A DNA stretch of 64,000 nucleotides, taken from contig CAWCLO010000001.1 in NCBI GenBank assembly GCA_963796455.1, positions 1,056,001 through 1,120,000 on the forward strand. The letters are read 5' to 3'. This stretch comes from Candidatus Sulfomarinibacteraceae bacterium (GTDB lineage Bacteria > Acidobacteriota > Thermoanaerobaculia > Thermoanaerobaculales > Sulfomarinibacteraceae). The notes under the pieces are model-generated. The model ran no database searches. It worked only from the letters and a program-made list of their open reading frames with translations, and was not told where the DNA came from. The translations under genes were made by a program, and so were the position numbers. Below are positions 1-64,000 of the stretch, piece by piece; within the stretch, counting starts at the first letter, position 1; each line of letters opens with the position of its first letter.

Positions 1-39
1 GTTTGTCGTCCCGAGGTCGATGCCGATGATCTTGCTCAC
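1..39 (-). CDS. dnaK: Chaperone DnaK, 5' end only (runs off window)
   Basis: Reverse strand reads GTG-SKIIGIDLGTTN, the Hsp70 N-terminal motif; the start overlaps the grpE stop (GTGA). Confidence 0.95.
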   Translation of the reverse strand, partial: MSKIIGIDLGTTN

Positions 40-674
40 GAAGCTTCTCCCTCGCCGCCCCCGCCACTCTCAGGTTCAACCGCGACCCCGACCATTGCCG
101 GCCGGATCAATCGGTCCCCAAGTCTGTAGCCTTTGAGCATCACCCACGCCACGGTTCCCGGTTCGTGCTCACTATTCTCCACCCGTTGCACAGCCTCGTG
201 AACCTCCGGATCGAAAGGCAGTCCGACCGGATTGATCTCGGCCACGCCGCGCCGATCGAGCAGATCCGCCAGCTGTTTCGAGATCATCTCGACGCCCTCG
301 CGGAAGGCCCCGCTGTCGTCACCGGAATGCTGCAGAGCCCGGTCGAAATTGTCGATGACCGGCAAGAGTTCGGCGATGAACTCTTCCGCCCCGGCCCGAC
401 GATGCTCGTCGCGCTCCCGCTCGACCCGCTTGCGAAAATTGTCGAACTCGGCCAACTTGCGAAGATAAACGTCACGCACGTGTTCGACTTCGGCCCTGAG
501 TTGCTCGACCTCGGACAAGGGGGGTTCAGCGACGACCTGAACCTCAGCTGTCTCCTCGGGAGACGCCTTCGTCTCGCCTTCAACAACCTCTTCGTCCCCT
601 GCGTCGATGAACTCGATTTCCACCTCGTCGGCGAAGTTGTCAGCGTCGATTGGAAAGTCTTTTTCGTCAGGCAT
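36..674 (-). CDS. grpE: Nucleotide exchange factor GrpE
   Basis: Motifs AEFDNFRKR, LLPVIDNFDRAL, FDPEVHEAV, KGYRLGDRLIRPAMV; lies between hrcA and dnaK. Confidence 0.97.
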   Translation of the reverse strand: MPDEKDFPIDADNFADEVEIEFIDAGDEEVVEGETKASPEETAEVQVVAEPPLSEVEQLRAEVEHVRDVYLRKLAEFDNFRKRVERERDEHRRAGAEEFIAELLPVIDNFDRALQHSGDDSGAFREGVEMISKQLADLLDRRGVAEINPVGLPFDPEVHEAVQRVENSEHEPGTVAWVMLKGYRLGDRLIRPAMVGVAVEPESGGGGEGEAS

Positions 675-1716
675 GGTTCGCTCCGGGCGTTTCCAACATC
701 TGCGTCAACGTGTCCCCTATGTACTCCACCACCGGCACGATTTTCTGATAGTCCAACCTACGCGGTCCGACCACGCCAATAGCACCTGCCCGGCGGTTGT
801 CTCGATAAAACAAGGTGGCGACGATTCCGAGACCACCCGATGCGGTCGCCTCCGACTCTTCCCCGATCAGTACCTGGGTTCGTCCGCCGGCAAAAACCCG
901 CCGCAGTTCGCCTGCGATGCGATTGTGGTCCTGCAACGAGGCCAGCAGCGAGCGGACGCGATCGATTTCTGAAAAGGCGGCTGTTCCGAGGAGGTTCCCA
1001 GTGCCGGCGACCCGCACTTCGACCTCGAGTTCTTCACTCGTGAAGACTTGCCGCGCTACACCACGAGCCTCTTCGCGCAGCCTCTCAGACTCCGGCGCCT
1101 GACGCCGGGTCACCAAGCTCTCGTGATCGGCTGATACATCCTCGATCCGGAGGCCAGCGAGATTCCTGGTCAGAAAATTCGCAATCGTCTGCAATTCTTC
1201 CCGGCTCCGATTTCGATCTATTTCGAAGACCCGTTTTTCGACGGTTCCATCGTCGGTCACGATCACACAAAGCACCCGGCGGCCGCCAAGCAAAACCAAT
1301 GAAACGGCCTCTAAGATGGGCCCCTCATCGACAGGCCGCACGGCCACACCGGCTTCCCTGGTTGCATCGGCCACCAATTCCGCAACCCAATCGATGTCTT
1401 CCTCGAGTTCCCGCCGCATGAATTCCATCCGACCGGCAAGTTGCCGGCGCACAATCGGAGGCGGTGGCGTCGAGCGTGGCAGATTGTCGACGTACAAACG
1501 AAAGGCGCGATCCGACGGAACACTCCCCGCAGAGGCGTGAGGGCGATGAAGAAAGCCACCATCCTCCAGATCCGCCATCACGCCGCGAATGGTCGCAGAA
1601 GACAGACCGAGACCGGAATGGCGTGCCACACGTTTCGAGGCAATCGGCTCCCCAGAGCGGATATACAGCTCGACAACGGCACAGAGAACGGAAAACGCTC
1701 TCCTGCTCAAATCCAT
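667..1716 (-). CDS. hrcA: Heat-inducible transcription repressor HrcA
   Basis: N-terminal YIRSGEPIAS..LSSATIR..MADLE..G.L..PHASAGSVPSD and C-terminal GAIGVVGPRRLDY. Start set at ATG 1716 after GGAG; the ORF track extends to 1743. Confidence 0.95.
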   Translation of the reverse strand: MDLSRRAFSVLCAVVELYIRSGEPIASKRVARHSGLGLSSATIRGVMADLEDGGFLHRPHASAGSVPSDRAFRLYVDNLPRSTPPPPIVRRQLAGRMEFMRRELEEDIDWVAELVADATREAGVAVRPVDEGPILEAVSLVLLGGRRVLCVIVTDDGTVEKRVFEIDRNRSREELQTIANFLTRNLAGLRIEDVSADHESLVTRRQAPESERLREEARGVARQVFTSEELEVEVRVAGTGNLLGTAAFSEIDRVRSLLASLQDHNRIAGELRRVFAGGRTQVLIGEESEATASGGLGIVATLFYRDNRRAGAIGVVGPRRLDYQKIVPVVEYIGDTLTQMLETPGANHA

Positions 1717-1963
1717 CAAAAACTCCCGGTCATGCTTCAACAAACCGACCTCCAGACTGCAAACAAAAGGCCTGCAATCTTCACTCGGGAAAGTCCGAGG
1801 CCAGCATCCATAATTGTAACATCGACGCGAATCCCATGGCGTCGTTCTTTCGCCGGCTTCGAATGGCGCGAAATCGTCGTAGAGACCGCAACCAATTGCA
1901 GATATTGACCGTTGTGGGCCACTGTGTTAGCTTGGAATTTGCGAACAAGGTCGCAATTCTGCC

Positions 1964-3451
1964 ATGGTTTTTTTCAATTGGGCGACGATGCAGATGGCTG
2001 CCAAGATCGTTTATTACGGTCCTGGTCTGTGTGGAAAAACGTCCAATCTCAGCTACATTTATGCCAAGACCTCACCCAATTCACGCGGCGAAATGGTCTC
2101 CCTCGAGACCGAGTCCGACCGAACCCTGTTTTTTGATCTTCTGCCGATCGAGGTCGGAACGATCGGCGGCTTCAAGACCCGACTTCAGCTCTATACCGTG
2201 CCCGGTCAGGTCTTCTACAACACAACCCGAAAACTGGTTCTCAAGGGCGTCGATGGTCTGGTCTTTGTCGCTGATTCCCAGCGTCCGATGCGCGACGCGA
2301 ATCTCGAGAGCTTTTCAACGCTGATCGAAAATCTGGAGGAGTTCGGCCTCGAGATGTCCGATCTTCCGATTGTCCTGCAATACAACAAACGAGACCTCAA
2401 AAACGTCCTTTCGATCGATGAACTCAATGCGGACCTCAACCCGGACGGCGATTTTCCTTATTTCGAAGCCTCGGCCGTAAACGGTGAAGGGGTCATCACG
2501 ACCCTCAAGGAAATCACCAAGATCACCCTCAAGAAACTTCGTGCTCGAATGTCGGCTCCGGAACCTTCGAAAAAGAAGGGCAAGATCGGAGGACCGACAG
2601 TTCGACCGGTCAAACCACCGCAGCCGGCACCATCCATCTCGGCGGCATCCCTCGCCCGTGCGGCGGAAGAAGGAGCCGGGGATCGGCAACTGGTCGAAAC
2701 TCCCGAGATCGAAGTCGAGATGCCGCCCCCGGAACCACCACCACCGCCACCACAGCCCCAGGTGATGGCCGAAGGCTCGGCCGCTGCGGAAATCCTCGTC
2801 GACTCTCCGCCTCAGGCAACCCCTGCCGCAGTGGCGCAGACGATCGAAGAACCGGCCGCACCCGAGTTTTTCGAGCCACCACCACCACCCAGGGAAGAAC
2901 CGATGCCGGTGGTGCCGGGCGTGACCGACCTCCCCACTTTCGAGAGCTCGGGACCAGATTTTGGCGAAATGGTCGCCGACCTCGGATCGAGTGATGAATC
3001 CGCCGTCGGCGTCGATGAGGTTGACGCCGCATCCGAGGTCGAGATCGAATTCGACGACAGCGACACACCGAAAGAAGAGCCTCCCCCGGTCAAGCGAGTT
3101 CACGTCACCGATCCGATGGATATCCTGGCTGAACTCGACGGACTCCGGAAACAGGCGACCATGCAGAACGGCAATCTTCGGGCCGCAACTTCCGCATCGG
3201 ATCTCGATATTGATTCGTTGATGGCCGCGAGTAAGCCCGAACAGACCCGCGAGCTCAGCAGGTCGATCGAAAAGGCTCTCAATTCGGACATATTCAAGAA
3301 CATGCGCGGTATGCAGCTGGCGATCCGCATCCAGAACGAAAGTGGAGAAACGATCCACACATTCGACCCTGTGTCCCTCGACGTCGAGGACGCCCGGTCA
3401 CTCAAGCAGCTGCGGCTCCGCTTTGCACTGGATCTGGAGAATATCCGTTGA
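1964..3451 (+). CDS. MglA-family small GTPase with long Pro/acidic C-terminal extension
   Basis: KIVYYGPGLCGKT, DRTLFFD, YTVPGQ and NKRD motifs in the first ~195 aa, then a low-complexity linker and an unknown C-terminal domain. Confidence 0.88.
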   Translation: MVFFNWATMQMAAKIVYYGPGLCGKTSNLSYIYAKTSPNSRGEMVSLETESDRTLFFDLLPIEVGTIGGFKTRLQLYTVPGQVFYNTTRKLVLKGVDGLVFVADSQRPMRDANLESFSTLIENLEEFGLEMSDLPIVLQYNKRDLKNVLSIDELNADLNPDGDFPYFEASAVNGEGVITTLKEITKITLKKLRARMSAPEPSKKKGKIGGPTVRPVKPPQPAPSISAASLARAAEEGAGDRQLVETPEIEVEMPPPEPPPPPPQPQVMAEGSAAAEILVDSPPQATPAAVAQTIEEPAAPEFFEPPPPPREEPMPVVPGVTDLPTFESSGPDFGEMVADLGSSDESAVGVDEVDAASEVEIEFDDSDTPKEEPPPVKRVHVTDPMDILAELDGLRKQATMQNGNLRAATSASDLDIDSLMAASKPEQTRELSRSIEKALNSDIFKNMRGMQLAIRIQNESGETIHTFDPVSLDVEDARSLKQLRLRFALDLENIR

Positions 3452-5451
3452 GCCCGACAAAAAAAGGTTCGATCGGCCGGCTACTGATTGCAGTGGCACC
3501 GGCCCTACTGATGGTTGCCTGTGCGACGTCCCCACCCGCATCGAATAAAAGTCAGATCGATGAGAAACTCCGGGCCAGGGCTCACACCGAATGGGAAGAA
3601 AGCACCCGAAACCGAGCCGACGCGCTGATGGCCCAGGCCCAGAATTTACAATCCGACGGTCTCTTCGCCGAGGCACTGGCCAGGACGGACGAGGCAATCT
3701 GTGAAGTTGTCGCCGTCCCGGCGGGTTATGAACCGCAAACGGCGTACATCGAGTATCTCGCGGAATTGATCGACGAGGCGAATGAACTCGAGACCTCGAT
3801 GCTTTCTTTCGAAGAAGGATTCGAGGAAAACCAGGAATTGGTGAGCCTCCCACCCCTCGACCTCTTCGTCGACGAGGACATCGGTGTCGTGGAAATCGAA
3901 GAGATCGAGGAGAGTCTCCTTCCCGAGAGCGACTTTCCGCTGGTTCTCAATCCGACGGTTGAAAAGTTTCTCGAAGCCATGAGCTCTCCAGGGGAATACC
4001 GGAATCGGATCGCAATCGGGCTCGGTCGCGCCGGAAGCTACCTTCCGATGATCCGGGAAAAGATGGAGGCTGCAGACCTGCCGGTGGACCTCAGCTATCT
4101 GCCGTTGATCGAATCCGCCTACTCCAATCGAGCCTATTCACGTGCCCGAGCTGTCGGAATGTGGCAGTTCATCGCCTCGACCGGTCGACACTACGATCTC
4201 GACGTCGGGTCCCTGGTTGATGATCGACGGGACCCCGTCCTGGCAACGGATGCGGCCATCGCATATCTGGACGATCTTTATGGCCAGTTTGGCGATTGGT
4301 ATCTCGCTTTGGCGGCTTACAACTCCGGATCCGGCAACGTACGGCGCGCCATCCGTCGATCCGGGAGCAAAGATTTCTGGGTTCTGCTCCGCTATCTGCC
4401 GCGGGAAACCCGCAATTACGTGCCGGCTTTCATCGCCTCGGTCATCGTCGCCCACGACCCCGAGAAATACGGTTTCGAAGCACCCCGTGATGAGCCCTGG
4501 CAATTCGATTCGATCGAGGTACCCGATGCCCTCGACCTCCAGGTTCTCGCCTCGGGAACGGGCATTCCGATCGACGATCTTCGCGAGCTCAACCCGGCAA
4601 TTCGCCGAGACCTCACCCCGGCCAGTGGGACGACAATGGTCCGTCTGCCTTCCGGCACCAGGGCCAAGGCAGAAGAAGTGCTCGCATCGACCCCACGCGA
4701 AGAGTGGGCGCCGAGAATGCTCCACACCGTGCGGTCGGGCGAAAGTCTCTATTCAATCGCCCGAAAGTACGGCTCGAGTGTCAGCGCCATCCGCCAGGCC
4801 AACGGTCTTCGGGGGAGCCTGATTCGACCGGGACAGAGCCTTGTCGTTCCGCGCTTCGGTTCCTCGGCATCGGCATCGGCCGGAGTGACTCGGCGCGCCG
4901 AGGCCGACGGCGCCTATGTGGTTCAGCGCAACGACACCCTGTCGGATATCGCGAGCGGATTCTCGATCTCGATCACCAGCCTCTGCAATGCCAATGGCCT
5001 CGATCGCCGCGACATCATCCGTCCGGGCCAACGATTGGTGATTCCCGGGACATCATCGACGCGCTCGTATACACCGGCCACCTCCACAGCTTCGGTATCA
5101 GAATCGGCCTCGGGATCTACTTATACCGTGCGCAAGGGCGACACCCTTTACGATATTGCCAATCGCTTCACGGTTTCAGTGAACTCGATCAAACGCGCCA
5201 ACGGCCTCTCAAGTTCGAGAATCTACCCTGGTAAGGTCCTGCGGATTCCGAATCCCGTGCAGGGCTCCAAAAAACAGCGCTCAACCTCGAACGCCACCAC
5301 CTATCGAGTTCGTAAGGGTGACACGCTCTACGACATCGCGCAGCGTTTCGGTGTTTCGATATCGGCTCTGCGGCAGGCCAACGGCCTTCGGAACTCGCGA
5401 ATCTATCCCGGCGATGTCCTGCAAATCCCGGGCAAGCAGGCAAAAAGCTGA
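3448..5451 (+). CDS. MltD-like lytic transglycosylase lipoprotein with 4 LysM domains
   Basis: Lipobox LLMVAC; SLT motifs LIES, AVGMWQF, AAYNSG, ETRNYV; four YTVRKGDTL-like LysM repeats. Confidence 0.92.
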   Translation: MSPTKKGSIGRLLIAVAPALLMVACATSPPASNKSQIDEKLRARAHTEWEESTRNRADALMAQAQNLQSDGLFAEALARTDEAICEVVAVPAGYEPQTAYIEYLAELIDEANELETSMLSFEEGFEENQELVSLPPLDLFVDEDIGVVEIEEIEESLLPESDFPLVLNPTVEKFLEAMSSPGEYRNRIAIGLGRAGSYLPMIREKMEAADLPVDLSYLPLIESAYSNRAYSRARAVGMWQFIASTGRHYDLDVGSLVDDRRDPVLATDAAIAYLDDLYGQFGDWYLALAAYNSGSGNVRRAIRRSGSKDFWVLLRYLPRETRNYVPAFIASVIVAHDPEKYGFEAPRDEPWQFDSIEVPDALDLQVLASGTGIPIDDLRELNPAIRRDLTPASGTTMVRLPSGTRAKAEEVLASTPREEWAPRMLHTVRSGESLYSIARKYGSSVSAIRQANGLRGSLIRPGQSLVVPRFGSSASASAGVTRRAEADGAYVVQRNDTLSDIASGFSISITSLCNANGLDRRDIIRPGQRLVIPGTSSTRSYTPATSTASVSESASGSTYTVRKGDTLYDIANRFTVSVNSIKRANGLSSSRIYPGKVLRIPNPVQGSKKQRSTSNATTYRVRKGDTLYDIAQRFGVSISALRQANGLRNSRIYPGDVLQIPGKQAKS

Positions 5452-5698
5452 ATTTCCCGCCGCCTGTTCGCCGAATCGCTGCTACAATTCCCTGCCTGCT
5501 CCCATGCGATTTTTCGCTGGCGACACTGGAGATCTCGATGGAGAAACGAGCGGTTTTCTGCAATGACACAAGGCAAGGATTTGCGCGACGTGAGCTTCGT
5601 TACCCTGCCCACAACAATTCGAGAACTGATTCGGCGACCGCAATCATGCGCTGCCTCCGGATCAATACCCTTCTGCAGCGTTCAACTGAGGAGCCCGG

Positions 5699-7813
5699 AT
5701 GACTGAAACCGTCACGATCAGACCAGAATTCAGCGATGCCCTCGAAATCGAAGATTGGGGCAAAATCGAGGAACTCTGGTTGGAGTCCCTGGAAAAAAAA
5801 CCGGTCCCCACCAAGGAACTCTTTGAAGTCCGTCGCCTGATATGGAAGGCGGGTCGCAAGAACCTCGCCAGAACGCTTCTCGAGCTGCTTGCCGATTCAT
5901 TGGAGGGGTCAAAATCCAGCGAAGATTATCTGACCGCGATGCGCGAGTTGACCCGCCTGTCGGACTCGAAACCATCCGGCGAACTCGTTGACCGCCTGGT
6001 GGCCAGCGTACGCAAGGCCCGACGCGACAGCCCGTCGCTCCAGGCGGTGCTCGACCGACACCCGATCGCGGGCGAACGGAAACCGCTCAAGGAGCTCGAT
6101 GCCGTCGAGTGCTGGCTCGATCACGACGTGGGTACGGTGGTCGAAGTCGCCGGTAAGGGTGTTGGTCGAGTTGTCGACCTGAACCTTCAACTCGAAAACA
6201 TCAAGGTCGATGTAGGGACCGGGCGACCCATGTCGATTCCCTTCGGCGCCGTCAGAAAATTTCTCAAACCGCTTCCCGATGGCGACATCCGGCGCCGCAA
6301 AGTCGAAGATCCCGAGGGCCTCACGGAATTTGTCGAGGCACAACCCGGCGAGGCCCTGGTTCAGGTGCTCGAGAGTCTCGGCGAGACCTCGGACGTTGGC
6401 GCCATCAAAGCTGCCCTGATTGGAGTCCTCCCACCCACGCGCTGGAACTCATGGTGGGCCAAGGCTCGAAAGCACCCCCGGGTTCTGAGTTCGGGGTCCG
6501 GTTCGAGACTGCGCTACACGGTCAGCCATAGCGCCGAAGGCGCAGACGAAACCCTGCTCGAGGAACTCCGCATGTCGACCGGCATGGCTCGCCTCAAGAT
6601 TGCTCGCAGACTTGCCGACCGCGGCACCGATATCGCAACACTTACCGGGTCAATTCTCGCGGAGTCGTTACCGGAAGTGGAGGCCACCGACCCCGGCGTA
6701 GCCTGGCAGACAACCGGAGTCCTCGCCGGATTGCCCGGAGGTGAGGAAGCCGCGAACGCATCCCGGAGCCGGTTGTTGAGTGATGCCGAGCCGATCGCTC
6801 TCCTTTCAGGGGTGAGCGACCGGGGCGTCCGTTGGGACGCTCTCGAAGCCATCGCGTCCGCCAAACCCGATACCTGGCCAGAAGTCTGGGCGACTTGGCT
6901 TCTGCATGAAGAAAACCCTCAGCATCTCCGAGCCATTACCACCCGACTTGAAAGCGAAGGCCACACCAACCTCACCGATCGCTCGATGGAACTGGTGTTT
7001 AGAAACCATGCCGAGCACGCGGCGCAGTTCATCTGGGCCTGTGAAATCATGACCGAAGACGATTGCCCTGAATCGGTTCGCCAACGCATGACTCCTTCGG
7101 TCCTGGAAAAAATCCCCGACACGATCACGCGCCGGGATTTCTCGCCCTACCGGAGCCGCGGCAAGGGCCTGCTCGACGGCGGAAAAGTCGCGATCCGCCT
7201 GTTGATGGAATCGGCGTCGGAGTCGCAGGCAAGTCGATTCAATCAGCGAATCGCCCGACTCGACACGGTCGAACCCCATCGTGTGAGGCTCGTCGAACAG
7301 GCCGCACGACATCTGCGGGGCGATGACCAGGGTAGCGACGTGCCGGTACTCGCCGCTACCAAAGAGGCTATCGCAGGCAAGAGGGAAGAACTCAGGACCT
7401 TGCTCGAAGTCGACATTCCAAAGACCCTGAAGGGCATCAACGCGGCTGCGGCCGAAGGTGATCTACGCGAGAACTTCGAGTACCACATGCTTCGCGACCG
7501 GCAGGAGCTGCAATCGGCACGGGCGGCGAAGCTGCAGCAGGAGCTCACAATCGTTCGAGTCCTCGAGCCGGGAGCGGCCGACACCAGCGTGGTCAATATC
7601 GGTACCATCGTGCACTTCGAGAGTGATGGCGATCAGGGCGTTGAACCGATCACCATTCTCGGCGCCTGGGACGCCGACCTCGACCGCCGGATCTATGCAA
7701 ACGGTACCGGTCTGGCGGAAGGGTTGCTCGGCACCTCCATCGGCGACGAAGTCGAGGTCGAGGAGGGAACGGCCACCATCACACGAATCGAGGCATGGCA
7801 GGGCTCGGATTGA
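5699..7813 (+). CDS. Large protein with C-terminal GreA/GreB transcription elongation factor domain
   Basis: C-terminal AAAEGDLRENFEY with both acidic tip residues, VNIGTIV and ITILGAWD; about 550 aa N-terminal extension. Confidence 0.85.
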   Translation: MTETVTIRPEFSDALEIEDWGKIEELWLESLEKKPVPTKELFEVRRLIWKAGRKNLARTLLELLADSLEGSKSSEDYLTAMRELTRLSDSKPSGELVDRLVASVRKARRDSPSLQAVLDRHPIAGERKPLKELDAVECWLDHDVGTVVEVAGKGVGRVVDLNLQLENIKVDVGTGRPMSIPFGAVRKFLKPLPDGDIRRRKVEDPEGLTEFVEAQPGEALVQVLESLGETSDVGAIKAALIGVLPPTRWNSWWAKARKHPRVLSSGSGSRLRYTVSHSAEGADETLLEELRMSTGMARLKIARRLADRGTDIATLTGSILAESLPEVEATDPGVAWQTTGVLAGLPGGEEAANASRSRLLSDAEPIALLSGVSDRGVRWDALEAIASAKPDTWPEVWATWLLHEENPQHLRAITTRLESEGHTNLTDRSMELVFRNHAEHAAQFIWACEIMTEDDCPESVRQRMTPSVLEKIPDTITRRDFSPYRSRGKGLLDGGKVAIRLLMESASESQASRFNQRIARLDTVEPHRVRLVEQAARHLRGDDQGSDVPVLAATKEAIAGKREELRTLLEVDIPKTLKGINAAAAEGDLRENFEYHMLRDRQELQSARAAKLQQELTIVRVLEPGAADTSVVNIGTIVHFESDGDQGVEPITILGAWDADLDRRIYANGTGLAEGLLGTSIGDEVEVEEGTATITRIEAWQGSD

Positions 7814-7830
7814 ATTAGGAATTAGGAATG
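7812..7830 (+). repeat. Heptamer array (GAATTAG)n overlapping the greA-like stop; inverted partner at 8850-8868
   Basis: GAATTAGGAATTAGGAATG is the exact reverse complement of 8850-8868. Confidence 0.8.
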
Positions 7831-7905
7831 CCGCCAAACCAGCGGTAGCGTTCAAGCGGCGCTGGCAACGTTCTGTTCCTCAGACGATCAACTCTTGACT
7901 TGGGG

Positions 7906-8808
7906 TCATTTAACGTCGTCGGGTCGCGTCCGCCACCTCCGGTGCATCCAAACCCATTGTTCCGGATGGGAACGCACCTGCTCCTCGATCATCTCGGTGA
8001 TGTTTTTTGTCAGGAGCTGTACCCGATCTTCCAGCGACCCCTCCTCAGGAATCATGACGGGAGGGTGGATCAAGGCCTTATGGCTCCCGTCAGGAAGACG
8101 ATAGATAAAGCCAGGCACCACTGGGCAGCGCATCCGAATGGCCAGTGTCGCCAGACCGGATGGCGTCCATGCCGGGTGGCCAAAAAAAGGTACAAAAACA
8201 CCGGGAATATCGCGGATGTCCTGATCGATCAACAGCCCGACGACCTGGTTGCGACCGAGCGCCCTCGCCAGCTGTCGTCCCGCCGCCGGTCCGCGGGGCA
8301 CGATTTGGGTTCCGAAGCGGGTGCGCATCGTGGTCACGATCTGATCGAGGCGAGGATCATCGAGTTCGCGGACTGCGGATATCAACGGAACCCCACCTAT
8401 CGGCAGGCGAGCGGAGAGCAGTTCCCAGTTTCCGCAGTGAGCGGTCGCAAACATCGCGCCGCGCCCTCCCTCGAGGGCATGGTCAAAGTGCTCCAACCCT
8501 TCGATCGAGCACAACTCTTCCACCTCTTCCGCCTTGGCGCCCCACAGCCAGGCAACTTCGGCAAACATCGTGCCGAAATGGCGGGCGCAACCTCGCATGA
8601 TGTCGCTCCGGGCCGTGTCATCGAGTTCGGGATAGGCGATTTCGAGATGAGATTGAATGCGCTGCCGATCGCGCGGGATCCAGCGCAACGCGGCAGCGCC
8701 AAAAACCGGACCCAGAAATCGGGTCAGCCTCAAGGGCAACCTGCTTCCGATTCCGAAGAAGATCCTCAAGCCGAGGTAAACAATGTGGTTTCTGAGCCGA
8801 CGAGCCAT
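7906..8808 (-). CDS. Lipid A biosynthesis acyltransferase (LpxL/HtrB family)
   Basis: TAHCGNWE, LLIDQ, VPFFG and HPEQWVWMHRRW motifs. Confidence 0.9.
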   Translation of the reverse strand: MARRLRNHIVYLGLRIFFGIGSRLPLRLTRFLGPVFGAAALRWIPRDRQRIQSHLEIAYPELDDTARSDIMRGCARHFGTMFAEVAWLWGAKAEEVEELCSIEGLEHFDHALEGGRGAMFATAHCGNWELLSARLPIGGVPLISAVRELDDPRLDQIVTTMRTRFGTQIVPRGPAAGRQLARALGRNQVVGLLIDQDIRDIPGVFVPFFGHPAWTPSGLATLAIRMRCPVVPGFIYRLPDGSHKALIHPPVMIPEEGSLEDRVQLLTKNITEMIEEQVRSHPEQWVWMHRRWRTRPDDVK

Positions 8809-8849
8809 GGGTCAGTTTAGCGCGCCACTGGATTGCGGGCGAGGTGCGA

Positions 8850-8897
8850 CATTCCTAATTCCTAATTCTTAAATCTTTATTCTTAATTCTTAATTCT
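8850..8897 (-). repeat. Heptamer array (GAATTAG/GAATTAA on minus strand) at the 3' end of nth
   Basis: CATTCCTAATTCCTAATTC and TTCTTAATTCTTAATTC; the array encodes the last nth codons and its stop. Confidence 0.75.
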
Positions 8898-9533
8898 TTT
8901 CTCGACCCCCACTCGCGGGCAGACCTCGTTCAACACACACCCGTCGCACTTCGGCGACCGGGCTGAGCACACCCGGCGGCCATGCAGAATCAACCTGGTC
9001 GAAAATTGGATCCACTCCTCACGGCGGATGAGCTGTTCGAGATCGGCAGCTATCTTTTCCGGAACATCATTCGACGTCAGTCCCAACCGTTGGGCCAGGC
9101 GCCGGACATGGGTGTCGACCGTGACCCCGGCCGCGATATTGAAGCCGATGCCGAGAACCACCTTGGCGGTCTTGCGCCCGACTCCCGGCAACGCCACCAG
9201 ATGATCCATATCTGCAGGAACGAATCCATCGTGGATTTCTTCGACCATTCGGGCCGCGGTTCGAAGTGATTTCGCTTTCTGGCGAAACATCCCCGTCGAT
9301 CGAATGACCTCCTCGACCTCATCCCTGGGAGCGGAGGCGAGGGCGGCCGGGCTCGGCCAGCGCTGGAAAATGGTCGGCGTCACCTGGTTGACGCGCACAT
9401 CAGTACACTGGGCCGACAGGATCGTGGCGACCAGAAGCTCCCACGGCGATTCGTGGTCAAGCTCGCAATGGGCATCCGGATACTCCCCTGCCAGGAGCTC
9501 CACCACGCGCCCGGCACGATCTCGAGGCTGCAT
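8883..9533 (-). CDS. nth: Endonuclease III
   Basis: LVATILSAQCTD, HhH motif LPGVGRKTA, VDTHV, 4Fe-4S motif C-x6-C-x2-C-x5-C. Confidence 0.96.
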   Translation of the reverse strand: MQPRDRAGRVVELLAGEYPDAHCELDHESPWELLVATILSAQCTDVRVNQVTPTIFQRWPSPAALASAPRDEVEEVIRSTGMFRQKAKSLRTAARMVEEIHDGFVPADMDHLVALPGVGRKTAKVVLGIGFNIAAGVTVDTHVRRLAQRLGLTSNDVPEKIAADLEQLIRREEWIQFSTRLILHGRRVCSARSPKCDGCVLNEVCPRVGVEKRIKN

Positions 9534-11201
9534 TCAGTATTTGAAGCTCGAACCACCGATGAATTCCCGGAGGAGTGACGTCTGCGGCACCTCGTCCGGG
9601 AAGATCGGCACGAAAATGGAGAGGTGTTTGAGCAACCGATAGGCTTCGGTATAGGCGGGGCTGCTCCTCGGGACCTGGAGGAGAAAGCGCTCGGCATAGA
9701 CCTTGAGAACGGCCGGTTCGTAGACCAGCGCCGAGTTGAACATGACATCCGCCTGCTCTTGAAATGGAAAGATCCACTTCCCTTCACCGCGGCGAACACT
9801 CTCCCAGAGCTGCAGCGTCCGCTCGGCGGTAAAGCCCCTGAAGAGGTGATCACGCACCAACCGTCTGATGAGGCGCGCGTCGGAGGTGAAAATGCGATTG
9901 TGATCATCGATCGCAAGCTGGGACAACGCTGAGATGAAGATGCGGAAACAATGCTCTTTTGGAACCGATTGGGTGAGGCGATCGTTGAGTCCGTGGATGC
10001 CTTCGACCACAAGGACCTGGTCGTCTCCAAGGCGCATCGGCACCCAGTTTTCATTTTTTTCACGCTGACCGGTGACAAAGTCGAATCGTGGAGTCCGTAC
10101 TTCTCTACCGGCCAGGAGATCCGCAAGTTGGCTGTGAAAAAGCTCGAGGTCGATGGCTTCCAGAGCCTCGAAGTCCAGATTTCCTTGTTCATCAAGGGGT
10201 GTATCTTCGCGATTGACATAATAATTGTCGAGCGATAGCGAAACCATTTCGATTCCGTTGACCATCAACTGGATGCCGAGACGTTTCGCAAAGGTCGTTT
10301 TGCCGGAAGATGACGGCCCAGCGATCGTCACCAATCGAACCCTCGGCTCGCGCGAAAGAATGTTGTCGGCCACCCGGGAGATCTTCTTCTCGTGTAAACC
10401 CTCTGCAATGCGCAGTATGTCTCGGATTTTACCGTCAAGACAGAGGCGATTCAGCTGGCCCACATTTTGCGCACCAAGCAGTTCTTGCCAGCGCCGGGTC
10501 TCGGCATAGGTTGCGTAGAGAAGTGGACGGGGCGAAAAACGAGGCAGATGATTGCGGTCCGCCCGGCGGGGAAAACGCAACATCAACCCGTCTTCGTAGG
10601 GAATCACCCCAAAGGTCGGACAACACCCGGTGTGCGGGGCGTACGGCCCGTAGGCAAGGTCTCTGAATTGCCCACAGGTGATGACATGAACGGTTGACGA
10701 GCGGCGAGTTGCGAGGAGCCCGAGCTTGTCTTCGCAACCGTTCACACGACAATATTTCTCCGCCTCTTCGATGGTCACCGTCAAGCGGTGAAAAGTCCTG
10801 GATTCCTGGTGGATGAGGCGCATCGCCTCCTCGATAGCCGGCGCCATTTCCTCCAGATCCGGGTGGGTTCCGCGAAGCTGATAGTGATAGCAGTTGCCGA
10901 GGCTTTGCCCGATGACGGTGCGTGCCTCCGGATACAACATCCGGCAAGCTTCGTTGAACATCAGGCTCACCGACCGCTTGTAAACCGACTCACCACCCCG
11001 GTCTCCGTAACAGACGAGTTCCAGATCCACTTCACCACGAAGCGGGAAATCGAGCATCACCTGTCGGCGATTGACCAGGGCGCAGAGCACTGTGTCGGGA
11101 ACGCTGCCGTTGATTCCACGAAGAAATTCGTCGACGCGGATACCGGACTCCACGCGTCGGATCTCACCTTGATATCGAACCTCAACCCGGTTGTTTTTCA
11201 T
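9534..11201 (-). CDS. Nucleoside (uridine) kinase family protein with ThrRS-like N-terminal domains
   Basis: P-loop AGPSSSGKTT, LSLDNYY, VEGIHGLN, DVMFNSALVYE. Start at ATG 11201 after GGAG; alternative 11243. Confidence 0.88.
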   Translation of the reverse strand: MKNNRVEVRYQGEIRRVESGIRVDEFLRGINGSVPDTVLCALVNRRQVMLDFPLRGEVDLELVCYGDRGGESVYKRSVSLMFNEACRMLYPEARTVIGQSLGNCYHYQLRGTHPDLEEMAPAIEEAMRLIHQESRTFHRLTVTIEEAEKYCRVNGCEDKLGLLATRRSSTVHVITCGQFRDLAYGPYAPHTGCCPTFGVIPYEDGLMLRFPRRADRNHLPRFSPRPLLYATYAETRRWQELLGAQNVGQLNRLCLDGKIRDILRIAEGLHEKKISRVADNILSREPRVRLVTIAGPSSSGKTTFAKRLGIQLMVNGIEMVSLSLDNYYVNREDTPLDEQGNLDFEALEAIDLELFHSQLADLLAGREVRTPRFDFVTGQREKNENWVPMRLGDDQVLVVEGIHGLNDRLTQSVPKEHCFRIFISALSQLAIDDHNRIFTSDARLIRRLVRDHLFRGFTAERTLQLWESVRRGEGKWIFPFQEQADVMFNSALVYEPAVLKVYAERFLLQVPRSSPAYTEAYRLLKHLSIFVPIFPDEVPQTSLLREFIGGSSFKY

Positions 11202-11312
11202 AAGGCTCCAGTTTCGCGTCAATGGCCTGGTCCACCGGACCATGGAAGATCATAGACCAGCCTCGATTCAGTCTGCGCTATAGTTGGCGGGTCTCTCTCG
11301 ATAGGTGACATT

Positions 11313-11690
11313 ATGACTCAGAAAAAACCAAGCAAATCGATGGCCTGTCCAGCGTGGCTCGAGGTCGACGCCAGTGGCGAATGGAGCCGGGTTTTGCGGG
11401 CGGGAGTGAAGGAGGGTGTCGACGCAGATGCGATCACCGCCTATTGCACCAGCTTCGCACTATGGCGGCGGGTCGATGCCTTGATTCAAACTCTGGAGGA
11501 ACACGACGTCCTTTCCTGGACCCACCCCGACGGCCGCCCCCGCCAGCATCCGGCGCTGGCCATCGAGGCCCGTCTGACGGCGGATCTCACCGAGCTCGCC
11601 AAAACAATCGGCCTCGAGGACAACGGCCTCGACGGACGGCATCCGACGCGAATTCTGGTTCTCGACGAGGGGCCATCGGACCACATATGA
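11313..11690 (+). CDS. Phage terminase small subunit-like protein (P27 family), orphan
   Basis: Pattern P.WL...A..EW, D...I.AYC, G....HPA, L....GL resembles P27-type small terminases. Confidence 0.65.
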   Translation: MTQKKPSKSMACPAWLEVDASGEWSRVLRAGVKEGVDADAITAYCTSFALWRRVDALIQTLEEHDVLSWTHPDGRPRQHPALAIEARLTADLTELAKTIGLEDNGLDGRHPTRILVLDEGPSDHI

Positions 11691-11752
11691 TGAGATTTCT
11701 GCTCTGGTCCACGGTGCGCAACGGCCCTTGGGACCACGACCGGAGCAAGGGA

Positions 11753-11780
11753 TTGCAGAAAAATCGGGCTGCCGTATACT
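11753..11780 (+). promoter_or_regulatory. Sigma70-type promoter
   Basis: TTGCAG-16 nt-TATACT. Confidence 0.45.
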
Positions 11781-11786
11781 GAAGAT

Positions 11787-11862
11787 TCTTTTAAGGCGCC
11801 CATGCCATACCGAAGGGTGGTCGAGTCAGTCGGCTTTACGGGGGCATGGGCGCTATTTTTTT
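11787..11862 (+). ncRNA. Candidate small RNA / long terminator-like hairpin
   Basis: 11-bp stem GCGCCCATGCC/GGCATGGGCGC followed by TATTTTTTT, directly downstream of the promoter above; no convincing ORF. Confidence 0.4.
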
Positions 11863-11865
11863 GCA

Positions 11866-11944
11866 GCTAGATGCTAGATGCTAGATGCTAGATGCTAGAT
11901 GCTAGATGCTAGATGCTAGATGCTAGATGCTAGATGCTAGATGC
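11866..11944 (+). repeat. Perfect heptamer tandem repeat (GCTAGAT)x11
   Basis: Directly visible; an inverted related array (ATCCAGC)n lies at about 12036-12060. Confidence 0.98.
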
Positions 11945-12093
11945 GGCAGGATCGTCGATTGTCCCCGACCGATGTCAAGAGCATTTCTGAAATCTCGATG
12001 ATCTGCCGATTGCAGCGGTTGAGGAAAGTGGCTGAATCCAGCATCCAGCATCCAGAATCTTCTTCGGCGGGTTCGGCGGGATGCCGCGACCCT

Positions 12094-12219
12094 TCAGCTC
12101 TTCTTGATCTTCTGGGGATCGCAGACTTTGTCCTTTTTCTTGCCGACAGCGCCGCAGTCCTTGCAGCGAAATCGGCCAGGCTTCGGCTTGACCTTTGATT
12201 GGCCCTTCTTACAACTCAT
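12094..12219 (-). CDS. Small Lys/Cys-rich protein (41 aa), possible zinc binder
   Basis: MSCKKG...FRCKDCG...KVCDP; a TATAAT hexamer lies 9 nt upstream of the ATG. Confidence 0.6.
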   Translation of the reverse strand: MSCKKGQSKVKPKPGRFRCKDCGAVGKKKDKVCDPQKIKKS

Positions 12220-12298
12220 GACAACGAGATTATATCTCAGGAACTGGTGGTGATCCAGTGGCGTTCGAGCTAGAATCTTCGTTCGGCGGAGGCCTTCG

Positions 12299-12985
12299 AT
12301 GATGCAGATCCCAGAGTGGTACACCGGCAGCGACGAGACAGGGCGCGTTGCTGCAGGAATCGAACGGGCCATCGAACGGATGGACGATAGAACGGCCGAC
12401 CACACCGACATCAAGGATCTTCAGGCCTTGCTCGCAAAGGAGCAAGAAGAGAACTGGCGCAATTTCCTGTGCGGTCTGATGGGCACGATCTACTACGATC
12501 TCGAGGAGATCGACAGCGCACAGAAAATGCTCGAAGAATCGGTGACCAATTACAAGGCCTATCTTTCAACCTTTGACGAGGTGCTCAGCGTCTACTGCCA
12601 ATCGTGCTACACCCTCGGTGTGATTCTCTTCGACGATCGCCGCTACGGTGAGGCGGTTCCCTACTTCTTCCGCTGCCTGCCCTATATGCACGAGGTCTAC
12701 GACGAAACCTATATCGGTCATATCTACACATTTCTGGCGCTCTGTCTGAGTTGGACGAATCAGGCGGGGTACAGCGTGGTCTTTTCTGAAGCCGCAGCTT
12801 TCACACGACGGTACGACTGCGAATCTCTCGAGCAACTGATGGTCGCCTTTGGCGACGTCGGTGAGATCAGCAAGGCCACGGACGTTTTTCAGCTCCTCCA
12901 GCGCCACTGCCAGGATTACGAGCACTACGATCGAGTACTCGAGTATGCCGACCAGAATCTCGGCGAATCAGGGATCGTCAACTAG
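12299..12985 (+). CDS. TPR-like hypothetical protein
   Basis: 228-aa helical ORF with TPR-like patterns (MGTIYY, LGVILF); GGAGG RBS. Confidence 0.7.
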   Translation: MMQIPEWYTGSDETGRVAAGIERAIERMDDRTADHTDIKDLQALLAKEQEENWRNFLCGLMGTIYYDLEEIDSAQKMLEESVTNYKAYLSTFDEVLSVYCQSCYTLGVILFDDRRYGEAVPYFFRCLPYMHEVYDETYIGHIYTFLALCLSWTNQAGYSVVFSEAAAFTRRYDCESLEQLMVAFGDVGEISKATDVFQLLQRHCQDYEHYDRVLEYADQNLGESGIVN

Positions 12986-13003
12986 CCCGCATATCCCACC
13001 AGA

Positions 13004-13555
13004 TCAGGCAGCCGGTTTCGCGCGAAGGCTCAAGACTCCCCTGAAAGCATCCCGATACGCCCACGCAAGGAAGACCTCGAGCACCAGCACCAGAATCGCG
13101 ATCGGCATGCCAGCCGGGTCGAGAAAAATGTTGATCTTGATCTCGACCTGTGGAATCCGGATCCTTTTCCGGCGCGCCAGTCGTGCTTCCGGGTCTTCGC
13201 CGTCGAAATCTGAAGCGCTGATATCGAAAACCGTATTCTCGGCATCATCCATGGTGAAAACGTTGACGACGGCGTGATCATGCCGATCGATCTTCGAGAC
13301 GGCAAACGGCACTCCATCGCACTGGGCGCAGACGAAGAAATCGGCCGTCGAGGTCCCGAAACGGTATCGGCTGAGGAAATGTCCATCCTCGTCGGTGGCA
13401 GATAACCGGGCGCCGGAATGGGATATATGGGTTGCCCGGCGGGGACGGCAGAACGAACAGGAACAGGCTCGGGCCACGATCGATTCGCCACCGTCGGGCC
13501 ACTGTAGTCGATATCGGATACTTCGACAGTGGCAAACACCCGCGAAAATTCGCAT
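13004..13555 (-). CDS. GFA/CENP-V family zinc protein with foreign hydrophobic tail (possibly chimeric or decaying)
   Basis: GVCHC, CSCSFC, YRFGT..A.F..C..C, AVVNV; the tail FLDPAG...LAWAYR is unrelated to GFA. Confidence 0.65.
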   Translation of the reverse strand: MRIFAGVCHCRSIRYRLQWPDGGESIVARACSCSFCRPRRATHISHSGARLSATDEDGHFLSRYRFGTSTADFFVCAQCDGVPFAVSKIDRHDHAVVNVFTMDDAENTVFDISASDFDGEDPEARLARRKRIRIPQVEIKINIFLDPAGMPIAILVLVLEVFLAWAYRDAFRGVLSLRAKPAA

Positions 13556-13617
13556 CGAGAGGGAGTTCGTCCGTTGTGGATCTGGACCCAAGCAACCCCG
13601 ATCCCGTGAGCCACGGA

Positions 13618-13806
13618 TCACGGCACGATATTTCCGTAGGAAATCCAGTGATAGATGACGTAGAACCAGCTGAGAAAGGCGTGGAGCAGAGCCCACAGAA
13701 CACTGTGGTTTACATTCCAGCTGAGCAGGGCGGCGAGCACCGCTCCGATACTTCCAAAAATTCCTCCGCCGCAGCACCCGCAACCCTTGGCGTTGTGATC
13801 ACTCAT
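13618..13806 (-). CDS. Small membrane protein (62 aa)
   Basis: GAGGAG RBS; hydrophobic LSWNVNHSVLWALLH..LSWFYVIY pattern; Cys-rich N-terminus. Confidence 0.7.
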   Translation of the reverse strand: MSDHNAKGCGCCGGGIFGSIGAVLAALLSWNVNHSVLWALLHAFLSWFYVIYHWISYGNIVP

Positions 13807-13900
13807 TTCTCGACTCCTCAGGAAATCATACGACGATCAGAACCCATTCATTCCCAGGCCCCAGGCGCCTTCAGCAATCGCCTCGTTCCGGGGAAACGCG

Positions 13901-14152
13901 TCAGGCTTTTTTGATCAGGCGGATGACAAAAAGCAACAGGCATGCACCGACGAACGCGGTGATGATCGCCCCGACAATTCCGCCCGTTGTGATACCGAGG
14001 AAGCCAAAGAGCCAGCCACCAATGACGGCACCAATGATCCCGATGACGATATCACCCAGGAGCCCGAAACCGCCGCCCTTCATGGCCACACCGGCAAGCC
14101 AACCGGCCACCGCACCTATCGCCAAAAAAATCAGCAAACTCATGAGATCCAT
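13901..14152 (-). CDS. GlsB/YeaQ/YmgE family (transglycosylase-associated) membrane protein
   Basis: IGAVAGWLAG..MKGGGFGLLGDIVIGIIGA; GGAGGA RBS before ATG 14152. Confidence 0.9.
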   Translation of the reverse strand: MDLMSLLIFLAIGAVAGWLAGVAMKGGGFGLLGDIVIGIIGAVIGGWLFGFLGITTGGIVGAIITAFVGACLLLFVIRLIKKA

Positions 14153-14274
14153 TTCCTCCTCCATTTCTCCGGCCGTCGAATTCAGCTGGGTCAGACTGTG
14201 CCAAAACGAGAGCCGGATGGCCACACACTGGTGAATGTTGTGCATACCGTAGCACAGCGGGAGGCAGGTCAGGA

Positions 14275-14646
14275 CTACTGGGCCCTGATGTTGGTGATGG
14301 TTTCAGGACGAGGTAGGCGGACCCGTTTTGCTCCGTCCCAAGGGTGAATCTCGAGTCCGCTCAACCTGCCGCCGCTGACCCAGAGGATCACCGAAACCGG
14401 CACCCCGTCCGGCGATTCGGCATCGGCCATGACCAAAGGTGTCGGACGCCCCTCTCGAGAGGCATGTTTGACCGTCAGATCAACGCTTAGACAACCACAG
14501 AGACACGAACCGACAACCTCGACGTCCTGGATCTGACCCAGATACCTTCCGGCGCGGCCCCGTGCCGCACCGAGCAGGGCCTCGATCAGCTCGAGTTCTT
14601 CTTCCTCGAGAGGCCGAGTCGGAGTGTTGGCTTGGTCTCCGGTCAT
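14275..14646 (-). CDS. Hypothetical protein
   Basis: 123-aa ORF with a CxCGC motif and protein-like composition. Confidence 0.65.
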   Translation of the reverse strand: MTGDQANTPTRPLEEEELELIEALLGAARGRAGRYLGQIQDVEVVGSCLCGCLSVDLTVKHASREGRPTPLVMADAESPDGVPVSVILWVSGGRLSGLEIHPWDGAKRVRLPRPETITNIRAQ

Positions 14647-14893
14647 TATCCGATACCCCGATCAGGCGAAGGGCCGGAGCAATCCACTGGGTCGCCGAGG
14701 CCCTCCGATGCCGCTTCACCCACACCGATAGTTTCGATCACAGGGGAGGTACGTGAGAACATCAACCGGGTTCTCAAGCTGCGCGAGAAGATCGTCTGAA
14801 CGGGAAAAATTCCCGTTTCCGCCTTCAATACCCTCCCTACTTCTGGGTCAGTCCGCGCTAGAATCCACGCAGGAATCGACCAGAGGAGGCAGC

Positions 14894-16690
14894 ATGGAGA
14901 AAACGCTCAACGAGCGTTTCATGACGATCGTCGAGAACTGCGGCGACCAGACCTTGTTTCGAGTCAAGCTCGGCGGCGAGTGGCGGGCCCGTACTTTTGA
15001 CTGGGCCCTGGAGCAGGTGAGACTGACTTCCTTCGGCCTTCTGAGTCTGCAGGCCGCTCCCGGTGCAAGGGTCGCGATTCTGTCCGAAAACCGACCCGAG
15101 TGGGCAACCACTGATTTCGCCATCATGGCAGCAGGCCTGGTGAGTGTCCCCCTTTACACCACGCTGATCCCGGAGCAAATCGCCTACATCCTTCGCGACG
15201 CAGAGGCCAACCTCGTTTTTGTCTCGAACATGGATCACCTCGCGACCATCCTCTCGATCCGGGACTCCGTCCCATCGCTGCAAAAAATCGTCGTGTTCTA
15301 CCCCGAAGACCTGCAAGAGGACGAAACCGTTATCAGCCTCAACACGCTGCAGGATCTGGGTGCAGTCCACAGCCGCGACGAATTCGTCGAACTTTCGAAG
15401 CGAGCCCAACCAGACGACATTCTGACAATCGTCTACACCTCGGGAACCACCGGCGAACCGAAGGGCGTGGTCCTCACGCACCGCGGGTTCTGCGCGGAAT
15501 TCGACACGATCCAACCCTTTTTCGAGGGCGAAGCCGGTGACAGTCTGATTTCCTTTCTGCCCCTTTCCCACATCCTGCAACGGGTCGTCGACACCTTTGC
15601 CCTGCTCCATGGTTTCGAGATTGCATATGCCGAGAGCCTGGAGACTCTGGGAGAAAACCTGCGTGAGATCCGGCCTTCCCACATCGTTGCCGTGCCGCGG
15701 GTCTATGAAAAAATCCACGGAAGGATCCACGGCGGACTCCAGCGCGGCCCGGCGTTCAAACGGGCTCTCTTCGAGTGGGCGACCCGGATCGGTCGACGGA
15801 TCAGTCAGGTTGGAGGGCCGGAAGCCGCCGGAACCCTCCTGACGCTGCAACACGCCGTTGCCAACGCCCTGGTCTTCAAAAAGATCTCGGCCGCAACCGG
15901 CGGCAATCTGCGCTACTACGTCTCAACCGGTGCACCGCTGGCCAAGGGACTGGCGGAATTCTTCGATGCCGTCGGGATCCGCATCATCGAGGCATGGGGA
16001 ATGACCGAATTGACCGGAGCCGCCACCGCGAACACCTGGACCGACTGCCGGTTCGGGAGCGTCGGAAAACCCGGGCCGGGGGTCGAGATCCGAATTTCCG
16101 ATGATGGCGAAATCCATGTTCGAGGCGAAATCGTCATGCGCGGGTATTGGCGAAAACCGGAGGCCACAGCGGAGACCATCGACGACGACGGCTGGCTCCA
16201 CACCGGCGACGTCGGTCATATCGACGAGGATGGTTTTCTTCACATCACCGACCGGATCAAAGAGCTGATCGTCACCGCCGCGGGCAAAAACGTAGCCCCT
16301 CAACCGCTCGAAAACGCCCTCAAAACCCACGAACTCATCGCCCAGGCCATGGTGATCGGCGACCGTCGGAATTTCATCAGCGCAATCGTCGTGCCCCAGG
16401 CCGAGGTCCTTCAAGCGACGGCCGGGGAGCTGGGTCAGGATGGCGATCTCGAAGCTCTTTGTGAAAATGAAGAGGTTCGTAACCTCTACCGCCTCGCGAT
16501 CGAAGAAAAAATGGACGGTTTTTCGCGCTACGAAACGGTCCGGAAATTCGTTCTGGTTCCATCGGAGTTCAGTCAGGAGGCCGGTGAGCTGACGCCGACT
16601 CTCAAGCTCAAACGCCGGGTGCTGTTGCAGAAATACGCCGACCTCATCGATACCATGTACTCCGACAAAGGTGTTACAGCAGGGAATTGA
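14894..16690 (+). CDS. Long-chain fatty acid--CoA ligase
   Basis: YTSGTTGEPKG, WGMTE, GWLHTGDVG, ITDRIKELIVTAAGKNVAP; GGAGG RBS. Confidence 0.93.
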   Translation: MEKTLNERFMTIVENCGDQTLFRVKLGGEWRARTFDWALEQVRLTSFGLLSLQAAPGARVAILSENRPEWATTDFAIMAAGLVSVPLYTTLIPEQIAYILRDAEANLVFVSNMDHLATILSIRDSVPSLQKIVVFYPEDLQEDETVISLNTLQDLGAVHSRDEFVELSKRAQPDDILTIVYTSGTTGEPKGVVLTHRGFCAEFDTIQPFFEGEAGDSLISFLPLSHILQRVVDTFALLHGFEIAYAESLETLGENLREIRPSHIVAVPRVYEKIHGRIHGGLQRGPAFKRALFEWATRIGRRISQVGGPEAAGTLLTLQHAVANALVFKKISAATGGNLRYYVSTGAPLAKGLAEFFDAVGIRIIEAWGMTELTGAATANTWTDCRFGSVGKPGPGVEIRISDDGEIHVRGEIVMRGYWRKPEATAETIDDDGWLHTGDVGHIDEDGFLHITDRIKELIVTAAGKNVAPQPLENALKTHELIAQAMVIGDRRNFISAIVVPQAEVLQATAGELGQDGDLEALCENEEVRNLYRLAIEEKMDGFSRYETVRKFVLVPSEFSQEAGELTPTLKLKRRVLLQKYADLIDTMYSDKGVTAGN

Positions 16691-16692
16691 CC

Positions 16693-18825
16693 TCAATCGG
16701 CCGCTTCGACCCGAACCGGCACACCGTTGAGGACCGCATTCCCGCAGAGCTCGTCGACGACCAGGTTGTCGGTGAGATCGTTGGCGCTTGCTACCGATCG
16801 ATCCTCACCGGAGCCGGCCCACCGCCGGCCCCAACCGTGCGGCAAGCTGACAACACCCGGCGCCATATCGTCGTTGATCTCGAGAGCGGCCTCGACACGA
16901 CCGGTCCGTGAAATGACCACAACCCGATCACCGTGGTCGAGGCCGATCGGCGCTGCATCACCGGAATTCATCATGAGCGTGCATCGGTCCCGGCCGCGCG
17001 TCAGACGCGGAAAACGGTGCATCCACGAGTTGTTGCTCCGGAGATGCCGGCGGCCTATGAGGAGCAGTCTCTCGTCGTCGGGGAGATGGCCGATCTTCTC
17101 TCTGAGTCGCTCGAGATCATCGAGGAAGACGACCGGTCCCAGATCGATCTTCCGGTCCATTGTTCGCAGACGATCCGGCAGACAGGGAACGAGCGGGCCG
17201 AGGTCGATACCGTGGGCTTGTTTTTCCAGCCTGTCGAGGTTCATTCCGTCAGCAAAGGGCCGGAAACCCGCGCCGTAGGGCCCCGAACGCAACCCGAAAT
17301 CGAGGATCCGCCTCGGCCCGAGCACCGCATTCAGCCGGCGTTTGAACCGGAGCAACGGCGAATCACCATCGAGGCGCTGCCGAAGCTCTTCCAGGATCTG
17401 CCAATCGTGGCGGGCCTCCGGTACGGGTTCAAAGATCGCCGGTGAATAGCGGGCCACATTGCGGACCGCCAAAAGATTGAATACCAGATCGTAGTGATCG
17501 TGTTCGAGGGCTGACGTCGGTGGCAGGATGATCTCGGCATACCGGGTCGTTTCGTTGACGTAGAAATCGATGGCCACCATAAAATCCAGATCGGCGATTG
17601 CGCGTTCGACCTCAACGCCGTTGGGGGTCGACAGCACCGGGTTGCCGGCGATTGTCATCAGCGCCCGAACCTGCCCCGATCCAGGAGTCAGGATCTCCTC
17701 CGCCAGCGCAGCCACCGGGAATTCGCCGCCGAACTCGGGGAGACCGCGTACCCGGCTGTGACGGTGCCCCAATCTTCCCGGAGCGGTATTCGAGACCAGA
17801 TCCACCGCCGGCCGGGAGAACATGGCCCCTCCCGGACGATCGAGATTGCCGGTGACGATGTTGATGGCGTTGACGAGCCACTGGCAGAGGCCACCGAATT
17901 CCTGCGTCGAGACACCCATCCGTCCGTAACACACGGCTGACTGGGCAGCGACGAAGTCCCGCGCCATGCGACGCAAGGCCTCGGCCTCGATGCCCGTTAT
18001 TGTCGTGACAGACTCCGGGCTGAATTCGGCGGTCGCCTGGCGAAGCGCGTCGATTGACTCAACGATGTTTTCGAGGCGTCCCGGGTTCTCGAGACCCTCG
18101 TGGAAGATGACGTGCAGCAGCGCCATCAGAAGATAAGCGTCGGTGCCGGGGCGGATGAAAAAGTGTTCATCAGCCATCCGTGCTGTCTCGGTCCGGCGCG
18201 GATCGACCACGATCAGACGCCCACCGCGTGCCTGCAACTCCTCGAGCCTCCGTTTGAAGCCCGGCGCGGTCATCATGCTGCCGTTCGACACCACCGGGTT
18301 GGCGCCCAGGATCAACAGATGGGATGTCCGATCGATATCGGGTATGGGCAGCAGCAGTTTGTGACCGAACATCAATGTGGCGGCCACATGATGAGGGAGT
18401 TGATCTACGGAGGTGGCCGAATACCGGTTGTGGGTACCGAGGCATCTGATGAGGGCCGGGGCAAAAAGCAGGGATCCCCAGTTGTGAACGTTGGGGTTTC
18501 CGAGATAGACGGCCAAAGCGTCACGACCGTGGGCTTTCTGAACCGACCGGAGACGATCCGCGACTTCATCGAGGGCCTCGTCCCAAGCGATGGGTTGCCA
18601 CCCTCCACTCTGTCGCCGCATCGGTTGGCGCAACCTCTCGGGATCCTTGTGGATATCTTGCAACGCGACCGCTTTGGGGCAGATGTGGCCGCGGCTGAAG
18701 GGATCATCCTTGTCGCCACGAATGGCGATGATTTCGCTTCCATCCACCTCGATGGCAAGGCCGCAAATGGCTTCGCAGAGGTTGCAGGCCCGAAAATGGG
18801 TTGAGATTTGTGTGCGGTCGGACAT
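16693..18825 (-). CDS. Molybdopterin oxidoreductase family protein (N-terminal 4Fe-4S)
   Basis: CNLCEAICG...GHICPK, VDPRRTETA, IRPGTDA and a C-terminal molybdopterin-binding domain (VSLPHGWG). Confidence 0.92.
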   Translation of the reverse strand: MSDRTQISTHFRACNLCEAICGLAIEVDGSEIIAIRGDKDDPFSRGHICPKAVALQDIHKDPERLRQPMRRQSGGWQPIAWDEALDEVADRLRSVQKAHGRDALAVYLGNPNVHNWGSLLFAPALIRCLGTHNRYSATSVDQLPHHVAATLMFGHKLLLPIPDIDRTSHLLILGANPVVSNGSMMTAPGFKRRLEELQARGGRLIVVDPRRTETARMADEHFFIRPGTDAYLLMALLHVIFHEGLENPGRLENIVESIDALRQATAEFSPESVTTITGIEAEALRRMARDFVAAQSAVCYGRMGVSTQEFGGLCQWLVNAINIVTGNLDRPGGAMFSRPAVDLVSNTAPGRLGHRHSRVRGLPEFGGEFPVAALAEEILTPGSGQVRALMTIAGNPVLSTPNGVEVERAIADLDFMVAIDFYVNETTRYAEIILPPTSALEHDHYDLVFNLLAVRNVARYSPAIFEPVPEARHDWQILEELRQRLDGDSPLLRFKRRLNAVLGPRRILDFGLRSGPYGAGFRPFADGMNLDRLEKQAHGIDLGPLVPCLPDRLRTMDRKIDLGPVVFLDDLERLREKIGHLPDDERLLLIGRRHLRSNNSWMHRFPRLTRGRDRCTLMMNSGDAAPIGLDHGDRVVVISRTGRVEAALEINDDMAPGVVSLPHGWGRRWAGSGEDRSVASANDLTDNLVVDELCGNAVLNGVPVRVEAAD

Positions 18826-18921
18826 TGATCCACGGAGAATTGTATAGGGTCCCGGGCTCCGCTACAGTGCCAACGACCGCAGCGATTTGTTGACCGCCCG
18901 ACAACCACTCCGGAGGAATCC

Positions 18922-20649
18922 ATGCGCTCATCAGCGAAATTGATCGGATCCGCACTCTTCGCAGCCCTTCTGTTGATCCCGACGTCGCTCTTGGCAATCG
19001 AGTTCGAGGTGTCGTTTCCATCCGATCTCGAGACCGGGCCTGTGGACGGCCGTTTGCTGCTCCTGATTTCGGGTTCCGCCGAGACCGAACCCAGATTTCA
19101 AGTCCGCCCTGGGGTCAACGCCATTCAAGTCTTCGGAAAAGATGTTGATGGTCTCGAGGCAGGCCATGGGGTCCGCATCGACGATGCTGTTTTTGGCTAT
19201 CCAATCGAGAGTCTCAGCGAAATTCAGCCGGGCGAATACTCGGTCCAGGCCGTGCTCCACCGGTATGAGACCTTCAATCGAGCGGATGGCCACACGGTCA
19301 AGCTCCCGATGGATCGTGGCGAAGGTCAACAGTGGAATCGTGCCCCGGGCAATCTCTACAGCACACCGCGCACGGTGACGATTGCCCCTTCGTCCGACAC
19401 GGTCCACGAAATCGAGCTCGACTCAAAAATCCCACCCATCGAGCCGCCCGCCGAGACCGCCTACGTCAAGCACATCCAGATCCAGAGCAAGCTTCTGACC
19501 CAGTTCTGGGGCCGTCCCATGTTCCTCGGCGCCCACGTTCTTCTGCCGCACGGTTTTGCCGACCACCCCGAGGCACACTATCCGCTCATGGTCTTTCACG
19601 GCCACTTCCCATACGACTTCGGAGATTTCCGCACCTCTCCTCAGGACCCCGATCTCGAGTGCGAGTATGCCGAGAGATTCCAGGTGGACTGCTACAACCG
19701 TATTCGCCAGGAGGAGGCCTATGCCTTCTACCAGAAGTGGATCAGCCCTGATTTTCCCCGATTTCTCATCATCGAGATTCAGCACGCCAACCCCTACTAC
19801 GATGATTCCTACGCCGTCAACTCGGCCAATCTCGGCCCTTACGGTGATGCCATCACCCACGAACTGATTCCCTACATCGAAGAAAAATTTCGCGGTCTCG
19901 GTGAAGGGTGGGCACGGTTCCTCTACGGCGGGTCAACCGGCGGTTGGGAGGCCCTGGCGGTCCAGGTCTTCTATCCCGACGAATACAACGGGTGTTTTGC
20001 CGCGTGCCCCGATCCCATCGATTTCAGGGCCTACGTCCAGACCGATATCTACTCCGACAGCAACGCCTATTTCGAAGAGGGGCCGTTCCGTCGACTGGAA
20101 CGACCGAGCCGCCGCAACTGGCTCGGCGAGATCTCAGCGACCATGCGCGACGACGGTCTGTGGGAGCTCGCCCTCGGTACCAAGAGCCGGTCGGGCCAAC
20201 AATTCGATATCTGGGAAGCGGTGTATTCTCCGGTGGGTGATGACGGCTACCCGAAGCGGATCTGGGACAAAAAGACCGGAGAGATCGACCACGAGGTCGC
20301 GGACCACTGGCGCGAGAATTACGATCTCCGCTACATCCTCGAACGGGACTGGGCGGTCCTCGGACCGAAGCTCGAAGGCAAGATCCACATCTTCACCGGC
20401 GACATGGACAACTACTACCTCAACAACGCGGTCTATCTCACGGAGAAATTTCTCGAAACGACCACAGATCCCCACTACGGAGGCGTCGTGGACTACGGTG
20501 ACCGCGCCGAACACTGTTGGAACGGCGACCACAAGAACGGGAACTACCTCTCGAGGCTGCGCTACAACACGATGTACCTGCCGAGGATCCTGGAGCGAAT
20601 CGAGGCAGCCGCACCCGAAGGGGCCGATCTGACAAGTTGGAGGCACTGA
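18922..20649 (+). CDS. Secreted alpha/beta-hydrolase (esterase family)
   Basis: Signal peptide; nucleophile elbow GGSTGG; YAVNSANLGPYGD. Confidence 0.82.
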   Translation: MRSSAKLIGSALFAALLLIPTSLLAIEFEVSFPSDLETGPVDGRLLLLISGSAETEPRFQVRPGVNAIQVFGKDVDGLEAGHGVRIDDAVFGYPIESLSEIQPGEYSVQAVLHRYETFNRADGHTVKLPMDRGEGQQWNRAPGNLYSTPRTVTIAPSSDTVHEIELDSKIPPIEPPAETAYVKHIQIQSKLLTQFWGRPMFLGAHVLLPHGFADHPEAHYPLMVFHGHFPYDFGDFRTSPQDPDLECEYAERFQVDCYNRIRQEEAYAFYQKWISPDFPRFLIIEIQHANPYYDDSYAVNSANLGPYGDAITHELIPYIEEKFRGLGEGWARFLYGGSTGGWEALAVQVFYPDEYNGCFAACPDPIDFRAYVQTDIYSDSNAYFEEGPFRRLERPSRRNWLGEISATMRDDGLWELALGTKSRSGQQFDIWEAVYSPVGDDGYPKRIWDKKTGEIDHEVADHWRENYDLRYILERDWAVLGPKLEGKIHIFTGDMDNYYLNNAVYLTEKFLETTTDPHYGGVVDYGDRAEHCWNGDHKNGNYLSRLRYNTMYLPRILERIEAAAPEGADLTSWRH

Positions 20650-20802
20650 GAGTCGACTCGCCCGTTTCAGGGCCACGGCAAACAAGAGACCACATCTCAA
20701 TTACACGATCCGAGATGGGAAAACGGCTTTTTGAAATCAGAATTGTTGCGTCTGAGTGGTAATTTTTTCTCCAGCTGAAGGTTTTTCAAGATAGGATTGG
20801 GT

Positions 20803-23800
20803 GTGCACCCCAGTCAGCCGACACGGGCTTCGCTCCAGGAAGGGTGGGTCATCGCCAACCATATCCTGGTGTCCTTTCACGTTGCCTTTATCTCTTCCGT
20901 GCTTGCTCTCCCGGCAGAAGCAATTCTCAAAGCCGATGTCCTGCGTTTTATCTTCCTCAGCTGGGAAACACTGGTCTCGGCCTTGTTCATGGGGATCACA
21001 TTTCATTGTGGAATCGCCATCCATGAACTCGGGCACTTTCTCGCCGCCGCTCGACTCAATGCACTCAACGAATCAGTTGCCGCTGACGCCAACGAACATC
21101 TCCACCGTCCGTTTTTCGGTCGTCTGGTTTTTTTGGCCGGGATGTTTCTCCGTATCCCCTACGGCACCGCACCAGGTGTCAAACGGGAAGGCCTGAACTA
21201 CTACCCAGATGCGCCCTACAATCTGGCCGTCGCCGCCGCCGGGCCACGAGCGAGCCGCAACCTGGCCGTCGCGGCCCTGCTGCCCGCCGCTGTATTGCTC
21301 ACCCTCGGTCTCTTCCTCGACACCGACCCGGCCATCTATGCCGGCCGGCTGCTCCTCGGTATCGGGTTGGTGGCCTTTCTGGATTTTCGATTCGCGGACC
21401 CCGGGAAATACGCCGAATTCCGCACCCGGGAAGCCCTCGCGAACGAACGAGCGGCCACCGTCGGGGAGGTCAAGGGCTGGCTTCTTCTTTGTCCGGAACA
21501 AAAGAACCGGATGATCGAGGAACGCATCCAGGAAGCGATCCACCCGCGGCTCGGACCGGTGACGGCGCCCTGGCAATTCCGCAATTGTGGAATGGGTGGC
21601 CGCCACACCGAAAAAGAATATCCCGAGTCCAACATCAGCATGCAGGAGGCCATGTTTCTGATTCTGAATGCACGGGACTACCAGGATGCGCAAGAGTTGA
21701 CGGTCCGGCTGCAAAACCGCCTCAAGGAAATCATCGAAAAGGAAGAGGGCTGTCGGGTCATGGGAATCGGCCTCGAAGGGGGGCTCGCACCATACATCGA
21801 CAAGGGCGACTATCAGCTTCCTGAACTTCGTCTGTGGGCGATGATGAAACAGGCCATCGCCGAGTGCGGTTGCCGGCCGGGAATCGACGTTGCGATCGCT
21901 CTGGACCCGGCGCTGAGCGAACTCGAGATCGCCTATCGCCAGGAATTCGACATGCCCGACAGTGTCGGGATGTATCTCTTCTGGCGCGACAAGGCCAAGC
22001 TCATCCTCGATCGAAATGCTGTGCTCGAGATCTACGCTACGGCGATCGAAGATCTCGAGATCCCCGTCCTGTCCATCGAGGACGGCTTTTCCGAGGACGA
22101 TCACGAGGGTTGGCGGCTGCTACTCGAACGCCTCGGCAAACACATCTTTGTCATCGGGGACGACCTCGTGACGACCAATGATTCGACGATCGAAGACGCC
22201 GCCGATCGCGGGCTGATCAACGCCGCCCTCATCAAAGCAAATCAGATCGGTTCGTTGTACGAGACTCTGCTCGCCATGATGGTGGCATTGGGCAAGGGCC
22301 AGGATCTCGTGGTATCCCACCGCTCCAAAAGCCCGAATGACGACATGGAGGCGCAGATCGCGCTGGCGGTCAATGCGCTCGGACTCAAGGCCGGAGGTGG
22401 CGCCAACACCGAACGACTCGTCAAATACCAGGCGGTCACCGAGCAGATGCTCAAGGTGGCGGACTCGGGTGGCGAAACCGCGCTGCACCCTGGTGAGAAA
22501 GCTGTTGTCCGTACCCTGCGAGCCTACGAGGAATCCACCAACGCGGGCATCCCGACGGTCGGCGTCACGCTCGAACTGGCTGTCCCCTCGGCCGGTGTGC
22601 GGCTCCAATTCAGAGGTGCGACACCGCTCGGAACATCCGCTGGGACCGGCGAGGCGATCCATCTGGTCGACGCCCTCATCGAACAGGCCGAACACCGGGA
22701 GATCATCGATCGCTTCGGCGGCTTCTTCGAGCAACGGGAAAGGGGCGTTTTCACCTTTGGCAAGGAAGTGTCGGAAGCTGAAATTCGATCCGCCCAGGAC
22801 GAAGGGCTGACGCATCTTTTCGAACGAGCGCAACGATATGGTGGGAAGGGCTGCCTCAACGCGGTCGACAACGTTGTGCAGATCATCGCGCCCCAGTTCA
22901 CCGGACGCGACATTGCCGGCCTCGGACTCAGGGAAATCGACGCCTCGCTGCTCGGTCTCGAACTCTTGACCGCCCGGCGGCGCGGAAAAATCGACTCTGG
23001 AGACGATTCGGAAAACCCCATCCAGGTCATGCAGCGCAAACAGAATCTCGGCATGAACGCGATGTTGTCGGTTTCGCTGGCGCTTTCTCGTGCGGTCGCC
23101 CACATCCAGGGTAAAGAACTCTACGAACTCTTGCGCGAAGAAATGATGCGAATCATCGAAGACCTGGCCCGATCGTATGAGGTGGAGGTCCGCGGCAGCC
23201 GTTTTTCCGATTATGTGACGGCCTTGCGCGAGGTCACCGGGATCCTCGAAGGACAGGGACAACCCGTGTTCGAGGTCCTCCGGAGTCGTACAGCGATCTA
23301 CTCATTGGCTGAAGAGTTCTCGAAAGGAACGCAAATTGTCGGGACCGGTTCCGGCGGTGATCCGATCCTGGAGGGAGAGCACAAAAGGACGAAGGCTGAC
23401 GATCCGCCACCCGTTCCCGAACCCGTTCCCGGGCCCGCCGCCCGCGGCATCGAGACCTCCCTGCCCAAAAACTTCACACCCCTGGACCGCGACACGATCA
23501 CCGATCTGAGCCGAGCCCTCCATCGAGCATTTGCGGTGACCGACGACCGAAGCGACGCTTCAAACACCCTCCGTTCCTACCTGGAGACCAAGACCGCCGC
23601 CGCGAGCAGGCTGGGCCGCTTCGGTATCGTCAACAACCGCGTATTCACCCACGACGGCACCCTTCTGGCGCCTTTTCTCGTCGGCGAGACCCTGGTACTG
23701 CAATCCGTCAACGACGACTCCAACCGAACCCTTGCGGTACGTCGTTTTCCCGCCGGCACCATTTATACGGACCAGGTGTTCATGGAGATCGCCGATTTTG

Positions 23801-26800
23801 ACGGCCGCGCGATCGACGTCGAACAGGCTCTCTTCTTCTTCGATGCCGAACATGTGACGGCGCCGCGGATCACCCGCATTCGCGACATCGCCTCACTGCT
23901 CAAGGAGGTCAACGAGGCCACCAATCGCAACCAGGCGCTCTTCCTCTTGAGACACCTGGTGGCGAGGCTCTGCAATCTCTCGGTCAAAACCTTTCTCGGC
24001 GCAAAGAATCTGCAGCCCGAGGTCAACGAACTCAACAGCCAATTGATACAGTTCATCAACGGCAGATTGTGCACGCGTCTCGCCGGTCTGTCTCGAACCA
24101 TCGTCCGCAACCTCTCGAGCGTCATCGGCAAACCGAATCTGATCGATCAACTGTGGAACGACACCATCCGCCTGGCTGAGGTGGAGATTCGGGGCAGCGC
24201 GATCGTCAACGAACTGCGGAGAAGCAGCCACCACGCGCTCGGGAAACGAACCCTCGTGCTCGCCGAGGCCTACCTCCGCTTTCTCGATACCGGCGAGATG
24301 GGTCAGTTGAATCGCCTCGGTTTCGATCATCCGGCGGCGAGCGATCTCGAGGCCAGAGAGAAACAGAAGCCGCGCGATATCGTCGAACGCGTGGTCGAGG
24401 ACCTTGGGCGGCTTCTCGGAACCTCCGAAACGGTGGCCAGAATCCAGGAATGGCAGCGATCCTACAAGGAGATCCTACTCCAGTGCCAATTCGGCAATCA
24501 GATCGAGACCGAACTCGAAACGATGATTGCCAAGGGCATTCGGGCCCGCAACCGGTGGGTGTATTTCCACCACCTGAGGATTCTCAACCAGAAAGCAGCG
24601 GACTTTTCGCGACCGGAGGCGGTGACTAAGGAATTCACCGCCCGCCTCGAGCGACTCCGCACCATGCGACCCGACGAAGCGGATTTCGACGCCGACCTGT
24701 GCGAAGCCGAGGCCCGCGAGGCCGTGGAGATCTTCACCACCGGAATCCGCGCCGCCTACCAGAACGAGCTCTTCCAGATGCTCGACGCGGTGATCGAGGC
24801 CAACGAAAAGAGCTCCCCCTACGAGACCTTCACGATGGTCCGGAGTCTGCGAATACGTTTGCAGACCATGATCCGAAACGGTGGGTTCCCATCGCAACGC
24901 TACTTCCTGCACCAACTCGATTGTCTGCTCGAGGAGATGAGCTACCTCGCCGTGAGACAGATCGCCACGGCCTATTCGGAAAAGGGGGTCGATCTCGAGC
25001 AGTGCCTGGAGATCATCCGCGTTTCGATTCTCAACCTCGAGTTTGACGGACTGGCCTCGCGTGAGTTGCACGATCTCTCGGGTCTGCTCGGCCACCCGAA
25101 TCGGAGCGACGGCGAGCTCCTCGATGTACTCAGACACGTCAGCCGCCACTACCACAAGATCCGCCAACGGGTGACCAATCCCTACGAACACATGAGTCAC
25201 CATCTCGCCCTCGACGAGGAAGACCTGCGCACCGTTCTGGCCAATATGCAGCGCTATATGCACGACCTCAACAGCGTGGTCCAATTCGCGGACATCGCCG
25301 GCGCACATATCCGGGACCAACAGACCCGAAACAAAGAAAACGGCAGCGCGCACGGCAGCGACGCTGATCTCCAATCGGTCCACGACATCATCCACATCTC
25401 GCACAAAGACCAGGTCGTCGCCGAAATGGATATCTGCTGCGAGCGGCCGAACTTGCGGGAGCGTTATGGCGGTAAGGGCAGCAGCCTGCTCTACGTCACC
25501 CAACTCAATCTTCCGACTCGGGACGGTTTCATCCTCCCAACCACAATCCCGCGCGCAGGCCTCCATCGTGGTGATACCACCTGGTTGGAAGGAGAAATCA
25601 CCAAACACCTGAAAATCCTCGAAACAGACCTTGCCGGCCAAAACGGGATCATCAAACGATTCGGCGACGAGAAGGAACCGCTGGTACTGGCGATTCGAGG
25701 CGGTTCGGTCTTCTCGATGCCCGGTATGCTCTCGACAATCGTCTTTGTCGGGATGAACGACCCCATCGCAGCGGCCCTGGCCCAGCACGGTCCATGGCGC
25801 GCCTATGATTCGTATCGCCGCTTTCTCGCCTCCTTCGGCCTGGCTTTCTGGGGCGTCGACCTCGAGACCTACAACCTGGTTGATGATGCCAAAAAGCGCC
25901 ATGGGGTCGAGTACAAAACTGATCTTTCGTGGGAAGCGATGAAAGAAATCGCCGAACGGTCAAAAACGGTGTTCAGAGATCACGGTCTATCGGGCGAACT
26001 GGACCGCATCCTGAAAGACCCGAGGCAGCAGCTGCTCGCTGCCGTGTGCGCGGTCTTTGAGTCCTGGAACAAGGAGAGAGCCCAGCGATATCGGGAGATC
26101 AAGGGCATCTCGCACTCGTGGCAGACCGCGGCCATCGTGCAGGAGATGGCTTTTGGCAACGGCCGCAACGCAGCGATCGAGGCGCCGATGGATGAAACCT
26201 TGGTGTCCCTCACGGGCGTCATTCCACGCACCACCGTCACCGAGTTCGGTCTGCGGGAGCTGTCGGGTGAATTCAAATTCTCGGCCGCCGGAGACGATCT
26301 CGTCGGCGGTGTTACATCCTCCGAGTCCTTCCATTCCATCGATGAACTCGACTCCTTGATGCCGATGCTCGGGCGCCGGCTTCGCCACGTCTCCTCGCGG
26401 CTCAGGCGATCGATGGGCACCGATCAGGAGGTCGAGTTCACCGTCGAAAACGGAGTTCTGAGCGTTCTCCAATCAAGGACCGCGGAAACCTATGCCGACC
26501 AGGCAATCGATCGTTTTGTTGAGCCCGGCGAGGCCGTCACCAGGGGACTCGGTGTACGCGGCGGTGGTTTCCGGGGGCTGGTCGCCTTCGATGATGCCGA
26601 TCGTGAAGAACTCGCGGCGATCGATTTCTCTCGCCGCGACGATGTCGACGGGGTGCTCCTCGTGTTGGAGAACCCCACTCCGGAGGAGATCCCGATGATC
26701 ATCTCCGCCGATGGGCTGCTGACCGCAAAGGGTGGATCCACCTCGCACGCCGCAGTCGCCGCCAACGGGATTGAGGACCGGAATTTCTGTTCGGTCATGA

Positions 26801-26979
26801 GCGCCGGCGGTCTTCGCGTCGACCTCGAAAAGCGTGAAGCCGTCATCCAGAACGCCGACGGAGAGATCCTCCACCGGATCCTCAAGGGTGATGTGCTCTC
26901 GCTGCACGGCACCTCGGGTGAGGTCTACATCGGTTCTCGCGCCCTCCGCCAGGTCGACGGCAAGGAACCGCAATCGTGA
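20803..26979 (+). CDS. Giant fusion: M50-like membrane domain + circularly permuted enolase + unknown region + PPDK ATP-grasp and phospho-His domains
   Basis: HELGH and AAAGP; enolase barrel motifs precede enolase N-domain motifs; PPDK motifs GGKG, SMPGM, AYDSYRRF, VQEMAFGN, GGSTSHAAV. Start GTG 20803 (ORF track 20797). Confidence 0.88.
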   Translation: MHPSQPTRASLQEGWVIANHILVSFHVAFISSVLALPAEAILKADVLRFIFLSWETLVSALFMGITFHCGIAIHELGHFLAAARLNALNESVAADANEHLHRPFFGRLVFLAGMFLRIPYGTAPGVKREGLNYYPDAPYNLAVAAAGPRASRNLAVAALLPAAVLLTLGLFLDTDPAIYAGRLLLGIGLVAFLDFRFADPGKYAEFRTREALANERAATVGEVKGWLLLCPEQKNRMIEERIQEAIHPRLGPVTAPWQFRNCGMGGRHTEKEYPESNISMQEAMFLILNARDYQDAQELTVRLQNRLKEIIEKEEGCRVMGIGLEGGLAPYIDKGDYQLPELRLWAMMKQAIAECGCRPGIDVAIALDPALSELEIAYRQEFDMPDSVGMYLFWRDKAKLILDRNAVLEIYATAIEDLEIPVLSIEDGFSEDDHEGWRLLLERLGKHIFVIGDDLVTTNDSTIEDAADRGLINAALIKANQIGSLYETLLAMMVALGKGQDLVVSHRSKSPNDDMEAQIALAVNALGLKAGGGANTERLVKYQAVTEQMLKVADSGGETALHPGEKAVVRTLRAYEESTNAGIPTVGVTLELAVPSAGVRLQFRGATPLGTSAGTGEAIHLVDALIEQAEHREIIDRFGGFFEQRERGVFTFGKEVSEAEIRSAQDEGLTHLFERAQRYGGKGCLNAVDNVVQIIAPQFTGRDIAGLGLREIDASLLGLELLTARRRGKIDSGDDSENPIQVMQRKQNLGMNAMLSVSLALSRAVAHIQGKELYELLREEMMRIIEDLARSYEVEVRGSRFSDYVTALREVTGILEGQGQPVFEVLRSRTAIYSLAEEFSKGTQIVGTGSGGDPILEGEHKRTKADDPPPVPEPVPGPAARGIETSLPKNFTPLDRDTITDLSRALHRAFAVTDDRSDASNTLRSYLETKTAAASRLGRFGIVNNRVFTHDGTLLAPFLVGETLVLQSVNDDSNRTLAVRRFPAGTIYTDQVFMEIADFDGRAIDVEQALFFFDAEHVTAPRITRIRDIASLLKEVNEATNRNQALFLLRHLVARLCNLSVKTFLGAKNLQPEVNELNSQLIQFINGRLCTRLAGLSRTIVRNLSSVIGKPNLIDQLWNDTIRLAEVEIRGSAIVNELRRSSHHALGKRTLVLAEAYLRFLDTGEMGQLNRLGFDHPAASDLEAREKQKPRDIVERVVEDLGRLLGTSETVARIQEWQRSYKEILLQCQFGNQIETELETMIAKGIRARNRWVYFHHLRILNQKAADFSRPEAVTKEFTARLERLRTMRPDEADFDADLCEAEAREAVEIFTTGIRAAYQNELFQMLDAVIEANEKSSPYETFTMVRSLRIRLQTMIRNGGFPSQRYFLHQLDCLLEEMSYLAVRQIATAYSEKGVDLEQCLEIIRVSILNLEFDGLASRELHDLSGLLGHPNRSDGELLDVLRHVSRHYHKIRQRVTNPYEHMSHHLALDEEDLRTVLANMQRYMHDLNSVVQFADIAGAHIRDQQTRNKENGSAHGSDADLQSVHDIIHISHKDQVVAEMDICCERPNLRERYGGKGSSLLYVTQLNLPTRDGFILPTTIPRAGLHRGDTTWLEGEITKHLKILETDLAGQNGIIKRFGDEKEPLVLAIRGGSVFSMPGMLSTIVFVGMNDPIAAALAQHGPWRAYDSYRRFLASFGLAFWGVDLETYNLVDDAKKRHGVEYKTDLSWEAMKEIAERSKTVFRDHGLSGELDRILKDPRQQLLAAVCAVFESWNKERAQRYREIKGISHSWQTAAIVQEMAFGNGRNAAIEAPMDETLVSLTGVIPRTTVTEFGLRELSGEFKFSAAGDDLVGGVTSSESFHSIDELDSLMPMLGRRLRHVSSRLRRSMGTDQEVEFTVENGVLSVLQSRTAETYADQAIDRFVEPGEAVTRGLGVRGGGFRGLVAFDDADREELAAIDFSRRDDVDGVLLVLENPTPEEIPMIISADGLLTAKGGSTSHAAVAANGIEDRNFCSVMSAGGLRVDLEKREAVIQNADGEILHRILKGDVLSLHGTSGEVYIGSRALRQVDGKEPQS

Positions 26980-27231
26980 GGCTTCTTTTCGCGACGCCGC
27001 AACCCTGACGGGCCGGGGACGATAAGAAAGTTCACCCGCCCGGTCACCCTGTCTCCGTCGGCGCCGCATGGCCGGTGCGACGACTTCTTGGAGATCCACT
27101 CAGGGTTCCGGGAATCGGGTCACGTCGAGATCGAGCTTGAGATGATTCATCGATTCGAGGCTTGCGTCCACGAGATCGCGATCCCGGTGCGGATTCGATC
27201 GCCGTTTCACCCAACTGAACTGATCTTCCCC

Positions 27232-27290
27232 GCTCCCCCTCTCCCTTTCTCCCTTTCTCCCTTTCTCCCTTTCTCCCTTTCTCCCTTTTT
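27232..27290 (+). repeat. Octamer pyrimidine tandem repeat (TTCTCCCT)n, about 6 units
   Basis: Directly visible, just downstream of the alpha-2-macroglobulin stop. Confidence 0.92.
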
Positions 27291-27297
27291 GGGAGTA

Positions 27298-30200
27298 TCA
27301 GTCGCCTTCGACCTGCAGTCGATGACCCGCCGAATAGGCCGTGAACTCGGGCGCATACATCGACTGTAGAACCGCCGGACCGACCCGGAATGCTCCGGCC
27401 ATGTTCGCGCGCAGGCGGTATTTGAAGGTGTACTCACCCGCCGGCAACCACTCAAAGAAGAAGTTGGTGCCGGAATCGCGGACCTCTTCGTACCAGGAGA
27501 TCCCGAGATCCCACTTGTACTGCGATCGCAATGTCTCGGGCTCGAATCCAGCGCCCCGCGGGTCGCGAAGATGGACATACTCGGCGGCGTGTTTGGCGCG
27601 GATCGACAGGTGGACCTCGATCTGGTCGCCCGGGTTGATTTTCTCGCCATCTTTCATAGGCCGAAGCACCCATCCCGAGCCGTCGTTGAAGCGTCGGAAG
27701 TAGGCCCGTTCGACCGCAAAAAGATCTCCCCGGGCCTCATCGGGCAGCCGCTCGGTGGAAAAGTGCCACGTGGCCGAAGCAAAGGCAAAGCCCTTGAGGG
27801 TTTTTCCACGACGATGGTGGACATGGTCTCCGGGTCCACGGCTTCGCCCTCGACAATCACCCGGTTGCGGGCTCCGGTGTAGCTATCCGGCTCGAAGACA
27901 AATCGTGTGGTCCGGGGCCCCATCGACACGCGAGATCTCCTCGCGCACCTCGAGGGTCTCTTCGTGGCGCAGATAGTGGGCCAGGGAATAGAGCACTTCG
28001 GCGGTGGCGCGGGTCGACTTCCAGTGGTTGAGTTTTTTGTTGAGCAGCAACCACTGGACCAGACCGTGGCGGCGGCCGTCGTCCGGCTCGAGCTCGGTCA
28101 ATGTCCGCAGAGCAAAAGCGTGGGTCTCGGTGGTGTCGTTGTACCAGAGCCAGGCGCGGTCCTCGGGCGCCCAATAGGTGCCGAGATCCTCATCGGTCTT
28201 TGCCGAATCCATCACCGAATCGAAGACCAGAACCGCCTCGTCGTGGCGCCCCATCCGCTCGAGGGTCAGCGCCAGATAGCTCTTGGTCAATGGTGAGTGC
28301 GCCTTCCAGTGGCGGAAGCTGAAATCGAGCATCCGCTTGCGGTCGTCGGCGGTGAACACTCCGCCCGTCCACGACTCGTCGGGGTAGTTGGAGAGCGTGT
28401 AGTTCAGAAACGTGATCGTTTCCCAGCAGCAATTGTGAGCCATCATCTGCTCGACCCAATAGTCGAGATAATGGCGGTGCATATACGCCCAGGCCCGCAC
28501 CACGACATCCTTCGGCGTCTCGACGCCAAACTCGAGGCCCTTGGAAAAACCGTGCAGGATGTAAAGCGTCATCCAAGGTGACGGAGGTCCGCCGGGCCAC
28601 CACGGAAAGCCGCCGAGTGAGGTCTGGCTCTTTTTCAACTTGGCAAGAGCCGCCTCGCGTTGGGCGCGGGTCACCGTCGGATCGAGGACGTTGACGAGGT
28701 GGTCGGAATCCTCCGCGCCACCGCGAGACATCTGCAGCCACGGCGTCTCGACCAACTCCATAGCGCGGTTGGGATCGTCGGCTTCCCATTGTTCAAATCG
28801 GCTCTCACGCTGCGACAGCTTTGCGGCCATCCGCTCTACCGATGGGTACCTATCAAAGAGGCTCGACACGATCCCGGTCGAAAGAAAACGGTTGAGGGTC
28901 TGTTCGGTGCACTCGTAGGGGTAATCCACCAGATAGGGCAGGGCATTGAGAACCGAGTAGAAGAGCTGGGCATCGATGGTGACCGCAAGTTGCCCGTGGA
29001 TCAGAGACGGGTCGTCATCCGATGCCATATCGGCAAAATGGAGCTCCCGGCGATCCGCATCGTGGAGCGTAGCGAAACGTGATTGCATGAGGTGAAGACG
29101 ACCCGGCAGTACCGGTAACGGTCGGAGCTCGCCGTCGGAGAAGTCACCGGCGCGAGCAATGACCTTGAAGGCCACAGTACCGACCCGGGCGGGGACCTCG
29201 AGTTCGAAACTCAGATCAGTACCCTTGCCGGCTTCGACCTCAAAGGGCAGACCCGAGGTGTCCTCGGCCGAAAGACCGAAGAGTGATCGCAGATCCTCCT
29301 CGGTATCGGGATCGTAGATCGAGAGGTTGAGCGCACCCGACAGTGTCTGCTCTCCGGCGTTGTTGACCACGACCTTGAGCAGAGCACGATCGCCCTCGCG
29401 GAGGAAGCGGGGCAGGTAGGGGCGAACCATGAGCTCCTTGACGCTCGCCGCCTGGCGGGTGACCGAACCACCTTTGAGATCGGTGGTCAGGGCGTGAACC
29501 CAGAGATTCCACTCTGTGACCGAGTCCGGAACATCGAACTCGACAGTCGCCGATCCGTCGTCGTTGAGGAGGAGGTGGGGCTCCCAGAAAGCGGTCTCCG
29601 AGAAATCGGACCGGAGTTCGACGGCAGCATTGGGCGGATCGGTGCCACCGGCTGCGCTCCGGTCGGCGTCAGCCAGGTTCCGGCTTGTCTCGCCTTCCCG
29701 CTTGAATTCCGCGCTCTCCTCGGCCGCCATCGGGGCGGCCATCGCCATGGCCGCGGAATCCATCCTCGATTCCATGACCATGCCCGCCTTCATCTGCCGG
29801 AATCCACCACGCCGACCGGGCCCGCCGATGCCGTACCCGTCCAGACTCATGAGCGCATCACCATGAAGGTGGGGGAAGCCCGGTGGATTGGGCAGTCCTG
29901 ATGTGCCCCAGGCGCGCGGCGCCTGGCCGAGGTTGTCCCATAAACGAGCGATCCCGGAGCGGTTCGGATAAAGCGCCGTCACCGACGGCGGCGAATGTGG
30001 GGCAAAGATATCGAGGCTGCGGTCATACATATAGGCCAGCAATTCGGCGGCGGCGGTGTCGACAGCGGACCCATCATGACGCCGCACCGTGACCGTGAAG
30101 GTTTCGCGGGTACCGGGCCGCATCCGGTCTCGGAAGGTCGCGAAATCGAGCTCCAACCGGCGGTCATCCCAGGGCACGAAAAGCTGGGCCGTCTGGCGTA

Positions 30201-33200
30201 CCAATTGGTGGTCCCTGACAAGGGTCAGGGCAACCCCAAAACCGCCACGATCAGACGCGGTGATGGGAATCTCGATCACACCCGACTGGCCGGCTCCGAT
30301 GGGACGTCTCTCGGTGCGGCGTCCGTCGCGGAAGATCTCGAGCATCATTTCCTGCTTGCGGAAGCCGGTGAAATACAGGAGCCGGGCGGTCTCCCCGACC
30401 GCAGCAGAGCCCCGGTCGAAGCGAAGCAGAGCGGGCAGCGACAGCGGGGTCCGTTTCCGACCGGTCACGACGAGGTGTTCCCGGGTTTCAAAGGCAGCAC
30501 CGAAGTCGTCCTCGGTGGAGTAGACCAATCGATAGGCGCCGGCGGTCAGCCCTGGGAGGTCGACCGAACCCGCACCGTCTTCTCCGTGCGCTACGTGTCC
30601 GGAAGCAATCTCCTCGCCGTCCGACCACCCGGCCAAGACACTCTCCGGATCGTAGCGATGTTCCCAACGGGAGCGGAGCTCGTCTCCCGGGTGTCCGGAG
30701 GCCGGGGTGGCCGCCCGGAACCAAGGGTAAGGGTTGATCAGCCGGGGTCAGGGTCTCCGACGGCTGATCCAGACGGAGCAATCGCCACGAACCGGTGCCC
30801 GCGCGGGGTGTTCCATCGAGGTCGGTACGGAGTACCCGGACAGTCGAGTCTTCCTTTGCCGCCCGAAAACCGAGGTCATCAATTATCCGCGCCTCGACAG
30901 CGACAAAACCGAGGCGGAAAACGCGCTCCGCCGATCGGGTCTCGCCACCCTCATCTGTGACATCCACACCGAGTCGGTAACGATATGTCACGCCCTGCCC
31001 GGCCTCGCGTTCGTCGGCTTCAGGGATGAACTGGACACGGAATCGGCCCTCGTCGTCGAGCCCCGATTCTCCCGCCGCCACCACCTGCCGTTGGCCGGAT
31101 GCTCTCGGATACCACCAGGACCACCAGCGCGGATAGACGGGCTCCCGAGTCACACTCCACTTCACATCACCGCTGACAACCGGGAGTCCGAAGTAGTAGC
31201 TCACCTCTCCTGTGAGCTCCGCCTCTCGATTGAGCCGCAGGGATACTTCGGGTTCGGAGATCTCCACCGAGAAGGTCGGCCTTTTGTATTCTTCGACCCG
31301 AAACCAGTTCTGTCCGCCAAAAGAAGTGCGAAGCCACCACCGACCGAGAAGGCGGCCGGCGGGAATCGTGAAACTGCCGCTGGCAGAACCAAAGGTGTTG
31401 GTGGACAGGGAGGTCGACCCGACCTCCTCACCGTTCGCATCCACGAGCGAAACCGTGATGTCGGTCTTTGGCACGGTTTCATATTCGATTGCTTCGCCGC
31501 CACCGCGGTAAGCGACAACCTTCCAGAAGATCTCCTGCTGCGGGCGGTAAGCCGAGCGGTCGGTATAGATCATTGCCGAGGAGCTCACTCCACGCGAGCC
31601 TTCGTGGCTCAGGTGAAGCCGAGTGGTGTCCAGGGCCAGATCGGCGTGGCGTTTTGCAAACACGAAATACTGTTCCCGTTGCCAGCGGGCGTGTTTGAAG
31701 GTCACCCGGCCGTCATCACCGCTACGTTGTCGTTCCATCTCGCGGTGACCCTTGCGGTAGTCATATCGATAGAGCGAAATATCCGCCCCTTCGAGTGCCC
31801 GGCCGCTCGCTCCGGATCGCGCCGTCACTTCGTAGCCGCCGGGAATCGTCCGGGTCACCAAGACCAGATCGGAAAGAATGAAGTTGTCGGCAACTCGAAG
31901 ATTGCCGGCCTCCTCGAAGTCCGCCCGCATCGATGCCACCACCAGATAGGCCCCGGCCTGATCGAGATCGGGCACCGAGAAGGTGTTGTGGGAGCGGAAA
32001 TCCGGTGTCGCGGGCAGATCGGTCGACCACTCGGAAACCGGATCGTTCCCCTCCATGATCTTCTCGGCTTCGCGATGATCGGGCAGCAGCGAATAGTCCT
32101 TCGAGGACCGGATGAACTTCTCGATATCGTGACGATAGGCGCGGAAATAGATCTTCTTGAAGTTGCGGTGTTCGATCCGGATCGACCGCCTGCCTGCACC
32201 ATCCGTCGCCATCATCGCCATCGAATAGGTGGGGGCCTCGATTACGGCCGCGTGGTGGGCACAGCGGCGCCCGCCGATGGATTCGGGGTGACGGTCGCGA
32301 CCCTTGATCGCGATATCACGGGCACGCACCAGGGCGTCGCTCTCCGCTTCAGTCTGCACGAACTCGGCCAGGACAGCCTGACCCATGGACCACCACCCGA
32401 GGCTGTTGTCGAAGGCCTGCTGCACCGATTCCAGATTCCGCCGGACCGCCAACTTGTCTTGGGTGCTGGGCAGAGCGGTGTGAAGCCGTCGCAGGCGCTC
32501 GAGTCGCGCCTCCAAAGCGGATTCGGGGCGACTGGAGTCTTCGTGCCAGGCCTCGAGATCGTCGAGCAGGGCGCCGACCTTGATCAGAGGATGTACATCC
32601 GAATCACCGAGATCGGCCTCGGCCGACCCGTTCGCCTGGCCTTCGATCAGCGCCTGTACCGGAAGCCTGAAGACTTCATTGGACTCGGCTGGGCTCCACA
32701 ACGACGAGTCAGACAGGAGTTCCGCCCACAAATAGGTAACTGCGTCGCGGAGGGTTCCGCGAATGCGCGGCGGAAAGTTGTTCTGCGCGATATACCGGGA
32801 GAGTTCTCCGAGGCTTTCACTCCCCCACTCGCCGCGCTTCGTCCAAAGCTCGAGAAACGCGCGATCGGATTCGGCCACGATCTGCTCGAGGTCCCACTTC
32901 TTGAGGTCCAACTCATCCGTGGTTTCGACCCGTTCGCGCTGGCGGATTTCCCACGAGTAGACCCTTGCGTAGGTGGCCAGGGCCTTGGCGTAGTAGAGCT
33001 CCAAAACCGCCTGGGAGACCGCGTCCTCGGGCCAGGGCTGCTCTTTGAGATAGCGCACCGCAGTCTCGTAGCCGTGCAGGGCCATCCGCAGCTTGGTTTC
33101 TTCGACCAGGGCGCGAGTCCACGTCTCGGAGTCATCCGCCTTACGGGCACGTACCAGAATTCCATCCACCGCCTTCGAGGCGGCCTCGAACTTCTGCTCC

Positions 33201-33394
33201 GAGATCAGTTGATCAACATCTTTCCAGTTCAAGGGTTCTCCTGCAGCGATGGTAACTCCTTCGTCCGGATCGGCACCATCTGCGCCGGGATCACCGCTCA
33301 ACGCCTGCAGCGCCGCCGCCGACACCAGCACCACGAGAAGGGTGGTCAGGAGAACAATCGAACGCGAACTGGACGAAAATCGTGTTTTTCGCAT
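27298..33394 (-). pseudogene. Bacterial alpha-2-macroglobulin, broken by three 1-nt indels (pseudogene or assembly errors)
   Basis: YTDRSAYRP, FRVEEYKRP, LRSDFSETAFW, thioester YPYECTEQ, SMYAPEF across ORFs 30488-33394, 27883-30636, 27654-27929 and 27298-27669. Confidence 0.88.
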
Positions 33395-33739
33395 GGCACC
33401 AGTTTAGACACGGCAGCCGCTCAGAAGTTCCATCTTCGCGCTCAAACCGATCCCGTTCCCGACGGCGAGCAGCGAAACCAGCCAGCGAAAGCAAGCAGCG
33501 GCGACAGATATTAGCCCCCGGGTACGGCGTCAACCTCGCACGAAACAGCCCCGGCGGGGCGGCAGACGGCGGTCGTCTGTAATGGCGAGGCCGTCCTCAG
33601 CGACCAGATCGCATTGAGTTCAAGGGTGGGCGGGTGGGACGTGCGTCCTGAGACCTGTATCTGGAGGGTGGAGAAAAGAACTGGGCGCGTGGCGCCGGGC
33701 GGACCTTCGGCCCGGTAGCGCCTCACCACCGAGGTGATG

Positions 33740-35053
33740 TCAGGGGATTTTGAGCGACCAACCGACGAAGTTTCCGTACTCGAACGTACTCGCCGTGATG
33801 TAGTCGTCGATGATCCGGCCGCGGATATCCTGATACGCGGGGGAGGTTCGTGTGTGTTCCCAGGCAATAAGCCAGTCCCTCGTGCCGGCAGCGACAGCTG
33901 GTTGTGAACAGGCTGCCAGCTGGCCGGCGATGGAAAGCCTCACCCCCCACTCCGCCCCTAACTGATTCGCTGTCGTCAGGACGCGCGCACCTATCCCGTA
34001 GTCTCCGTTGGTGGGGTTGCTGTACTGCCTTTCGAACGCGACGAGAAAGTCGCCCCTGGCGGGGTGGGCCGCAATATCGGGATGGGACTCGTTGGTGTGC
34101 CAGTTCGCGATCGTGACCACATCCTCCATCTGAACCGTCCCGGTCTCATCGACCCTCACCAAACGGGCGAAGACATCCTTGTGGTCCTGTGCCACTTGGC
34201 TGTGCCAGGCCACTGCCCAGCAATTGCCGTGTTGAGACGCGGCAACACTGGGGGCCGTTTCGGCGTCCGGCCATCCAGCGATCCCGAAGTCACCGCCGCC
34301 GAGGATCGCTCCGTTTCCGGCCAGGCGGACCCCAGAGATGTCGCCTCCACCCGCCTCCATTTTTTGATAGACGACGAGGTATTCATTTCTCGCCTGGTTA
34401 TAGGCGATGTCCGGAACGACTCGTTCCTCGGTCTGGTGGCTGGTGACACCGATGACGGTTCCCACGAGGTTGCTGGCCGCCGCCACCCGCTGCGCCGAAA
34501 TGGAACCGGCGTTGCCGCCGTACGCTTCATTCCACCACGTCACCATGAACTCCTGCACCGTGCCGCCGAAGGCGACTCGGGGACGCCACTGTTTGCTGGC
34601 CGCATTGTTGATGGTAAAGGCCGACAAACCAGCGATCGGTCCATTCCACGGCACGAACCTGCCGTGGATGTCGTAGTCTCCGCCGAACCCGTCAGAGTCG
34701 TGGGACCAGACCACCAGATACCGTTTGTTCACCGGGTCGTAGGCGACCGCAGGCTGCGCGTTGTCGCGTTGTGGACTGTCTTCGAACGCGATGACATATT
34801 CGCCGATCAGGGTCCCGTTATCGGTGTACCTTCTCCCCATGATCGAGCGCGCCTGCCATCCCGTGTTGTCGTGCCACACGACGAAGTATTCGTCACGATC
34901 GGTGTTGTAGGCCACGTCAGGCAGGTATTCGTTGAAATCCTGTGCCGTGATCGTGAATTCTTCACCCATGTCGGCCTCGACGGGGCTGCCGGCGACCACC
35001 AGCAAGACACACACCGCGAAAGCAGCCGAAGAGATTGTCAAATTTCCGCGCAT
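33740..35053 (-). CDS. Secreted repeat protein, probable 7-bladed beta-propeller
   Basis: Signal peptide; seven PxVA(Y)...(Y/F)LVxW repeats about 60 aa apart; GGAGG RBS before ATG 35053. Confidence 0.8.
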   Translation of the reverse strand: MRGNLTISSAAFAVCVLLVVAGSPVEADMGEEFTITAQDFNEYLPDVAYNTDRDEYFVVWHDNTGWQARSIMGRRYTDNGTLIGEYVIAFEDSPQRDNAQPAVAYDPVNKRYLVVWSHDSDGFGGDYDIHGRFVPWNGPIAGLSAFTINNAASKQWRPRVAFGGTVQEFMVTWWNEAYGGNAGSISAQRVAAASNLVGTVIGVTSHQTEERVVPDIAYNQARNEYLVVYQKMEAGGGDISGVRLAGNGAILGGGDFGIAGWPDAETAPSVAASQHGNCWAVAWHSQVAQDHKDVFARLVRVDETGTVQMEDVVTIANWHTNESHPDIAAHPARGDFLVAFERQYSNPTNGDYGIGARVLTTANQLGAEWGVRLSIAGQLAACSQPAVAAGTRDWLIAWEHTRTSPAYQDIRGRIIDDYITASTFEYGNFVGWSLKIP

Positions 35054-35357
35054 GATAGCCTCCTGCCCGCCCACTCAATTAAAAATTTCATGACGCGTGG
35101 ATCATCAACTGAACAAAGACACCTCATCCGATTCGAGGCGGCTGCTATGGATTGACCGCAAAGCATCGTTTCCATGTCGTTTCGGTTTCCCTGTTTCGTT
35201 GATATCAATAAACCTGGTCGATCATTTCATGATCCACCTAACCATGTTAACCTATAGAGTTTTTCTCGAAATATTTATTGATATTGAGATCTTTTCTCGA
35301 AACTCAAACCGGGAAAATTCAGCCAAAAACCCAAATAGCCTCGCTCCATGATTCCGC

Positions 35358-35510
35358 CGCGCCATGACCTGGCGGCTTTTACACCCGAAGAAGTGAGCCG
35401 TTTTGGCTGTCGCTGATCGCTGACGCTGTTGACCGAACTCTGCCGCTGACTCCTGGTCGCTGCCGCTGTCCCTGAACGCTTTCCGAACGATTGTCTTGGA
35501 CCTGAGTGAT
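35358..35510 (+). mobile_element. Four-helix-bundle element copy A, 5'-truncated remnant
   Basis: 35358-35396 encodes RAMTWRLLHPKK*, matching the C-terminus of the intact copies, followed by a CTG array and TGTCTTGGAC...AGTGAT end. Confidence 0.85.
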
Positions 35511-35564
35511 CCAGCATCCAGCATCGAGCATGGAGCATCGAGCATCGAGCATCGAGCATCAAGT
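35509..35564 (+). repeat. Heptamer array (ATC[C/G]AGC), 7-8 units
   Basis: ATCCAGC x2, ATCGAGC, ATGGAGC, ATCGAGC x3, ATCAAGT. Confidence 0.92.
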
Positions 35565-35649
35565 GATTGTCTTCTGCGGTTAGCTATTCTCACAGAAAAA
35601 AACCGGGCGCATGCGCGCCCAGTGTCGGGGTCAATTCGGCAGCCGCTAC

Positions 35650-36753
35650 CTACTGATTTGCCGGCACCGCCCACTCCTTGATTTGGTTCTCGTCAAGAGA
35701 ATTATCGCGGCTCCAGCGGGCCGCTCCCGCGATCACCGGTTCGTCGGCGGAGGCCAGGACCTCCAATGCCTCGACAGCCCGAGAACTTTCTTCGGGGGTT
35801 CCGAGGTCCTTGGCCATATTGAGGCCGAGGATCGCCTCGAGGCGGAAGCGCCGGTCGGGAGCATTCCGGGCAGTGTCGATCACAGTATCGAGCCGGCCCG
35901 GCTGCATTTTGAAATCAATTTCGCCGTCGTCATCCAACCGCATGGACTGCATGAGATCGGTGGAGGTCAATCGCTGCTTTGTACCGAGGCGTTGAGCGGG
36001 AACCTCACCGAGAACCACAGACGCGAGCAGGGCCAGCTCGAGGTCGCCGTCAGCCAATGCCCTTTCATAAACCGCCCTTGTGCCGAGATGGATGCACGCA
36101 AGACCGACCAGATCGGAGATGATCACAGTGTCTTCCTGACGAAGCAGACGACCAAGGCGGATGGCGCGGCGGAAGTCCCCCATCGCAATCTCGGCATTGT
36201 CTGCAGCAACCCCTCGCGCGATCCAGGACCTCACGAGTTTGATAGCGAACAAGAGATTGGTGATGCGCGTGCTGTAGCCCTCGAGTTCGAAAACGTCGGG
36301 ATAAAAGGACATGGTTGCCTGATCCACCCATGGTTCAGCTTCGAGCAGCAACGGATCGTCCGGTGGGAGAACCGTGCCTAACCATTCGGGGCCCTCGATT
36401 CCTCTCTTCGCGGCATCAAGAGCTTCTTCCGAACGTGGACCGATCTCTTTGGCAAAAAGCCCGAACCACTCCGCCGCGTTGGCGGTGCCGGACCCGAGTG
36501 GCGCCAGAAGGTCGAGGTCGGTCTGGAAACGCAGCGGCCAGTCGTTGGCAGACGGGCAGCTCCAACACGGCACCTCGAGATCTACAATCACCAGCGCCTC
36601 GGGCTCCGCCACAAACGCAGATGGTGCAGTAATCGTCGGCGCAGGCCGTCCGCGCGAAATCAGGCGCGCCCCAAGCGAGCCCGCAAGCACGATGATCAGT
36701 GCGGTGGCCAGGATCACCGGGATCATCTTCGATTTTGTTATCGGTGTGGTCAT
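35650..36753 (-). CDS. Membrane-anchored hypothetical protein (CWSC motif)
   Basis: N-terminal TM helix; start overlaps the upstream anti-sigma stop. Confidence 0.8.
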   Translation of the reverse strand: MTTPITKSKMIPVILATALIIVLAGSLGARLISRGRPAPTITAPSAFVAEPEALVIVDLEVPCWSCPSANDWPLRFQTDLDLLAPLGSGTANAAEWFGLFAKEIGPRSEEALDAAKRGIEGPEWLGTVLPPDDPLLLEAEPWVDQATMSFYPDVFELEGYSTRITNLLFAIKLVRSWIARGVAADNAEIAMGDFRRAIRLGRLLRQEDTVIISDLVGLACIHLGTRAVYERALADGDLELALLASVVLGEVPAQRLGTKQRLTSTDLMQSMRLDDDGEIDFKMQPGRLDTVIDTARNAPDRRFRLEAILGLNMAKDLGTPEESSRAVEALEVLASADEPVIAGAARWSRDNSLDENQIKEWAVPANQ

Positions 36754-37157
36754 AAGACTTCTCCTTGAACCTCGAGATCGGTCGGGTCTTCAAAACTCGC
36801 AAAGAGCCCGACGATCGGTTGCACGTTGTCGACTATCCGGATGGGGCGGAGGAACTCGACGGCGGGTTCAGCGATCTGGTTCTCAGCCTCTCTCGCCACA
36901 TCGGGTCTCGGGCCGAATCCTTCGCCCGCGAAGGACACCACGAAATGGCCTGCGAGGAGGAACGCCACACTTGCCGCCCACGCCAACCGGACGCCACGCT
37001 GCCCCCAGATCGTCCTCCACAGGTCCACGGGCTCTTCCGTTGTCACCGCGTCACGAGCCGCGCCGAGGACTCGTGAGCGCAGATCGGTCGGCGTCGGCGG
37101 CGGCTCGACGCCTTCGAAGAGGCGCTCCAACACTGGATCTCGTTCATTCGTCGTCAT
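36750..37157 (-). CDS. Putative transmembrane anti-sigma factor
   Basis: Directly downstream of the ECF sigma; PPP.P.DLRSRVL followed by WAASVAFLL TM segment. Confidence 0.65.
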   Translation of the reverse strand: MTTNERDPVLERLFEGVEPPPTPTDLRSRVLGAARDAVTTEEPVDLWRTIWGQRGVRLAWAASVAFLLAGHFVVSFAGEGFGPRPDVAREAENQIAEPAVEFLRPIRIVDNVQPIVGLFASFEDPTDLEVQGEVL

Positions 37158-37737
37158 CGGATCTCTCCATGAGGTTTTTGAGCTTTTGAATGCCGCTACG
37201 GTAGCGGCTGGCGGCGGTGAATTTCGGCACGGAGAGTATCTCGCCGATCTCCTCATAAGTGCATCCGGCGAAATTCCTCAAATAGATGACCTCACGGTGC
37301 GCATCCGTGAGACCGGACAGAAGAACAGAAACCTGGGCCGCATCCACCATCCGCTGGCTGTCGCCTTCGGCAGCAGTCAAAAAAGGGTACTGTTCCACGG
37401 GCTCGGCAAAATGACGGCGGCGGCGACGGGACACGTCGATGGCCCTGCGGTGGGTCACGGTCATCAACCAGCCTTTTGGGTTCTTGATCTTTGCCAATCG
37501 CGGTCCCTGTTCCACGACCTTGACGAAGACATCCTGCACGACGTCGGCGGCATCTTCTTCCGAACCGGTGCGCCACAAGGCGAGGCCATAGAGCTTTTGT
37601 GCCGCTTTGTCGTAAAGCGTGTCAAGCGACGCAAGGCGACCGGCAGCGAGTTCCGCAAAGAGACCCCGCCAATCATCCCGTGGCGGGTGGACCGGGGATT
37701 TTACCTCGGTCAATCTGGTCGGCGGTAGGTCGGTCAC
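37144..37737 (-). CDS. ECF sigma factor
   Basis: DAADVVQDVFV, GWLMTVTHRRAID, REVIYLR....TYEEIGEIL. Start uncertain (37737 or 37782). Confidence 0.92.
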   Translation of the reverse strand: MTDLPPTRLTEVKSPVHPPRDDWRGLFAELAAGRLASLDTLYDKAAQKLYGLALWRTGSEEDAADVVQDVFVKVVEQGPRLAKIKNPKGWLMTVTHRRAIDVSRRRRRHFAEPVEQYPFLTAAEGDSQRMVDAAQVSVLLSGLTDAHREVIYLRNFAGCTYEEIGEILSVPKFTAASRYRSGIQKLKNLMERSDDDE

Positions 37738-37813
37738 GGCTTCCACAATAGTCGAGACGAACGAGCATCGCTTTTTTGTCACTCTCGACCCGACCGTTTG
37801 TTAGGATGAGCCC

Positions 37814-38452
37814 ATGTTCACGACCGTTTTCCTCGCCTCGATCATGATCGGTGCCGCCACCAGCCTGCTTTACGCGATTCGATTCGAGGATCGGGAATTG
37901 GAGATCATCTCGAAGACCGCAGCCTCGTTTGTCTTTGTCATCCTCGGTATCGTGCGATGGTCCGCCGGCGACATTGTTGGAGGTTGGCTCGTTGCGGGGC
38001 TGATTCTTTGCGCAGTAGGTGATTTCTGTCTGCTCTGGGACCGTTCATTCGATATCGGTTTGCTCTCTTTTCTTCTCGGTCACCTCGCCTACGGCGCCGG
38101 TTTCGGTGCCGCCCTGGCCGTTCGCCAGTGGCCGCTGATGGTTCTGATACCGCTCCTGGTTGCAGGTGGAGCTGCTTCGAGCTGGTTGTGGCCGCACCTC
38201 GGGAAACGGAGAACCCCCGTCACCGCCTATGTTGTCGCGATCACCTTCATGTTGTGGGGTGGACTCTCGACTTCGATCTCCGCCGCCCTACCGTGGACCG
38301 CGGCCGCTGGAGCATTCCTTTTCTACCTGTCGGATCTGGCGGTCGCCCGCCAGCGCTTCATCCACCAATCGTTTATCAACCGGGGCCTCGGTCTCCCGAG
38401 CTACTACCTCGGTCAATTCCTGATCGCGATGACAGTCGGCGCCGGCCGGTGA
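37814..38452 (+). CDS. YhhN/lysoplasmalogenase family membrane protein
   Basis: VGDFCL, GLLSFLLGHLAY, GAFLFYLSD, YYLGQ. Confidence 0.88.
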   Translation: MFTTVFLASIMIGAATSLLYAIRFEDRELEIISKTAASFVFVILGIVRWSAGDIVGGWLVAGLILCAVGDFCLLWDRSFDIGLLSFLLGHLAYGAGFGAALAVRQWPLMVLIPLLVAGGAASSWLWPHLGKRRTPVTAYVVAITFMLWGGLSTSISAALPWTAAAGAFLFYLSDLAVARQRFIHQSFINRGLGLPSYYLGQFLIAMTVGAGR

Positions 38453-38486
38453 CCCACTTGTCGTCTCGTTCTGCAGGGGGAATCCC

Positions 38487-39785
38487 ATGACCCAGCGCGC
38501 CACCGCCTTTTTAATGATTGTCCTTGTAGCCACCGTCGGAGCAACCCAAAGCAATTGGAACACCCACACCACCGGAGGGGAATACGCCTTCGCAAGGGGC
38601 GACTTCGCAAGGGCAGAGCGGGAATTCCAGACTGCTCTCGAGATCGCCAACGGTTTTCCCGAGGGCGACAAACGGCTCGAGACCAGCCTCGAGAACCTCG
38701 GCAGGCTCTACGAACACGATTCGGACTTCGACAAGGCCCAACCCATGTACGAACTCCTTCTCGCGGCTCGCGAGCACCGGCTCGGACCGGACCACCCCGC
38801 GCTCATGGATGTCCTCTTTGCCGTAGCTCGCGTCAGCCAGCCAAGCGGCGATCTGCCGACGGTCACCGCCAGCCTCAACCGCTATGCCGAGATCGCCGAG
38901 TCCAGCGGCAAGGGCGATCCGCGGAAAAACTGGCAGGCTTTTCAGCTCCTTTCCCGCAACCTGCTGCTCCAGGACGACGAAGTGCAGGCGCTTCGATGGC
39001 AGCGATCTGCAGCCGAAGCCATAGCCGAAGACCTCCGCGCGACCGATGAGGAGCGCGCCAATGTCATCGAATCGGCCGCCAACCTCGAAATCACCGCCGG
39101 CGAAGGTGCCGCGGCCGAAATGCTCCTGGCAGAGGTCGCGCGCCTGAGAATCAGCGAGGGACTGCCCACCACGATCGCTGAGACCATGAATCGGGGCGCG
39201 GCGACCGCCTTCGGTGCCGGAAGATTCGAAACCGCAGAGGTGCTCGCCGAGCGCGCACTGAAGAGTGAACCCGAAGGACAGACCGAGCTCGGCGCTCTCA
39301 CGATGCTCGCCGACGTCTCGTGGGCACGGGTCAACCGCGGCACCGACGATCTCGAGATACTGCTTTCCGGAGCCCAGGACGACGAAGATCTGGTAACCGC
39401 TTCGGCGCGACTCACGAGTGTCATCGAGGCCAAGGAAGAACCCGACATCAAGTCGATGCGGCGGCTGGTTCAGGTCGAGGCCCTCCGGGGTAGACCCGAG
39501 GCGGCCCTTTCATGGCAACGACAAGTGATTGCCTCGGGGGCTTCAGGGGACGCCGCCATGGTGAGCGCACGGAAGGATCTCGTGACCCTGCTCGCGGCTG
39601 CCGGCAAGACCGACGAGGCCCTGACCGAAAACACCTCTGCGATGACCGCCGCCGAGGCACGTTATGGGGAGACATCCGCTCAGATTCTTCAGCTTCTCGA
39701 GCAGCGCGCCCGGATCGCGACGGCCGCCGGGAACAAAAAGGAAGCCAAGAAGGCAAACAAGCAGATCAAGAAGCTGAGTAGATAG
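38487..39785 (+). CDS. Exported TPR-repeat protein
   Basis: Signal peptide; SLENLGRLY...LGPDHP TPR pattern. Confidence 0.8.
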   Translation: MTQRATAFLMIVLVATVGATQSNWNTHTTGGEYAFARGDFARAEREFQTALEIANGFPEGDKRLETSLENLGRLYEHDSDFDKAQPMYELLLAAREHRLGPDHPALMDVLFAVARVSQPSGDLPTVTASLNRYAEIAESSGKGDPRKNWQAFQLLSRNLLLQDDEVQALRWQRSAAEAIAEDLRATDEERANVIESAANLEITAGEGAAAEMLLAEVARLRISEGLPTTIAETMNRGAATAFGAGRFETAEVLAERALKSEPEGQTELGALTMLADVSWARVNRGTDDLEILLSGAQDDEDLVTASARLTSVIEAKEEPDIKSMRRLVQVEALRGRPEAALSWQRQVIASGASGDAAMVSARKDLVTLLAAAGKTDEALTENTSAMTAAEARYGETSAQILQLLEQRARIATAAGNKKEAKKANKQIKKLSR

Positions 39786-39903
39786 TTCGGAGTTCGGTGT
39801 TCGGAGTTTGGAGTTTGGAGTTTCCGCACAGTTCGGCCGGAGAATTGGCGGGTATATGGTCAAAGTTTATAATTCCGAATTCCGAATTCCGAATTCCGAA
39901 CTC
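39784..39903. repeat. Inverted pair of heptamer arrays (AGTTYGG)x6 and (AATTCCG)x4
   Basis: Arrays at 39784-39825 and 39871-39903 are mutually complementary with G.U pairs on the + strand. Confidence 0.9.
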
Positions 39904-39948
39904 ACCAATCGGCTTGCGGCATTGACACGTGTCGGCCATCATGTCCCC

Positions 39949-41514
39949 ATGAGTCATCGCCTGCCGCCGGGAAAGGTACCGTGGGACATCGTTGGTCCGT
40001 TGCTCTCCGACGCACTTCCGCCGGAGGTCAAGCTCGGACCGGCGATCGGTGAAGACGCCGCCCTGGTCGAGATCGGCGGAGAAATGTGGGCGGTAGCCTC
40101 GGACCCGGTTTCCTTCACGGCCGCCGATGCCGGCCGATTGGCCGTGATCATCAACGCCAACGATGTGGCCGTCCGGGGCGCCCGACCGCAGTTTTTCCTC
40201 GCGGTCGGTCTGATTGCTCCGCACGAAGCCTCGGAGGATCGTGTACTGGATCTTCTGGGACAGGTCCGCGATGGCTGCCGGGAGGTGGGCGCCACCCTCA
40301 TCGGAGGGCATACTGAGGTCACCCCCGGTCTTCCCCACAGCATGGTCATCGGTACCATGCTCGGCAGAGTCGTGGACCGGCCTCTCACAACAGGCGGGCT
40401 GCGTGCCGGTGATCTCGTGGCCATGACCCGGTACGCGGGGCTCGAGGGCACCGCCATTCTTCTCGCCGAACACGGTCCGCGGCTGCGTGAGCTCTACGGC
40501 GAAAAAACGATGACGCAAAGTTCCGAGTCCTTTTCGGGTAACTGGCTGTTGGTCGCTCCCGAGGCGCTGAAGGCGGCGGCCTGCAGCGGTGTCACCGCTC
40601 TCCATGATGTGACCGAAGGAGGCGTGGGTGAAGCGCTGCACGAGATGGCGCGGGCCTCCGGCCTGTTGATCGAGGCCCGGCGAGATGATGTTCCCGTTCT
40701 GCCAGTGACCCGGTTGCTCAGTTCCGACCTCGGGATCGATCCTCTCGGGTTGATCGGTTCGGGAGCCGTGCTCATCGGTTGTAACCCATCGGGAAAGGGC
40801 GAGGTCGAAGAGGTCTTTTCAGAGCTCGGTGTTCCGCTGGCCTGGCTGGGACGAGCCATCCCCGCAGATCAAAAACCGACCTCCACACTCCCCCGCTTCT
40901 CACGCGATGAACTGCTCAAGACCGCCGTCATGAATGGCCTTCGCGCGGTCGTTTTCGATATGGACGGCACCCTGGTGGACTCCCACTACGATTGGCCGGC
41001 GATCCGCACCCGACTCGGGGTCGACGGGGCCTCCATCATCGATGACCTCAATACCCTGCCGGAGCCCGAACGCAGCAGCCGTTGGGCCGAACTGAGGTTG
41101 ATCGAGGACCGGGCGACCGCCGAGGCGACAGTGCACGACGGCGCTCCCGAACTGCTCGAACTTCTGGCGCAACACGGAATCAAGACCGCCCTGGTCACCA
41201 ACAACACCGATACCAACACCGAGGCGCTCGTCAAAAGATTCCAGCTTCAGTTCGACGTTATCCTGACCCGGGATTCCGGTCTGTACAAACCCTCGGGGGC
41301 ACCGATCAGCGAAGCGGTGCGCCGGCTCGGCTGCGAGCCCGGAGAGTGCCTCGCGGTCGGCGACTCACACTTCGACATTCTCGCCGCTCGCGAAGCCGGT
41401 CTGGCAGGAATCTGCGCCCTCAATGAAGGAGCAACGTACCACGCCGAAAAGGCTGATCTGAGCTTCTCCGATATCCCAGCCTTCGTCCGGTATCTCCAGA
41501 TCGTGCTCACCTGA
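39949..41514 (+). CDS. AIR synthase/HypE-like protein fused to a HAD-family phosphatase
   Basis: GEDAA, SDPV, NANDVA, GGHTEVT, LHDVTEGG, then FDMDGTLVD, VTNN, KP, VGDSHFD. Confidence 0.88.
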   Translation: MSHRLPPGKVPWDIVGPLLSDALPPEVKLGPAIGEDAALVEIGGEMWAVASDPVSFTAADAGRLAVIINANDVAVRGARPQFFLAVGLIAPHEASEDRVLDLLGQVRDGCREVGATLIGGHTEVTPGLPHSMVIGTMLGRVVDRPLTTGGLRAGDLVAMTRYAGLEGTAILLAEHGPRLRELYGEKTMTQSSESFSGNWLLVAPEALKAAACSGVTALHDVTEGGVGEALHEMARASGLLIEARRDDVPVLPVTRLLSSDLGIDPLGLIGSGAVLIGCNPSGKGEVEEVFSELGVPLAWLGRAIPADQKPTSTLPRFSRDELLKTAVMNGLRAVVFDMDGTLVDSHYDWPAIRTRLGVDGASIIDDLNTLPEPERSSRWAELRLIEDRATAEATVHDGAPELLELLAQHGIKTALVTNNTDTNTEALVKRFQLQFDVILTRDSGLYKPSGAPISEAVRRLGCEPGECLAVGDSHFDILAAREAGLAGICALNEGATYHAEKADLSFSDIPAFVRYLQIVLT

Positions 41515-41551
41515 GCCAATCGCCAGACGGAGAAAACGGAGATTCGGAGAA

Positions 41552-41719
41552 ACCGCAGATCACGCAGATGAACGCAGATAAACCACCACGTTCGCTATCG
41601 GAACCGATCGTGCGCCATTGTTTTTTTGAGTCAGCAAGCGAAAAATTGCAGGTGAAGCACTGCATCCCGACGTCGACGGAATTGCTCTCGTTTCTGCGTT
41701 TATCTGCGTGATCTGCGGT
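41552..41719. repeat. MITE-like element with 27-bp terminal inverted repeats built from CGCAGAT units
   Basis: 41552-41578 vs 41693-41719, one mismatch. Confidence 0.85.
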
Positions 41720-41745
41720 CTGCAGCTGGCGACGAGCGCGAGTAT

Positions 41746-42534
41746 TTACTGAGCCGACTCGGCGCCGAGCGCCGCACGGATTTCCCCCAGCTTGGCCTGT
41801 ATCAAACTCACATTCTCAGGGCCCATGCGGAGAAAATGGCGCTGAGCGTCGGAAAGCGCTTCCAGTTCGTCGTCGGACCAGGCGTAGGTCAGCACCAACT
41901 GGGTCACTTGCGGCGGCTGTTCCAGAACCGGGACCCCAAGGAGCTGATCAAAAGCGGCGTCGAGCCTGGAATCAAAGCTTCGGTTGGGAGGGCCGATCTC
42001 GGCATAAGCCTCGTCGATCAACGGTTTGAGCTCCCGGTAGAGGGCCACCGTGCCTTCGGTATCGAGGGAGGCGACGACCTGTGCGATCCGATCGTAACGT
42101 TGATAACTCGAGGACTCGATCACGAGGGTACCGTCGCTCTTTTCATCGACTTCGAAACCCTCTTTCGGGCGCAGAAAATCGAGCTGTGAACGAGGGCTCC
42201 GACCGGCGGCGATGTTGTCGACGGATGACGTGAATCGACGGACCAGATCCTCGTTGACGAGCCACGAGGCAAGCTGCGGATTGGACGAGAGAGCCGCCAT
42301 GAGCTCTTGGACCACCGCGTCGGAAGTGCTCAAGGTCGTGCCGGAGAGCCTCGACGAGAGCCTTTCCTCGAGACCCGGTGTCGGGGACGGTTCCGGCAGT
42401 GGAGTGGCAACCGTCATCACTTCATCAGGAGCATCGGTCCCATCCCGGTTCGAAAACCACCAGGCGACAAATCCTGCCACAACCAATAACAGCGCAAGGA
42501 AGATCGCGACGATGATACGTATATTGCCGGACAT
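41746..42534 (-). CDS. DUF3014-like membrane-anchored protein
   Basis: N-terminal TM; LVRRF...VDN, SYQRYD, PLIDEAYAEIG, LSDAQRHFLRMGPEN. Confidence 0.82.
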   Translation of the reverse strand: MSGNIRIIVAIFLALLLVVAGFVAWWFSNRDGTDAPDEVMTVATPLPEPSPTPGLEERLSSRLSGTTLSTSDAVVQELMAALSSNPQLASWLVNEDLVRRFTSSVDNIAAGRSPRSQLDFLRPKEGFEVDEKSDGTLVIESSSYQRYDRIAQVVASLDTEGTVALYRELKPLIDEAYAEIGPPNRSFDSRLDAAFDQLLGVPVLEQPPQVTQLVLTYAWSDDELEALSDAQRHFLRMGPENVSLIQAKLGEIRAALGAESAQ

Positions 42535-42576
42535 GGGAGACCTCCACTACCCAGGATACACGTCTCACCAGAACAA

Positions 42577-42660
42577 CGGAGAAACCGCAGATCACGCAGA
42601 TGAACGCAGATCAACCATCACAATCGCTTCTGGGAGCGAATGTCCGTCCGCGTGATTCGT
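42577..42660 (+). repeat. Second, partial copy of the CGCAGAT element
   Basis: 42577-42611 is identical to 41545-41579 (35 nt); looser similarity continues. Confidence 0.88.
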
Positions 42661-42671
42661 GAACGAACCCT

Positions 42672-43004
42672 AATTGCAGCGGCAGCGACAGTGTCCAGCG
42701 TCAGCGAGCAGCGACAGAGAACAGCAATCAGCGGCAGCGTTCAGGAGTCCAAGCGACGAAGTGGCCACCTCCGGATGGTTCAACAGAAGGAACAGCCGTT
42801 GTGGTGTAGGCGTCTCGCCTGCACACAGTGCGGCCGAGACGGCCGCACCACAAAGTCCGGAGCCCGAAGAAGTGAGTGCTGTTCGCTGTCCCGGCCGCTG
42901 ATAACTGATTGCTGCCGCTGACTCCTGATCACTGTCGCTGTCCCTGTCCCTGTACGCTATCCGAGACTCTGTCTTGGACAACAGTGATCCAGTATCCAGT
43001 ATCT
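42672..43004 (+). mobile_element. Four-helix-bundle element copy B, internally deleted, with REP-like doublet in place of the ORF
   Basis: CAG array, GGCCACCTCCGG..GTTCAACAG leader remnant, palindrome 42799-42853, CCGAAGAAGTGA ORF end, CTG array, TCTTGGACAACAGTGAT terminus. Confidence 0.85.
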
Positions 43005-43067
43005 GTCCCGGGTAACTTGATTGTGGCAAGCTGCCAATACGGTGCAAGCAACGGAACAGGAGCCCCG

Positions 43068-44597
43068 ATGATCGACCCCAAACTGAACCTGGCGCCCGCG
43101 GACGAACACAACCGGAAACTGGTTGCCAATGTCCATCCCTCCGACTGGCGCAATCCGAAACCGGATGGACGGTACAACATGGTGGTCCTCGGCGCCGGAA
43201 CCGCCGGTTTGGTGGCGGCCGCAGGAGCTGCAGGGATGGGCGCCAAGGTTGCTCTCGTTGAACGTTCTTTGATGGGGGGCGACTGCCTCAACGTCGGGTG
43301 CGTGCCGTCCAAGGCAATGATCCGGTCGGCCCATGTGGTACACGATCTTCGCACCGCCCATCGTTTGGGCGTCCGCCATTCCGGTGAGATCGAGGTGGAT
43401 TTTGCGCAGATCATGGAGCGCATGCGGAAGATCCGTGCCGGGATCTCGCCCCACGACAGCGCACAACGATTCAGCGACCACTACGGCATCGACGTCTTTT
43501 TTGGGTCCGCCGGTTTTACGAATCGCGCAACGATCGAGGTCGAGGGCACGGAACTTTCGTTTGCTCGGGCGGTGATCGCCACCGGTGCCCGCGCGGTGGT
43601 TCCGCCGGTACCCGGTCTCGAAGAAGCCGGATTCGTGACCAATCACAACGTTTTCAACCTCACCGAACTACCGCGCCGATTAGCGGTCATCGGTGGCGGC
43701 CCGATCGGTTGCGAACTGGCTCAGACCTTTGCTCGCCTCGGGTCCTTGGTCTCCATCATCGAGATGGGTGATCAATTTTTACCGCGCGAGGACCCTGATG
43801 CCGCTGCTCTGCTTCGAACCTCCCTCGAACGGGACGGAATCGATGTCCGGCTCTCGACCCGACTCGAACAAGTGATTTCAGCGGCAGCGGGCAAGGAACT
43901 GCAGATCGCCACTCCCAAGGGATTAGACCGGCTGGCTGTGGATGAAATACTGGTTGCCGTCGGGCGAAGACCGAATATCGAAGGCCTCAACCTCGAGGCG
44001 GCGGGCGTCGATTTCGACCACACAGGGGTCAAGATCAACGACTTCCTCCAGACCAGCAATCGCCGGATCTATGCATCCGGTGATATCTGCCTGCCCTACA
44101 GATTCACCCACACGGCCGATGCAAGCTCGCGGGCGGTGATCCAGAACGCGCTATTTCCGGGACCAAAGAAACGCCTCAGCCGACTCGTCATCCCCTGGTG
44201 TACCTACACGGATCCTGAAATTGCCCACGTCGGGATCTATGCCAGCGATGCAGAAGCCTCCGGCACCGAAATCGACACCTTTGAGTTCGCGATGAAGGAT
44301 GTGGACCGTGCCATCACCGATGGTGAAGAAGAAGGTTTTCTCAAGGTCCACGTCAAAAAAGGCTCGGACAGAATCCTCGGAGCCACGATCGTCGCGCGTC
44401 ATGCCGGCGAGCTCATCTCCGAGATCACCACCGCCATGGTCGCCGGCATGGGTCTCGGCGGTTTTTCGAGCGTCATCCACCCCTATCCGACCCGGATGGA
44501 AGTCATCCGCCGAGCAGCTGATATCTACAACCGCAACAAGTTGACGCCGCGGGTGGCAGGAATCCTCGATCGCTGGTTTACGTGGAAACGGAGATAG
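43068..44597 (+). CDS. Pyridine nucleotide-disulfide oxidoreductase (mercuric reductase/dihydrolipoamide dehydrogenase-like)
   Basis: GAGTAG, GGDCLNVGCVPSK, GGGPIGCE, HPYPT; no C-terminal Cys-Cys pair. Confidence 0.92.
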   Translation: MIDPKLNLAPADEHNRKLVANVHPSDWRNPKPDGRYNMVVLGAGTAGLVAAAGAAGMGAKVALVERSLMGGDCLNVGCVPSKAMIRSAHVVHDLRTAHRLGVRHSGEIEVDFAQIMERMRKIRAGISPHDSAQRFSDHYGIDVFFGSAGFTNRATIEVEGTELSFARAVIATGARAVVPPVPGLEEAGFVTNHNVFNLTELPRRLAVIGGGPIGCELAQTFARLGSLVSIIEMGDQFLPREDPDAAALLRTSLERDGIDVRLSTRLEQVISAAAGKELQIATPKGLDRLAVDEILVAVGRRPNIEGLNLEAAGVDFDHTGVKINDFLQTSNRRIYASGDICLPYRFTHTADASSRAVIQNALFPGPKKRLSRLVIPWCTYTDPEIAHVGIYASDAEASGTEIDTFEFAMKDVDRAITDGEEEGFLKVHVKKGSDRILGATIVARHAGELISEITTAMVAGMGLGGFSSVIHPYPTRMEVIRRAADIYNRNKLTPRVAGILDRWFTWKRR

Positions 44598-44631
44598 CAA
44601 AGGCTCCGGCGATGCAGTTGGATGGGCGCCG

Positions 44632-45159
44632 TCAGAAACCCTCGAGGACAGCGGTAACCAATGCGCTGGAAAACTCACGCGATAGCTCGGTCATGGCGAG
44701 ATTCTGGCGATCAAAGAAATCGACCGCCGAAGGATCGACCCGATACGAGGTGCGCCGGGAGAATGCCTTGTCTTCCCACAGAATCACGGCCTCTTCTCCG
44801 CGAATGTCCTTGAGCTGGACCAGGGCCTGCAGACTCATCTGATACTCGTTGGCACGCCCCTGCTCATCATAAGAGACCGGGATGATCGCCAGGCGTTGAA
44901 TAACGCCAGCCAACACCACATCGGCCTGTTCCGGGTTGTCGACCAGCCGCAGACGGCGGCGACGAACCCATTCCAGGGTCAATGCCTCCATCAGCCGCTG
45001 ATCAATATCGACCCATCGGGTCTGGTTCTTGAAGTTCTCGACGTAGAGGGTGTCGATCTCCTCGGGGAGAAATGAGGTCGTTCCGACAAGGTGATAGCCG
45101 CAGCCTGAAAGCTCGGCGATCAGCAGAATCATCACGATCAAACGGGCGGCGATCTTCAC
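44632..45159 (-). CDS. lptE: LptE-family LPS assembly lipoprotein
   Basis: Lipobox LSGCGYHL; about 175 aa; start inferred at GTG 45159. Confidence 0.78.
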   Translation of the reverse strand: MKIAARLIVMILLIAELSGCGYHLVGTTSFLPEEIDTLYVENFKNQTRWVDIDQRLMEALTLEWVRRRRLRLVDNPEQADVVLAGVIQRLAIIPVSYDEQGRANEYQMSLQALVQLKDIRGEEAVILWEDKAFSRRTSYRVDPSAVDFFDRQNLAMTELSREFSSALVTAVLEGF

Positions 45160-45235
45160 ACGCGAAAGGTACCACATGCGGGGCACAGGGAAAGGGAGAG
45201 AGGGAGAAGGACAGGTCCTAGGAGAGGGTCCGGGC

Positions 45236-46567
45236 TCAGCGCTTCTTCCGCTTTGTTTCCCGGATCTGCCGTATCTCCTGCAGGCGTTCGCTGATGCGAC
45301 GCTCCCAGCCGTATTCGGTTGGATCGTAGAATCGCTCATCCGCCAACTCGTCGGGCAGGCACTCGAGATCCGCCACCCCGCCTTCGTGGTCGTGGGCATA
45401 ACGATATCCCTCCCCATACCCGGCATCCTTCATCAGAGCGGTTGGCGCGTTGCGGATCGCCATCGGAATCGGAAGACCGGGCCGGCGACGGATCTCCTTC
45501 TTGACTCGGCCGTAGGCGGTGTAGAGGGCGTTGGATTTGGCTGCCAGCGCCAGATAGACCGCAGCCTGTGCGAGCGCCAGCTCACATTCCGGCATGCCTA
45601 CATGTTCGACCGAATGAGCCGCAGCAGCCACCTGCTGGAGCGCCCGGGGGTCGGCCATCCCGATGTCCTCCGAAGCCATCCGCAACATCCTCCGAACCAC
45701 GTAACGCGGATCGGCACCGCCCTGGAGCATTCGGCCGAGCCAGTAGAGGGATGCGTCGACATCGGAGTTTCGAACCGCCTTGTGGAGGGCCGAAATGAGG
45801 TTGAAGTGTTCCTCGCCTCCCTTGTCATATACCGCGACCACGTTCTGCGCGGCCCGCTCCACAAACCCGACATCCACGAGTCCGACGTCCTCCGATCGAG
45901 CCACGGCGACCGCGAGCTCGAGCAGATTCAGCGCCTGGCGCGCGTCGCCGGCAGCAATCGTCGCGATCAGCTCGAGGGCCCCGGCATCGACCTCGGGCGC
46001 CACAGCGCCAAGCCCTCGATCCGAGTCGGCCAGCGCCTTTTCCAGTAGCCCGGAGATCTCCGCCGGGCTCAGAGGATCGAGGATATAGACCTTGAGACGC
46101 GAAAGGAGCGCTCGATTGAGCTCGAAGGACGGGTTTTCGGTCGTCGCACCCACCAGCACGATGTCCCCCGCCTCCACGAACGGCAGGAAAGCATCCTGTT
46201 GGGCCCGATTGAAGCGATGAATCTCATCGACAAAGAGCACCGTGCGGCGGCCTTCCGCCTGGCGCAGGCGACGGGCATCGGTCATCACGGCTCGAGCTTC
46301 CTTGACCCCGGACAAAACCGCCGAAAAGGTCACCATCTCGGCCCCGGCTGCCTCGGCCAACAACCTGGCAATGGTCGTTTTACCGGTTCCCGGCGGGCCC
46401 CAGAAGACCATCGATGGGAGGTCTCCCCGCGCCAGGAGGGACCGGATCACGCCCTCGTTGCCGACCAGCGCGGGTTGTCCCACGACCTGATCGAGATCGC
46501 GCGGTCGCATACGCTCGGCGAGGGGGCCTACGGAGGGATCATCCGGAAACAGCGTCGATTGTCCCAA
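45236..46567 (-). CDS. rarA: Replication-associated recombination protein A
   Basis: [56 protein letters not shown]. Confidence 0.96.
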
Positions 46568-46570
46568 GCT

Positions 46571-46879
46571 TCATCCCTGCGCGCGTTCCGATTCCATCTT
46601 CGATCGGTGCTGACAGTGCTCGCTGCAAAAGACACGGCGGTCGCCGCTCGTCAGCGCCCGGCCGGCCGGCACAAAGGTCCCACACGCGGAGCACTCGACG
46701 AGATCTTCAGTAGTCGGCGAAGAGTTCTCGGACCATTTCTGCCGTCGCCGACGGGCCTCGGGAGAATAGCGGCTGAAGCTGTCCGCACCGGGGGAGCGTT
46801 CTGAGAGTCTCCGCCCGATCGCGGCGAGTATGCGCCACACGACCAAAAGCACAGCGACGACAAGCAGAATACGTTGCAT
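46571..46879 (-). CDS. Small membrane-anchored protein with zinc-finger-like motif (PP0621-like)
   Basis: TM helix, then LVECSACGTFVP...FCSEHC. Confidence 0.75.
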   Translation of the reverse strand: MQRILLVVAVLLVVWRILAAIGRRLSERSPGADSFSRYSPEARRRRQKWSENSSPTTEDLVECSACGTFVPAGRALTSGDRRVFCSEHCQHRSKMESERAQG

Positions 46880-46947
46880 GAATCGTTCCTCCGAAGACGG
46901 GGAGGTTGAGTATACGCCAACATCAATACTCGGATCTGAAATCTCGA

Positions 46948-47748
46948 ATCACTGTTGTCCGAGAACACGGGCGGCAACGTCAGTGTCCAGCGACAGGGAC
47001 AGGGACAGGGACAGGGCAGTGTTCCGTGTTCAGCGATCAGCGGCAGCGGCAGCGGCAGCGGCAGTGAGCAGCGACAGGGAACAGCTGTCAGCGATCAGTG
47101 TTCATCGGCAGCGATCAGGTGTCCAGTCGGCGAAATGGCCACCTCCGGGTCGTTCAACAGGAAGGGGTAGCCGGTGGGCGGCCGATGTCAAGGACAGGCA
47201 GGGTGCAGGGCATCCTTGACATCGGCCACCACACCGGCATGTGGGAATGGGCATGAACGACCCGGAGGTGACCATGTCCTCAGCCGCCACGAACACCAAC
47301 CTCGTTGCCCACTCGAAAGCCCTCGAAGCAGCAGGAATCGCGATCAAGCTTGTAATGAGGGTTCCATCGCCGCTGAAGTCCATAGCCGATCAGGTAATCC
47401 GTTCGGCAAGTTCAGTCCCAGCGAACCTGGCAGAAGGGCACGGTCGATTCGGTAGAGACCGGTCCAACCACTGGAGAATCGCCTACGCCTCGGCGAAGGA
47501 GGTCGACAGTCACCTGAAGCTCCTCGCACAGGCCGGGGCGATCAGCCGAACAGCCGCCCGTGAAGCGATGAAAGCCTTCGATGAGGTACGTGCCATGACC
47601 TGGCGGCTATTGAATCCGAAGAAATGAGCGCTGTTCGCTGTCGCTGACTTCTGTTAGCTGACCCTGTCCGCTGTCGCTGCCGCTGGACTCTGCCGCTGCC
47701 GCCGGTCACTGAACGCCGTCCAGGACACTGTCCAGGGGAATGGTGAAT
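46948..47748 (+). mobile_element. Four-helix-bundle element copy C (intact)
   Basis: TIR-like end, CAG array, 140-nt hairpin, ORF, CTG array. Mobility is inferred from copy number only. Confidence 0.75.
47274..47627 (+). CDS. Four helix bundle protein (23S rRNA IVP/Avd-like family), 117 aa
   Basis: DQVIRSASSVPANLAEGHGR and IAYASAKE motifs; GGAGGTG RBS before ATG 47274. Confidence 0.92.
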   Translation: MSSAATNTNLVAHSKALEAAGIAIKLVMRVPSPLKSIADQVIRSASSVPANLAEGHGRFGRDRSNHWRIAYASAKEVDSHLKLLAQAGAISRTAAREAMKAFDEVRAMTWRLLNPKK

Positions 47749-47767
47749 TCGAATTTCGGAATCGGCG

Positions 47768-48367
47768 CTAACCGCCGAGGACCTCGCTTTCGAGACCCGA
47801 GAGATCGGGGATCGAGGGATTGTTTGTTTTCAGTTCTTTCAAACGGGCGAGTGCGGCTGCCGCCGCTTCGTGATCGTGGGTGTCGAATTGGTAGATGATG
47901 ACCTTGTTGTACCAGGCCTGCCAATGCTCGGGATGGATCTCGATCGCGCGATCAAGTTTCTCGACCGCAATCTGAGGCTGCTTCAAGTTCCGATAGACCA
48001 CCGCCAGGTCCGTCAGGACATTCGCGTCATTCGGTACAATTTGCAGAGATTTCTCGTACCAACTCCGGGCGTCCTCCCAACTCGAGGCATCAAAGAAGGC
48101 ATTGCCCATTGCCGCCATCAATCCAGGGTCATTGGGATTCGAGGCCATCAATCCCTGAATCTCCGAGATTTGTTGCTGTAATCGCTGTGCTTCGGCGGCT
48201 GCCGCCTGATCGATCGGTGGGTGTCCATCGGGCAGAGCCTCTCCCTGCGCGGCCGCAGGCGCGAGGGCCTTGTTCGGGGGTACCGGCTGCCTTTCGGCAA
48301 AGACGTAGCCCAGGACGAGACCGACCATCAACCCAATTACAAGCGTGAACCACGGATTTCGAAACAT
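47768..48367 (-). CDS. Membrane-anchored TPR protein
   Basis: TM helix, LPDGHPPI motif, TPR repeats; GGAGGAGG RBS. Confidence 0.82.
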   Translation of the reverse strand: MFRNPWFTLVIGLMVGLVLGYVFAERQPVPPNKALAPAAAQGEALPDGHPPIDQAAAAEAQRLQQQISEIQGLMASNPNDPGLMAAMGNAFFDASSWEDARSWYEKSLQIVPNDANVLTDLAVVYRNLKQPQIAVEKLDRAIEIHPEHWQAWYNKVIIYQFDTHDHEAAAAALARLKELKTNNPSIPDLSGLESEVLGG

Positions 48368-48467
48368 CTGAAAAAACCTCCTCCGGCCGGAATCGGCCAG
48401 GAACGGGGAATTTAGCACGAATCGGCGAAAGATGTCCCGCCCGGCATTCGAAAAATGGTGATGGCCC

Positions 48468-49187
48468 CTATTCGGTGTCGACGACCCGTGTCGCTGTCCA
48501 GGTGCCGGAGGAAGGAAGACCACTCGCCAGTTGAGTCGCTTCCCAACTGCCCTGAAGACGCTGACCGCTGCCGGTGCCGACCAGGCGTCCATAAAAAATC
48601 GCCGCAAAACCGATCTGCGAATCGATTCGTTCCAACCGGACCTTGCCAGCAACGAAGGTACCGCGGAAGGACCCGGAAAAGCCTCCCGACAAAGCGTAGG
48701 TACCGCTGACAAGGGTGCCCTGCTGTTGCAGGAAGATCAGACCCTCCTGGCCGGGGTCGACATTAACCTGCCAGGTTCCGGAGAGAGGAGCCGATCCGCC
48801 GCCGACCGCCGCGTTGAGCCGCTGAATCTCCTCGTTGATGGCCGCCAACATCGTCGCGTTCTCGAGCAACGAGCGCCGCAATTGTTGCGCCTTGAAAAGA
48901 CCATCGAGCATGGCGCTCTCGATCTGCCGGATATCGTCATCCCGAAGACGAAGGCTTTCGGCCGTCTCACCCTGTTGCTGGGCCCTGAGGAGATTGCTCG
49001 ACTGCATATCCAATCGCGACCAGATTTCGGTCAGGTTCTCTCGGACTTCAACCAGTTCCTGCATCTGCCCGGCCAGAATGCCTTCTCGAATCTTGGCCTG
49101 TCCGCGGAGGCTCTCGACCACCTGAGAGTTCGCAACTATCGGTTGCAGCAGCGCGACGACTCCAACGAGAAGTGCGGCTCGTTTCAT
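48468..49187 (-). CDS. Exported hypothetical protein (coiled coil plus beta domain)
   Basis: Signal peptide MKRAALL; coiled coil; LSGTW...GTWTATR. Confidence 0.75.
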   Translation of the reverse strand: MKRAALLVGVVALLQPIVANSQVVESLRGQAKIREGILAGQMQELVEVRENLTEIWSRLDMQSSNLLRAQQQGETAESLRLRDDDIRQIESAMLDGLFKAQQLRRSLLENATMLAAINEEIQRLNAAVGGGSAPLSGTWQVNVDPGQEGLIFLQQQGTLVSGTYALSGGFSGSFRGTFVAGKVRLERIDSQIGFAAIFYGRLVGTGSGQRLQGSWEATQLASGLPSSGTWTATRVVDTE

Positions 49188-49222
49188 CCGGCGCTCCCCT
49201 TCCGCCCTTTGATGGACCCTGC

Positions 49223-50443
49223 TCATTCACCCTCAAAACGATTGACCACCGCGGTGCCAACCAGATCGCTCCACACGTTGGTAGCGGTTCGCATCATATC
49301 GAGCACGCGATCGACGGCGATGATCGTGCCGATTCCCTCGAGGGGCAGTCCAACCGCCTGGAGCACGACAACCAACATCACCAAACCGGCCATCGGGATA
49401 CCGGCCGCTCCGACCGATGCCAGGAGAGCTGTCAACAAGACCAACGCCTGCTGCAGCAGGCCAAGATCCACTCCGTACATCTGGGCAATGGTCAAAGCCG
49501 CCACCGCTTCATAGAGCGCCGTCCCATCCATGTTCACAGTTGCGCCAAGCGGCAGCACAAAACTCGACACGCCCCTTCGGTTGCCTGACTTCTCGGAGCA
49601 ATCCATGCTCAGCGGCAAGGTAGCCGACGACGAAGCGGTGGAAAATGCGGTCGCGACCGCAGGCGCCATCGCACGCGCATAGTCGATGGGTTTTCGCCGC
49701 GCGAGCACCGTAAGAATCAACGGCAAGGTCACGGTGGCGTGGATCAATAGGCCGAGACCGACGGTCAGAAAATAATAGCGAAGGTCCCAGATGATCCCGG
49801 GCCCGCTCCGTGCGACTTCTCGCGCGAGCAGGGCGAAGATGCCCACCGGAGCGAACTTGACGATGGCAAGCGTCAAGGCCTGGATAATCTCGAGAACCCC
49901 GTCCACCACCCGTTTTACGGTGTCGACGTTCGACCCGTTGAGACGGGTCAGAAACAGACCGAACAACAATGCAAAGACGATGACCGGCAGCACTTCTCCA
50001 GAAGCCATGGCTGCCACGATATTGTCCGGCACCATACGAATCAAAAACTGGGGAAGAGTCTGGGTTGCGGTTGTAAAACCTTCCGGCAGCTCCGATGTGC
50101 CCGCCAGATCAAGATATTTGCCGGGACGAATGATGTTGACCAACGTCAGACCGACGGCAATCGCCAGGGTTGTCGAGGCGGTGTAATAGATCATCGTCCG
50201 AATTCCCACGCGACCCACCGAACGGGCGGTTCCGAGGCTGGAAATTCCGCTGACCAATGAGGTGAAGATCAATGGAATGATGATCATCTTGAGCGCACGG
50301 AGAAAAAGATCACCGAGAAAACCGATGCTCTCGGAGGCCGCCGGCGCCAGCCAACCAAAGGCGACACCGGTTACGAGAGCGATCAGCACCTGCCAATGCA
50401 GTTTGAGGTACCAGGGCTTTGAGGTCAGGTTGTTTTCGGTCAT
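49223..50443 (-). CDS. Dicarboxylate/amino acid:cation symporter (GltP/SDF family)
   Basis: AFSTASSSATLP, PLGATVNMDGTALY, DRVLDMMRTATN. Confidence 0.95.
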   Translation of the reverse strand: MTENNLTSKPWYLKLHWQVLIALVTGVAFGWLAPAASESIGFLGDLFLRALKMIIIPLIFTSLVSGISSLGTARSVGRVGIRTMIYYTASTTLAIAVGLTLVNIIRPGKYLDLAGTSELPEGFTTATQTLPQFLIRMVPDNIVAAMASGEVLPVIVFALLFGLFLTRLNGSNVDTVKRVVDGVLEIIQALTLAIVKFAPVGIFALLAREVARSGPGIIWDLRYYFLTVGLGLLIHATVTLPLILTVLARRKPIDYARAMAPAVATAFSTASSSATLPLSMDCSEKSGNRRGVSSFVLPLGATVNMDGTALYEAVAALTIAQMYGVDLGLLQQALVLLTALLASVGAAGIPMAGLVMLVVVLQAVGLPLEGIGTIIAVDRVLDMMRTATNVWSDLVGTAVVNRFEGE

Positions 50444-50665
50444 CAATCCTCCGTTGTCATCGCGCAGAGGATACCATCGGCAGCCGCAAGGTCTCAGCTT
50501 TTTGACGATCGGTCATGCCGGTTTTCGGGAGAATTCGTCTCCGGAAACCAAGGTGCTGATTTCGGCCGTACAGAGGGAGAGGATAGGGCGATGGCCGCCG
50601 AGCCGCAGCGAAGATCTCGGTGCCTGCGAGACGGGCTCCGAACTCGAGTCGAAAAGTCGACCGAT

Positions 50666-51169
50666 CTACTCGTCGTCCTGACTGACGACGTGACCGAGCG
50701 CATCCTCGACCTGAGCTTCGACCTTTTCAACTGGTCGACCTTCCACCTCTGCGACCTCGTTCACCAGGAGCTGCCGGGCGTGGTCATACATTTTGCGTTC
50801 GCGAAAACTCAAGGTCTTGCGGCTCGCGACCTCGGCCAGACACAGAAGAACATTGACGATTTCGTCCAGGTCACCGGTCTTGATGCGTTCGAGATTCGCG
50901 CGGTAGCGATCTTTCCAATCCTCGGCATTCTCGCCTTCAGAGGATTTCAGACGCTTCATGGCCCGACGAACCAGCTTCTTTTCTGAAAGAGGCCGCAACC
51001 CGACTCTCTCCGAGTTACTCACGGGCACCATCACCTTGGAATCGGAGTTGATCAGGCGCAGGTGGTAGCATTTCATATCGGTGCCGGCAAAGACCTCATT
51101 CGCGATGGTTTCGACTTCCGACACGCCTTGACTCGGATAGACGACCTTGTCCCCGACCTTGAACTGCAC
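50666..51169 (-). CDS. carD: CarD family transcription factor
   Basis: FKVGDKVVYPSQGV, KVMVP...VGLR, conserved Trp in WKDRY, LSFRERKM. Confidence 0.92.
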   Translation of the reverse strand: MQFKVGDKVVYPSQGVSEVETIANEVFAGTDMKCYHLRLINSDSKVMVPVSNSERVGLRPLSEKKLVRRAMKRLKSSEGENAEDWKDRYRANLERIKTGDLDEIVNVLLCLAEVASRKTLSFRERKMYDHARQLLVNEVAEVEGRPVEKVEAQVEDALGHVVSQDDE

Positions 51170-51233
51170 TCGTGCCCCTTTCGTGAACGACTCAGAGTAA
51201 CACGGCCAAATCGCCGATTCCTACCTTTTCGCT

Positions 51234-51878
51234 TCAAGCCAATTCGGCACGGCAGTGGGGGCACACGAGAGCACCGCTGCGAATTGCTCCTCCACAGTGT
51301 TCGCAGACCGCGCGCGGTCGATCCGCTGCCCGGATGACAACCGCCGACACTGCAACCAGGCCACCGAGGGCCAGGATCGACAACGGTGGCGCCACCAGCG
51401 CGGTGCCGGACAGGGTCATGGAGGCGCCGGCCTCACCCACCGAAGCCATCTTTCCGACGGCCTCGTGGGCATCCTCCGCAAGATTACGGAACGGTCTCCG
51501 GACCTGGTTGCGCATCCAGTGGACACCAGCCGCGGTGCCGCCACCAAGAACCCCCGAAGTTCCAAGCTGAACCAGGTCGTTGTCGAGGCGCCCGGTCACC
51601 GCCGCGAAAGCGAGAAAACCAGCAACCATTTTCGGCAAATAGGCGATGACATCCGAAAAGCGACCGAGGTCCGGGTGCGCATCGACGATGATTTCGGCCA
51701 CAACCAGGACTCCGAGCACCACCATCACAATCGGGTCGGCAATCCAGGCAAAACGATCGGCGATTTCAAAATAAGGTGTGTAGCTGAACGCACCAAGGGC
51801 CAGGATCGGAATAAAGGCCTTGGCACCGGCACCAGCTGCGAGCCCGAATGCGGCCATATACGTCATCAACGATTCCAT
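51234..51878 (-). CDS. DUF4126-like membrane protein with C-terminal zinc ribbon
   Basis: GLAAGAG.KAFIP, AEIIVD..P, C-terminal CEHC...CPHC. Confidence 0.75.
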   Translation of the reverse strand: MESLMTYMAAFGLAAGAGAKAFIPILALGAFSYTPYFEIADRFAWIADPIVMVVLGVLVVAEIIVDAHPDLGRFSDVIAYLPKMVAGFLAFAAVTGRLDNDLVQLGTSGVLGGGTAAGVHWMRNQVRRPFRNLAEDAHEAVGKMASVGEAGASMTLSGTALVAPPLSILALGGLVAVSAVVIRAADRPRAVCEHCGGAIRSGALVCPHCRAELA

Positions 51879-51894
51879 AACAAACTCCCTTCGA

Positions 51895-52533
51895 TCATGA
51901 TGATTGCAGGCTCTCGACGATGGCCATGACCGACCAACCAAAAAAAGCCGCAACACCAATCAGTATCAACAGCAGGCCGATACTGAGGACGGCCAGCACG
52001 ATGGGGATCACCTTTTCCCACGGAGCCAGCCGACGACCCTCTCGCTCGCGCTGCAAACTGACCAGAGTCGACACGTGAACAACAGTTGTCAGCACCACGA
52101 AGGTGCCGGCACCGATCAGGGCCCCGACAAACGGGACCGTCATCGCACCATAACCCGGGATGCCCAGCCACAAAAATCCGAATCGGGCCAACCAGCGGTT
52201 GAGCAACCTGCGAACGGGTCCTAGCAATCGCTGTGCATCCCTGACCAGAAATACGCGCGTCACCACCAGATGAACGGCGACCACGAGCGGAACGACGGCC
52301 AGAGCGCCAAAATGCAACAAGGGCACGCCGAACCCAAGGACCGCCGCGATCGGGGCCCCCCACGCGAGCAAAAGGCGATAGCGCGCACATTGAGCGGCCT
52401 CTACCCTGTCGCAACGCACCCGAAAGGCCTCCGGTTCTCCATCATCCCCGATCGCCCGCCCACAAAGCGGACAATCGGCCGCATCAGAAAGCAGCGGCAG
52501 GGGTTCCAGACACCAGGGACAGGAGCGCTTCAT
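51895..52533 (-). CDS. Membrane protein with N-terminal zinc ribbon
   Basis: CPWC...CPLC followed by several TM helices. Confidence 0.75.
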   Translation of the reverse strand: MKRSCPWCLEPLPLLSDAADCPLCGRAIGDDGEPEAFRVRCDRVEAAQCARYRLLLAWGAPIAAVLGFGVPLLHFGALAVVPLVVAVHLVVTRVFLVRDAQRLLGPVRRLLNRWLARFGFLWLGIPGYGAMTVPFVGALIGAGTFVVLTTVVHVSTLVSLQREREGRRLAPWEKVIPIVLAVLSIGLLLILIGVAAFFGWSVMAIVESLQSS

Positions 52534-52600
52534 TGCCAAAGTATACGTAGGTCGGGCACTTCAATTCCGTTCAGGACTGGTGCACGGGACAAGACTCAGG

Positions 52601-53309
52601 ATTACTGCCGCCCAAAACACCAGCGATCAGGGGCGGTGTTCAGCGACGGCGACAGTGTCCAGCGGCAGCGACAGGGAACAGCGCTCAATTCTTCGGATTC
52701 AATAGCCGCCAGGTCATGGCACGGACCTGATCGAAGGCCCTCATCGCTTCACTGGCTCCATTCCAACTAACCGCCCCGGCGTGGGCGAGGAGCTGCAAGT
52801 GGCTGTCGACCTCTTTTGCCGAGGCGTACGCGATTCTCCAGTGGTTCAACCGGTCTCTACCAAAACGGCCGTGGCCTTCCGCAATATTCGCTGGGACCGA
52901 ACTTGCCGACCGAATCACCTGATCTGCTATGGACTTCAGCGGAGCTGGAACCCTCATCACGAGTTTGATCGCGATGCCTGCTGCTTCGAGGGCTTTCGAG
53001 TGGGCAACGAGGTTGGTGTTTGTGGCGGCGTTGGACATGGTCACCTTCGGGTCGTTCATGCCCATGCCCACAAGCCGGTGTGGTGGCCGATGTCAAGGAT
53101 GCCCCGCACCCTGCCTGTCCTTGATATCGGCCGCCCACCGGCTACTCCTTTCTGTTGAACGACCCGGAGGTGGCCACGTCGTCGTTGCACCTGATCGCTG
53201 ACCCTGAACACTGATTGCTGCCCCCTGTCCCTGTTAGCTGTTGCCTGTCGCTGACGCTGGACACTGTCGCTGCCGCCGCAATTCGGGATCGGGCTCGGGC
53301 AACCGCGAA
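52601..53309 (-). mobile_element. Four-helix-bundle element copy D (intact, inverted relative to C)
   Basis: Same layout as copy C; 53248-53283 (reverse complement) matches 42672-42707 at 35/36 nt. Confidence 0.75.
52685..53038 (-). CDS. Four helix bundle protein (23S rRNA IVP/Avd-like family), 117 aa
   Basis: 103/117 aa identical to 47274-47627 by manual comparison. Confidence 0.92.
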   Translation of the reverse strand: MSNAATNTNLVAHSKALEAAGIAIKLVMRVPAPLKSIADQVIRSASSVPANIAEGHGRFGRDRLNHWRIAYASAKEVDSHLQLLAHAGAVSWNGASEAMRAFDQVRAMTWRLLNPKN

Positions 53310-53429
53310 CCGGATACGCCGACATCCAACCTGGAAACCACGTGTTGTCAGGTGGGTAACTTCACGTGGCGAGCAGTATTGGACAGCAGTGATGCAGGAT
53401 GCAGCGAGATCGGAATCTCGTCCTCGAAC

Positions 53430-54554
53430 TCAGCCCTTTGCAGCCTCGAGGATCTGGGCGGCACCTCTTTCGATTTCTTCGTCGGTGGTAAATCGTCCGA
53501 CCGAGAGCCGGATCGTCGAACGTGCCGTCGCCTCATCAACGCCCATCGCTTCAAGGACGTGGGACACCGAGACCCCCTCGGCGTGGCAGGCTGCACCGGC
53601 TGACGCCGCGACCTGCTCGCTGAGCCGGTCGAGCAGCGCCGAGGAATCGACGCCCTCAAGGGCGACACTCAGGGTGTTCGGGAGCCTGTTCGCGGTGTCC
53701 CCGTGCACCACCAGCTCACGGTGTCCAGCGGCGAGCAGTTGCAACAGCCGATATCTGAGTTCAGACAGACGATCGTTCTCCGCGGCGGTTTCGGCCGCGA
53801 CGATTTCGCAGGCGACTCCCAAACCGACACCAAGGAGCACGTTCTCGGTCCCTGCGCGCAGCCCACGCTCGTGCCCTGCGCCCCGGATCAGGGGCTCGAC
53901 CTCGAGGCCCTTTCGAATAAAGAGAACACCGACACCTTTGGGAGCATAGAGTTTGTGTCCGGCCACCGATAGGAGATCGACGCCGAGCTCCGGCACCTTG
54001 ACCGGTATCTTGCCCACCGCCTGCGCCGCATCGGTGTGGACGACCACACCGCGCTGCCGGCAGAGCTTCGTGATCTCGGCAATCGGTTGCACGGTTCCGA
54101 CCTCGTTGTTGGCGAGCATTACGGTGACCAGGATCGTTTCGGGGCGGAGAGCGGCCTCGACCGCTGCCGGGTCGACCCTGCCGGCCGAATCAACACCGAC
54201 GGTGGTGAGATCGATCTGCCCCTCGCGCTCCAGACTCTTGACCACCTCGAGCACCGCCGGGTGTTCGATCGTCGACGTGACGACGTGGCCGCCCCCACGG
54301 GAGGCGACAAGACCACGAATGGCAAAATTGTTCGACTCCGTGCCGCCGGAGGTCAGTACGATTTCCTCCGCCGCGCATCCGAGACACCCGGCAACCTGCC
54401 TCCTGGCACCCTCGACGGCATCGCGAGCCTCGCGACCGAGACGGTGGGTCGACGAGGGGTTGCCATAACCACCGCTCAAAAAAGGCATCATCGCTTCGGC
54501 CACCCGGGGATCGATCGGCGTGGTGGCGTTGTAATCGAGATAGATGAAATTCAT
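53430..54554 (-). CDS. Cysteine desulfurase / selenocysteine lyase (NifS/IscS class I)
   Basis: YLDYNATTP, TSGGTESNN, HTDAAQ, GHKLYAPKG, SAGAACH. Confidence 0.94.
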   Translation of the reverse strand: MNFIYLDYNATTPIDPRVAEAMMPFLSGGYGNPSSTHRLGREARDAVEGARRQVAGCLGCAAEEIVLTSGGTESNNFAIRGLVASRGGGHVVTSTIEHPAVLEVVKSLEREGQIDLTTVGVDSAGRVDPAAVEAALRPETILVTVMLANNEVGTVQPIAEITKLCRQRGVVVHTDAAQAVGKIPVKVPELGVDLLSVAGHKLYAPKGVGVLFIRKGLEVEPLIRGAGHERGLRAGTENVLLGVGLGVACEIVAAETAAENDRLSELRYRLLQLLAAGHRELVVHGDTANRLPNTLSVALEGVDSSALLDRLSEQVAASAGAACHAEGVSVSHVLEAMGVDEATARSTIRLSVGRFTTDEEIERGAAQILEAAKG

Positions 54555-54698
54555 GGCGGAAGTGTACCTTGACGCCGAACGGGCGCCGCGAACAACTCCG
54601 CGCTTCAGGCCGTTGCGGATACCCGCCAAGCCCGCTACTATGACCCGGCGGCTAGCGATCCGCACACACCACCCAATCAACGCCCCTGGAGGTTCTCA

Positions 54699-56330
54699 AT
54701 GGCCAATGGAATCGTCTCCGTTCCGCCGCCGATCAACGACCCGATCAAATCCTACGCCCCCGGCTCGCCCGAAAAGGCTCCGTTGAAGGCCGAGATCAAA
54801 AGGATGCTCAGCGAAGAAATCGAGATCCCTCTGATCATTGGCGGTCAGGAGGTTCGCACGGGGAACACCGCCAAGGCAGTCTGTCCTCACGACCACAAAC
54901 ACGTGCTCGGCACCTATCACAAGGCCGGCGAGGCCGAGGTCAATATGGCAATCGAAGCGGCCGCGGCGGCCTGGAAAGAGTGGTCGGAGACGCCCTGGGA
55001 GCACCGCGCCGCTGTGATGCTCAAGGCGGCCGAACTGCTGCAGGGCCCGTGGCGCGACCGCCTCAACGCCGCCTGCATGCTCAACCAATCGAAGAGCGTC
55101 TTTCAGGCCGAGATCGACGCCGCCTGCGAGTTGGTGGATTTCTGGCGCTTCAATCCCTACTACATGCGTTTTCTATACGAGCAGCAGCCTGAGTCTGCCC
55201 TCGGACACTGGGACCAGGTCGAGTATCGGGCCCTCGAGGGATTTGTTTTTGCGGTCACCCCCTTCAATTTCGCATCGATCGCGGGCAACCTCCCGACCGC
55301 TCCCGCGTTGATGGGCAACACTGTCTTGTGGAAACCGGCCTCATCGACAGTATTCACCGGATGGCATCTCATGAAACTGATGGAGGCCGCCGGGTTCCCG
55401 CCGGGTGTGATCAACTTCATCCCCGGATCCGGTGGCCAGGTGGGCAACCCCGTCATGGCCAGCCCGCACCTGGCAGGCATCCACTTCACCGGCTCGACAC
55501 CGGTTTTCCAAGGCATGTGGAAATCGATCGGCGACAACATCGCCAACTATCGGACCTACCCCCGGATCGTCGGCGAAACGGGTGGCAAGGACTTCATTTT
55601 CGCTCATCCCTCGGCCGATCAGGAGGCGCTCGCCACGGCCATGGTACGGGGCGCATTCGAATACCAGGGCCAGAAATGCTCGGCCGCCTCGAGATCCTAT
55701 GTCCCACGCTCCATCTGGCCGAAGGTCCGGGACTACGCCCTGTCACAGATTTCGGAGATCAAGATGGGACCACCCACCGATTTCCGGAATTTCTTCAATG
55801 CGGTGATCGATGCCGGTGCTTTCTCCGATATCACGGCCTATATCCAGCACGCCATCGATTCGCCGGAAGCCAAGATACTGTGCGGAGGTACCTGGGACGA
55901 TTCCGAGGGTTTCTACATCCAGCCAACCGTCGTCGAAACCACGAATCCCCGCTTCAAGCTCATGGAAGAGGAGATTTTCGGCCCCGTCATGACGGTCTAT
56001 GTCTATGACGATAAGGACCTGGACGAAACACTCGAGCTTTGCGACTCCACCTCCCCTTACGCTCTCACCGGTGCGATCTTCGCCCACGACCGATCCACCA
56101 TCGTCAAGATGGCAAACCGGCTGCGCCACGCCGCCGGCAATTTCTATATCAACGACAAACCCACCGGTGCCGTAGTCGGTCAACAACCCTTTGGTGGTTC
56201 CAGGGCCTCCGGCACCAACGACAAGGCGGGGTCCTACCTCAATCTCATCCGTTGGACGTCGCAACGAACCATCAAGGAGAACTTCATCCCGCCCACCCAC
56301 TTTGCCTACCCCTTCATGGGAGAAGAGTAA
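54699..56330 (+). CDS. pruA: 1-pyrroline-5-carboxylate (L-glutamate gamma-semialdehyde) dehydrogenase
   Basis: AEIDAACELVDF, FTGST, GETGGK, FEYQGQKCSA, NDKPTGAVVGQQPFGG. Confidence 0.95.
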   Translation: MANGIVSVPPPINDPIKSYAPGSPEKAPLKAEIKRMLSEEIEIPLIIGGQEVRTGNTAKAVCPHDHKHVLGTYHKAGEAEVNMAIEAAAAAWKEWSETPWEHRAAVMLKAAELLQGPWRDRLNAACMLNQSKSVFQAEIDAACELVDFWRFNPYYMRFLYEQQPESALGHWDQVEYRALEGFVFAVTPFNFASIAGNLPTAPALMGNTVLWKPASSTVFTGWHLMKLMEAAGFPPGVINFIPGSGGQVGNPVMASPHLAGIHFTGSTPVFQGMWKSIGDNIANYRTYPRIVGETGGKDFIFAHPSADQEALATAMVRGAFEYQGQKCSAASRSYVPRSIWPKVRDYALSQISEIKMGPPTDFRNFFNAVIDAGAFSDITAYIQHAIDSPEAKILCGGTWDDSEGFYIQPTVVETTNPRFKLMEEEIFGPVMTVYVYDDKDLDETLELCDSTSPYALTGAIFAHDRSTIVKMANRLRHAAGNFYINDKPTGAVVGQQPFGGSRASGTNDKAGSYLNLIRWTSQRTIKENFIPPTHFAYPFMGEE

Positions 56331-56364
56331 ACCACTTCGAATCAATAGATTCCATACTTCACCA

Positions 56365-56390
56365 CCCCCGCTTCATGCGGGGGTTTTTTT
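56365..56390 (+). terminator. Rho-independent terminator
   Basis: CCCCCGC-TTCAT-GCGGGGG followed by T7. Confidence 0.9.
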
Positions 56391-56431
56391 CCGTCCAACA
56401 CCTCTCCAAACACCAGTGCCCGTCGCAGCAG

Positions 56432-56470
56432 CGTGATAAAAATGTGAGAAATCCGTGACGTGTCCGTGAG
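56432..56470 (+). promoter_or_regulatory. Four GTGA direct repeats at 11-bp period; probable OmpR/PhoB-family operator
   Basis: GTGA at 56433, 56444, 56455 and 56466, upstream of the spondin-RR-HK genes. Confidence 0.65.
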
Positions 56471-56535
56471 CTTTGCGCCTCATCTTGAATACAGACATCG
56501 GTTCACACCGAAAATTTGTCGAGAGGAGAGAAAGC

Positions 56536-57189
56536 ATGAAACGGACATTTGTGATCGGACTTCTGGTGGTTGTGGCTGCGACGGTTTCGGTACCGGCGAT
56601 GGCCCAGGAAATGGTGGAAACGGTGACGGTGAGGATCACCAACGTGAGCAAACAGATCATCAGCCCGCCGGTGGTGGCAAGCCACTCGTGGAAGGCGCGG
56701 ATCTTCATCCCCGGGCTCGTCGCCTCGACCGAGCTCTCGATGTTGGCCGAGGACGGTGATCCCTCGGCTCTCGCCGACTTGTTGGCCGCGAACGAAGACG
56801 TCATGGATTTTGCCGTAGCGGACGGCCCCCTGCTGCCGGGAGAGACCCTGGTCGTCGAACTCGCGAGTCAGGGCCCCTTCGATCGAATCAGTGCGGTCGG
56901 AATGCTGGTGACCACCAATGACGCCTTCTTCGGCCTCGACAATTTTGTGGTCGTGAGGGACAACCAGAACCAACGTGTTTCGGCTCCCGCGTGGGATGCA
57001 GGCACCGAGTTCAACAGCGAACTCTGTGGATTCATCCCGGGCCCGCCCTGCGGCAGCCCCTTCGTCCGCGATACGACCGATGCCGAGGGTTTCATTCATA
57101 CCCACCCCGGGCTCCATGGAGACGGCGATCTTTCGCCCGCCAACTGGGATTGGCGGAATCCCGTGGTCGACATTCTGGTGATCAAGTAG
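56536..57189 (+). CDS. Secreted spondin-domain protein
   Basis: Signal peptide; ISPPVVASH, LAEDGD, MLVTTNDAF, WDAGTEFN. Confidence 0.85.
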   Translation: MKRTFVIGLLVVVAATVSVPAMAQEMVETVTVRITNVSKQIISPPVVASHSWKARIFIPGLVASTELSMLAEDGDPSALADLLAANEDVMDFAVADGPLLPGETLVVELASQGPFDRISAVGMLVTTNDAFFGLDNFVVVRDNQNQRVSAPAWDAGTEFNSELCGFIPGPPCGSPFVRDTTDAEGFIHTHPGLHGDGDLSPANWDWRNPVVDILVIK

Positions 57190-57314
57190 TAACCATTTTC
57201 GGTTGACGGTGCAACAATTGATGGTACGAGCCGTCTGGCGCACAAATCACCGAATCGCCTCGAGAGGAGGAGATCTTGTGCCCGGACGGCGACCGGCCGC
57301 CGCGGAGGGGGGAC

Positions 57315-58025
57315 ATGGACAAAGAAATACTGGTGATCGAAGACGAGCCGCAGCTCGCACGGCTGGTGGAGATGCACCTTCGCGACGCGGGCTGCACGGT
57401 CGAGATCGCGCCGACTGGCGGAGAGGGGCTCACCAAAGCGGCAAAACGCCCCTTCGATCTTCTGGTCCTCGATCTCATGCTCCCCGACATGGACGGCCTC
57501 GATGTGTGCCGCGAATTGCGCGGTCGGAAGAACTACACACCGATCCTCATTCTCACTGCGCGATCGGGTGAGGTGGATCGGGTCCTCGGTCTCGAGATGG
57601 GTGCGGATGATTATCTGACCAAACCCTTCAGCGTTCGCGAATTGGTGGCCAGGGTCAAGGCGATTCTTCGCCGAATCGATCGTATGGCTGAAGAAAAGGT
57701 CGAGTCTCTCCCGTTGGAATACGAAAAGCTCACAATCGATCGCGAAAAGCGGCGGGTGTCGATTGCCGGCGACGATATCAACTTGACCGCCAAAGAATAT
57801 GATCTCTTGCTGCAGTTCGCCCACAACCCCGGGCGCGTCTACACCCGAAGCCAGCTGCTCGATCTGGTCTGGGGCTACGGTGAAGGCACCTACGAACACA
57901 CTGTCAATTCGCACATCAACCGCTTGCGCGCCAAAATCGAAGACGACCCCTCCAACCCTCAGTTCATTCGCACCGTGTGGGGCGTCGGCTACCGATTCTT
58001 CGACCCCGCGGTCGCCGGCGGTTGA
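57315..58025 (+). CDS. OmpR/PhoB-family response regulator
   Basis: IEDE, LDLMLP, GADDYLTKPF, VNSHINRLRAKIE, TVWGVGY. Confidence 0.95.
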   Translation: MDKEILVIEDEPQLARLVEMHLRDAGCTVEIAPTGGEGLTKAAKRPFDLLVLDLMLPDMDGLDVCRELRGRKNYTPILILTARSGEVDRVLGLEMGADDYLTKPFSVRELVARVKAILRRIDRMAEEKVESLPLEYEKLTIDREKRRVSIAGDDINLTAKEYDLLLQFAHNPGRVYTRSQLLDLVWGYGEGTYEHTVNSHINRLRAKIEDDPSNPQFIRTVWGVGYRFFDPAVAGG

Positions 58026-58083
58026 ATACTTCGAACGGGCCGGGCGGCGAATCTCGGCGTGCGCCGATCAAACGGAGATCACG

Positions 58084-59592
58084 ATGAATAGCCTCTATTC
58101 CAAACTTTCCGCCGCACTTTTCGGTCTGTTCCTGGTCGTCGGTGGCGTCACGCTCGCGGTGACCCTGGTGACCAGCTATTTCTATCAGCAAGAGGTGCAG
58201 CAACGCATTCACCGCGACCTCGCCGCCCACATCGTGCAGGAGGAGTTGCTCATCGAAAACGGTGAAATCGCCGAGGAGGCGCTGGAACACGTTTTTCACA
58301 TGATGATGGTGATCAACCCCACCATCGAGCTCTACCTGCTCGATCCGACCGGCCATATCCTGGCCTATTCGGCGCCTCCCGGAAAGGTGAAGCTCGCCCG
58401 GGTGAGCCTCGATCCGGTGGCAGACTATGTCGGCGGAGAACCCCGGCTGCCGATCAGGGGCGATGACCCGCGCCATCCCGACAGCCAGAATATCTTTTCC
58501 GCGGCCCCGATCCTCCGCGACGGCAATCTCGAAGGCTACCTCTACATCGTCCTGGCGAGCGAGCATTTCGTGTCGGTGGCGGAGATTCTCCGCGGCAGCT
58601 ACATCCTCCGCGCCGGCGCCGTGGCGGTGGTCGGAATCACGATCCTCGCATTGATCGGCGCCGTCTTGTTGTCCCGTCGACTGACCTCGAGGCTGACCCG
58701 ACTCACCCGCGACATGGCGGACTTTCGCTTTGGATCTCTGGAGACTGACCCGGGAAGCCCCGGGGCCGGCAGATTACCGCCAAACAATGACGAGGTCGAT
58801 GAACTGAGGGTGACATTCGACCAGATGTCGGCTCGAATCGAGGATCAGATCGTCAAGTTGGAGAGTCAAGATCGGTTGCGCCGCGAAATGGTCGCCAATG
58901 TTTCACACGATCTGAGAACCCCTTTGACCCACCTCCACGGCTATCTCGAAACCTTGATGCTCAAGGAGGATTCCCTCGCGCCCGACCAGCGTCGAGAGTA
59001 CCTCGATATCGCTCTCCAGCATGCCAAACGCCTCGGTCGCCTGGTCACAGACCTCTTCGAATTGGCCAAACTCGACGCCCTCTCAGAACCGATGGATCGC
59101 GAACGCATGCCCATCGGGGAGCTGGTCCAGGACATCGCCCAGAAATACCGTCTCCCCGCGGAGGACCGCGGCGTCTCGCTCCAGGCCGAGTTGGCAAACG
59201 AACTGCTCTGGATATCTGCAGATGTGGGCTTGATCGAACGAGCCCTCGAGAACGTCCTCGACAATGCCCTTCGTTACACCCCGGAAGGGGGAAAGATCGA
59301 TATCAGATTGGAACCCCTCGGCGAATGGCTTCGGATCGAGGTTCGCGACACCGGTCCGGGGATCGCAGCAACCGATCTGCCTCTGGTATTCGACAGATTC
59401 CACCGGGTGCAACGATCGGAGGACGAGAGTGGAGATCGGGGCGCCGGTCTGGGTCTGGCCATCGCCAAGCGAGCCGTCGAGCTGCACGGAGGAAATATCC
59501 ATTGCCAGAGCACGGTCGGTGAGGGCACCACCTTTCGCTTCGATTTGCCGACCGAAAACCCCCTCGGGAGCTTACAAACCGCTCCGGCCTGA
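58084..59592 (+). CDS. HAMP-domain sensor histidine kinase
   Basis: Two TMs; SHDLRTPL, NVLDNALRY, DTGPGI, GAGLGLAI. Confidence 0.95.
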   Translation: MNSLYSKLSAALFGLFLVVGGVTLAVTLVTSYFYQQEVQQRIHRDLAAHIVQEELLIENGEIAEEALEHVFHMMMVINPTIELYLLDPTGHILAYSAPPGKVKLARVSLDPVADYVGGEPRLPIRGDDPRHPDSQNIFSAAPILRDGNLEGYLYIVLASEHFVSVAEILRGSYILRAGAVAVVGITILALIGAVLLSRRLTSRLTRLTRDMADFRFGSLETDPGSPGAGRLPPNNDEVDELRVTFDQMSARIEDQIVKLESQDRLRREMVANVSHDLRTPLTHLHGYLETLMLKEDSLAPDQRREYLDIALQHAKRLGRLVTDLFELAKLDALSEPMDRERMPIGELVQDIAQKYRLPAEDRGVSLQAELANELLWISADVGLIERALENVLDNALRYTPEGGKIDIRLEPLGEWLRIEVRDTGPGIAATDLPLVFDRFHRVQRSEDESGDRGAGLGLAIAKRAVELHGGNIHCQSTVGEGTTFRFDLPTENPLGSLQTAPA

Positions 59593-59643
59593 CCAAGAGC
59601 CTCAGCGCCCTGCGTTACGACGACGGCGAAGGGTTGTGCTCAG

Positions 59644-62600
59644 CTATCTCATCCGAAAGGGCTCGGGAGCCTGATCCTCAAAACGCAGGAGATCACGCCG
59701 TGCGCGCTCGGCCAGTGGATCGCCGGTTGCCAAATAGACATCCAGGCGTCTCACGAGAACGCTGTACTCCCAGGGAACGTGCGGCTCGAGCTGATGAAAG
59801 ACCTCCGCCGTCACGTGTGGGCCGAGCATCGAGGCCATGAACAACAGGGCTTGCCGACGATCCTCATTGGCGACCGAAACTGCAAATTCCGACGTCAGCA
59901 CGTCAAAAAAGGCCGGGGCATATTCCGGCCGCTCCTCGGCAATCTCACGAGAGAGGTCGAGGGCGGCTTGAAGAAGGCCTGTCTGAATCCAGGGGTTGCT
60001 TTTCAGCTCGGCGAAAACAGCAATGAGTTGATCCACTGCGGCATCGGCTTCACCCATTCGCCACAGGTAGCGACTGGTGATACTTGCGGACTCGAGGGGC
60101 CACCAGGGTTCGAGCTGGCGCACGAGATCCATCGTGAGGAGGTCGCCCACATCTGCGCTGGCCAGTGCGAGAGCGGCAAGATCTATGAGAAATCGTGGAG
60201 CGACCTCACCCTCTGCCCGCTTCTGGCGAAGGGTTTCCAGATCGCCGGCGAGAAACGACTGGTAGAGATGGCGGGCAGAGTCGGCAGCGGATCCAAAACG
60301 AATATCCGCAGGGACTCCTCCATGAACCACGGCGTGCATCATGACCCGACCCGCATCCACAGCCTCCCAGTCGACGGCACCACCGGCGACACGCGGTCGA
60401 TCGAATCCCTTTTCTTGTGCTGCGGAGCGGAGATCTTCGATATTGAAAACCATTCTGCGCCCGACGGTTCGGGCAAAACCGAACTCCACGAGCATCCGGT
60501 CATCGGTGTTGATCCGGCTCTGACCTTCGGCAATCGCACGAGTGAAGGGCGCTGCGGCCACGAAGTGTGACAGAAAACCCTCCGCATCGTGGGTGCCCCA
60601 CGCCATCGCAAAGGCTGTTCGGAGCGGTTCCATGGCGAGACGCGATCGAAGACGGTCGATGCGCAGGGGGCTCGGGTCCGACATCGAGCACAAGAACATC
60701 ATGTCCACACCATTGGTCTGCCAGATCTCGATAAATGGAAAAACCGACCCGAGAGTCGCGACGACGGTACGAACCGTCTGGGTATCCACCTCGTAGGCCT
60801 GCATCCACTGGGTAAAGATGCCCCCCGGACGCAGTCGATTCGCGACCGCCCGGTAGAATTCGGATGTATACAGGCTGGCGATCCCGGCGCGATAGGGATT
60901 CGACGGCTCCGAAACGATGAGATCGTATTCCTGGCGATTGGCGAGCAGGACTTCGCGCCCGTCCGCGAGAAAGATCTGGCTCTTCGGGTTTTCCAGCACA
61001 TCGGCGTTGACCGGAGTGCAGATTCTGGCGACGTTGACGATCGCCGGTTCGAGCTCGACTGTGTCGACCCTTTCGATGGATTCAATCCGAGCGAGCCAGC
61101 CCGATGTGCTGCCGGTGCCGAGACCGACAACCAGGGCATGACGCGGTTCCGGGTGGATCGCTGCGCTGATCAGACCGGATCCGACCTGGGTCGATGCATC
61201 GGTCTTCGCGTTGCCGTCGTTCTTGCCGTTGACGATGAATGAGATACCGTTGGTCGCCAACAGGGCAACGCTCATTTCAAGGCCCTCTGCCTCCCAACTG
61301 ATGGTTCGCCGTATCTTGTTCGCCCATCGTTGCAGATCGTTTTTCTCCATCCCGATCAGGGTCGCGCGGCCCGCTCCGATGCCGCTGTGGCGCCACACCG
61401 CGGTGGGCCCCTGAAAACTGACGCTGGCAATGGCAGCGACACAGACAAGCGAGGTTCCCGCCAACCCGACGAATCGGCCTCTGTTCCTCATTGCGATGAC
61501 CATTCCGCCGAGCGAAAGCACCACCAGCAGCCAGACGACCAACCGCCAGGAGCCGGGTGCGGTGACAAAGGGCAAGATCAGGAAGCCGCCGAAAATCGAC
61601 CCCGCGATCGCCCCAACCGTGTTCCACGCGTAGGCTGTCCCGAGGTGACGGCCCACATCTTTTCGCCCGGAGCCAAGGAGCCCGATGAGCAGGGGGAACT
61701 GGTAGCCGGCAATCAGGGCAGCCGGAAAGATGACGACCGAGGCCACCACGAACCAACCTGCGAGCAACCCGGTGAATCCCATGACGCCCAGTGCTCGGAG
61801 CAATCCGGCAATCACGGCGATGTCGTCGCCAAAGGCGAAAGGCAGGCCGATCAGCAGGGCTTCGAGGGCGCAGGTGACGGTAAATAAGGCCACAGTCGGC
61901 CGAATCTTCTCTCGACCAACGGAGTACAGTCCCCCTCCTATACCCACTCCGAGAAGTGCCACAACGAGGATCAGGCCAAAGGTGTAGGTGGTCCCACCGA
62001 GAATCGGACCGAGCATTCGGTACCAGACGAGCTCCATGAGAAGGAACGCGAAGCCGACCACTCCGGCGGCGACATAGACAAACGAGGCCGGCACCGTCTC
62101 GGTGTCGGACGAAGGGGTGTTTTGCACCGCTATTTCATCCGAAATCTGCAAAACCGGCATCGTTCGGTTCATCTCTCGTGCCTTGAGGGCTATCAGCACG
62201 TTGATCGCGCACGCCAACCAGAGGGTATTGCGGGTCCCGAATACCTCGAGCATCCAAAAGGTCGAAACAAAGGCACCGAGAACGGCGCCGAGGGTGTTGG
62301 CGCCATAGAGCACCGCAAGATTCCGACGCGAGAGATCCTCCTCGGTCACTACCGATCGGCTTGCCGCCGGCAGGGTCCCCCCCATCAGAAAGGTCGGCAC
62401 CCCAAGGACGAGGGTCGAGAGGAGAAGCCGGACCAGGGTCGCCCCGACCAGGCCGAGGCTGACCGACCCACCCGTTGCGAGGTAAACCATCCTCGAACCG
62501 GCGATGATGAATGGCGTCAACGCGGCGATCACGGCGATCGAGAGCTCGAGCTTCGAATAAAACCCCAACGGCGTTTTCATGCGATCGACCCGGCGCCCGA

Positions 62601-62778
62601 GAATCGCTCCACCGAGACCGAGCCCGCCCATGAAGATCCCCAGAACGGTCGCGGTCGCGGCTGACGACGCGCCAAAAACGAGTCGCAATTCACGCAACCA
62701 GACCACCTGGTAGACCAGCGCACAGGCACCGGATCCAAACAAAAGTAATGCCACGCTCAGCGTGCGTCGGGTCGTCAT
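59644..62778 (-). CDS. Fused membrane domain/spermidine synthase-like protein
   Basis: SGACALVYQVVW, multiple TMs, VGLGTGST, VELEP, DLIVSEPSNP; GGAGG RBS before ATG 62778. Confidence 0.9.
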   Translation of the reverse strand: MTTRRTLSVALLLFGSGACALVYQVVWLRELRLVFGASSAATATVLGIFMGGLGLGGAILGRRVDRMKTPLGFYSKLELSIAVIAALTPFIIAGSRMVYLATGGSVSLGLVGATLVRLLLSTLVLGVPTFLMGGTLPAASRSVVTEEDLSRRNLAVLYGANTLGAVLGAFVSTFWMLEVFGTRNTLWLACAINVLIALKAREMNRTMPVLQISDEIAVQNTPSSDTETVPASFVYVAAGVVGFAFLLMELVWYRMLGPILGGTTYTFGLILVVALLGVGIGGGLYSVGREKIRPTVALFTVTCALEALLIGLPFAFGDDIAVIAGLLRALGVMGFTGLLAGWFVVASVVIFPAALIAGYQFPLLIGLLGSGRKDVGRHLGTAYAWNTVGAIAGSIFGGFLILPFVTAPGSWRLVVWLLVVLSLGGMVIAMRNRGRFVGLAGTSLVCVAAIASVSFQGPTAVWRHSGIGAGRATLIGMEKNDLQRWANKIRRTISWEAEGLEMSVALLATNGISFIVNGKNDGNAKTDASTQVGSGLISAAIHPEPRHALVVGLGTGSTSGWLARIESIERVDTVELEPAIVNVARICTPVNADVLENPKSQIFLADGREVLLANRQEYDLIVSEPSNPYRAGIASLYTSEFYRAVANRLRPGGIFTQWMQAYEVDTQTVRTVVATLGSVFPFIEIWQTNGVDMMFLCSMSDPSPLRIDRLRSRLAMEPLRTAFAMAWGTHDAEGFLSHFVAAAPFTRAIAEGQSRINTDDRMLVEFGFARTVGRRMVFNIEDLRSAAQEKGFDRPRVAGGAVDWEAVDAGRVMMHAVVHGGVPADIRFGSAADSARHLYQSFLAGDLETLRQKRAEGEVAPRFLIDLAALALASADVGDLLTMDLVRQLEPWWPLESASITSRYLWRMGEADAAVDQLIAVFAELKSNPWIQTGLLQAALDLSREIAEERPEYAPAFFDVLTSEFAVSVANEDRRQALLFMASMLGPHVTAEVFHQLEPHVPWEYSVLVRRLDVYLATGDPLAERARRDLLRFEDQAPEPFRMR

Positions 62779-62935
62779 GATGTGGCCTCCAACGGGGTGT
62801 GGCAGTGCCGCTCGGGTCGGCTCGATGTTCAATCAATAGTAGCACCAGCCCTGAGAAATCAGATGAATCCCGGACCACGGATCCCGGACTCCACGCTCCC
62901 GCCGAAATCAGAATGGACGAGGTTAGAATGTCCCC

Positions 62936-63775
62936 ATGAGTTCCGGAATTGACACCGATATCGACGCTGCCGCCCGGGCGATATCCGGCGCCGATGCTCT
63001 GTTCATCACCGCCGGGGCTGGGATGGGGGTCGACTCCGGGTTGCCGGATTTTCGCGGCAACACGGGGTTCTGGAGGGCCTATCCACCGATGAAGCGGCTC
63101 GGCATCTCTTTTGTCGACATGGCGAATCCGGCCTGGTTCTCCCGAGACCCGGCGTTGGCGTGGGGTTTCTACGGCCACCGATTGAAGCTCTACCGACGGA
63201 CCGTGCCGCACCGGGGTTTTGCCCTGCTCAAAAATTGGGCTGCATCGATGAAAGACGGCGGCTTCGTATTTACTTCGAACGTGGACGGGCAGTTCCAACT
63301 GGCCGGTTTTGCTCGCGACGAGGTCTCGGAGTGCCATGGTTCGATCAATCACCTTCAGTGCGCCACACCCTGCCACGAGGATATTTGGAGCGCCGCAGAA
63401 ATGGAGATCGCGGTCGATGAAGAATGTTTTCGGGCGGAAGATCCACTGCCGACCTGCCCGCGTTGCGGGTCGCTGGCCCGTCCCAACGTTCTCATGTTTG
63501 GCGATTGGCATTGGATTCCCAACCGTTGTTCAGCGCAGGAGCGCCGGCTCGAGGACTGGCTCGCCAAGGCCCGCGGAGAACGCCTGGTGATCGTGGAGAT
63601 TGGCGCAGGCTCGGCTGTGCCGACAGTCCGCATGACCTCCGAAAGGGTCGCAACCACGACCGGGGCGACGCTGGTTCGCATCAACCCGCGCGAAGCGCAG
63701 GCGCCTCATGGTCAGATCAGTATCCCGCTCGATGCGCTCGAAGCTCTGCAGTCGATCGACAACCGGCTCGGATAG
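62936..63775 (+). CDS. Sir2-family NAD-dependent deacylase
   Basis: AGAGMGVDSGLPDFRG, TSNVDG, ECHGS, RPNVLMFGD, RINP. Confidence 0.93.
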   Translation: MSSGIDTDIDAAARAISGADALFITAGAGMGVDSGLPDFRGNTGFWRAYPPMKRLGISFVDMANPAWFSRDPALAWGFYGHRLKLYRRTVPHRGFALLKNWAASMKDGGFVFTSNVDGQFQLAGFARDEVSECHGSINHLQCATPCHEDIWSAAEMEIAVDEECFRAEDPLPTCPRCGSLARPNVLMFGDWHWIPNRCSAQERRLEDWLAKARGERLVIVEIGAGSAVPTVRMTSERVATTTGATLVRINPREAQAPHGQISIPLDALEALQSIDNRLG

Positions 63776-63885
63776 TGATCACTGTTCCCAGTCGCTGGTC
63801 TCAGCAGCTGACGCTGAAATTCGGGTACCGTGACGGATTCGGACTCCAAGGCCGGAACAGGTATGATGTCGCTGCGGAGGAAACA

Positions 63886-64000
63886 ATGGCAAAGATTTGG
63901 ATTCTACGGGGCCCACACGAGGCCCCCGGTTGGAATGTATTGCGAAAGAAATACGAAGACGAGGAGGTGGAAATCATCCATCTCGATGCCAAGGTCTGGG
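63886..64000 (+). CDS. Hypothetical protein, 5' end only
   Basis: TATGAT hexamer and GGAGGA RBS, then MAKIWILRGPHEAPGW..., open to the window end. Confidence 0.6.
   Translation, partial: MAKIWILRGPHEAPGWNVLRKKYEDEEVEIIHLDAKVW

Follow-up and report, generated by a model that had tools for sequence, protein, structure and literature searches.

A membrane-domain protein joining a circularly permuted enolase to a PPDK-type dikinase without the pyruvate barrel and with a likely GWD-related middle domain

Introduction

The closest described relatives of the protein considered here are found among enolases, swiveling-His dikinases and site-2 proteases, other members of the last group being regulated by CBS or PDZ domains. 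The site-2 proteases of family M50 are marked by the motif N-x2-P-x4-D-G (PMC5249076). Among the dikinases, a recent preprint describes VadK (Rv1127c), a barrel-less PPDK whose ATP-grasp and His domains are capable of autophosphorylation and of a regulatory role (bioRxiv 10.1101/2025.10.30.685616), and a barrel-less PPDK on its own therefore already has a precedent. In alpha-glucan water dikinase (GWD), the glucan-binding mode of the central domain is still unknown, and R904 (in the numbering of this analysis) has been proposed as catalytic (PMC13553574). Here, we describe a gene that combines elements of all these systems, located in a 64,000-nucleotide stretch of DNA (the window) from a Candidatus Sulfomarinibacteraceae bacterium. 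Literature searches returned no description of this architecture, in agreement with the original prediction, although some genome paper or supplementary file may mention it.

Gene and domain architecture

The open reading frame (20797/20803–26979, forward strand) shows zero internal stops on translation. The start at GTG 20803, preceded by AGGA six bases upstream, is that of the original prediction and of the database call (P0001). One uninterrupted frame had been predicted and was found, whereas the predicted length of 2060 aa holds only from TTG 20797. Residue numbers count from GTG 20803, and Pfam and PDB ranges count from TTG 20797 (two higher). The frame encodes, in order, an M50-like membrane zinc site, a permuted enolase, a helical middle domain, a PPDK-type ATP-grasp and a phospho-His swivel (Table 1).

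Table 1. Features of the gene and its product, with positions in the window
Feature	Residues (aa)	Position	Strand	Remarks
Whole gene		20803..26979	+	2058 aa from GTG; 2060 aa from TTG 20797
M50-like membrane domain	11-205	20833..21417	+	About four hydrophobic segments, HExxH
Enolase TIM barrel (normally C-terminal)	253-560	21559..22482	+	H268, E282, E325, D368, E426, D453, K478, H506-R507-S508, K529
Enolase N-terminal domain, behind barrel	570-780	22510..23142	+	Two family insertions; S612 at Mg-loop serine position
Variable Pro-rich linker	834-884	23302..23454	+	Module boundary; HD-domain insertion site and gene-split site in relatives
Middle domain	885-1505	23455..25317	+	Core ~aa 1061-1500, likely GWD-central-like acceptor domain
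PPDK-type ATP-grasp	1550-1900	25450..26502	+	K1558, R1632, R1672, D1832, E1878, Q1890, R1892
Phospho-histidine swivel domain		26515..26946	+	His1982 at 26746; protein ends here

In the whole protein, Pfam places Enolase_C (263-569, E 5e-46) ahead of Enolase_N (E 4e-12, best stretch 746-779), and the C-terminal half matches PPDK_N (E 1e-14) and PEP-utilizers (E 5e-8). The architecture first proposed is thus confirmed by Pfam, PDB alignment and homologues, as are the motif positions given for HELGH (21022-21036), GGKG (25468), LQSR (26467-26478) and His1982; statements at the level of fold draw on sequence profiles throughout the 2058-aa protein. Independent homologues share the domain order, which excludes the misassembly once feared. 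At the junctions themselves, short near-identical contig pieces bridge membrane/enolase, middle/grasp and grasp/His, although none spans the gene and the runs are possibly not independent. Among the read sets listed for the gene, none was RNA.

Membrane domain

The conserved residues of the membrane domain comprise HExxH (H74, E75, H78), N140-x6-GP, D194 and D199, plus the invariant H20, H26 and H68. HExxH, which sits in a hydrophobic segment, D194 and D199 are kept in 117/117 homologues. The canonical NxxPxxxxDG is replaced by DFxxADPG, with D194 and D199 invariant; given this replacement and the lack of a conserved substrate gene nearby, the control of proteolysis suggested in the original prediction stays hypothetical. 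Hydropathy peaks at 16-42, 49-67, 150-174 and 177-195. Peptidase_M50 matches at 69-220 with E 0.009 (20.1 bits, below the Pfam gathering score of 27.2) and is found at E≤0.1 in 38/52 family members, the best at 2e-7. ESM Atlas matches for the domain name M50 (0.92) but are weak (recognition 2277, under the tool's 2300 mark), and a PDB search with the domain gave no match to any solved site-2 protease. M50B-like members are likewise without the N-x2-P-x4-D-G motif.

Circularly permuted enolase

The enolase barrel precedes its N-terminal domain, as had been proposed, and every one of the 17 positions tested (17/17) is invariant in the 117-119 homologues having a residue there. Between them, the barrel and the N-domain supply the residues expected to serve as acid and base catalysts and as metal and phosphate ligands in enolase. 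Barrels from 118 homologues share a mean identity of 80% with the query (minimum 75%). With 203 bits, the match to TIGR01060 stays below the family's cut-off of 300, and the canonical N-then-C order is absent. Beside the site lie the invariant substitutions L324, K509, P511 and N535, which could mean another enolase substrate. On these sequence features, the permuted enolase is in all likelihood a competent, metal-dependent dehydratase of 2-PG or a close analogue.

Dikinase half

The ATP-grasp residues of Table 1 and H1982 are conserved in 119/119 homologues; the position of PPDK D321 is Glu in 117/119, and that of PPDK E279 is Asp in 108/119. The ATP-grasp is of PPDK type (TIGR01828, E 2e-77, versus 1e-6 for PEP synthase); its TIGR01828 score of 261 bits lies below the family cut-off (843). 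Alignment to PDB entries covers residues 14-347 and 387-510 of the C. symbiosum-type PPDK, and the frame ends where the alignment stops at residue 510, so that no pyruvate/PEP barrel is present. The longest tail past the His domain among the 119 homologues is 31 aa, and the absence of the C-terminal barrel reported earlier is accordingly upheld by Pfam, PDB alignment and homologue tails.

Middle domain and its probable link to GWD

The stretch of about 700 aa, described at first as devoid of recognized motifs, does contain a cluster of invariant polar residues and can be linked transitively to the central domain of GWD. The invariant residues are N1069, E1073, W1118, E1126, N1136-E1137, R1139-R1140, H1143-H1144, E1377-E1378, R1484 and D1488. 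When the middle-domain profile was run against 1.84 billion proteins, six of the 10 weakest matches were long, five of these carrying PPDK_N and two also GWD1_pHisD. [quoted passage not shown] Direct comparison of the middle-domain and GWD profiles falls short of significance (E 0.028, a value that the best of 15 shuffles also reached), and the middle-domain profile alone matched nothing in the PDB, GWD chains included. Iterated profiles give 120 related GWD domains a median of 7.8 bits, compared with -2.3 bits for decoys; at library scale, no GWD domain passes E 0.001, the best reaching 0.0046. When the two are aligned, the invariant R1484 falls opposite the Arg in the GWD motif EEIxRG (R904), whereas the position of GWD E900 is Ala and the cleft motifs also differ.

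The middle domain is likely to be distantly related to the central domain of GWD and to act as a dikinase acceptor domain, and by this link it likely replaces the pyruvate barrel. An ESM Atlas search with the middle domain gave no usable match. Its commonest Pfam match, MbeD_MobD (24/62), was taken as coiled-coil noise, no family reaching cut-off level. A suspected likeness between GlpX and the N-terminal part of P0213 found no support in Pfam at E≤0.5.

Distribution, separated halves and genome context

All six anchor residues are present in 117/119 of the homologues listed, at ~55-75% identity. The search for the same architecture elsewhere found the fusion as one ORF in 51/79 genome loci from many uncultured phyla, two of them on chromosome-length records; the record titles of all 79/79 loci are MAG-derived. 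An HD-domain insert with H and HD motifs occurs in 18/119 homologues, 17/18 of which have the D motif. In some relatives, the membrane-enolase half and the dikinase half exist as separate genes, which adjoin each other at one locus (L033), and in all complete copies found, stand-alone 847-848-aa genes included, the membrane domain comes before the permuted enolase. Since the halves are found apart, coupling between them is not required, and the proposed coupling of 2-PG/PEP to His phosphotransfer finds no confirmation. One stand-alone 847-848-aa gene neighbors PEP carboxykinase, with pfk, class II aldolase and glpX within about 8 kb.

Both canonical genes whose presence had been in question occur in the same genome, normal enolase being found also in 48/50 carriers and normal PPDK in 40/50; bulk glycolysis thus does not need the fusion protein, which points to an accessory role. 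No conserved neighbor, sigma factor or substrate gene emerged from the 79 loci, the largest neighbor cluster covering 9 loci. The neighbors in the window (esterase-like, acyl-CoA ligase and molybdopterin protein genes) recur only in close relatives.

Proposed function and alternatives

The product is a single membrane-domain protein in which four modules have complete motifs. Our best reading, to which we give a probability of roughly 40%, is that it serves as a carbon-status regulator, in which binding and turnover of 2-phosphoglycerate/PEP by the permuted enolase would likely gate the zinc site. The ATP-grasp very probably phosphorylates His1982, as the invariant site residues and the PPDK and VadK precedents suggest. 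The swivel would then probably carry the phosphate to the middle-domain cleft in place of the pyruvate barrel, to judge from the remote GWD homology and the polar cluster. A small hydroxylated metabolite is the likely acceptor, a glucan granule being disfavored because the protein has no carbohydrate-binding module. The enolase would act, with high probability, as the metal-dependent dehydratase described above. The permutation sets both chain ends at the enolase domain junction, and ligand-driven closure could therefore reach the membrane domain in the manner of CBS or PDZ domains, for which we see even odds; the odds that the zinc site cleaves a membrane substrate appear slightly better. The optional HD domain may serve as the opposing phosphohydrolase.

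Full conservation of catalytic residues suits a plain enzyme equally well as a regulator. One alternative would be a membrane-tethered metabolic channel, in which the membrane domain is an anchor and the dikinase produces or uses up what the enolase itself takes in or releases (forming 2-PG from glycerate, or PEP from pyruvate with the helical domain standing in for the barrel, the reverse yielding ATP from AMP and PPi). Enolase and PPDK are established as consecutive pathway steps, the grasp is PPDK-like, and the halves are fused in most loci and adjacent when split at L033. We nevertheless consider this channel unlikely: normal eno and ppdK coexist with the fusion, anchoring needs no invariant HExxH and Asp site, and four Dehalococcoidia genomes, of completeness not given, have the N-terminal half with no middle-domain match.

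Phosphorylation of glycogen or another alpha-glucan by the C-terminal half, with the enolase half reporting glycolytic demand, is equally improbable. The GWD central-domain family is known for no chemistry other than glucan phosphorylation (PMC13553574), and the carriers tested have the glycogen synthase family (5/5), GH57 (5/5, one weak) and phosphorylase (3/5). Against it, a Pfam search of the whole protein at E≤1 found no carbohydrate-binding module, neither CBM45 nor Ig; the GWD E900 and cleft differences noted above apply; the recurring neighbors include no glycogen gene cluster; and PF02806 (the GH13 C-terminal domain, as in GlgB) occurs in 0/8 own-genus carriers versus 31/46 other carriers.

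A protein phosphorelay like that of VadK, passing phosphate from His1982 to a middle-domain residue (e.g., H1143/H1144) or a partner protein with no small-molecule acceptor, seems less likely still. It would fit the VadK precedent, the two invariant histidines of the helical domain and the optional HD domain. However, VadK has no acceptor domain, and the passages of its preprint consulted show no downstream phospho-acceptor; moreover, the probably homologous domain of GWD acts on a carbohydrate, and a conserved partner gene is absent among the loci. Finally, an assembly chimera or chance fusion, which the MAG-derived titles and the lack of a gene-spanning contig among those examined might favor, is refuted by the conserved anchors at ~55-75% identity and by recurrence of the fusion, chromosome-length records included.

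Returning to the carbon-status regulator, its fullest form would be a one-protein signaling machine, in which a catalytically live, naturally permuted glycolytic enzyme switches an intramembrane zinc protease allosterically, while a dikinase, optionally joined by an HD phosphatase, would write a signal in the form of a phospho-metabolite via an acceptor domain of plant starch dikinase lineage; this complete picture is tentative and rather doubtful. If the coupling is true, glycolytic state would be wired to membrane proteolysis, a route not found described in the literature searched. The protein provides a natural, very strongly constrained circular permutant of enolase and gives the swiveling-His dikinase scaffold a new acceptor module. 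What is new here is the likely tie of the middle domain, through the Omnitrophota dikinases, to the GWD acceptor domain, supplying likely prokaryotic relatives of that domain. The invariant residues make each proposed step directly testable on soluble fragments.

Comparison with known systems

With site-2 proteases (M50/M50B; PF02163, PF13398), the protein shares HExxH ending a hydrophobic helix, an AGP motif and an invariant Asp past the last helix, but it has DFxxADPG instead of NxxPxxxxDG, three extra invariant His, and enolase in place of CBS or PDZ. Both domains and every tested catalytic and metal position of enolase (TIGR01060; PF00113 + PF03952) are retained, whereas the reversed domain order, the insertions, the membrane fusion and the invariant loop changes near the site are departures. 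As in PPDK (TIGR01828; PDB 1KBL, 9PZL), the ATP-grasp is followed directly by the His swivel, and equivalents of K22, R92, D280, E323, Q335, R337 and H455 (numbers counted on the PDB alignment) are kept; unlike PPDK, it lacks the C-terminal pyruvate barrel and has an acceptor-like helical domain on the N-terminal side.

VadK/Rv1127c (PRK05878-type; bioRxiv 10.1101/2025.10.30.685616) likewise pairs a barrel-less ATP-grasp with a His domain and coexists with other PEP routes, yet it consists of those two domains only, and PRK05878 scores 183 here against a cut-off of 456. Rifampin phosphotransferase (PMC4844700) also carries its His swivel at the C-terminus and has an acceptor domain other than the barrel, but that domain differs and lies between grasp and His, and the grasp of the enzyme is PEPS-type. 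Finally, with GWD (StGWD1; 9HA9, 9QVI; PMC13553574) the protein shares a likely homologous helical central domain, with a cluster-motif His and a late Arg aligned, and a swivel that transfers to a non-barrel acceptor domain; the central domain comes first in both, but the His domain here follows the ATP-grasp, which in GWD it precedes, the grasp here is PPDK-type with no GWD1_pHisD match, and the link between the two is transitive only.

Gene architecture and active sites

The open frame is uninterrupted, and GTG is the likelier start over TTG, giving a 2058-aa protein from which residues are numbered here; the single frame originally predicted therefore stands, whereas its length of 2060 aa counts from TTG. 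The HELGH, GGKG, LQSR and swivel-His motifs were each confirmed in place. From N to C terminus, Pfam and NCBIfam assign M50 (weak), enolase barrel, enolase N-domain, PPDK_N and the His mobile domain. PDB enolase residues of about 159-418 (barrel) align first, at profile positions 268-546, and residues 3-136 (N-domain) second, at 561-770, confirming the predicted circular permutation. Solved PPDK aligns over its residues 14-347 and 387-510 and no further, in agreement with the predicted lack of the C-terminal barrel.

Among homologues, residues are invariant or conservatively replaced at each of the 17 enolase positions examined, at the PPDK nucleotide site and His1982, and at HExxH, D194 and D199 of the membrane domain. 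The enolase barrel is the best conserved region (mean 80% identity to the query), and invariant changes specific to the family (L324, K509, P511, N535) lie near the enolase site. PPDK residues were numbered on the alignment to solved PPDK; their roles, other than that of Lys22, are presumed, as are all yeast enolase labels. The role of Lys22 is taken from PMC4844700.

Features and their coordinates
Feature	Location	Strand	Remark
Fusion gene	window, TTG 20797 or GTG 20803 to 26979	+	
Alpha-2-macroglobulin-like gene	window, 27207-33394	-	at least three overlapping ORFs, which suggests frameshifts or assembly errors
ECF-sigma-like gene and small membrane protein	window, 36750-37782	-	recognized by eye; about 10 kb off; not among recurring neighbors of the listed loci
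Double membrane-plus-enolase protein	L046:10100-15100		1666 aa, two near-identical copies; recent duplication or assembly artefact
Stand-alone C-terminal half with its neighbor	L100:8708-13706		CYTH-CHAD gene directly 3′; one instance

Distribution and modularity

Among 7999 candidates scored, 417 proteins matched, and six anchor residues over five domains were all kept in 117 of the 119 best non-self homologues. Confirmation succeeded for 279 of the 325 pattern matches in GTDB genomes; 79 of these (all titled as MAGs) form the listed loci, from Acidobacteriota, Planctomycetota, deltaproteobacteria, Myxococcota, Gammaproteobacteria, Gemmatimonadota, Chloroflexota and others. The same architecture, sought in other genomes, was found as a complete single ORF at 51 loci; 3 are truncated only on the 5′ side by a contig end, 18 are too truncated at contig ends for the architecture to be assessed, 3 break inside domains, one (L033) has a clean split at the linker that yields two neighboring genes, 2 carry a stand-alone membrane-plus-enolase gene and one a tandem double of that unit. 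Because homologues and loci keep the architecture, an assembly artefact is rejected; the architecture is real and widespread. It occurs patchily, in 7 of the 24 genomes of the genus, in none of 16 from a sister family, and in one of 300 drawn from the phylum.

Canonical eno and ppdK are both present in the genome itself, as was to be checked. Across 50 of the 79 listed loci, picked for longer contigs, enolase exceeded the family cut-off in 48 carrier genomes and PPDK in 40; the fusion gene is accessory, not housekeeping.

The N-terminal half (membrane domain plus enolase) occurs as a stand-alone gene in Dehalococcoidia, and four such genomes, of completeness not given, yielded no middle-domain match. 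One copy adjoins PEP carboxykinase, with pfk, aldolase and glpX nearby; a second is separated from normal eno by about 5.6 kb, and a third shows neither setting. The C-terminal half is a separate gene (1155-1186 aa) in two genomes also carrying the fusion, an HD-type domain is inserted at the linker in 18 of 119 homologues, and no conserved neighbor gene was found across the listed loci.

The middle domain

Searches of Pfam, PDB and Atlas returned nothing for this region, the predicted stretch of about 700 aa free of recognized motifs. A resemblance to glucan water dikinase (GWD) was then tested by profile and gave a transitive link with its central domain. A profile built on 62 sequences detected 97 proteins in a set of 1.84 billion. 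The 10 weakest comprised four short fragments and six long proteins, of which five contain PPDK_N and two (one named Omnitrophota) show GWD order with GWD1_pHisD. A search from one of these reached proteins named alpha-glucan water dikinase, including one (P0231) matching 9HA9, the crystal structure of the potato GWD central domain, at E 1e-78. Profile-profile comparison gave 95.7% (E 9e-9) for middle domain against Omnitrophota group and 96.7% (E 5e-10) for that group against 120 bacterial GWDs, the two alignments sharing about 85 columns. Directly compared, middle domain and GWD gave E 0.028, not above the best of 15 shuffles. An iterated profile scored GWD central domains, which are related to one another, at a median of 7.8 bits versus -2.3 reversed and -2.8 shuffled; at library scale, none passed E 0.001. 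In this alignment, H1143 coincides with the histidine of the 'H-N' motif in GWD, and R1484 with the arginine numbered R904, a numbering inferred from the 9HA9 alignment and from E900, R904 and R923 of PMC13553574. That StGWD1 paper describes a U-shaped 20-helix fold docking the His domain and proposes R904 as catalytic. Homology to the GWD central domain is thus likely at the profile level.

Apparent bacterial GWDs close to the plant central domain form a large family (P0231-P0350; 1544 matches among 7921 candidates), with named rows from Thermodesulfobacteriota, Nitrospirae and deltaproteobacteria. The word 'bacteria' does not appear in the 2026 StGWD1 paper (PMC13553574), and bioRxiv 10.64898/2026.09.25.754361, in the part available, treats GWD in eukaryotes only. 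Further large dikinases with a GWD-type central domain (P0208, P0212, P0223-P0230, P0213, P0216), several named Omnitrophota, occur in GWD order as well as in PPDK order; some of them have HEAT repeats or N-termini resembling signal peptides.

Possible function

The best explanation, to which we give a probability of about 0.4, is a carbon-status regulator, in which the ligand state of the enolase would gate the membrane-domain zinc site and the dikinase would phosphorylate an acceptor held in the helical middle-domain cleft. The evidence is stronger for the chemistry of the individual halves than for their coupling. A metabolic channel seems unlikely. A glucan dikinase is similarly improbable: the carriers tested possess glycogen enzymes, but the protein lacks a carbohydrate-binding module and PF02806 is absent from all eight own-genus carriers. 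A protein relay like that of VadK, a barrel-less PPDK, is more doubtful still.

Comparison with known systems

No earlier description of the architecture was found, as predicted: the main texts searched contained no match for 'permuted enolase', nothing joining enolase, circular permutation and site-2 protease, and no circularly permuted enolase-PPDK fusion, and five residue names looked for in PMC5371819 gave no match. The architecture is apparently uncharacterized so far, assembled from known parts. VadK, which autophosphorylates according to bioRxiv 10.1101/2025.10.30.685616, is a precedent for the barrel-less PPDK. The membrane domain combines HExxH and AGP motifs with some four hydrophobic segments and looks like an M50-type zinc site; Peptidase_M50 is detected at E<=0.1 in 38 of 52 members, the query scoring below cut-off, and no solved site-2 protease was matched. 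Where site-2 proteases carry their defining motif NxxPxxxxDG (PMC5249076), the fusion has DFxxADPG.
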